From a virus (taxonomy: Duplodnaviria > Heunggongvirae > Uroviricota > Caudoviricetes): a stretch of 10,956 nucleotides of DNA. The position numbers and the translations under genes were made by a program. The number at the start of each line of letters is the position of its first letter. The first letter of the stretch is position 1. Positions 1 to 10,956 of the stretch are shown one piece after another. The notes under the pieces are model-generated. The model did not search any database. It saw nothing but the letters and a program-made list of their open reading frames with translations, and was not told where the DNA came from. The stretch is taken from the IMG/VR virus record IMGVR_UViG_2639762982_000012; one strand, given 5' to 3'.

Positions 1-142
1 GCCCCAGACGTAGCAGAGTTGCAGCATCACGAATTTCGCGGCGGCGGGTTAGAGCCCCGGCATTACGTGCCGAAGTATCCAGTTCTTCGGGCTTACCAAT
101 ATGGGCCAGAATTGCTGACCAGTTATCGTGAGAGTAATTCAT
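1..142 (-). CDS. insL: IS186-like (IS4-family) transposase, N-terminal 47 codons; gene continues beyond the left window edge
   Basis: Minus-strand ATG at 140-142 opens MNYSHDNWSAILAHIGKPEELDTSARNAGALTRRREIRDAATLLRLG, which runs open to position 1. I recognise this as the N-terminus of the E. coli IS186 transposase (recollection, not searched). Below the 60-aa ORF-track cutoff only because the window truncates it. Confidence 0.7.
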   Translation of the reverse strand, partial: MNYSHDNWSAILAHIGKPEELDTSARNAGALTRRREIRDAATLLRLG

Positions 143-197
143 CGGCACGTTAAATCATATCAGGCGTAATACCACAACCCTTAAGTTAGCGCTTATG
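1..197 (-). mobile_element. Partial IS186-like insertion sequence: terminal inverted repeat plus start of transposase; element extends leftward out of the window
   Basis: Minus-strand reading from ~197 gives CATAAGCGCTAACTTAAGGGTTGTGGTATTACGCCTGATATGATTTAACGTGCCGATG..., which matches my recollection of the IS186 end leading into the transposase start. The flank (198-212, GGAGAGATCCCCGCC) is a G-run/C-run site like the GC-rich targets IS186 prefers. Boundary is +/- 2 bp. Confidence 0.65.
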
Positions 198-252
198 GGA
201 GAGATCCCCGCCACTCTTCGTGTGTCAGGTATCCTCAATGCACCCTTTCCTC

Positions 253-282
253 TCCAAATAAAAAAGCTCCCGAAGGAGCTTT
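253..282 (-). terminator. Rho-independent terminator closing the structural-gene operon
   Basis: Minus-strand stem AGCTCC / GGAGCT (265-270 with 275-280) and 4-nt loop, followed on the minus strand by TTTTTTATTTGG. It lies about 20 nt after the stop of the 302..811 CDS. Confidence 0.7.
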
Positions 283-301
283 AAAATACAAGGGATGACT
301 C

Positions 302-811
302 TTAATCCCAATCAATCCAGTTGTAGACGATACGAAGTGACGGGCGCACAGCAGCAGTCACATCTTCGGTACTAAAGTCGATTGCATCACTGTAGATTTT
401 GCAGTCCAACATTTCAATTGTTGTAGCAGCTTTTGTCACAGCGTTAACCCCGGAAGATTTGGATTCAGGGGTAGCAGCCATCGTGATATCAACATAGTCC
501 TTCGCCGCAATGCGATCTTTAATGAACTGAAGAATATCGCCTTCGATAGTCTCCACGCACTGGACCTGGATTTCCCCGGAGTTACGGATTGGACCGTGCT
601 GGTTGAACTTCACACCATTCGGACCATAGTCCTCCACATCCTCGCGGGTCATTTCAGGAATTTGCGACGTGCGAACCAGTACGCTGATATCTTCATGGCC
701 TGCAAAAGTGAGCTGGAATTCAGAAGATACCAGTCGTTCGCCTTTGGCCGCGTTGGCAGTATAGCGGCCCTTAATAAATTTACGGTTTCCCTTAGTGTTA
801 TTGTGCCCCAT
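302..811 (-). CDS. Phage structural protein, 169 aa; tail-tube-like (tentative)
   Basis: ATG at 809-811 with AAGGA about 8 nt upstream. Tightly packed (11-nt gap) after the upstream gene in the sheath operon. Size and sequence flavour resemble T4 gp19 / P2 FII-type tube proteins, but this is impressionistic. Last gene before the terminator. Confidence 0.4.
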   Translation of the reverse strand: MGHNNTKGNRKFIKGRYTANAAKGERLVSSEFQLTFAGHEDISVLVRTSQIPEMTREDVEDYGPNGVKFNQHGPIRNSGEIQVQCVETIEGDILQFIKDRIAAKDYVDITMAATPESKSSGVNAVTKAATTIEMLDCKIYSDAIDFSTEDVTAAVRPSLRIVYNWIDWD

Positions 812-822
812 ATAAAATCCTT

Positions 823-1404
823 TTACTGGAACGCCCGAACAATATCGGAGCTATTATATATCGAAGAACCGGTCAACTGGAGGTTGACGGTGTTTTTCAG
901 GAAATGCCCATTGCTGTCCCTGGGCGCATCGAGATCGAAACTTATGTCCTGGATAGCGACATCAATGATGTTGATCCGGCGACCAATGTTTAGCGTCACA
1001 CGCTCCGGGATTCGACCACCAATGCTGGCATCTTTAAGTTCCGGGCTAATCATCGCTGACAATGCGGCGATAGCTCCTGAAACCTCCGTGAATGGGTCAA
1101 ACAAAGCGATGAAAGTTACTGGCAGCGTGAAAGTCGGCGGTGTTCCCCCCTCCCAAACCATTAAGCTGTTCCAACGGGCCACCGACGTTGTTTCAGTACC
1201 AACCTGCGCAAAACCACTGAAAGCACCAGCAACAGACCCCATGGACATACCGGTAAACGGCGCTTCCCAATTCTGGGCCATGTTCATTGCTGCCCCCTGG
1301 CTGATATATCCGGTAACCTGGTACTGAGAGTTCGTTAAAGTAACTTTCAGAAATGGCGATACACCGTCAGCCTGGCTGTAAACCCCATAAGGTATAGGTG
1401 CCAT
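823..1404 (-). CDS. Phage morphogenesis protein, 193 aa, function unknown
   Basis: ATG at 1402-1404; same-strand operon position between the acidic 271-aa gene and the tube-like gene. No recognisable motif. The SD lies 5' of a hairpin (see 1415-1439 feature). Confidence 0.5.
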   Translation of the reverse strand: MAPIPYGVYSQADGVSPFLKVTLTNSQYQVTGYISQGAAMNMAQNWEAPFTGMSMGSVAGAFSGFAQVGTETTSVARWNSLMVWEGGTPPTFTLPVTFIALFDPFTEVSGAIAALSAMISPELKDASIGGRIPERVTLNIGRRINIIDVAIQDISFDLDAPRDSNGHFLKNTVNLQLTGSSIYNSSDIVRAFQ

Positions 1405-1414
1405 TCAAGTTAAA

Positions 1415-1439
1415 GGCCGGAGTTCTCCGGCCTCCTCCT
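1415..1439 (-). promoter_or_regulatory. Intercistronic RNA hairpin placed between the Shine-Dalgarno and the start codon of the 193-aa gene
   Basis: Minus-strand mRNA reads TAA-AGGAGGAGG-CCGGAGAACTCCGGCC-TTTAACTTGA-ATG. GGCCGGA / TCCGGCC forms a 7-bp GC-rich stem with a 4-nt loop. AGGAGG sits immediately 5' of the stem and the ATG 10 nt 3' of it, so linear spacing is ~29 nt but folded spacing is about 10 nt. Confidence 0.45.
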
Positions 1440-2255
1440 TTAGCCAAGGCGCTTACGGCGCAGTTTCATTGACTTTTTGCGGGCAAGTTTTGCCGCGCCG
1501 GTCTGGGCTTTTCGACGCGCTTTTTTCAGCGCCGATTTTTGAGCCGCAGTCAGACGTTTTTTACGCAGGCGTTTACGGATGAGTTTGATCTCACCGTTAC
1601 GAACAACCTTCTTAAATGCTTCAGTCAGCATTTCATCAGAAGTGCCAGCAACAACAAACGCCGCTTCCAGTTCGTCGCGGTCGTCGCTATCTAAACCAGC
1701 GATAGAGGCACCAACATCAGCAGCAGCGTCGTCGTCTTCATCGTCAGCCAGTGCTTCGATCAGGTCATCATCTACACCGCATGCTGCGAGGAAGTCAGCA
1801 ACATTTGCCCATGCTTCGTTATAGGCATCGTCCTGTTCTTCTGTAACTTCGGAGTCGTCGTCATCAGAGATACCAGCGATAGCCTGAACGAAACCATCAA
1901 GGGAGTCGAAAGTCAGATCACCGCTATCAGCCCAGGAGAAAACGGCGTCGGCCGCATCACTCAACGCATTCTGCATAGCACTTCGATTTGCAGCTTCCAG
2001 AATCATCTGGTGCGCCTGTTCGACGGTCCATTCTTTACCATCTTTCCCTTCCAGGATTTGCTCAGGAGCCGGATCAGATGGAACATTATCGTTAGTCTGT
2101 GCCGCCGGTTCCGGATTATTATTAATAACCGGATCTGTTGGCGGTTCGGCGCTTGCTCGGGCAGACTCCATCAGCTGCACAGGATCAGAGTTCAAAGCGA
2201 AACGGGACAGTCCATTCCCCAAAAATGCCCCGGATTGAAAAAAGTTTTTGCTCAT
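1440..2255 (-). CDS. Acidic phage protein with a poly-basic C-terminal tail, 271 aa; morphogenetic or internal protein (function unknown)
   Basis: ATG at 2253-2255, 9 nt after the sheath stop. The central region is extremely D/E-rich (DDDDSEVTEEQDD, ALADDEDDDAAAD, LDSDDRDELE). The last ~50 residues are K/R-rich (KLIRKRLRKKRL...KKARRK...KLRRKRLG). Confidence 0.55.
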   Translation of the reverse strand: MSKNFFQSGAFLGNGLSRFALNSDPVQLMESARASAEPPTDPVINNNPEPAAQTNDNVPSDPAPEQILEGKDGKEWTVEQAHQMILEAANRSAMQNALSDAADAVFSWADSGDLTFDSLDGFVQAIAGISDDDDSEVTEEQDDAYNEAWANVADFLAACGVDDDLIEALADDEDDDAAADVGASIAGLDSDDRDELEAAFVVAGTSDEMLTEAFKKVVRNGEIKLIRKRLRKKRLTAAQKSALKKARRKAQTGAAKLARKKSMKLRRKRLG

Positions 2256-2264
2256 TGTATTCCC

Positions 2265-3854
2265 TTACTTAATAAGCAGCGGTACGCCCTGGATACGACG
2301 GGCTACGCCAGTCGGGCAGCAGGCCCAGACTACTTCCCATTTATCGAATTCCGCCTGCGTAACTTTCAGCACATACGGTTCTGTACCGTCAGCATCGGGA
2401 TCACGAGGAGCCACCAGAGCGCCGGAGGCGACAAAGCGATCTAAAAGTTTGGTCATCCCTTTAGTCAGGCCAGCCGCAGTAATACCGTCCGGGCTATGCT
2501 TCATCTGTCGGGCTAACTGGACAAAGAAACGGCTGATTGCATTCATCAGGGATGGGACGTGCTGGAAGTGCAGATAGTTATCCTGCGTGCAGCAAGTTAA
2601 AGCATCGTCGATGATCATCTGGCCAGAGGTGCCAACAGATACTTTATTGAGACGGCCCTTGACCATTGCTTCTTCGTCCGGGGTATCTTCCGGATACAGC
2701 GGTTGAATTGACGCACGAGCAATGACGGCACGTTCTTCACCAGCCGGTGAGTAATGCCAACCGCCGACATCAGAGTTTTTCTTGACGCCATGAGCTTTCG
2801 CCGCATACGCCACGCCAGACAGACCAAAGACCACACGGGATTGGGTCCATTTGTCTTTGCAGGAGAACGGGTAGTGATAGACAGAACAGCTTACATAATC
2901 GGTACCAAGTAAACCGGTACCCTCAACAGCTGTTAGTGCTTCTGCGTACCTTAATGTCGGTTTGACATCAAAGAAGCCATCAATCAGGCGATCTGCACAG
3001 ATTTTACCTAATGCGGTGATAGCCGCATTGTCATAGCAGCCCAGGCCAAGAACAGCGGTGTACATGTACGGCGCATTGTTCAGCACTTTCACCGCACGCA
3101 GGTACGCAGCGGTTGAGATTTTCGACTGATCACCGTTGGTACCACCAGTGAACGCCAACGATTTTTTGTTTGTTACTTTCGCTGTAGAAATCAGATCTTC
3201 ATTAACAACCGCGCGCAGATATTTAGAACGAGCTTCCAGAGCCGTAGGCAGATAACACAAGCGGCCCATGTCATCTTTCGCTTCTTCCGCCAAAGACACA
3301 GTGTGTGTCTCCAGGGTCGTTACCACACCAAGCGAAGTCGTCTGGGTCAGTTTTAAGATGAAGCGTTCATTACTCGCGCTGTCCGCTGTTGCCGTTTCGA
3401 TGGTTAACTCACGGGTAGGTGAAATACACGGATCACCATCATCAACGTAGATAGCAAAGGCTTCGCCGCTATCAAGTTCAATTTCAGAACCGTATGGCAA
3501 CGCACTGTAAGCCGGTTCGCCTGATTCATCGAACATAATAATCGGGAACTTCGCATCATCCGGAACAGCACGGACAACATAACCAGACGTTTGCTGAATA
3601 GCTTCGTATACATGGCGAATTGGTTCGAACTGTGGGCCGGAAGACGGCTTCAGCGGTTCGCCGAGAACATCTTCGTAATTGGACTCAGTAACCGCAAGAA
3701 CAGTAAACGGCTTGCCACGCGCAAATACGCCAATACCAGCCCACAAGCTGCTATTTAATGCAACACCGGTAGATAACGTCGCATCGGCATTGATCGGGCT
3801 AACCGCGACGCCGGATGCATTACCTAATGACTGTTGAATTGAATATTGAGACAT
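2265..3854 (-). CDS. Contractile tail sheath protein, 529 aa
   Basis: The N-terminal region (ATLSTGVALNSSLWAGIGVFARGKPF...TSGYVVRAV) parallels the T4 gp18-type sheath N-terminus (…TGTAALAGKFQWGPAF…RVVRAV, recalled). Size fits myovirus sheaths. Probably the equivalent of P1 gene 22, if my recollection of the P1 order 21-22-23-parB-parA-repA is right. Confidence 0.8.
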   Translation of the reverse strand: MSQYSIQQSLGNASGVAVSPINADATLSTGVALNSSLWAGIGVFARGKPFTVLAVTESNYEDVLGEPLKPSSGPQFEPIRHVYEAIQQTSGYVVRAVPDDAKFPIIMFDESGEPAYSALPYGSEIELDSGEAFAIYVDDGDPCISPTRELTIETATADSASNERFILKLTQTTSLGVVTTLETHTVSLAEEAKDDMGRLCYLPTALEARSKYLRAVVNEDLISTAKVTNKKSLAFTGGTNGDQSKISTAAYLRAVKVLNNAPYMYTAVLGLGCYDNAAITALGKICADRLIDGFFDVKPTLRYAEALTAVEGTGLLGTDYVSCSVYHYPFSCKDKWTQSRVVFGLSGVAYAAKAHGVKKNSDVGGWHYSPAGEERAVIARASIQPLYPEDTPDEEAMVKGRLNKVSVGTSGQMIIDDALTCCTQDNYLHFQHVPSLMNAISRFFVQLARQMKHSPDGITAAGLTKGMTKLLDRFVASGALVAPRDPDADGTEPYVLKVTQAEFDKWEVVWACCPTGVARRIQGVPLLIK

Positions 3855-3869
3855 AACTTTCCCTGTTAT

Positions 3870-3888
3870 GCGCCCCGCACGGGGGCGC
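3870..3888 (-). other. GC-rich stem-loop in the capsid-sheath intercistronic region (no U-tract)
   Basis: GCGCCCC / GGGGCGC 7-bp stem with a 5-nt loop, between the capsid stop (3915-3917) and the sheath SD/ATG. It is followed by ATAACAGGGAAAGTT-ATG rather than a T-run, so it is not a canonical terminator. Confidence 0.5.
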
Positions 3889-3914
3889 TATGTTAAACGG
3901 AGAACTTCCCCTGA

Positions 3915-5621
3915 TTACTCAGAGTCACCGGCATCAATCGTGTCGCCGCTAATGAAGTTAAGCCCGCCTTTTTTGGCCATTGTCAGCGTTACACGAGTGA
4001 AGTAATCAGCGCCGTTGCGTGGGTGCATATCGTTGATAGCCGAACCCCACAGCGTGGTACGGTTGACCAGCGCCGGAGTGGTCGGATGCTGGAACGGGAT
4101 GGCCGGGACAGCATCACCAGTCACGAAGCCTGCTTTACCCGGATTTTCATCACGGACGTAGCACAGCACATCCATCGAGCTGAACTGAATGTTCTCTGTC
4201 GTTAAGTTCTTACAAATACCAGCAGGTACTTCGTACACTTTCACGTTACCGAACAGGGTACCGATGTAGTGAACATACGGAGTCTGGATATAGTCTTCGG
4301 CTGGCTGGAAGAAATCCTTCGGCAACTGTTTGAAGAAAGATGCTGCATCAGCACCAGCAAACATCCCCATCGCACCAGAAGATTTAACGCGCTCAATAAT
4401 GTCGCGATATACAGTCTGGAATTTGCCACGAATGATGGTTGCCCATACATCAAAGGACTGGTTAACCGGCAGAGCGATGTCAAAGGTGTCGGTCGCAAGA
4501 GTACGCCAGATCATGATGCGAAGACGCAGCATATCCTGTTCATGAGACAGGTATTCCTTCAGGGTGCGGAACTGTAGGGAACCCAGGTCCAGACCAAATT
4601 CACGCTGTGCTTCATACGCCGCCTGTACCGTGTGCTCAGCCGCGATAACGAACTGGCTTGGGAACAGGGTGTATTTCTTCATTTCGTGGTTGATCAGCGG
4701 GATCAGCTCAGGAGCGGCTTCAATATTGATTTCCGTCTCAATTGCGATCTCAGTGCCTTTATCCGGCGCTTTGGAGAACGACAGGGCAATCTGACCAATG
4801 TTGTAGTTCAGAGAGCAGGTAACAGTGATTTGCTCACCAGCAGCATTAGTAAACGAGTGAAGTAGGCTGCCGGAACCGTTATCAACAACAGACTTAATAC
4901 GGTTAACGTAGATGTTAGTACGACCTTTTCGGATTGGTACATTCTGGCCTTCGAAGTCTTCCATCTTGAAGGTTGCGGTTTTGCTGGTGCCATCGGAGCT
5001 TGCCACCAGCACATAGCGGCGACGTAACTGGCTGTACACACCGACGGATTGCATGTCCAGAACATCACCAGCAGCATAAGAACCAAAAGAGGAACCTGCC
5101 ACGTTAAAGACTTCATAGATGTCGGACTGGTCACGCGTAACCGGAATGAAGGTACACGCATCAGCGGTAGCTGCCCCCAACTGAACAGGCAGGATCATCG
5201 CGAGGAATAAAGGCAGACGCATAACACCGTCAGAAACGCTCATCATCTCTGCTGCGACGGATTCCAGCATCGCTTTATTAGTGGCATCCATGCTATTGCG
5301 GGTGGACTCAATCAGGCAGTTTTCCAGCGTCTGGTGGCAGGAGGCCAGAATTTCCGGACGCGGCATAGATTTATGTGCTGCGGCGTAGTCAGCCAGTGCA
5401 CTTGCCCACGCTGTAGCGATTTGAGCGGTGGCATTATCAGAGATACCCGCAAAAACCGGGTCTTTACGTGCAGCTTCAAGGATAGATGCGGCACGCGCGG
5501 CATCATCTTTAATGAATTGGTTATCAGTACCGAACTGCGCAGTGCTTGCCCAGCCAAGCACAGCTTTAGAGCGTTTTGCGATATCTGCAATACGATTCTG
5601 GTATTCGCGTAAGTTACTCAA
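3915..5621 (-). CDS. Major capsid (head) protein precursor, ~568 aa, with an Ala-rich helical N-terminal domain; TTG start
   Basis: The frame is open from 5642, but the only good RBS is AAGGAAG 6 nt before the TTG at 5619-5621; the next in-frame ATG is about 85 codons further in. The first ~110 residues are Ala-rich and helical, like a scaffold/delta domain that is cleaved off. Sits upstream of the sheath gene and next to parS. Size matches my recollection of the ~62 kDa P1 gp23 precursor. Confidence 0.65.
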   Translation of the reverse strand: MSNLREYQNRIADIAKRSKAVLGWASTAQFGTDNQFIKDDAARAASILEAARKDPVFAGISDNATAQIATAWASALADYAAAHKSMPRPEILASCHQTLENCLIESTRNSMDATNKAMLESVAAEMMSVSDGVMRLPLFLAMILPVQLGAATADACTFIPVTRDQSDIYEVFNVAGSSFGSYAAGDVLDMQSVGVYSQLRRRYVLVASSDGTSKTATFKMEDFEGQNVPIRKGRTNIYVNRIKSVVDNGSGSLLHSFTNAAGEQITVTCSLNYNIGQIALSFSKAPDKGTEIAIETEINIEAAPELIPLINHEMKKYTLFPSQFVIAAEHTVQAAYEAQREFGLDLGSLQFRTLKEYLSHEQDMLRLRIMIWRTLATDTFDIALPVNQSFDVWATIIRGKFQTVYRDIIERVKSSGAMGMFAGADAASFFKQLPKDFFQPAEDYIQTPYVHYIGTLFGNVKVYEVPAGICKNLTTENIQFSSMDVLCYVRDENPGKAGFVTGDAVPAIPFQHPTTPALVNRTTLWGSAINDMHPRNGADYFTRVTLTMAKKGGLNFISGDTIDAGDSE

Positions 5622-5669
5622 TTTACTCTTCCTTAAACACAAGGCACTTGTGTGAATCCCTTTTCGGAA

Positions 5670-5700
5670 GAGATTTTATTGAAAGTCACTTGTTGACTTT
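5670..5700 (-). promoter_or_regulatory. Candidate late promoter for the capsid operon: 17-bp palindrome plus -10-like TAAAAT, no -35
   Basis: Minus strand reads AAGTCAACAAGTGACTT (plus 5683-5699), then TCAA, then TAAAAT (plus 5673-5678). The palindrome centre lies about 12 nt upstream of the hexamer. This layout resembles P1-type late promoters, which use an activator-bound inverted repeat near -22 in place of a -35. The exact P1 consensus is not recalled. Confidence 0.4.
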
Positions 5701-5754
5701 CTCGTGACAAGCAATTTTTTTATTTTTTTCGGGAGTAGGGGAGGAAGGTAAAAT

Positions 5755-5846
5755 CCAAGGTGAAGTCGTGGCGATTTCACCTTGAAATTTTAGAGGGATT
5801 TACTTTAAAAACAGTAGTTTAATAGTGAGATTTGAATGGCGAAAGT
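5755..5846 (-). other. parS: parS partition site (centromere): ParB box A heptamers and box B hexamers flanking an AT-rich putative IHF site
   Basis: Starts directly after the parB stop. Minus-strand reading: ACTT-TCGCCA (box B) - TTCAAATCTCAC (box A-like) - AT-rich TATTAAACTACTGTTTTTAAAGTAAAT - ATTTCAA (A) - GGTGAAAT (A, inverted) - TCGCCA (B) - CGACTTCAC (A-like). This matches the P1 parS layout as I recall it. Confidence 0.75.
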
Positions 5847-6848
5847 TTAAGGCTTCGGCTTTTTATCGAGGCTCTTTCTAAGGATATGCCCAATCATCCT
5901 GTCGAGTTCTTCCTGTAGCTCTTTTGAAAGTCGATTAAACTCATAAGAAAATGCACGGCCTTTCACGCGCTTCCTTGCAAAGCGATCCTTGTCCTCAAAT
6001 TTCCATAATTCAGTAACTACGGACTTATCTTTAGAACCTTTATCCGTGAGTAGTGAGGCTTCCTTTGTTATCAAGCGCAGGATTTTATTTTTAACTTCAT
6101 CTTCGGCCATTTCTTCAATGGATAAGATGTCGTTTATTTCCGGGGATATATTTTGAATAAGCTGATCAAACTCTAAATTCTTGTTCCCCATTTCGTCGCC
6201 AACAGCACAAAGCGTTTTGTAGTCCGAAAAGGTTAATTCCGACTGCACAGGGAAAAGGGCGACTAATTCTTCCGGAGCACTCGCTGCCTGGAGAGCACGC
6301 GTGACCTTCGCCTGAGACAGCCCTTCTTTGGCTGCAATATCCTTCTGACTCATCCCATCATTTTTCATTCGCATCAAACGCAGACCTATTTCTCGAATGC
6401 TGTGCTGCAATGCTGTCTGAACGTCTTTCGCTAAATTTAGCGCTTCCTGAACGCTGATCTCCTGGTCCGTGACTAAAACCCGCAACCCTACGTTCTCTAA
6501 GATGGCAGAAGCTCGACGCCGGGAACCATCCAAAATTTCAATTTTCCCTGTTGCCCGTCTAACACCTATTGCAGGGTAAAATTGCTGATGCTTAATAGTG
6601 CTTCGGATACTTTTTAATGATTTTGGCGTAAGAGATGCCTGGTCACGCCCGTTGTTATGCTGATCAACAAAGGTATCGCTTTCTACCTGGTTCGGAGGTA
6701 TTACCTCTTCAATAAATGTGGCCTGGCGACCAGTTGATAACTTGAATACCTGCTCGACTCGATCGCCAGAGGCTGAAGAACTATCAAATCCGCTTAATAT
6801 TGAAGGATTAAGGGTTCGCCCAATTGTTGGTCTGTTTTTCTTTGACAT
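5847..6848 (-). CDS. parB: ParB centromere-binding partition protein, 333 aa
   Basis: ATG at 6846-6848 with GGAG upstream, 16 nt after the parA stop. Length equals P1 ParB (333 aa). Followed immediately by parS. Confidence 0.9.
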   Translation of the reverse strand: MSKKNRPTIGRTLNPSILSGFDSSSASGDRVEQVFKLSTGRQATFIEEVIPPNQVESDTFVDQHNNGRDQASLTPKSLKSIRSTIKHQQFYPAIGVRRATGKIEILDGSRRRASAILENVGLRVLVTDQEISVQEALNLAKDVQTALQHSIREIGLRLMRMKNDGMSQKDIAAKEGLSQAKVTRALQAASAPEELVALFPVQSELTFSDYKTLCAVGDEMGNKNLEFDQLIQNISPEINDILSIEEMAEDEVKNKILRLITKEASLLTDKGSKDKSVVTELWKFEDKDRFARKRVKGRAFSYEFNRLSKELQEELDRMIGHILRKSLDKKPKP

Positions 6849-6864
6849 GGGGGTTTCTTACTCC

Positions 6865-8061
6865 TCAGTTAGATCTGATAAATTCAATACGGTCAAAAAC
6901 TGCTTTAGCAAAATCTTCCGCGGCAATTCGCGCGTTCTTCAATGCATCAGCACTACCAACATACGTTGCCGGGTTAGCTGAAATAACAGTGTCAAAAGAC
7001 TCGCCGCAACGTTCAAAACCGTCAAGGCGAGGGAGGACGACATCGAGCATATCCCCACCGAACACTTCTTTAGCCAGGCTATGGCAATACTTATGATCTG
7101 CCTTGTTACTCAACTTGGACATAAAACCAATGTTAGTCGCAAGCTGGCACTCGCAGCCTTCATCCGAAATGAGTTTCACCAACTCAGGAAGGCGGGCAAC
7201 GTATTTAAGCGATGAGTGGAAATCGACAGTTGCTGGCGGCAGAGGTGTAAACAGTATATTGGCCGAGGCCAAAGCATTTTTCAGGAAGGCGTCAAGGTGA
7301 GGACCACTATCAACGAGGATAAAATCATAATCGCTCTTCAGCTTATCAATCACATTTTCTTTCAGGACAGCATGGATGTTCTGACCCGGTAGATGCTCAT
7401 TGCACAGCTCTCTCCAATCGGATGCAATAAAGGCATCGTCAATCGACGCAGGCATAACGTCAACCCCAGGTACAACAGAAGGAACAATAAACTCCTCTAA
7501 CAGCTCTTCACGGCTTACATTCTGCAACATAGCCTGTGCAGATGTTGCGTTTACGATACCAATAGAGTGTTTATGGCTTAAAAACATCGTTGCTGAAGAT
7601 TGCGGATCAAGGTCAATAACCAGAATCCTTAAATCTTCCATCAGAAGATGAGGGTGAGCACGCATTGCATGCGCCAGAGAAACCGTCGATACAGTTTTTG
7701 ACACACCGCCTTTAAGATTGGAGATGAAAATCACATACGCTTCGCTGTAGCGATCCCGGTATTTTGGCACTCCGCGATGTTCATATATGTCAATGATGTT
7801 CTGAATTGACATCGCATATTTCATTGAAGAGCCAGCAGGGCGCTTATCGAAAACATAACCCTTTTCTTCCATTTCACTTACAGCATAGTCAACGTTCGCT
7901 CGAGTCAGTAGAGGCAATTTTGCCAGTGCCGCTTTCGCATAGACCTGGTAAAACTCGTTCGCGTGTAGCTCATCCTTTTGCAACTGTACTTGTTCAGTCA
8001 GAACATTGAGCATTCTATTTGCTCTTTGAGCAACCTTGTGAAGCTGGCTGGAATCACTCAT
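6865..8061 (-). CDS. parA: ParA partition ATPase (type Ia, with N-terminal regulatory extension), 398 aa
   Basis: Deviant Walker A motif KGGVSKT in ISNLKGGVSKTVS. The long N-terminal extension is typical of autoregulatory type Ia ParA/SopA. Length equals P1 ParA (398 aa). AAGGA RBS before the ATG at 8059-8061. Confidence 0.92.
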   Translation of the reverse strand: MSDSSQLHKVAQRANRMLNVLTEQVQLQKDELHANEFYQVYAKAALAKLPLLTRANVDYAVSEMEEKGYVFDKRPAGSSMKYAMSIQNIIDIYEHRGVPKYRDRYSEAYVIFISNLKGGVSKTVSTVSLAHAMRAHPHLLMEDLRILVIDLDPQSSATMFLSHKHSIGIVNATSAQAMLQNVSREELLEEFIVPSVVPGVDVMPASIDDAFIASDWRELCNEHLPGQNIHAVLKENVIDKLKSDYDFILVDSGPHLDAFLKNALASANILFTPLPPATVDFHSSLKYVARLPELVKLISDEGCECQLATNIGFMSKLSNKADHKYCHSLAKEVFGGDMLDVVLPRLDGFERCGESFDTVISANPATYVGSADALKNARIAAEDFAKAVFDRIEFIRSN

Positions 8062-8104
8062 CGAAAGTCATCCTTTATGCTGTATTTTTGAATTTAATTA
8101 AAAA

Positions 8105-8155
8105 AGCTGCATAAAATAATAATGTATGCGTAGATGCTTGTACATAGCATTCTCT
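8105..8155 (-). promoter_or_regulatory. Putative parA promoter/operator with imperfect palindromes
   Basis: ATGCTTGTACATAGCAT (8134-8150) is an imperfect 17-bp palindrome carrying a -35-like TGTACA on the minus strand, with a -10-like TATTAT about 16-17 nt downstream (plus ~8115-8123). GCATA-N11-TATGC lies at 8109-8129. Type Ia par operons are autorepressed at palindromic operators overlapping the promoter. Confidence 0.4.
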
Positions 8156-8200
8156 GCGTGTTTGGTTCATTTTGCACGATTGAGAGTTACAAGGAGGGCA

Positions 8201-8222
8201 CAAAAAAGCCCCGTTCAGGGGC
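8201..8222 (-). terminator. Rho-independent terminator immediately after the inserted module
   Basis: Minus strand: GCCCC-TGAAC-GGGGC followed by TTTTTT. It lies 8 nt after the stop (8230-8232) of the 86-codon ORF and upstream of the parA promoter. Confidence 0.75.
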
Positions 8223-8229
8223 ATCAGTG

Positions 8230-8490
8230 TTATTTGCTAAGAGCAGCGAATAATCGTTCGAAATCGATAGTATCTATAGCACGCGTAAGCGCCGGAAGTT
8301 CAGCCTCAAAGTACCCATGTCGATCGTAAAAGATGGGACCGAAGAGCGAGGCATGTTGGATTCTACTTCGCCCCAGCCCGGACACACAGTTAAGCCCATT
8401 ACCGGCTAAAAGGCTAAAAAACTTCTCTGGATTATCGTGGTAAAGCTGGGAATCAATGGTGGCGGTTAACTCTTCCATAGGGAAGCACAC
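8230..8490 (-). CDS. 86-codon ORF; probably the C-terminal part of the upstream GIY-YIG/T5orf172-like gene (same frame, separated by one TAA)
   Basis: Begins with GTG and has no convincing SD. It is in the same frame as 8512..9039 and separated from it by a single TAA (8512-8514) plus 7 sense codons (YPWDTGR). No recognisable motif. Confidence 0.4.
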   Translation of the reverse strand: MCFPMEELTATIDSQLYHDNPEKFFSLLAGNGLNCVSGLGRSRIQHASLFGPIFYDRHGYFEAELPALTRAIDTIDFERLFAALSK

Positions 8491-8511
8491 CCGCCCTGTA
8501 TCCCAGGGATA

Positions 8512-9039
8512 TTAAGTCCGAAGCATAAACATTGCTTTCAGCAATTCACACTGAGCGCGGATCGCGTCCGGTTCATAGCCAGATATGGAGACATAAGCCA
8601 CGTCCCTCATTCCTGCGTCATCTTTGAAAGTCACGATAGAAGTAACATCCAGCTCTTTTTCGAAAGAGCAAGCAGCATCTACTGGACGCTGAAGTAAATC
8701 ATTCGACTTAATGCGCTCGAGAATCCCTCCCCACATATCATTTAGATATTCGATATGAGCCAAAACCTTATCAAGACACTCTCGTGTAAACCATTCAGTA
8801 TGCCCGCCACCTGCGCTTTTCTCCCACGGCGCATTCCAGGGGAAAAAGGTTGCGTGTAAAGCCCGCTCAAGATTAACCATTGCCAAACGCGTACCACGAT
8901 AGACCCGTGAAAGCGCAAAATCGGGACTCACTTGTAGCCCTTTAAACCGTGCCAATGGACCACATGAAATGCCGATTTTAAAAGTATCTCCGTTCTCCGG
9001 CACCAGAACGTAGAGGTAGTGTTGTTTCTCTTCTTGCAT
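8512..9039 (-). CDS. GIY-YIG superfamily (T5orf172-like) domain protein, 175 aa as written; possibly truncated by a nonsense codon
   Basis: N-terminal YLYVL-(10 aa)-FKIGIS-(6 aa)-R ... ALHATFF ... GGGHTEWF reproduces the GIY / YIG / Arg / Glu spacing of GIY-YIG-type domains in the T5orf172 / MUG113 style. ATG at 9037-9039 directly abuts the incA-like iterons. Weak SD. Confidence 0.6.
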   Translation of the reverse strand: MQEEKQHYLYVLVPENGDTFKIGISCGPLARFKGLQVSPDFALSRVYRGTRLAMVNLERALHATFFPWNAPWEKSAGGGHTEWFTRECLDKVLAHIEYLNDMWGGILERIKSNDLLQRPVDAACSFEKELDVTSIVTFKDDAGMRDVAYVSISGYEPDAIRAQCELLKAMFMLRT

Positions 9040-9073
9040 ATCAATACCACTGCTTGATGAGAACCGCGCAAAT

Positions 9074-9330
9074 GTTGACTATGCGCGAAAGTTAATGTGA
9101 ATAGTTGACTATGCGCGATGTGACTACAGTCAAAAGTTGACTGTAGTCGATTTAACTCCACCAAAAATCGACTATGTAAGATATTGTCGGGAGAAACGTT
9201 GACTATACGCGATGAAATGACCCTAAAAGCCATCTCAATAGCGACTTGCAGAATATTGACGCCAGCAAAAATCCACCAGCGTCAACGAATGTCGCCTATA
9301 GTCAACTTCTCGCTATCGCATATAGTCAAT
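9074..9330. repeat. incA-like iteron array (RepA binding sites, both orientations) downstream of repA
   Basis: At least seven copies of a ~15-bp motif, GTTGACTATRCGCGA. Forward copies at 9074-9088, 9104-9118 and 9198-9212. Inverted copies at 9291-9306 and 9316-9330. Degenerate copies near 9168-9180 and 9255-9289. A perfect 13-3-13 palindrome, TGACTACAGTCAA-AAG-TTGACTGTAGTCA, spans 9121-9149. Confidence 0.8.
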
Positions 9331-9331
9331 A

Positions 9332-10216
9332 TTATGGATTGCGCTTATGGATCTGGAAGCCGATTTTCCTGCCGTTTTTTATCTCTGAAAATTTAAGATA
9401 TTCAATAGCTTCCAAATCTTTCATAGCTTTTCTGATAACGCTATTTTGCACGCTAACGGATGATTTGAGATTAAGCCTTGCTCTAAGGCGCTCAATGCTG
9501 ACAGGTGCCGGGTTGGCGGGTAGAGCCTCAAAGAATGTATACAGCACCTTGGCCGTCTCTTTGCGCCCGAGCTTATCCAGCATCTTCAGCTTCAGGATTC
9601 GCTTATAGTCAACATAGTAAAGTTCAGATAGCTGTTTCTGCGGCTGGATCTCGATAACATCAAGCTCGGTATTCAGGCTGCTATATGCCAACAAGTTGAC
9701 GTTAATGTTATTGAGATGACCTTTTGCCGCCGGGAAGCGGAATTTGACAACTGTCTGCTGAATGCGTGTCAGAGAGTCATCAATACTTTTACGGAACGCC
9801 TTTGAAAGGCGCTTACGTGGATAGCCGCATCGATCGGCAAACTCGGAGAATGGCAGGGTGATTATGCCGTCATCATCAGGTGCGTAGTCAAACAACGCGG
9901 AGGTTATGCCCACCCACACCTTAAAATCAGTATCCATATCCAGGCGTGGACCATGTATTTCAATTCCCTCATAGCCTTCCTGCTCAACAATTTTGAGGCT
10001 TGATAGTTCTTCGGTTGCGTTCGTTGTGTTTGTAGTAACTGACGATCCGCGACGTAGTGCCACATTGGTAGATTTTAAGGTTGGCACAAACACACCTAAG
10101 CGCAACAAAGCGATGGGTTGTATAGTGCTATTGTTATTGGGTTTCAGGCTGTGGATTTCTCCTGTATTTCCTGCAACTTCTTCAACGCTAAGGAAGCCTT
10201 TATTTTCTTCCGGCAT
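9332..10216 (-). CDS. repA: RepA replication initiator (iteron-binding), ~294 aa
   Basis: Flanked on both sides by iterons. Start chosen at the ATG at 10214-10216, which has GGAG 8 nt upstream; the longer frame from the TTG at 10273 lacks an RBS. Internal motifs (QPIALLRLGVFVP, GPRLDMDTDFK) resemble what I recall of the P1 RepA family. P1 RepA is 286 aa. Confidence 0.85.
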   Translation of the reverse strand: MPEENKGFLSVEEVAGNTGEIHSLKPNNNSTIQPIALLRLGVFVPTLKSTNVALRRGSSVTTNTTNATEELSSLKIVEQEGYEGIEIHGPRLDMDTDFKVWVGITSALFDYAPDDDGIITLPFSEFADRCGYPRKRLSKAFRKSIDDSLTRIQQTVVKFRFPAAKGHLNNINVNLLAYSSLNTELDVIEIQPQKQLSELYYVDYKRILKLKMLDKLGRKETAKVLYTFFEALPANPAPVSIERLRARLNLKSSVSVQNSVIRKAMKDLEAIEYLKFSEIKNGRKIGFQIHKRNP

Positions 10217-10295
10217 CGTGGTTTCTCCATATGTGGCGCGGCCTGGCGTCATCTGGATTGCAGTTATCAACAACTGTGAATAGTCAGGCTCTAAA

Positions 10296-10397
10296 ATCGC
10301 GTACAGTCAATGTTTCTGTCGCGTATAGTCAACAATAAATCGCGTGCAGTCAACAATAAATCGTGCACAGTCAACATAAAATCGCGTATAGTCAATG
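10296..10397. repeat. incC-like iterons: five direct repeats at 21-22 bp spacing between the origin and repA
   Basis: TCGCGTACAGTCAATG (10297), TCGCGTATAGTCAACA (10319), TCGCGTGCAGTCAACA (10340), TCGTGCACAGTCAACA (10361), TCGCGTATAGTCAATG (10382). Same motif as the incA-like array, all in one orientation, two helical turns apart. Expected to overlap the repA promoter. Confidence 0.85.
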
Positions 10398-10436
10398 TTG
10401 ATCCCATTTCAGGCCAGAAATGGCGCGGCTTACAGC

Positions 10437-10510
10437 GATCCGGGATCTTCTTTGGATCTTCCTAGGTTCTCTTTAGGATCTGTTTATTGGATCTATGCTG
10501 TGGATAAGTT
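10437..10510. other. oriR-like replication origin core: five clustered GATC (Dam) sites plus a DnaA box
   Basis: GATC at 10437, 10444, 10455, 10477 and 10490 within ~57 bp, in RGGATCT-like heptamers. DnaA box TGTGGATAA at 10499-10507. One-mismatch DnaA boxes on the other side of the iterons (TTATCAACA 10264-10272, TGTGAATAG 10275-10283). Matches the known P1 oriR layout of Dam-methylated heptamers plus DnaA boxes next to incC. Confidence 0.7.
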
Positions 10511-10771
10511 GAATAAACCGGCCAATAAAGCCGGTTGGAAGGAAGCCGTATTATTCTACGCTCTCGATAAGAAGACCATGTTCATCGATAGGAATTTAAA
10601 TCCCAAAAAGATTAAAAAAACACCCAAAAACGGATGTTTATTCAACACTGCCTGCGTGCCATGAGTGCACCGCCATCAATTAAATGGATCTTATCGAGTG
10701 ATACTGTATATCACTGATGGTTTTTTTACTCCATTCCCCTGAAAATGGACGCAACTTCCCCGATGCGGCTC

Positions 10772-10956
10772 TCAGCCGCACACCCGCTGTTGCGCCAGTG
10801 GCTCATGCATCAGGACCAGCTCTGTCAGACGGTAGCCCCGCTTCAGCCCCGTAAAACGCATCTGACATCCGCACAGGATGCACTTTAGCGGGTCAACCTT
10901 CAGTAACCGCTGATACATCCCTCTCCACCTGATTTGCATCGCCGTCTTTCTCACCG
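10772..10956 (-). CDS. C-terminal 60 codons of an ORF running in from the right edge; CxxC-containing, function unknown
   Basis: The frame is open to the last base of the window and stops at 10772-10774. Contains ...DPLKCILCGCQMRF..., vaguely like Zn-ribbon C-termini of some transposases, but I cannot place it. Confidence 0.3.
   Translation of the reverse strand, partial: VRKTAMQIRWRGMYQRLLKVDPLKCILCGCQMRFTGLKRGYRLTELVLMHEPLAQQRVCG

Follow-up and report, generated by a model that had tools for sequence, protein, structure and literature searches.

A candidate split ribosome-binding site between gene 21 and pmgG of P1-like phage-plasmids

How do ribosomes initiate on pmgG, a gene whose Shine-Dalgarno sequence (SD) lies 29 nt from its start codon, on the far side of a GC-rich hairpin? 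We addressed this question in a stretch of 10,956 nt (IMG/VR record IMGVR_UViG_2639762982_000012), here called the window, which represents a P1-like phage-plasmid and has every long open reading frame (ORF) of its ORF list on the minus strand. The 1.7 kb spanning the junction match 714 plasmid records, mostly E. coli plasmids of 90-100 kb, with an identity of 95.8-98.9% against phage P1 records and of 96.8% against P7. The matching P1 region (95.8% DNA identity) carries the annotations 21, pmgG, 22 and bplB. Gene names were assigned from PHROGs and the P1 GenBank feature table; Pfam returned no match for any of the five late proteins. The late genes and the end of their transcription unit are:

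3915-5642, minus strand: gene 23, major capsid (P1 record and PHROGs)
2265-3854, minus strand: gene 22, sheath (P1 record and PHROGs)
1440-2255, minus strand: homologue of P1 gene 21, 271 aa (ORF list, P1 identity, match to PHROG 1053)
823-1404, minus strand: pmgG, 193 aa, baseplate-tail tube junction protein (PHROG 1114, E = 1.5e-80; P1 annotation; N-terminus conserved in the alignment)
302-811, minus strand: bplB, tail tube protein (ORF list and PHROGs; tube role assigned in a cryo-EM preprint)
263-282, minus strand: intrinsic terminator after bplB, AAAGCTCC-TTCG-GGAGCTTT followed by TTTATTT (terminator scan and direct read)

The genes parB and parA lie upstream of this late block. In the P1 record, LP23 and two predicted sigma-70 promoters (P1 23 and P2 23) are all placed upstream of gene 23, and the P1 GenBank feature table annotates no promoter between gene 23 and bplB; bplB belongs to the same LP23 transcription unit as pmgG and lies downstream of it. 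The product of gene 21 has an acidic middle and a very basic C-terminus, and the gene ends with a TAA stop at 1442-1440. The neighboring 22/21 junction is ordinary (TAAGGGAATACAATG), as is the pmgG/bplB junction, where bplB begins 11 nt 3' of pmgG behind a conventional SD (TAAAAGGATTTTATATG). PmgG is a T4 gp48-like protein that is essential and is found in the virion (PMC9024508), so pmgG must be translated. According to the cryo-EM preprint, PmgG forms one hexamer per baseplate (6 copies), the sheath protein gp22 is present in 322 copies and BplB makes the tail tube. pmgG is a low-copy gene, with the sheath gene 22 and gene 21 upstream of it and the tube gene bplB downstream.

Anatomy and predicted folding of the junction

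Read directly on the minus strand, the junction runs TAA, AGGAGGA, GGCCGGA, GAAC, TCCGGCC, TTTAACTTGA, ATG. Its elements are:

1434-1440, minus strand: SD AAGGAGG (direct read; best anti-SD duplex in the junction)
1415-1432, minus strand: RNA hairpin GGCCGGA-GAAC-TCCGGCC, 7 bp with a 4-nt loop (folding; conserved in relatives)
1405-1414, minus strand: 10-nt AU-rich spacer TTTAACTTGA, lacking an SD (direct read)

The gene 21 stop codon ends in the A (1440) with which AAGGAGG begins, and a single A at 1433 separates the SD from the hairpin, whose 5' arm (1432-1426), GAAC loop (1425-1422) and 3' arm (1421-1415) fill most of the remaining interval. Adding A1433-U1414 gives a stem of 8 Watson-Crick pairs, and a stem of 10 pairs, two of them G.U (1412-1435), is also possible and takes in the 3' end of the SD. 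Counted from the last G of the SD to the A of the pmgG ATG, the distance is 29 nt on linear RNA and 11 nt once the 18-nt hairpin is subtracted. The linear value lies beyond the roughly 15 nt that we took as the lower bound for a split site. A sequence-only reading of this DNA had described AGGAGG immediately after the upstream stop, about 29 nt from the ATG, with a 7-bp GC-rich hairpin occupying the gap, and direct reading bears out each of these points; its folded spacing of about 10 nt was right about the large shortening and needs correcting to 11 nt.

The position of the start codon is well constrained. The pmgG ATG occupies 1404-1402 and is directly preceded, in frame, by TGA (1407-1405), which rules out a start further 5'; no other in-frame ATG follows until codon 40, which in the protein alignment falls within conserved sequence. 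In an anti-SD scan of the junction the best duplex (-12.1 kcal/mol) is formed by AAGGAGG upstream of the hairpin, and the 10-nt spacer contains no SD-like match. Together, the TGA, the SD-free spacer and the conserved N-terminus identify the ATG at 1404 as the start and AAGGAGG as its sole SD. The earlier claim that this is the only SD of the 193-aa gene is upheld, and the search for an alternative start with an SD of its own came up empty. A stable predicted hairpin sits wholly inside the spacer, the folded spacing falls in a functional range, and no competing SD or start is available. Two other uses of these elements were considered and rejected: a small ORF inside the hairpin served by the SD (no ATG, GTG or TTG occurs 5-13 nt after it) and hairpin-stimulated stop readthrough or frameshifting (in the window the frame stays open for 9 codons past the TAA, an extension that D6 does not conserve).

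RNA folding, which the sequence-only reading had proposed as a check, predicts a robust structure. The isolated hairpin has a predicted dG of -13.0 kcal/mol, and the weakest stem pair has a probability of 0.87, whether the context is 100 or 200 nt long. For the 47-nt junction the predicted energy is -23.8 kcal/mol (z = -4.63), which 0 of 200 shuffles equaled; for a 76-nt context, z = -3.29. Perfect GC-rich hairpins of at least 7 bp number 8 hits (5 distinct sites) in the window, compared with 0.7 +/- 0.9 in dinucleotide shuffles. These calculations suggest that the junction hairpin is real and unlikely to have arisen by chance. Rfam covariance models gave no match at 1400-1445, even at E <= 1.

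Additional pairing is predicted around the stem. In the predicted minimum-energy fold, base pairs join the GGA of the SD to UUU and the region of the stop codon to that of the AUG. In the window lineage, the 8 bases that precede the stem include 6 that are predicted to be paired, the AUG is partly paired, and across the predicted ensemble the SD bases are mostly paired. With much of the SD and part of the AUG predicted to be paired, the structure may hold initiation back as well as permit it. Among relatives the outer helices are not kept: the SD is mostly unpaired in JK004 and L143, and outer pairing is absent, or weaker and incomplete, in L144, L146 and L149.

The operon has one more conserved hairpin of this GC-rich kind, at the 23/22 junction, where it precedes the SD of gene 22 by 5 nt and has no U-tract.

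Conservation of the hairpin and its surroundings

In the first collection scans, 76 of 90 loci had a junction identical to that of the window, and the near variants keep the pairing: the topmost stem pair is G.U in P1, L071 contains a U.G pair, L072 lacks only the basal pair and L074 carries a loop-base change. To go beyond these near-identical junctions, we gathered distant lineages by re-querying with the D6, JK004 and L144 proteins, by protein search and by contig look-up. A scan of genome contigs yielded only 7 loci, of which the three distant ones (L008-L010) were left out as too weak; a Shigella dysenteriae plasmid (L151) was left out because its pmgG ORF is not intact. The resulting set contains ten junction types with the SD 5' of the hairpin, which we refer to as the split group: the window, P1, JK004, L143, L146, L149, L160, L161, L162 and L163. 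PmgG identity across these ten types is 72-100%. The distant members, which come from phage JK004, IMG/VR contigs, a Salmonella plasmid and assembled contigs, have 72-78% PmgG identity and about 71% DNA identity.

Within the split group the pairing is kept while much of the sequence around it changes. The core reads GGCCGG(A/G)...(U/C)CCGGCC, with a compensatory change from A-U to G-C in L160, L162 and L149; L163 has one additional basal G-C pair, which shifts its row by one base in the P1-side alignment (A4). The loops are 3-5 nt long and unrelated (GAAC, GCGA, GUGA, UUUC, AUCG, AUUG, UUCC, UUCCC and AUA), the distance from stop to SD varies from 0 to 4 nt, and only about half of the spacer bases are identical. 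Structure and geometry are thus retained through substitutions. GGAG occupies positions -6 to -3 from the core stem, 2 nt before it, in all ten types, and the ATG begins exactly 10 nt after the core stem in 10 of 10; these two geometry-defining spacers stay constant while the loop, stop-to-SD distance and spacer sequence vary, with the reservation that the fixed 2-nt and 10-nt values rest on only a few indel opportunities. In the junctions examined, the split group has no SD other than the GGAG 5' of the stem.

The start codons themselves follow the same spacing. JK004 begins ATG-GAA-TTT-TAC at +10. In L160 and L161 a new ATG stands at +10, two codons earlier than the ancestral one, which is now ATT or GTA, and in L146, L162, L149 and L163 both ATGs are present. 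These comparisons indicate that the pmgG start codon tracks the hairpin and not the N-terminus of the protein.

Other relatives, which make up the bulk of the P1/D6 family, have the hairpin with the SD on its 3' side. D6 and about 30 distinct D6-side junctions (99% to 53% identity to D6 PmgG) share a layout in which a GC-rich hairpin lies 4-10 nt after the gene 21 stop and is followed 2-6 nt later by a conventional SD and then by ATG, GTG or TTG; L154, L165, L159 and L166 have this layout too. Closer to the split group, L164 (71% identity) and L156 (66%) have the same GGCCGGG..TCCGGCC core, extended at its base, and lack the upstream SD; instead, a G-rich SD (GGGGGAG or GGGGTGAG) immediately precedes the ATG, 3-4 nt beyond the hairpin. 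L157 and a Vibrio plasmid (35% identity) lack the hairpin and have junctions of 9-13 nt. Across the lineages examined, the SD lies 5' of the hairpin in some and 3' of it in others, never in both places, with one SD per lineage, and GGAG is missing from the 5' spacer in every lineage that carries a downstream SD.

We used an alignment of D6-side junctions anchored on the coding flanks (A3) to ask how the stem has changed. In A3, 98.3% of cells are paired and 4 of 7 pairs have changed on both sides; none of 500 shuffles reaches either the observed percentage paired or the observed covariation score. A single MAFFT alignment containing the hairpins of both clades (A2) placed the stems out of register and was excluded from counting. 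The wobble cells in A3 are GU (7) and UG (3), and G.U pairs also occur in P1, L071, D6 and L097. The tolerated mismatches are of the G.U type when read on the mRNA strand, a sign of structure in RNA and not of a palindrome in DNA, and we conclude from this covariation pattern that the stem appears to be selected as RNA on the mRNA strand.

A neighbor-joining tree of PmgG groups the split lineages in one clade, with L156 and L164 as its sister. Their monophyly indicates that the split layout is a single derived state that was then retained, and the ten junction types consequently document retention and not independent origins. Taken with the distribution of the hairpin, the tree indicates that the hairpin predates the split arrangement and that the SD moved to its 5' side in the crown group of P1. 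Since the hairpin is conserved where there is nothing to bridge, its conservation is no evidence for bridging.

Parallels in T4 and a model for initiation on pmgG

To our knowledge, split ribosome-binding sites are known essentially from two T4 genes and are treated as textbook curiosities. The split initiation region at the T4 26-25 junction was reportedly described by Nivinskas et al. (1999) and by Malys and Nivinskas (2009), and the ribosome-binding site of gene 38 is said to have been discussed by Gold (1988). In T4 genes 38 and 25, a structure between the SD and the AUG brings a 22-nt spacing down to 5 nt in the first gene and a 27-nt spacing down to 11 nt in the second; initiation falls when mutations destabilize the structure, the split site was verified with lacZ fusions and by DMS probing, and it is confined to close T-even phages (PMC3014915). 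Reading the T4 26-25 junction directly, we find GAGG-C-CUCAAAG-AGUU-CUUUGAG-UUACUAUA-AUG, that is, an SD, 1 nt, an 18-nt hairpin (7 bp with a 4-nt loop), 8 nt and the AUG, with a linear spacing of 27 nt; counted from the sequence, the folded spacing of gene 25 is 9 nt, compared with the 11 nt given in the review (PMC3014915).

The likeness to gene 25 is close. Both are intercistronic junctions in a myovirus baseplate operon, both have an SD 1 nt 5' of an 18-nt hairpin, and in both the arrangement is limited to a crown group of close relatives and missing in distant ones; the AUG follows the hairpin after 8 nt in T4 and 10 nt in the P1 type, and the linear spacings are 27 and 29 nt. There is no sequence or gene homology, gene 25 encoding the wedge protein gp25 and pmgG a gp48-like protein, so the near-equal dimensions represent convergence and not homology. 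The stems also differ in kind: that of gene 25 is AU-rich, lies within the coding end of gene 26 and is predicted at -7.4 kcal/mol, whereas the P1 stem is GC-rich, intergenic and predicted at -13 kcal/mol. Unlike the T4 gene 25 site, which has been tested experimentally, the P1 site is known from sequence, and its hairpin predates the split layout. The sequence-only reading had drawn the parallel with T4 gene 38. The principle is indeed the same, a hairpin between SD and AUG that shortens a non-functional linear spacing, but gene 38 goes from 22 nt to a near-optimal 5 nt, whereas the P1 type goes from 29 nt to a long 11 nt and so stands closer to gene 25 (27 to about 9-11 nt).

We favor a model in which the gene 21-pmgG junction is a split, non-contiguous ribosome-binding site of the T4 gene 25 type, and consider this reading probable on the comparative evidence. 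In this scenario, the 18-nt GC-rich hairpin would fold in the late LP23 mRNA and leave an effective 11 nt between AAGGAGG and the pmgG AUG, itself located 10 nt past the stem on the 3' side. The 30S subunit would then hold the SD and AUG together with the hairpin looped out, as in T4 genes 25 and 38, and the output would be a moderate, folding-dependent translation of pmgG, possibly acting jointly, in the P1 lineage, with coupling to termination on gene 21. Moderate output would fit PmgG, which is needed in 6 copies per virion and is encoded between genes of far larger demand. Regarded this way, the P1-type junction is a further example of a rare known trick and not a new mechanism.

Several features count against this model. 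An effective 11 nt plus the width of the helix base is at the long end of the range used by E. coli ribosomes. The predicted pairing of the sequence before the stem (6 of 8 bases) and of part of the AUG would hinder free 30S binding. The AU-rich spacer could, in addition, allow SD-independent initiation. The idea in the sequence-only reading of a hairpin that folds out to serve a distant SD therefore survives in part: the comparative data and the T4 gene 25 geometry speak for it, and the notion that bridging is the sole purpose of the hairpin does not stand. The hairpin probably has another selected role, for which insulation of the initiation region, uncoupling from upstream ribosomes and mRNA stabilization are candidates.

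Alternative roles of the hairpin and implications

The strongest competitor of the split-site model, in our judgment unlikely but deserving attention, is that the hairpin acts alone at the level of the mRNA, as an exonuclease barrier, in processing or stability, or as an insulator against long-range pairing of the initiation region, while the upstream GGAGG does little or nothing for pmgG, which would be translated by low-level initiation on its unstructured AU-rich leader or by reinitiation after gene 21. Intercistronic stem-loops that set segmental mRNA stability include the REP hairpins at malE-malF and the hairpins of the puf operon. Like them, the junction hairpin is GC-rich, lacks a U-tract, stands just past the upstream stop and is conserved in structure, and the operon has a second one at 23/22. 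Unlike REP-type stem-loops, it is present in a single copy in the window (a search for REP elements allowing up to 3 mismatches found one site only, and this identity was rejected), and the genes downstream include one for a high-copy structural protein. A role of its own would account for a hairpin that covaries and is conserved in lineages whose SD follows it and leaves it nothing to bridge, for the similar conserved hairpin just upstream of the gene 22 SD, for the AU-rich 10-nt spacer present in all lineages and for a demand of only 6 copies of PmgG per virion. It fits less well with the behavior of the SD: a useless SD should decay at 71% DNA identity, but the offset of GGAG from the stem does not change in any split-group lineage, and GGAG is missing from the same spacer wherever a downstream SD exists. 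Nor does it explain why the ATG is held at +10 from the stem despite changes in the N-terminus, and a decay barrier that lowered downstream mRNA would starve the tail-tube gene bplB.

A related and equally tentative suggestion is that the hairpin, more than a passive bridge, is an old cis-element selected in its own right and controlling PmgG dosage, either as an uncoupler or insulator or as the operator of an RNA-binding regulator, and that the SD has switched sides around it.

Translational coupling is less likely still. Here the extended three-tier structure would lock both SD and AUG until a ribosome terminating on gene 21 melted it, and such coupling may also join the split site. The predicted fold lends itself to this idea, as it pairs the stop region with the AUG region and the GGA of the SD with UUU at a calculated -23.8 kcal/mol (z = -4.63), with the SD mostly paired in the ensemble and beginning inside the stop codon. 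The outer helices on which the lock would depend are, however, not conserved in JK004, L143, L144, L146 and L149, and once the hairpin is melted the spacing is again a non-functional 29 nt, so that refolding of the stem would still be required.

The sequence-only reading had also proposed that the hairpin and the U-rich stretch after it form a partial Rho-independent terminator that reduces transcription into pmgG and thereby sets stoichiometry. There is a resemblance, in that a GC-rich 7-bp stem with a 4-nt loop is directly followed by U's, and in D6-side L122, L138 and L139 the hairpin is followed by T5-T6. The U's in the window are nonetheless limited to UUU followed by AACUU. Our scan, which demanded a GC-rich hairpin followed directly by at least 5 U in 8, called the strong terminator after bplB but not the junction hairpin. 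The tail is also not conserved (UUUAACUU in the window, UUGAAUUA in JK004 and UUAUUGAC in L160), D6, L116 and L140 have no U-tract at all, and attenuation at this point would starve bplB, a gene further along the LP23 unit, with no annotated promoter in between, whose product is required in hundreds of copies. We therefore set this proposal aside as very unlikely.

Finally, the perfect 8-bp inverted repeat could in DNA be the binding site of a dimeric protein, a reading with next to nothing in its favor given that pairing and not stem sequence is conserved across the family, that the wobbles are G.U on the mRNA strand and would be A.C on the other, and that loop sequence and length vary freely.

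In the literature on split SDs that we consulted, including papers citing Malys and Nivinskas, there is no mention of P1, and we found no paper describing the gene 21-pmgG junction; a P1vir transcriptome preprint and a CRISPRi essentiality study are silent on it. If the split-site model is right, a third case in an unrelated classic phage suggests that the arrangement recurs. Its scope would extend to P1 and to several hundred P1-like plasmids of Enterobacteriaceae, some of them reported to carry resistance genes. There is also a practical consequence for annotation: gene callers that demand an SD 5-10 nt upstream mis-score or misplace such starts, as seen for the PGAP start in a Salmonella plasmid (L149) and for the annotated D6 start.

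The sister lineages with their SD on opposite sides of the hairpin amount to ready-made constructs for measuring what a looped-out hairpin costs or gains. The junction is also relevant to the question of what sets the output of a baseplate protein needed in 6 copies when its operon also encodes proteins needed in hundreds. Should the dosage-control reading prove true, the family would be a natural experiment in which 'hairpin then SD' can be compared with 'SD, hairpin, AUG'.

Start codons of pmgG among relatives

The annotated start of pmgG, the gene for the baseplate-tube junction protein, appears open to revision in two relatives.

L003 (phage D6, MF356679), 3211-3245: pmgG start region, with the annotated ATG at 3243
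L149 (Salmonella plasmid NZ_CP146848), 1195-1203: pmgG start region, with two ATGs, at 1195 and 1201

In D6 the annotated start is probably six codons too short, judging from the sequence: a TTG at 3225 lies in frame with pmgG and has GGGAG 9 nt 5' of it, the product read from this codon (MICGAIMP...) lines up with the N-termini of relatives, and many of these relatives start with ATG or GTG where D6 has the TTG. In L149, PGAP places the start at the second ATG. The first ATG lies at +10 from the hairpin, a position common to all relatives in which the hairpin separates the Shine-Dalgarno sequence (SD) from the start codon, and some related lineages lack the second ATG and have the first alone.

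Hairpins at the 21/pmgG and 23/22 junctions

The 21/pmgG junction itself varies among relatives, and a second GC-rich hairpin lies between the major capsid gene (23) and the sheath gene (22) of the window.

L157 (JGI metagenome contig), 1185-1203: region of the 13-nt junction, TAGGTAGGGGCCGGGCATG
L122, L138, L139 and L142 (IMG/VR contigs on the D6 side), upstream of position 1501: junctions with a T-tract
Window 3870-3888, minus strand: hairpin GCGCCCC-CGUGC-GGGGCGC between genes 23 and 22

The L157 junction is without a hairpin, although it is nested among lineages that have one. Within it, GGGGCCGGG is identical to the 5' arm of the L160-type hairpin plus its flanking G's, and may be what remained when the loop and 3' arm were deleted. 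The four D6-side junctions carry a 10-12 bp hairpin followed by T4-T6 (for example GCTGGTGGCTTTTTTAGGGAG). Unlike the 21/pmgG hairpin of the other lineages, this one does resemble an intrinsic terminator, sited immediately 5' of the pmgG SD.

The 23/22 hairpin lacks a U-tract and stands 25 nt past the capsid gene stop; the gene 22 SD (AGGGAAAG) begins 5 nt past it. This order, hairpin and then SD, is the one that D6-type phages have at 21/pmgG. At the 23/22 junction of phage JK004 the stem is identical to the window's and the loop is UUCG.

Other hairpins and inverted repeats in the window

263-282, minus strand: strong intrinsic terminator 3' of the tail tube gene bplB, AAAGCTCC-TTCG-GGAGCTTT then TTTATTT
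9122-9148: perfect 12-bp inverted repeat, GACTACAGTCAA-AAG-TTGACTGTAGTC
10516-10536: perfect 7-bp GC-rich hairpin, AACCGGC...GCCGGTT, upstream of the repA-like gene
10764-10780: perfect 7-bp GC-rich hairpin, TGCGGCT-CTC-AGCCGCA, upstream of the repA-like gene

No terminator feature is listed in the P1 GenBank feature table for the stretch corresponding to 263-282. The 12-bp repeat, flanked by a 175-aa ORF (8512-9039) and the repA-like gene (9332-10273), could serve as an operator or form a structured element.

The product of gene 21

The gene 21 product, gp21 (1440-2255), combines a long and very acidic middle region with a C-terminal tail that is extremely basic (…KLIRKRLRKKRL…RKKSMKLRRKRLG). 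P1 gp21 was scored essential by CRISPRi, yet it is not mentioned in the 2022 virion proteome paper, as judged by a text search. The protein may act in assembly, as a chaperone or scaffold, and not be a "baseplate or tail tube" component.

Follow-up and report, generated by a model that had tools for sequence, protein, structure and literature searches.

The window (that is, the whole 10,956-nucleotide stretch of DNA that was analysed) carries the partition genes of a P1-like phage-plasmid, a p0111-type repA with iterons on both sides and, between the incA-like iterons and the par promoter, a gene for a GIY-YIG-type protein that is interrupted by a premature stop codon. The features of this region are:

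5847-6848, minus strand: parB, with P1 structural genes beyond.
6865-8061, minus strand: parA.
8062-8163, minus strand: par promoter/operator region, common to P1 and outside the module (97.6-99% identity to P1; P1 annotation of Ppar and the ParA operator).
8164-10421, minus strand: exchangeable replicon cassette, divergent from P1 (RCS47 and the window compared with P1 by blastn).
8198-8222, minus strand: intrinsic-terminator-like hairpin GCCCCTGAACGGGGC with a T-run (terminator scan; identical in RCS47).
8230-8511, minus strand: 3' part of the nuclease gene, codons 177-269 and the natural stop, encoding the core of the predicted winged-helix-like C-terminal domain.
8230-8490, minus strand: downstream ORF within the 3' part, 86 aa, in the same frame as the 175-aa ORF.
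8512-8514, minus strand: premature stop TAA (AAA, Lys176, in intact alleles; alignment with RCS47).
8512-9039, minus strand: ORF of 175 aa forming the 5' part of the nuclease gene, codons 1-175 and the premature TAA, ATG at 9039; it encodes the T5orf172/GIY-YIG domain (aa 1-117), a predicted disordered linker, and the first strand and long helix of the C-terminal domain.
9070-9330, strand not applicable: incA-like iteron array, core TCGCGCATAGTCAAC (repeat families D2-D5, from sequence and inverted repeats).
9332-10219, minus strand: repA, p0111 type, Rep_3 family (RepA 41-42% identical to P1 RepA).
10292-10416: incC-like iterons on the origin side, spaced 21 bp apart and located upstream of repA (repeat families D1 and D2).

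The incA-like array holds five iteron copies in one orientation beside the nuclease gene and two in the opposite orientation beside repA, and includes a perfect 12+12 palindrome (9122-9148). As an earlier note on this DNA had proposed, a GIY-YIG/T5orf172-like reading frame starts at the iteron edge, with its ATG ~35 bp from the nearest iteron (9074-9088), and a dedicated terminator precedes the par promoter. The terminator hairpin begins 8 nt beyond the natural stop codon (8230-8232), and homology to P1 restarts at position 8163, ~35 nt past the terminator. An Rfam search of 7900-9500 returned no structured RNA, and a consensus scan of the gene strand between the iterons and the ATG returned no sigma-70-like promoter (poor candidates only by eye).

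The same note described a second in-frame segment downstream of the first; this segment is the 3' part of one gene. Both ORFs share one frame on the minus strand and are separated by a single TAA and seven sense codons. In RCS47, the same DNA (98.6% identical) forms a single 810-nt CDS annotated as a "GIY-YIG nuclease family protein", and base-by-base alignment sets TAA in the window against AAA in RCS47 at codon 176 (K176*). A single gene of 269 codons, broken by a point nonsense mutation, thus accounts for both segments. A 30-mer search of PLSDB, in which a match was possible only when the codon-176 base was included, recovered the TAA allele from 3 records and the AAA allele from 373. Among the three is NZ_MN510446 (pSvP1_F, from the porcine ETEC strain SvETEC), to which the window is 100% identical over 8160-9060, with the same flanking IS elements. 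The paper on pSvP1 reports "48,004-49,273, 2 orfs ... inserted between repA and parA" (PMC6906374); the locus was described as two ORFs because this copy carries the nonsense mutation, and the "two ORFs" should be annotated as one nonsense-broken gene.

The exact 175-aa product occurs on 264 contigs in a large protein collection, and the broken allele is therefore part of a successful lineage. The stop leaves the C-terminal domain only its first strand and long helix, so that its core is removed and most of it is lost; the product of this copy is most likely inactive. The gene is broken in other ways elsewhere: 139 contigs carry a 177-aa ORF truncated at the N terminus, an E. albertii plasmid has a deletion of 2 nt, and the frame is shifted in phage 673R5 and in plasmid CP043244. 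Disruption of the nuclease gene is thus frequent and independent, having occurred in several events.

In reference P1, the junction between the Ppar -35 box and incA iteron 1 consists of ~190 bp without a CDS, just as the earlier note had stated for the canonical replicon, and this spacer holds no remnant of the nuclease gene (tblastn E above 0.5; no blastn match). In the P7-type element L008, the repA-parA gap measures only 400 bp and contains iterons alone. The gene is missing from both P1 and the P7-type element and so does not belong to the core backbone. However, the idea of a self-contained accessory insertion does not hold, because repA and both iteron arrays are exchanged as well. RCS47 is 97-99% identical to P1 on both flanks and differs from it in a single block (2,259 bp versus 1,500 bp), which comprises the terminator, the nuclease gene, the incA-like iterons, repA and the origin-side iterons (window 8164 to ~10421). 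As repA and both iteron arrays also differ from P1, the gene is not a cassette wedged between canonical modules, and a separate insertion into the P1 replicon is ruled out: the whole 8164-10421 block differs, with the gene inside it. This ~2.25-kb block keeps the gene with its repA, the nuclease gene being present in 401 PLSDB records and p0111-type repA in 399 (that is, linkage of ~1:1). The nuclease gene is a fixed component of the p0111 replicon of P1-like phage-plasmids.

An empty P1-type junction was found in ~144 PLSDB records, and ~177 further records match the iterons only, the single one checked being P7-type. Within the p0111 replicon type, PLSDB contains no empty sites (401 gene records versus 399 repA records), and classical homing is therefore not visible; P1 and P7 do not have the gene, but in them the entire cassette is different, so that they do not form the presence/absence pairs of homing genes. 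CP042620, which has a diverged type-A repA, was considered as an empty site and rejected: beyond its repA, on the downstream side, the sequence is rearranged and par has been lost as well, and this record is therefore uninformative on empty sites.

Residues 8-85 of the encoded protein match Pfam T5orf172 (PF10544; E=2e-6, 28.7 bits, gathering score 20), in agreement with the domain assignment made from the sequence at the outset; the classical GIY-YIG family PF01541 is not among the reported Pfam matches. The full-length protein matches PHROG 2876, a group of unassigned function. Across 62 aligned relatives obtained by exhaustive HMMER search, residues Y10, K21, G23, R31, E58, E82 and W83 are invariant, and all seven are retained within the 175-aa ORF of the window. 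The N-terminal domain is also predicted to adopt the GIY-YIG alpha/beta fold. These matches and motifs show the N terminus to be a T5orf172-clade GIY-YIG nuclease domain with intact catalytic motifs, for which cleavage itself is predicted.

The protein is predicted to consist of two domains on either side of a disordered linker (aa 122-145), the second of which, ~125 aa at the C terminus, would have a winged-helix-like fold. The structural neighbours of this C-terminal domain are Rep-WH1-like, with scores below significance and with many of the hits being RepE54 entries that represent one protein; the winged helix is itself a widespread fold. In each of the four replicon lineages that carry the gene (the other three are described below), the domain is acidic (pI 4.8-5.3), a charge no less compatible with binding to a protein such as RepA than with binding to DNA. 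Similarity of the C-terminal domain to RepA was found neither in sequence (BLASTP with the RepA proteins of the window and of P1, E above 3) nor in profile (hhalign with an alignment of five RepA sequences, probability 0.2%). PDB sequences gave no match to the full-length protein or to the C-domain profile, Pfam none to the C-domain profile, NCBIfam no matching model for the protein, and PADLOC-DB 2.0 no family at E<=1 for the intact protein or either fragment.

RCS47, SJ46 and JL22 carry the same gene at the same position with 98-100% nucleotide identity (JL22 "gp57"; RefSeq "GIY-YIG nuclease family protein"). Beyond this near-identical cluster, k-mer and exhaustive searches recovered one full-length relative (P0004, 44% identity), the remaining matches covering the N-terminal domain only. 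P0004 and two further homologues, P0010 and P0011, each lie on a P1-like contig between repA/iterons and parA. Their RepA proteins fall into three types: the RepA of L004 is 84% identical to that of the window, the RepA of L005 is 83% identical to that of P1 (IncY-like), and the RepA of L006 is of a third type, 42-48% identical to all others. The C-terminal halves of two homologue pairs align colinearly by hhalign (110 columns, E 4e-5, probability 70%), and on these sequence comparisons the four slot genes probably form one family with full-length homology. The open frame and the catalytic residues have been kept across lineages that have diverged to 27-45% identity.

Between L004 and L005, ParA is 100% and ParB 98% identical, whereas RepA and the nuclease, which lie together in a single ~2.2-kb block that has been swapped, are 40% and 29% identical, respectively. 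Inheritance of the gene therefore follows the replication cassette rather than the partition cassette. Given that homologues occupy the same slot in three further lineages, the gene may be an old component of this replicon family that is missing from the classical P1/P7 cassette, which would be the simplest history, with the direction of gain or loss unproven. INPHARED phages and PLSDB plasmids contain no P0010/P0011-type homologues, the p0111-type gene being the only one there. Among the wider T5orf172 relatives there is no general linkage to rep or par, and their contexts are those of mixed mobile elements (for example, a prophage-like region, a plasmid relaxase region and a defence-island-like region); in one element, two T5orf172 genes flank a putative initiator, and one wider relative adjoins Mrr_cat, WYL and Ymh genes.

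Polymorphism was compared across nine closely related p0111-type elements. In parA, 47 polymorphic codons are synonymous-only and 1 is amino-acid-changing (pN/pS 0.00), and in repA the corresponding counts are 26 and 1 (pN/pS 0.02); the nuclease gene has 15 synonymous-only and 17 amino-acid-changing polymorphic codons, plus the stop (pN/pS 0.33). Within the gene, pN/pS is 0.56 for the C-terminal domain versus 0.20 for the nuclease domain. The same gradient appears between the window and L004, for which the C-terminal domains are 31%, the N-terminal domains 59% and the RepA proteins 84% identical, with similar iterons. The gene evolves much faster than its neighbours, and its C-terminal domain fastest of all. 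It differs from a core rep or par gene in being absent from P1 and the P7-type element and in being under weaker constraint than repA and parA. Such a pattern points to an accessory gene, dispensable yet under selection and evolving fast, and neither to a maintenance factor nor to pure junk.

Taking these observations together, we give roughly an even chance to the interpretation that the gene encodes a two-domain GIY-YIG protein that is a resident passenger of the p0111 cassette, acts as a directed nuclease in conflict between elements, and is non-functional in the copy examined here. The gene lies after the incA-like iterons and ahead of its own terminator, and is passed on with repA and the iterons, not with parAB. 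Transcripts would probably reach it by read-through of repA, or start at a promoter that overlaps the iterons. The intact protein may be a sequence- or partner-directed DNA nuclease that acts against rival mobile elements (that is, phage-plasmids, plasmids and phages), and would be neither a replication nor a partition factor. The copy in the window would most likely be non-functional, or at best supply an untargeted nuclease domain.

Experimental work on T5orf172 proteins, which act as nucleases or DNA binders in mobile-element conflicts, favours the directed-nuclease interpretation. ICP1 Odn (gp88), an origin-directed nuclease, cuts the origin iterons of PLE through a RepA-like binding domain (PMC8263062), and CapR of PLE is a repressor that its authors hypothesise to have originated from a T5orf172 homing endonuclease (PMC8096241). 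That the role is not one of maintenance is consistent with the existence of P1/P7-type replicons that lack the gene and with the pN/pS contrast to repA and parA. Several points weigh against it: an acidic C-terminal domain is unusual for sequence-specific DNA binding; presence/absence polymorphism is lacking within the p0111 type, so that active homing is not visible; neither a PADLOC defence model nor an NCBIfam model matches; and the gene has no recognised promoter of its own, the stretch from the iterons to the ATG lacking one in each of the four lineages. The accessory conflict or defence role suggested in the earlier note thus stands in part, given that the gene is dispensable for maintenance and that element conflict is plausible, and is not backed by any defence-system model.

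I-TevI and the Seg proteins are free-standing GIY-YIG homing-type endonucleases with an N-terminal GIY-YIG domain, a linker and a C-terminal domain. Like I-TevI and T4 SegA-G, the protein described here would combine an N-terminal GIY-YIG catalytic domain, a flexible linker and a C-terminal targeting-type domain in ~250-300 aa; its gene likewise occupies an intergenic slot between conserved phage genes, has its own terminator, is patchily distributed (missing in P1/P7), evolves fast and frequently decays. Unlike I-TevI and the Seg proteins, its nuclease domain belongs to the T5orf172 clade and not to the classical GIY-YIG Pfam family, and empty-site polymorphism, which marks the homing genes, is absent within the replicon type. 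The C-terminal domain of I-TevI is a basic zinc-finger/minor-groove helix/HTH module, whereas the one here is acidic and predicted to be winged-helix-like. Resemblance to the structure-specific GIY-YIG nucleases Slx1 and At-HIGLE (11-19% identity) is at the level of fold only; those proteins are eukaryotic, need partners such as Slx4 and have a RING/PHD-type C terminus.

A more specific version of the directed-nuclease scenario follows ICP1 Odn, with a Rep-type, WH1-like C-terminal domain that would direct the T5orf172 nuclease against rival P1-like replicons, at their iterons or at the RepA bound to them; we regard this as unlikely. Competitors beyond the reach of incompatibility alone would then be destroyed, an outcome to which we attach the same low likelihood. 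As in Odn, a T5orf172 domain is fused to a second domain in a phage-encoded protein involved with an iteron-type replicon, and in structure predictions that second domain weakly resembles the winged helices of iteron initiators. The gene adjoins Rep_3-type iterons and is co-inherited with its repA type, the cutting of PLE origin iterons by Odn provides a precedent (PMC8263062), and divergence of the C-terminal domain far faster than that of RepA, with similar iterons in the window and L004, fits a target other than the element's own iterons.

However, the DNA-binding domain of Odn is clearly similar to PLE RepA_N, whereas the C-terminal domain here has no sequence or profile similarity to its cognate RepA or to P1 RepA (BLASTP E above 3; hhalign 0.2%). 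Its structural scores are sub-significant, the RepE54 hits come down to one protein and the winged helix is a very common fold; the domain is acidic; and the order of the two domains is the reverse of that in Odn. Odn targets a satellite, whereas the present gene sits in the element's own replicon. A chimaera of T5orf172 and Rep-WH1-like domains that destroys rival replicon types through their iterons or RepA is, on this evidence, a doubtful prospect. If it did exist, it would be a plasmid-versus-plasmid weapon beyond classical incompatibility and could help to explain the block-wise swaps of replicon cassettes.

Alternatively, the protein may serve in anti-phage defence or exclusion, as a nuclease that, once activated by infection with other phages, breaks down the DNA of phage or host and, by a response resembling abortive infection, protects the lysogen. 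Defence genes typically evolve fast and are often lost, and one of the wider relatives lies beside the Mrr_cat, WYL and Ymh genes mentioned above. Nevertheless, the protein matches no PADLOC model, and the gene lies outside the known variable cargo regions, being locked into the replicon cassette in four lineages as a single gene with no recognisable sensor partner; we therefore consider this role, too, to be improbable.

Less probable again is a domesticated, non-cutting regulator that, bound to DNA or to RepA close to incA or Ppar, would adjust copy number, the handcuffing of iterons or the expression of par. Its location between RepA-titrating iterons and the par operator and the long-term retention of the same slot in four lineages are consistent with such a role, for which CapR, which acts on capsid genes, and the autorepression of I-TevI are precedents (PMC8096241), and the acidic, predicted Rep-WH1-like C-terminal domain could pair with RepA. 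Strict conservation of the catalytic residues argues instead for retained nuclease chemistry, and a regulatory contribution to maintenance is difficult to reconcile with P1/P7-type replicons that function without the gene, with truncated alleles that persist on hundreds of contigs, and with the contrast in pN/pS to repA and parA.

A selfish or neutral leftover (that is, an old homing-endonuclease gene that became fixed in the cassette and now decays with no present function) would account for the relaxed constraint (pN/pS 0.33), the at least four independent disruptions (the codon-176 nonsense mutation, the 177-aa ORF, the 2-nt deletion in E. albertii and the 673R5/CP043244 frameshifts) and the lack of empty sites left to invade within the replicon type, but is just as hard to credit, given that frames and catalytic residues are kept in four lineages at 27-45% identity, that pN/pS is well under 1 (0.20 in the nuclease domain), and that codon 176 is intact in 373 of ~376 PLSDB alleles.

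The gene is already present in databases as a "GIY-YIG nuclease family protein", and its presence is mentioned in two papers without a function; our literature search found no paper on the function of the gene, nor any on plasmid-borne origin-directed nucleases besides Odn. What is new here is the explanation of the two ORFs by a nonsense mutation, the boundaries of the replicon cassette, the occupation of the same slot in four lineages, the difference in selective constraint from repA and parA, and the prediction of a winged-helix-like C-terminal domain. P1-like phage-plasmids spread resistance and virulence genes in Enterobacteriaceae. The ~400 PLSDB plasmids that have a p0111-type replicon therefore carry this nuclease gene, and if the intact protein attacks competitors, as the directed-nuclease interpretation suggests, it would be the second natural T5orf172 nuclease tied to an iteron replicon, after ICP1 Odn, and would help to determine which phage-plasmids and plasmids can coexist.

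Across the sampled PLSDB plasmids that carry the same p0111-type cassette (L012-L019), RepA (WP_001113742.1) and ParA (WP_001285362.1) are each represented by a single accession in almost all cases, whereas the accession of the T5orf172/GIY-YIG nuclease changes in nearly every plasmid. In the window, where the nuclease gene is split by a premature TAA (8512-8514), the stop is followed by only seven codons (8491-8511) before a GTG at 8490 in the same frame, with an in-frame ATG four codons beyond it. If translation restarted at this GTG or ATG, the C-terminal part of the protein might be made as a fragment of its own, but no convincing ribosome-binding site was found.

Upstream of the nuclease ATG, at a distance of 83-109 bp, two iterons of the incA-like array lie head-to-head and form a perfect palindrome:

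9122-9148, within the incA-like array: perfect 12+12-bp palindrome, GACTACAGTCAA ctt TTGACTGTAGTC

This palindrome resembles a RepE-type dimer operator, and no such 12+12-bp palindrome was present in the iteron array of L004, a related P1-like contig. At the other iteron array, the longest repA open reading frame starts at TTG 10273 (313 aa), its 18 additional codons overlapping the origin iterons, and the RefSeq and RCS47 annotation places the repA start at ATG 10219 (294-295 aa). Naming of the replicon is inconsistent between resources: in PLSDB, MOB-suite types the P1-like replicon of pSvP1_F (L003, the window-matching plasmid) and L012-L019 as 'IncHI1B' or 'IncFIB,IncHI1B', INPHARED records label RepA 'RepFIB replication protein A', and the P1-like literature calls the same replicon p0111.

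At its right end, the window reaches into a transposase:

10772-10954, minus strand: IS91-family transposase

The IS91-family element at this end is named ISEc84 in the pSvP1 paper (PMC6906374). In pSvP1_F, IS421 on the left and the IS91-family IS on the right enclose the entire P1 segment, which runs from the genes for structural proteins as far as oriR. Because these two elements bracket the P1 segment, the window is without the upfA side of the P1 origin.

In L020 (CP042620.1, pNCYU-26-73-5), a 93.6-kb Escherichia coli plasmid whose repA shares 77% nucleotide identity with that of the window, both the nuclease gene and parAB are absent downstream of repA. A phage tail gene adjoins the iteron region where these genes would be, which indicates that the replicon has been rearranged. 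The small, unrelated element L011 (Logan SRR27197495; 3431-5813) encodes an HTH_36 protein with a T5orf172 gene on either side, one of 196 aa and the other of 270 aa, and a ParA-like gene lies upstream of the group. The HTH_36 protein looks like a replication initiator, and L011 is a further example of T5orf172 genes adjoining a putative replication gene.

Follow-up and report, generated by a model that had tools for sequence, protein, structure and literature searches.

A minor nonsense allele in a T5orf172-like accessory gene beside the replicon of P1-like phage-plasmids

RESULTS

A nuclease-like gene between repA and parA

The DNA analysed in this work, a stretch of 10,956 nucleotides referred to as the window throughout, belongs, as judged from its sequence, to a p0111-type P1-like phage-plasmid of the SJ46/RCS47/JL22 lineage. 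Plasmid unnamed6 of E. coli ETEC1731 matches the region at 100% identity, and hundreds of E. coli plasmids, as well as the P1-like phages SJ46, RCS47, JL22, phi456 and Ro157c2YLVW, match it at 98-99%. Its elements are arranged in the order origin iterons, repA, second iteron array, a nuclease-like gene (here called X), parA and parB; the protein encoded by parB is 100% identical to P1 ParB. The features of the locus are as follows.

6865..8061, minus strand: parA, the downstream neighbour of X (protein 100% identical to P1 ParA)
8208..8222, minus strand: terminator-like hairpin and T-run, directly after the full frame
8230..9039, minus strand: whole gene X (JL22 gp57, RCS47 gp090), broken at codon 176; same as the copy in NZ_CP122822
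8233..8658, minus strand: C-terminal winged-helix-type domain (predicted; residues 128-269 when intact), which the stop divides
8350..8493, minus strand: beta-alpha-alpha-alpha-beta-beta winged-helix motif, residues 183-230, wholly downstream of the stop (secondary structure of the model)
8512..8514, minus strand: premature TAA at codon 176 (AAA, Lys, when intact), from per-site differences and allele counts
8515..9039, minus strand: retained 175-aa product, made up of the nuclease domain, the linker and the initial third of the C-domain (PGAP WP_001154681.1, a GIY-YIG nuclease family protein)
8785..9018, minus strand: T5orf172 / GIY-YIG-like catalytic core, residues 8-85
9070..9330, both orientations: incA-like iteron array of the TTGACTATGCGCGA type in the repA-X interval, at the position of P1 incA
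9332..10216, minus strand: repA of p0111 type, the upstream neighbour of X (Rep3, WH1+WH2; 41% identical to P1 RepA)

The two iteron arrays (10292-10416 and 9070-9330) share a unit of about 15 nt, TCGCGTATAGTCAAC, which is also present inside repA at 9597-9613. The array upstream of repA, with five copies at a spacing of 21 bp, resembles an origin. The repA-X interval contains six copies or more, facing either way, the last of which ends about 30 bp before the start codon of X. Thus, binding of RepA may affect the expression of X.

Translation of the minus strand from 9039 to 8230 yielded a single frame of 269 codons with a final TAA at 8230-8232, whose sole internal stop is the TAA at 8512-8514, codon 176. 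In the mechanical ORF list this frame appears as two minus-strand ORFs, one at 9039..8512 with an ATG start, 175 aa in length and ending in the TAA at 8512-8514, the other at 8490..8230 with a GTG start and 86 aa. Both are in the same frame (9039-8490 = 549 = 3 x 183) and are separated after the stop by seven sense codons (TAT CCC TGG GAT ACA GGG CGG), so that the translation across the break reads ...MFMLRT*YPWDTGRVCFPMEEL... Base-by-base comparison with relatives identified the change at codon 176 as A to T at gene position 526, which turns AAA (Lys) into TAA and is the sole difference from the intact alleles at this codon. One private missense change, F236I, is present in the downstream half of the window copy.

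A preliminary description of this DNA had noted that the downstream ORF starts with GTG and lacks a Shine-Dalgarno sequence. The GTG start was confirmed, whereas a weak, purine-rich AGGG does lie a few bases upstream of it. Furthermore, an ATG is located at 8478, 11 codons past the stop, and PGAP calls an ORF of 82 aa there in some of the stop-carrying records. In intact alleles the bases of the GTG, the ATG and the AGGG are ordinary coding sequence. The terminator-like hairpin with its T-run (8222-8208) directly follows the end of the 269-codon frame, and a search of the window for hairpins and T-runs revealed no terminator-like site after the premature stop.

Homologues span both halves of the interrupted frame

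Both halves of the frame matched the same PHROG profile, phrog_2876 (length 269), residues 1-175 with an E-value of 3.6e-127 and residues 177-269 with an E-value of 1.9e-58. In RCS47 and Ro157c2YLVW the matching 810 nt are annotated as one CDS without a stop. Thus, the two ORFs are not juxtaposed by chance, and the earlier view of the locus as one 269-codon frame with a single in-frame TAA holds: the pieces lie seven codons apart in the same frame and one profile covers both. Among the full-length loci retrieved from IMG/VR, 35 of 42 are uninterrupted, and TAA at codon 176 was found in none of the 42.

When 1.84 billion representative proteins were searched exhaustively with HMMER, only three diverged full-length relatives emerged, all remaining matches covering the N-domain only. 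The three are 44%, 28% and 25% identical to X. All are encoded by one uninterrupted ORF (270-296 aa), can be aligned to X over both halves and occupy the rep - X - parA - parB slot of a P1-like element. None of them has a stop at codon 176; in the 44% identical homologue the lysine at this codon is kept (REKYPWD). A scan of GTDB representative genomes with an alignment of four sequences added just one Escherichia copy and one unrelated T5orf172 match. As the intact homologues of 269 aa cover both halves, the downstream piece is not an independent gene, as had been suspected. It had also been proposed that intact proteins of about 270 aa spanning both halves would speak for a nonsense disruption, and these were found. 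The opposite arrangement, a protein that naturally ends after 175 aa followed by a conserved separate gene of 86 aa, was looked for among the homologues and did not occur.

The 44% identical homologue is encoded at 6001-6936 of the Logan contig ERR2144811_21 (L007). Its called product has 311 aa, of which the first 41 residues overlap the iteron array; comparison with the aligned family points to Met42 as the true start, which would give 270 aa.

The stop is a genuine but minor allele

Allele counts were obtained from 5426 complete E. coli genomes with 33-mers designed so that each 28-base seed covers the variable base. TAA was present in 7 records and AAA in 391, i.e. about 2% of the copies carry the stop and about 98% do not. 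The seven TAA carriers are independent complete assemblies, with a porcine source in Belgium and human sources in China and Spain, and the allele occurs on at least four haplotypes, set apart by 2-6 further differences within the gene. For the exact 175-aa product, 264 contigs of several sources are on record; the 82-aa product appears as a called protein on 2 contigs only. TAA is a real, persistent and spread, yet minor allele. We had considered that it might be the majority state, the top megablast matches being annotated only as 'GIY-YIG nuclease family protein'; this was ruled out by the 33-mer counts.

In the same complete genomes, 7 of the 394 places matched by the 33-mer of the intact allele are located on chromosomes and not on plasmids, presumably in P1-like elements that have integrated or were mis-assigned.

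The stop falls inside a predicted winged-helix domain

Residues 8-85 of X match PF10544 (T5orf172) with 28.7 bits, the Pfam gathering score being 20, and the 44%, 28% and 25% identical homologues likewise match T5orf172. No variation was seen in 15 homologues at Y10, K21, G23, R31, H62 and E82, and from the alignment pattern the motif residues appear to be equivalent to R27/E75 of I-TevI. The intact protein was modelled by AF2 with a pLDDT of 83.6, and the GIY-YIG alpha/beta fold was found in residues 1-118 of the model. By profile, motif and predicted fold, X is thus assigned to the T5orf172/GIY-YIG family. Scans of the intact protein with PADLOC and NCBIfam gave no match.

A short linker joins the N-domain (about residues 1-118) to a C-domain (residues 128-269), which appeared as one compact domain when modelled separately (pTM 0.71). 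In a comparison of this domain with PDB structures, the best structural neighbours were winged-helix DNA binders. The oriT-binding protein TcpK scored 5.9 and the WH1 domains of iteron-type initiators scored 5.3-5.5 (MSBI1.176), 4.8-5.0 (RepE), 4.6-5.0 (pPS10 RepA) and 4.4-4.8 (RctB), scores which do not separate the Rep WH1 domains from other winged-helix proteins. The winged-helix fold of residues 128-269 is well supported by the model, unlike a particular kinship with Rep WH1, and the domain presumably binds DNA. At the level of sequence, the C-domain alone matched nothing in Pfam at E-values up to 10, Rep domains included, and showed no similarity to the RepA of the window by BLASTP (E 14). 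A recent origin of the C-domain from the initiator of the same plasmid was discarded on account of this BLASTP result.

In the model, the stop lies in the middle of the C-domain, right after the helix of residues 157-172 and before the winged-helix motif of residues 183-230. The AAA to TAA transversion ends translation after 175 residues. The resulting product would keep the catalytic core (Y10, K21/G23, R31, E82) and would lose the winged-helix motif together with more than half of the C-domain. Since the break lies inside a single domain whose second half is lost, we infer from the model that K176* is a loss-of-function, pseudogene-like allele, the truncated protein being presumably no longer able to find its DNA target. 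With all conserved catalytic residues kept, the 175-aa product could, on the other hand, still be active in an altered or untargeted manner. If translation re-initiated at a low level at the GTG or the ATG, 7-11 codons past the stop, an incomplete fragment of 82-86 aa would result.

X is weakly constrained and repeatedly inactivated

The variable sites of X and of its neighbours were compared in the same IMG/VR loci. X contains 34 synonymous, 35 missense and 4 nonsense variable sites, the latter at codons 68, 112, 176 and 228, as compared to 48 synonymous, 3 missense and no nonsense sites in repA and 71 synonymous, 1 missense and no nonsense sites in parA. From codon content, about 5 nonsense sites per 34-35 synonymous sites are expected under neutrality, against the 4 observed in X. 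Missense changes are moderately depleted, below the neutral expectation (pN/pS about 0.37). X is weakly constrained, and its nonsense alleles segregate at a roughly neutral rate. Nevertheless, X is not simply junk, as missense changes stay below the neutral expectation and intact genes are found over deep divergence; its loss may have a cost in some settings.

In the complete E. coli genomes, K176* (7 records) is outnumbered by S112* (28 records) and by Q228*, the allele of SJ46 (13 records); together the three account for about 12% of approximately 400 carriers. The W68* allele was absent from these genomes. In addition, the phage genome 673R5 contains two 1-nt deletions, i.e. frameshifts, in X. 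K176* thus has no fewer than three counterparts of independent origin among the nonsense alleles of the lineage and is in kind an ordinary allele, presumably of the loss-of-function type. It is tolerated because X is dispensable for plasmid maintenance and weakly constrained.

Two further records show related changes. In L051 (IMGVR_UViG_2645727563_000002, 1501-1800) only residues 1-100 of X are matched, after which the sequence diverges completely; this is probably a rearrangement or an insertion inside X and thus a further independent disruption. In pEC6030_3 (L002), a carrier of the TAA allele, an upfA-like neighbour upstream of repA (4652-5044) is interrupted by a stop and flagged by PGAP as a pseudogene. 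In this sublineage, decay seems to affect the accessory genes near the replicon.

X lies at the right edge of an exchangeable replicon module

Comparison of the window with P1 revealed that 99% DNA identity begins at about 8163, just past the terminator of X. The repA-iteron-X block is unrelated to P1 or at most 41% identical, and a 79% match to P1 resumes upstream of the origin, which puts the left edge at about 10413-10585. This mosaic is the IncY/p0111 replicon swap described for JL22.

A similar situation was found for two of the elements with diverged X proteins, L007 and L055 (Logan contigs ERR2144811_21 and SRR6505940_35). Their ParA proteins are 100% identical, their ParB proteins 98% and the flanking genes 99%. 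Despite this backbone identity of 98-100%, Rep is only 39% and X only 27% identical between the two, and some 60 bp beyond the stop codon of X the DNA is again 98.5% identical. Since high identity resumes just past X both here and between the window and P1, origin, rep, iterons and X behave as a single exchangeable module that ends on the right with X.

The replicon modules of the two contigs differ, that of L007 being p0111-like and that of L055 being P1/IncY-like with an X of its own. Thus, X is not restricted to p0111 replicons. The RepA of L055 is 83% identical to P1 RepA. The interval that contains X measures 1018 bp in L055, as compared to 214 bp for the equivalent interval of P1, and no remnant of X was detected in the rep-par interval of P1 by tblastn with all four X proteins. 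Judging from these sequences, classical P1 resembles a variant, devoid of X, of an IncY type that carries it.

The iteron sequence is particular to each lineage. The window and L007 have the same iteron and Rep proteins that are 83% identical, and the N-domains of their X proteins are 58% identical but the C-domains only 33%. A shared iteron together with C-domains this different argues against X reading the iterons of its own plasmid and would fit a rapidly changing target specificity.

DISCUSSION

Origin of the interrupted frame

Taken as a whole, the data make it very likely that the two ORFs are one accessory gene cut by a nonsense change at K176. The preliminary description had left open a recent nonsense mutation, a sequencing error and a regulated read-through product. 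The first of these was borne out by the change of AAA to TAA at gene position 526.

An error of sequencing or assembly, with AAA and an intact gene in the real plasmid, would be in keeping with the difference of a single base from the common allele, and X in the deposited genome of phage 673R5, with its two 1-nt deletions, may itself contain errors. It is excluded for the window, however, by the presence of TAA in seven independent complete assemblies from three countries and on at least four haplotypes, and by the 264 contigs with the exact 175-aa product, and we give it practically no weight. Hardly more probable is a programmed or regulated read-through, in which the TAA would act as a recoding site and a short and a long product would be made in a set ratio. 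It is true that the frame past the stop has stayed open with little change, F236I being its one private missense change, but this is also expected of a young mutation. The stop is not conserved, being absent from about 98% of the copies and from all diverged homologues. TAA followed by T terminates translation efficiently in E. coli, and neither tRNA genes nor Rfam families were found within the 10,956-nt window. A functional split, in which the 175-aa nuclease and a re-initiated winged-helix piece of 82-86 aa work jointly or separately, is somewhat less remote and still improbable. In its favour, a GTG and an ATG follow the stop after 7 and 11 codons with the weak AGGG upstream, PGAP calls the 82-aa ORF in some records, and the allele has persisted long enough to be present on several haplotypes. 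On the other hand, the break is in the middle of what was modelled as one compact domain, so that neither piece would be complete; the split is conserved in no lineage, what could act as start signals is coding sequence where the gene is intact, and the 82-aa protein is hardly ever called.

The preliminary description had added that a truncated protein may be tolerated where the full-length nuclease is toxic. As a general statement, toxicity of the full-length protein is unsupported, as at least 85% of the copies are intact and intact genes occur in lineages as far as 25% identity. In a more restricted form, the full-length nuclease would be costly or toxic in some hosts, and knock-outs would be positively selected there. 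Such an adaptive inactivation is unlikely, although it has more to recommend it than the three rivals of the nonsense mutation above: four independent nonsense alleles exist, three of them reach an appreciable frequency (28, 13 and 7 genomes), and the flanking repA and parA are free of nonsense variants. However, four nonsense sites where about five are expected require no positive selection, the three counted alleles make up only about 12% of the copies, and the depletion of missense changes as well as the retention of intact genes down to 25% identity point in the other direction. We therefore regard K176* as a nonsense allele that segregates in a weakly constrained gene. In this respect it resembles ordinary nonsense pseudogenes in plasmid accessory genes, being a single-base minor allele with an open downstream frame and a shortened PGAP protein. 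There is no difference of substance between the two, and the finding as such is thus an ordinary one.

Relation of X to known nucleases and its possible role

The Seg proteins of phage T4 and I-TevI are GIY-YIG homing endonucleases of phages. Like such free-standing GIY-YIG/T5orf172 homing endonuclease genes (HEGs), X combines a terminal nuclease domain with a separate putative DNA-binding domain, is intergenic and adjoins essential maintenance genes, evolves fast and is frequently found in inactivated copies. It is also present in some and absent from other near-identical genomes, at a boundary of genetic exchange; this presence/absence polymorphism at a fixed intergenic site, typical of HEGs, was found between L055 and P1. 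Unlike phage HEGs, X sits in the plasmid-maintenance module of a phage-plasmid. From the GIY-YIG nucleases of the Slx1/UvrC type it differs by the lack of an Slx4-type partner, a RING domain and UvrC modules, with identities of 11-17%.

Free-standing GIY-YIG/T5orf172 HEGs, among them those of phage ICP1, are reported to sit beside essential genes at the borders of genetic exchange and to swap their DNA-binding domains; for most T5orf172 HEGs, zinc fingers of the CapR/DUF723 type are reported (PMC10448857). The binding part of X, in contrast, is a single winged-helix-type domain. In ICP1, the N-terminal domain of Odn (Gp88) is 42% identical to the RepA_N of PLE, by virtue of which Odn cuts the PLE origin (PMC8263062), and gp5 carries a RepA_N domain as well (PMC10448857). 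Like Odn and gp5, X may join a T5orf172 nuclease to a domain of the initiator kind, Rep WH1 domains being among the best structural neighbours of its modelled C-domain, although not set apart by score from other winged-helix proteins; it also adjoins iterons. However, the binding domain is N-terminal in Odn and C-terminal in X, and X has no detectable sequence similarity to its own RepA or to any Pfam Rep domain. Homology of the binding domain to an initiator, which characterizes Odn at the sequence level, was thus not found for X (BLASTP E 14; Pfam E-values up to 10).

By analogy with these systems, X would most likely be a free-standing nuclease of the homing type or directed against competitors, which travels with the ori-repA-iteron module and marks its edge, a role deduced only from architecture, presence or absence, and position. 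A more specific scenario, which we offer tentatively and consider rather doubtful, takes intact X to be a weapon or drive element, in which a winged helix of the Rep-WH1 kind steers the T5orf172 nuclease to rival P1-like plasmids. Its targets would be X-less alleles, such as the incA-Ppar interval of P1, or foreign origins. Cutting would then promote co-conversion of the ori-repA-iteron-X module and hence the swapping of IncY and p0111 replicons; alternatively, incompatible or competing phage-plasmids would be eliminated. The recurrent nonsense alleles would correspond to the degeneration phase in the life cycle of a homing gene. Should a homing-type or anti-replicon function of X prove true, it would provide a mechanism for replicon swapping and for the competition between phage-plasmids, and the natural K176*, S112* and Q228* alleles would serve as ready-made knock-outs for testing.

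X is a known but uncharacterised accessory nuclease gene, the interest of which lies in the behaviour of the gene more than in the mutation described here. It is the only fast-evolving and repeatedly inactivated gene in an otherwise extremely conserved plasmid-maintenance block, and it goes along with the replicon type in P1-like phage-plasmids, a group important for the carriage of ESBL genes. The interrupted frame itself is of minor importance and should be annotated as a disrupted gene and not as a 175-aa nuclease next to an 82-aa hypothetical protein. A further, minor annotation issue concerns positions 823-1404 of the window, where the longest ORF gives 193 aa from an ATG and PGAP calls a protein of 139 aa (WP_250113098.1) in the ETEC1731 plasmid (L001, 924-1343); this discrepancy is a matter of start-site choice.

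Follow-up and report, generated by a model that had tools for sequence, protein, structure and literature searches.

The locus described here raises the question of whether a phage-plasmid with a P1-type partition system also carries the P1 replicon, or whether the P1 plan is filled by a replicon of different iteron specificity, as an earlier note on this DNA had proposed from the sequence. The parts of that proposal open to sequence comparison were all borne out. P1-like phage-plasmids are vehicles in the spread of ESBL and other resistance genes, and replicon typing follows them as IncY or p0111. We analyzed the whole 10,956-nt stretch (the window) of the Caudoviricetes record IMGVR_UViG_2639762982_000012, and the features identified are collected in Table 1. 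We conclude with high confidence that the segment from 8164 to approximately 10540 is a p0111-type plasmid-prophage replicon cassette of a P1-like phage-plasmid, namely an iteron-controlled theta replicon that follows the P1 oriR/incC-repA-incA plan with its own initiator-iteron pair. The replicon is the already catalogued p0111 type and not a new one, and the literature contrasts p0111 with IncY in P1-like phage-plasmids (PMC9603915, PMC10879196, PMC11165635, PMC5241659).

Table 1. Features of the replicon cassette and the adjoining partition module (positions in the window).
Feature	Position	Strand	Basis or remark
P1-type partition module, retained	5760..8163	-	par promoter region; parA 6865-8061; parB 5847-6848; parS 5760-5842
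Exchanged replicon cassette	8164..10540	-	about 2.4 kb; flank alignments to P1
Terminator-like hairpin with T-run	8208..8222	-	just past the full-length T5orf172 frame; about 45 bp inside the right cassette edge
T5orf172/GIY-YIG-like gene, pseudogene here	8227..9039	-	between incA' and par
incA-equivalent control array	9073..9331	both	position-weight scan; 6 strong iterons and 1 decayed
Downstream iterons, opposite orientation	9073-9091, 9103-9121, 9135-9153, 9197-9215	+	spacing 30/32/62
Weak, decayed in-phase iteron copy	9166-9184	+	position-weight scan
Downstream iterons, same orientation as origin array	9289-9307, 9313-9331	-	9313-9331 copy abuts the repA' stop codon
repA', p0111-type initiator, 294 aa	9332..10216	-	ATG at 10216; GGAG Shine-Dalgarno upstream; Rep3 WH1+WH2 family
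Iteron-like site inside repA', GTTGACTATAAGCGA	9596..9614	-	one mismatch to core; encodes VDYKR
repA' leader	10217..10293	-	most variable stretch among alleles (13% of columns)
One-mismatch DnaA-box-like site in leader, TTATCAACA	10264-10272	+	
Origin array, incC-equivalent, five direct 19-bp iterons	10294..10397	-	position-weight scan; phasing as P1 incC
Origin iteron copies	10294-10312, 10316-10334, 10337-10355, 10358-10376, 10379-10397	-	position-weight scan
G+C-rich spacer between GATC repeats and iterons, GCCGCGCCATTTCTGGCC (repA sense)	10410..10431	-	conserved with P1 oriR
GATC-site cluster, presumed Dam/SeqA-controlled opening region	10437..10494	-	alignment with P1 oriR heptamers
Consensus DnaA box, TTATCCACA	10499..10507	-	outer origin end; aligned with annotated P1 DnaA site
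Degenerate second DnaA box, TTATTCAAC	10508-10516		adjoins the consensus box, where P1 has two tandem boxes

The assignment to p0111 was made through the identity of the initiator, RepA', to that of JL22 (100%), which was typed as p0111 in PMC9603915; RepA' is also 100% identical to that of SJ46 and 99.7% identical to that of RCS47. The PlasmidFinder reference for p0111 is AP010962, as cited in PMC11165635. The PLSDB (MOB-suite) label for the cassette plasmids is 'IncHI1B', which was not relied on for typing. At 97.5–100% identity, the cassette is present in SJ46, RCS47, JL22, and approximately 400 plasmids. It is in use, being carried by 399 plasmids of PLSDB and by 415 of 5,426 complete E. 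coli genomes. The p0111 elements SJ46, RCS47, JL22, and pSvP1 represent the same element, as DNA identity over 9000–10560 is 97.5–100%, RepA identity is 99.3–100%, and both the T5orf172 neighbor (called 'gp57' in the JL22 paper) and a par of the P1 type are shared; no substantive difference was found. The allele in the window has details of its own: the T5orf172 gene is interrupted by a nonsense codon, parS carries a substitution in box A1, and an IS91-family element is inserted in upfA, 79 bp from the DnaA box.

The window shows full identity to pSvP1_F, a 139-kb cointegrate with the MOB-suite type 'IncFIB, IncHI1B'; since pSvP1_F also types as IncFIB, the cassette need not be its sole working replicon. 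It is nevertheless very unlikely that the p0111 unit is a silent or decaying passenger maintained by another replicon: the MOB-suite type, the T5orf172 pseudogene, and the nearby IS91-family element would fit such decay, but no damage is seen in repA', in any of the 11 strong iterons, in the DnaA box, or in the GATC cluster, these parts are 100% identical in P1-like plasmids of approximately 97–100 kb that show no second replicon label, and the IS end falls outside the stretch corresponding to the annotated P1 oriR.

The alignments to P1 place the cassette where P1 has its oriR-repA-incA, and the synteny upfA-ori-repA-par is kept. Its right junction with P1-identical DNA is sharp at 8163/8164, and the left junction lies at approximately 10540–10620, at the 3' end of upfA. 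The upfA-side flank is 98–100% identical to P1 (measured in SJ46) and the par-side flank 99.1% identical at the nucleotide level over 8163–3140; from the flanks into the cassette, the DNA identity drops to unalignable within a few bases. In addition, approximately 150 PLSDB plasmids match the par half only, and these matches end at 8163. These boundaries bear out the modular exchange that had been suggested for this element, as does a version of the cassette, with an 85%-identical RepA, in the replicon slot of the D6-like phage-plasmid pNCYU-26-73-5 (CP042620.1). This version shows the cassette moving as a unit. That the outer origin half resembles P1 was also considered as the trace of a recombination junction; this was rejected, because in the D6-like backbone the cassette comes with the same GATC/DnaA-box sequence and P1 identity reaches 98–100% only beyond approximately 10620.

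RepA' is homologous to P1/P7 RepA over its full length at 41–43% identity (E = 2e-59) and to RepFIB-like initiators at 44–53%. It matches the Pfam profile Rep3_C at 27.3 bits, above the cut-off, and Rep3_N at 22.0 bits, just under the cut-off of 22.4; P1 RepA itself is similarly borderline on the Rep3 profiles. The protein also matches phrog_775, and a fold search with its AlphaFold model (mean pLDDT 71) retrieved RctB, RepE, pi, and pPS10 RepA at probability 1.00. Searching the PDB by sequence yielded no significant match for RepA', and NCBIfam gave none for RepA' or the T5orf172 protein. The gene is under purifying selection, with 9–12 synonymous and 0–1 nonsynonymous codon differences from the SJ46 and RCS47 alleles. 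The RepA proteins of members with proven IncY incompatibility are at least 72–73% identical to P1 RepA (PMC10999674). By sequence, the cassette would lie outside this group, as RepA' reaches only 41–43% and the iterons are RTTGACTRTRNRCGAY and not GATGTGTGCTGGAGGGAAA; a high-identity alignment of P1 RepA and iterons, which the earlier note had named as the result that would overturn its reading, was looked for, and only this low RepA identity and unrelated iterons were obtained.

The cassette variant of pNCYU-26-73-5 lies between homologues of pmgB and tub, in the slot of D6's own Rep3-family gene orf42. In common with the window, it has the iteron consensus, the array of five iterons at 21 bp, a 2+4 arrangement downstream, the origin half with the GATC sites and DnaA box, and the iteron-like site within repA; it differs in DNA identity (77%), in lacking the T5orf172 gene and an adjacent par, and in the spacing of the downstream array (32/30/31 versus 30/32/62). 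The presence of this variant in a D6-like backbone weighs against the explanation that P1's own oriR-repA-incA diverged in place by vertical descent, which we consider highly improbable. A P1-homologous architecture and outer origin half, together with the conserved synteny, would be expected under such descent; the abrupt identity step at both flanks would not, nor would an initiator that is no closer to P1 RepA than to unrelated RepFIB-like initiators. Furthermore, a search of 5.8 billion proteins found no RepA' intermediates between 85% and 53% identity, and 17 IncY/p0111 switches were inferred on a core-gene tree (PMC11165635).

The iterons were located by scanning. The motif GTTGACTATRCGCGA, with up to three mismatches, has 13 matches in the window versus 0.40 expected (0 of 200 shuffles reached 13), and 12 of the 13 fall within 9074–10396. 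The consensus is RTTGACTRTRNRCGAY, which is unrelated to the P1/P7 iteron GATGTGTGCTGGAGGGAAA; the latter, as given in the earlier note, is the exact sequence annotated in AF234172. Within the consensus, TTGACT and CGA are invariant across 22 copies, which come from two alleles with 77% identity. The analysis confirmed the five direct iterons, the mixed-orientation array, and the GATC cluster that the first reading had described as a P1 oriR/incC/repA/incA blueprint, and the geometry does match that of P1. The five direct iterons stand at two-helical-turn phasing immediately upstream of repA', with start-to-start distances of 22/21/21/21, or 21/21/21/22 in the repA sense, which is the annotated P1 incC spacing. 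Downstream of repA', two same-sense copies, four opposite-sense copies, and one decayed copy form an array whose phasing of approximately 31 bp resembles that of P1 incA. It is scarcely credible that the repeats are operators for another regulator, such as the T5orf172 protein, or mobile-element remnants. The RepA' sites are predicted ones, and the TTGACT of each repeat, a 5/6 match to the −35 hexamer, might be promoter-like, which would suit that alternative. Against it, the number, phasing, orientation, and position of the repeats reproduce the experimentally defined P1 arrays, the D6-like allele has kept the repeats with repA' although it lacks the T5orf172 gene, and SSU5, of the same RepA family, shows this layout with a third type of repeat.

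A further candidate site lies within repA' itself. This intragenic site scores 18.6 versus 23–27 for the array copies and is unchanged in the D6-like allele, which is 77% identical. Its conservation could result from coding constraint alone; it may also serve as a functional twelfth site for RepA'.

The outer half of the origin is the part that resembles P1 in sequence, as it aligns to P1 oriR at approximately 77–79% up to the first iteron, and identity then falls to 36% across the iteron array. Six GATC sites occur in 10400–10493, versus 0.45 expected per 110 bp (Poisson P = 8e-6); four of the six are AGATCCN heptamers that align with the five Dam-methylation heptamers of P1 oriR, and the cluster sequence is also found in the D6-like allele. 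Matches to the DnaA box are not above chance across the window (3 versus 2.5 expected), so the assignment of the consensus box follows from its position and its alignment to P1 oriR.

The anatomy of the sequence, its homology, the cassette boundaries, their distribution, and the purifying selection are shown by the comparisons made here; by homology with P1, we infer RepA'-iteron binding, autoregulation, handcuffing, and dependence on Dam and DnaA. RepA' monomers would bind the five phased iterons and, together with host DnaA at the consensus box, would open the adjacent Dam-methylated GATC-heptamer region. The six to seven iterons 3' of repA' would titrate RepA' and pair, or 'handcuff', with the origin iterons, keeping the copy number low. 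A scan of 8000–10620, including 10217–10400, found no minus-strand sigma-70 consensus promoter for repA', a manual search for −35/−10 pairs inside the iterons gave weak candidates only, and no −10 matching the iteron TTGACT was seen. Since no consensus repA' promoter was recognized in or beside the iterons, P1-style autorepression is a putative feature. The searchable literature yielded no experimental work on iteron binding by RepA', on copy control, or on incompatibility of the p0111 replicon, and no account of its iteron-level anatomy, as no paper with 'p0111' and 'iteron' describes the sites.

Compared with P1/P7 (IncY), the cassette thus shares the part order, the origin phasing, the two-orientation downstream array, and a homologous outer origin half and RepA. 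It differs in having six to seven downstream iterons instead of the nine (3 + 6) of P1, one consensus DnaA box at the outer end where P1 has two, an extra T5orf172 gene between incA' and par, and no promoter recognized inside the iterons. The RepFIB-like replicons of Enterobacterales plasmids and SSU5-like phage-plasmids have an initiator of the same family at the 44–53% identity given above. SSU5 follows the same blueprint, in that repeats at 21-bp phasing precede rep and an array of mixed orientation follows it, but its iteron is ACCACTGTAGAGAGTA-like and its Rep is longer (approximately 335–355 aa versus 294).

The partition module next to the cassette is that of P1. Both ParA and ParB carry their Pfam domains and are each 99.7% identical to P1, versus 57.8% and 42.1% to P7, respectively, and the proposed pairing of a P1-type partition system with a different replicon is upheld by these values beside the 41–43% of RepA'. 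The parS site matches P1 at 76 of 83 positions. As had been recognized from its boxes, parS is P1-like: both B boxes are TCGCCA as in P1, A2 and A3 are unchanged, and A1 (ATcTCAC) and A4 (AcTTCAC) each have one substitution. Box B2 sets the specificity (PMC10999674, citing Dabrazhynetskaya 2005), and the principle of par-based incompatibility is stated in the same paper. Because the par system and box B2 are those of P1, the element should still show partition (incB) incompatibility with P1; the 'different incompatibility group' put forward in the earlier note can be argued from the sequence for replication-based incompatibility (incA/incC) only. Recombination has swapped the IncY replicon for the p0111 cassette and left the P1 parABS untouched, and the replication-control specificity has therefore changed while the partition specificity has not.

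The p0111 type can thus be described as a clean cassette swap, in which the initiator-iteron specificity changed and the host-factor half of the P1 origin and par were kept; IncY and p0111 are therefore interchangeable on one backbone. Both replicons occur together in 2 of 5,426 complete E. coli genomes versus approximately 28 expected, and on separate records. Such a swap also suggests why IncY and p0111 rarely co-reside despite their different 'Inc' labels. The iteron map supplies sites for mini-replicon, incompatibility, and copy-control work, and it leaves the current understanding unchanged.

The T5orf172 gene accompanies the replicon closely. The two share their distribution in PLSDB (401 versus 399 records, with the same hosts), by which an independent movement of the gene was rejected, and the gene is absent from the D6-like allele. 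In the window, a nonsense codon at 8512–8514 shortens the product to 175 aa; that of RCS47 is intact at 269 aa. It is possible, but unlikely, that this T5orf172/GIY-YIG-like gene is a present or former homing-type nuclease that drives the replacement of IncY by the p0111 cassette in co-infected cells, and since the gene does not move independently of the replicon, there is no positive evidence for homing. If true, homing would explain why the junctions are sharp, why IncY-to-p0111 switches recur on the P1-like phylogeny, and why the two replicon types are split roughly evenly, as well as the independent decay of the gene after cassette fixation, the nonsense mutations in the window and in SJ46 being different.

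The present analysis identified the replicon of the window as that of the p0111 type, already described for P1-like phage-plasmids. The 1.56-kb replicon region is 97.5–99.2% identical in SJ46, JL22, RCS47, phi456 and further P1-like phages and is present in 399 PLSDB plasmids, and RepA', the p0111-type initiator encoded in the window, is 99.3–100% identical in phage records. The segment 5700–10956 is 100% identical to pSvP1_F (MN510446.1), a plasmid reported to have gained two ORFs between repA and parA and to differ in its incompatibility determinants (PMC6906374). JL22 carries 'repA' (p0111)' and an unknown gene, gp57, in place of repA (IncY), and the p0111 type was found in 24 of 55 P1-like phage-plasmids (PMC9603915). 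Further surveys counted 63 p0111 and 52 IncY types among 119 (PMC10879196), and 132 against 94 in Salmonella, with 17 switches inferred on the core tree (PMC11165635); a RepA identity of 42% was also reported (PMC5241659). Therefore, the modular exchange proposed in the earlier note, a P1-type partition system joined to another replicon, is established knowledge. Our literature search yielded no description of the iterons of the p0111 replicon.

The repeated motif is real: with three or fewer mismatches allowed, GTTGACTATRCGCGA has 13 matches in the window where 0.40 would be expected, a count attained in none of 200 shuffles, and 12 of the matches lie inside 9074–10396. The consensus from 22 copies in two alleles, that of the window and the D6-like one of CP042620.1 (pNCYU-26-73-5), is RTTGACTRTRNRCGAY, in which TTGACT (positions 2–7) and CGA (13–15) are invariant. 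Every base of the iteron-like site within repA' is the same in the 77%-identical D6-like allele. The site may serve RepA' as an additional binding position, or coding constraint may simply maintain it.

Features of the replicon region and their coordinates in the window
Feature	Coordinates	Strand	Remarks
Terminator-like hairpin	8208-8222		inside cassette
T5orf172/GIY-YIG-like gene	8227-9039	minus	inside cassette
Six strong iterons	9073-9331	4 plus, 2 minus	weight-matrix scan and repeat finder
Weak, decayed iteron copy	9166-9184		in exact phase with both neighbours (31 + 31 bp)
repA' ORF	9332-10216	minus	294 aa from ATG, GGAG before ATG; between both iteron arrays
Iteron-like site GTTGACTATAAGCGA	9596-9614	minus	within repA' coding sequence, codons VDYKR
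Five direct iterons	10294-10397	minus	weight-matrix scan and repeat finder
Consensus DnaA box TTATCCACA	10499-10507

RctB, RepE, pi and pPS10 RepA are iteron initiators. RepA' has a Rep3 WH2 domain, with a WH1 score slightly under the Pfam cut-off, and its predicted AlphaFold structure (26 homologues; mean pLDDT 71) resembles all four of these proteins (probability 1.00).

Compared with the annotated P1 region of AF234172, all elements of the claimed P1-style layout were found, namely the GATC cluster, five direct iterons, repA and a two-orientation array. The five origin iterons are spaced as in P1 (21/21/21/22 bp in the repA sense), and the array downstream of repA' holds 2 + 4 copies plus the decayed one at 30–32 bp, whereas P1 incA has 3 + 6, also in both orientations, at ~31–41 bp. 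The outer origin half, where the DnaA boxes, the AGATCC heptamers and a spacer rich in G+C lie, shows homology with P1 oriR (~77–79% by direct alignment), but identity falls to 36% exactly at the start of the iterons and remains so across them, and RepA' is only 41–43% identical to P1/P7 RepA over a full-length alignment. The annotated P1 iteron, GATGTGTGCTGGAGGGAAA, exactly matches the sequence given in the earlier note, and neither it nor P1 RepA aligns with this region at high identity; the iterons are unrelated to those of P1.

Since the window is interrupted on the upfA side, this boundary was measured in SJ46 as an uninterrupted proxy, in which identity to P1 is 98–100% beyond ~10620, 92% across the last ~80 nt of upfA and 61–80% in the origin. 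On the other side, a par+rep query aligns with ~150 PLSDB plasmids over its par half alone, with matches stopping at 8163, and with 382 further plasmids over both halves contiguously. Given these flanks and the drop in identity at both sides, a ~2.4-kb cassette (8164 to ~10540) has replaced ~1.5 kb of P1. In the window, the interruption of upfA is the end of an IS91-family element (10586–10956), whose transposase gene continues past the window end; it lies 79 bp from the DnaA box of the origin, and no more than the final 34 nt of upfA (10552–10585) are left. This junction is common only to pSvP1_F among the matches listed, and ETEC1731 plasmid unnamed6 (NZ_CP122822.1) has an intact upfA with IS91 ~1.2 kb further out.

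In the window, the T5orf172 gene carried by the cassette has become a pseudogene (nonsense codon at 8512–8514, 175 aa); it is cut by another nonsense codon in SJ46 (227 aa) and is intact in RCS47 (269 aa). Such independent decay across lineages is what a selfish nuclease gene would be expected to show once fixed. In PLSDB, however, the gene is distributed together with the replicon (401 and 399 records, respectively) and was never found without it.

CP042620.1, with a D6-like backbone, carries (5800–7250) a 77%-identical version of the cassette, with a RepA 85% identical, between homologues of pmgB and tub, at the position occupied in phage D6 by a Rep3-family gene of its own, orf42 (D6 1342–2097). 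This version has the same iteron consensus, 5 × 21-bp array, 2+4 downstream layout and GATC/DnaA-box half, but lacks the T5orf172 gene. These comparisons show that the GATC/DnaA-box half is a component of the cassette and not of the P1 backbone, that the cassette is a mobile unit, and that replicon cassettes are also exchanged within the D6 group. Among database proteins, the RepA' family comprises an exact cluster and variants at 85–94%, followed, after a gap, by Proteus (53%) and a large RepFIB-like cloud (44–49%); P1 RepA is not nearer to RepA' than these relatives. SSU5, also of the RepA family (45%), shows this layout with a third type of iteron.

The strong iterons, the DnaA box and the GATC cluster (six sites in 10400–10493, 0.45 expected) are all intact. 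By analogy with P1, RepA' would bind the phased iterons, the methylated heptamer region would be opened with DnaA help, and the downstream array would act through RepA' titration and handcuffing. A consensus scan gave no repA' promoter, so P1-style autorepression is a putative feature. Codon differences are 9 synonymous and 0 nonsynonymous from SJ46, and 12 and 1 from RCS47; purifying selection is acting on repA'. The repA' leader (10217–10293), containing a DnaA-box-like TTATCAACA at 10264–10272, is the most variable cassette part when the window is compared with SJ46 and RCS47 (variation in 13% of columns, against ~2% in repA', iterons and T5orf172 gene).

From 8163 down to 3140, the window is 99.1% identical to P1 through the par promoter, parA, parB, parS and genes 23 and 22, and both ParA and ParB match those of P1 at 99.7% identity, against 58% and 42% for P7. 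RCS47 ParA and ParB were reported to be those of P7 (PMC5241659); the deposited sequence (1348–3562) contradicts this, with identities of 99.7% and 100% for P1 against 58% and 42% for P7. Substitutions concentrate in parS (5760–5842, 83 bp): the 5,024-bp block shows 45 differences from P1, and 7 of these lie there. The boxes are P1-like as noted earlier, A2, A3 and both B boxes (TCGCCA) being unchanged, with substitutions in A1 (ATTTCAC to ATCTCAC, in the window only), A4 (to ACTTCAC) and the IHF site; RCS47 parS equals that of P1.

P1 replication incompatibility is set by the iterons. As IncY members of proven incompatibility have RepA at least 72–73% identical and near-identical iterons (PMC10999674), the window replicon is, judged from its sequence, outside IncY. 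A conserved ParB–parS interaction, with box B2 decisive, makes a plasmid partition-incompatible with P1 (PMC10999674). Because of its P1-like ParB and TCGCCA boxes, the element should still clash with P1 via incB, phage immunity aside. The suggested different incompatibility group would thus apply to replication and probably not to partition; with this caveat, the earlier observation is confirmed and its interpretation supported. In an in silico proxy of co-residence on 5,426 complete E. coli genomes, 415 had the p0111 replicon, 361 the IncY replicon and 774 either, so that only 2 had both, against ~27.6 predicted by independence; no single record carried both. Co-residence is thus possible and strongly depleted, which fits retained partition incompatibility or immunity and is not attributable to one cause.

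MOB-suite (PLSDB; NZ_CP122822.1, NZ_MN510446.1) types plasmids carrying this replicon as 'IncHI1B', a label that looks misleading; PlasmidFinder-based papers name the same replicon p0111.
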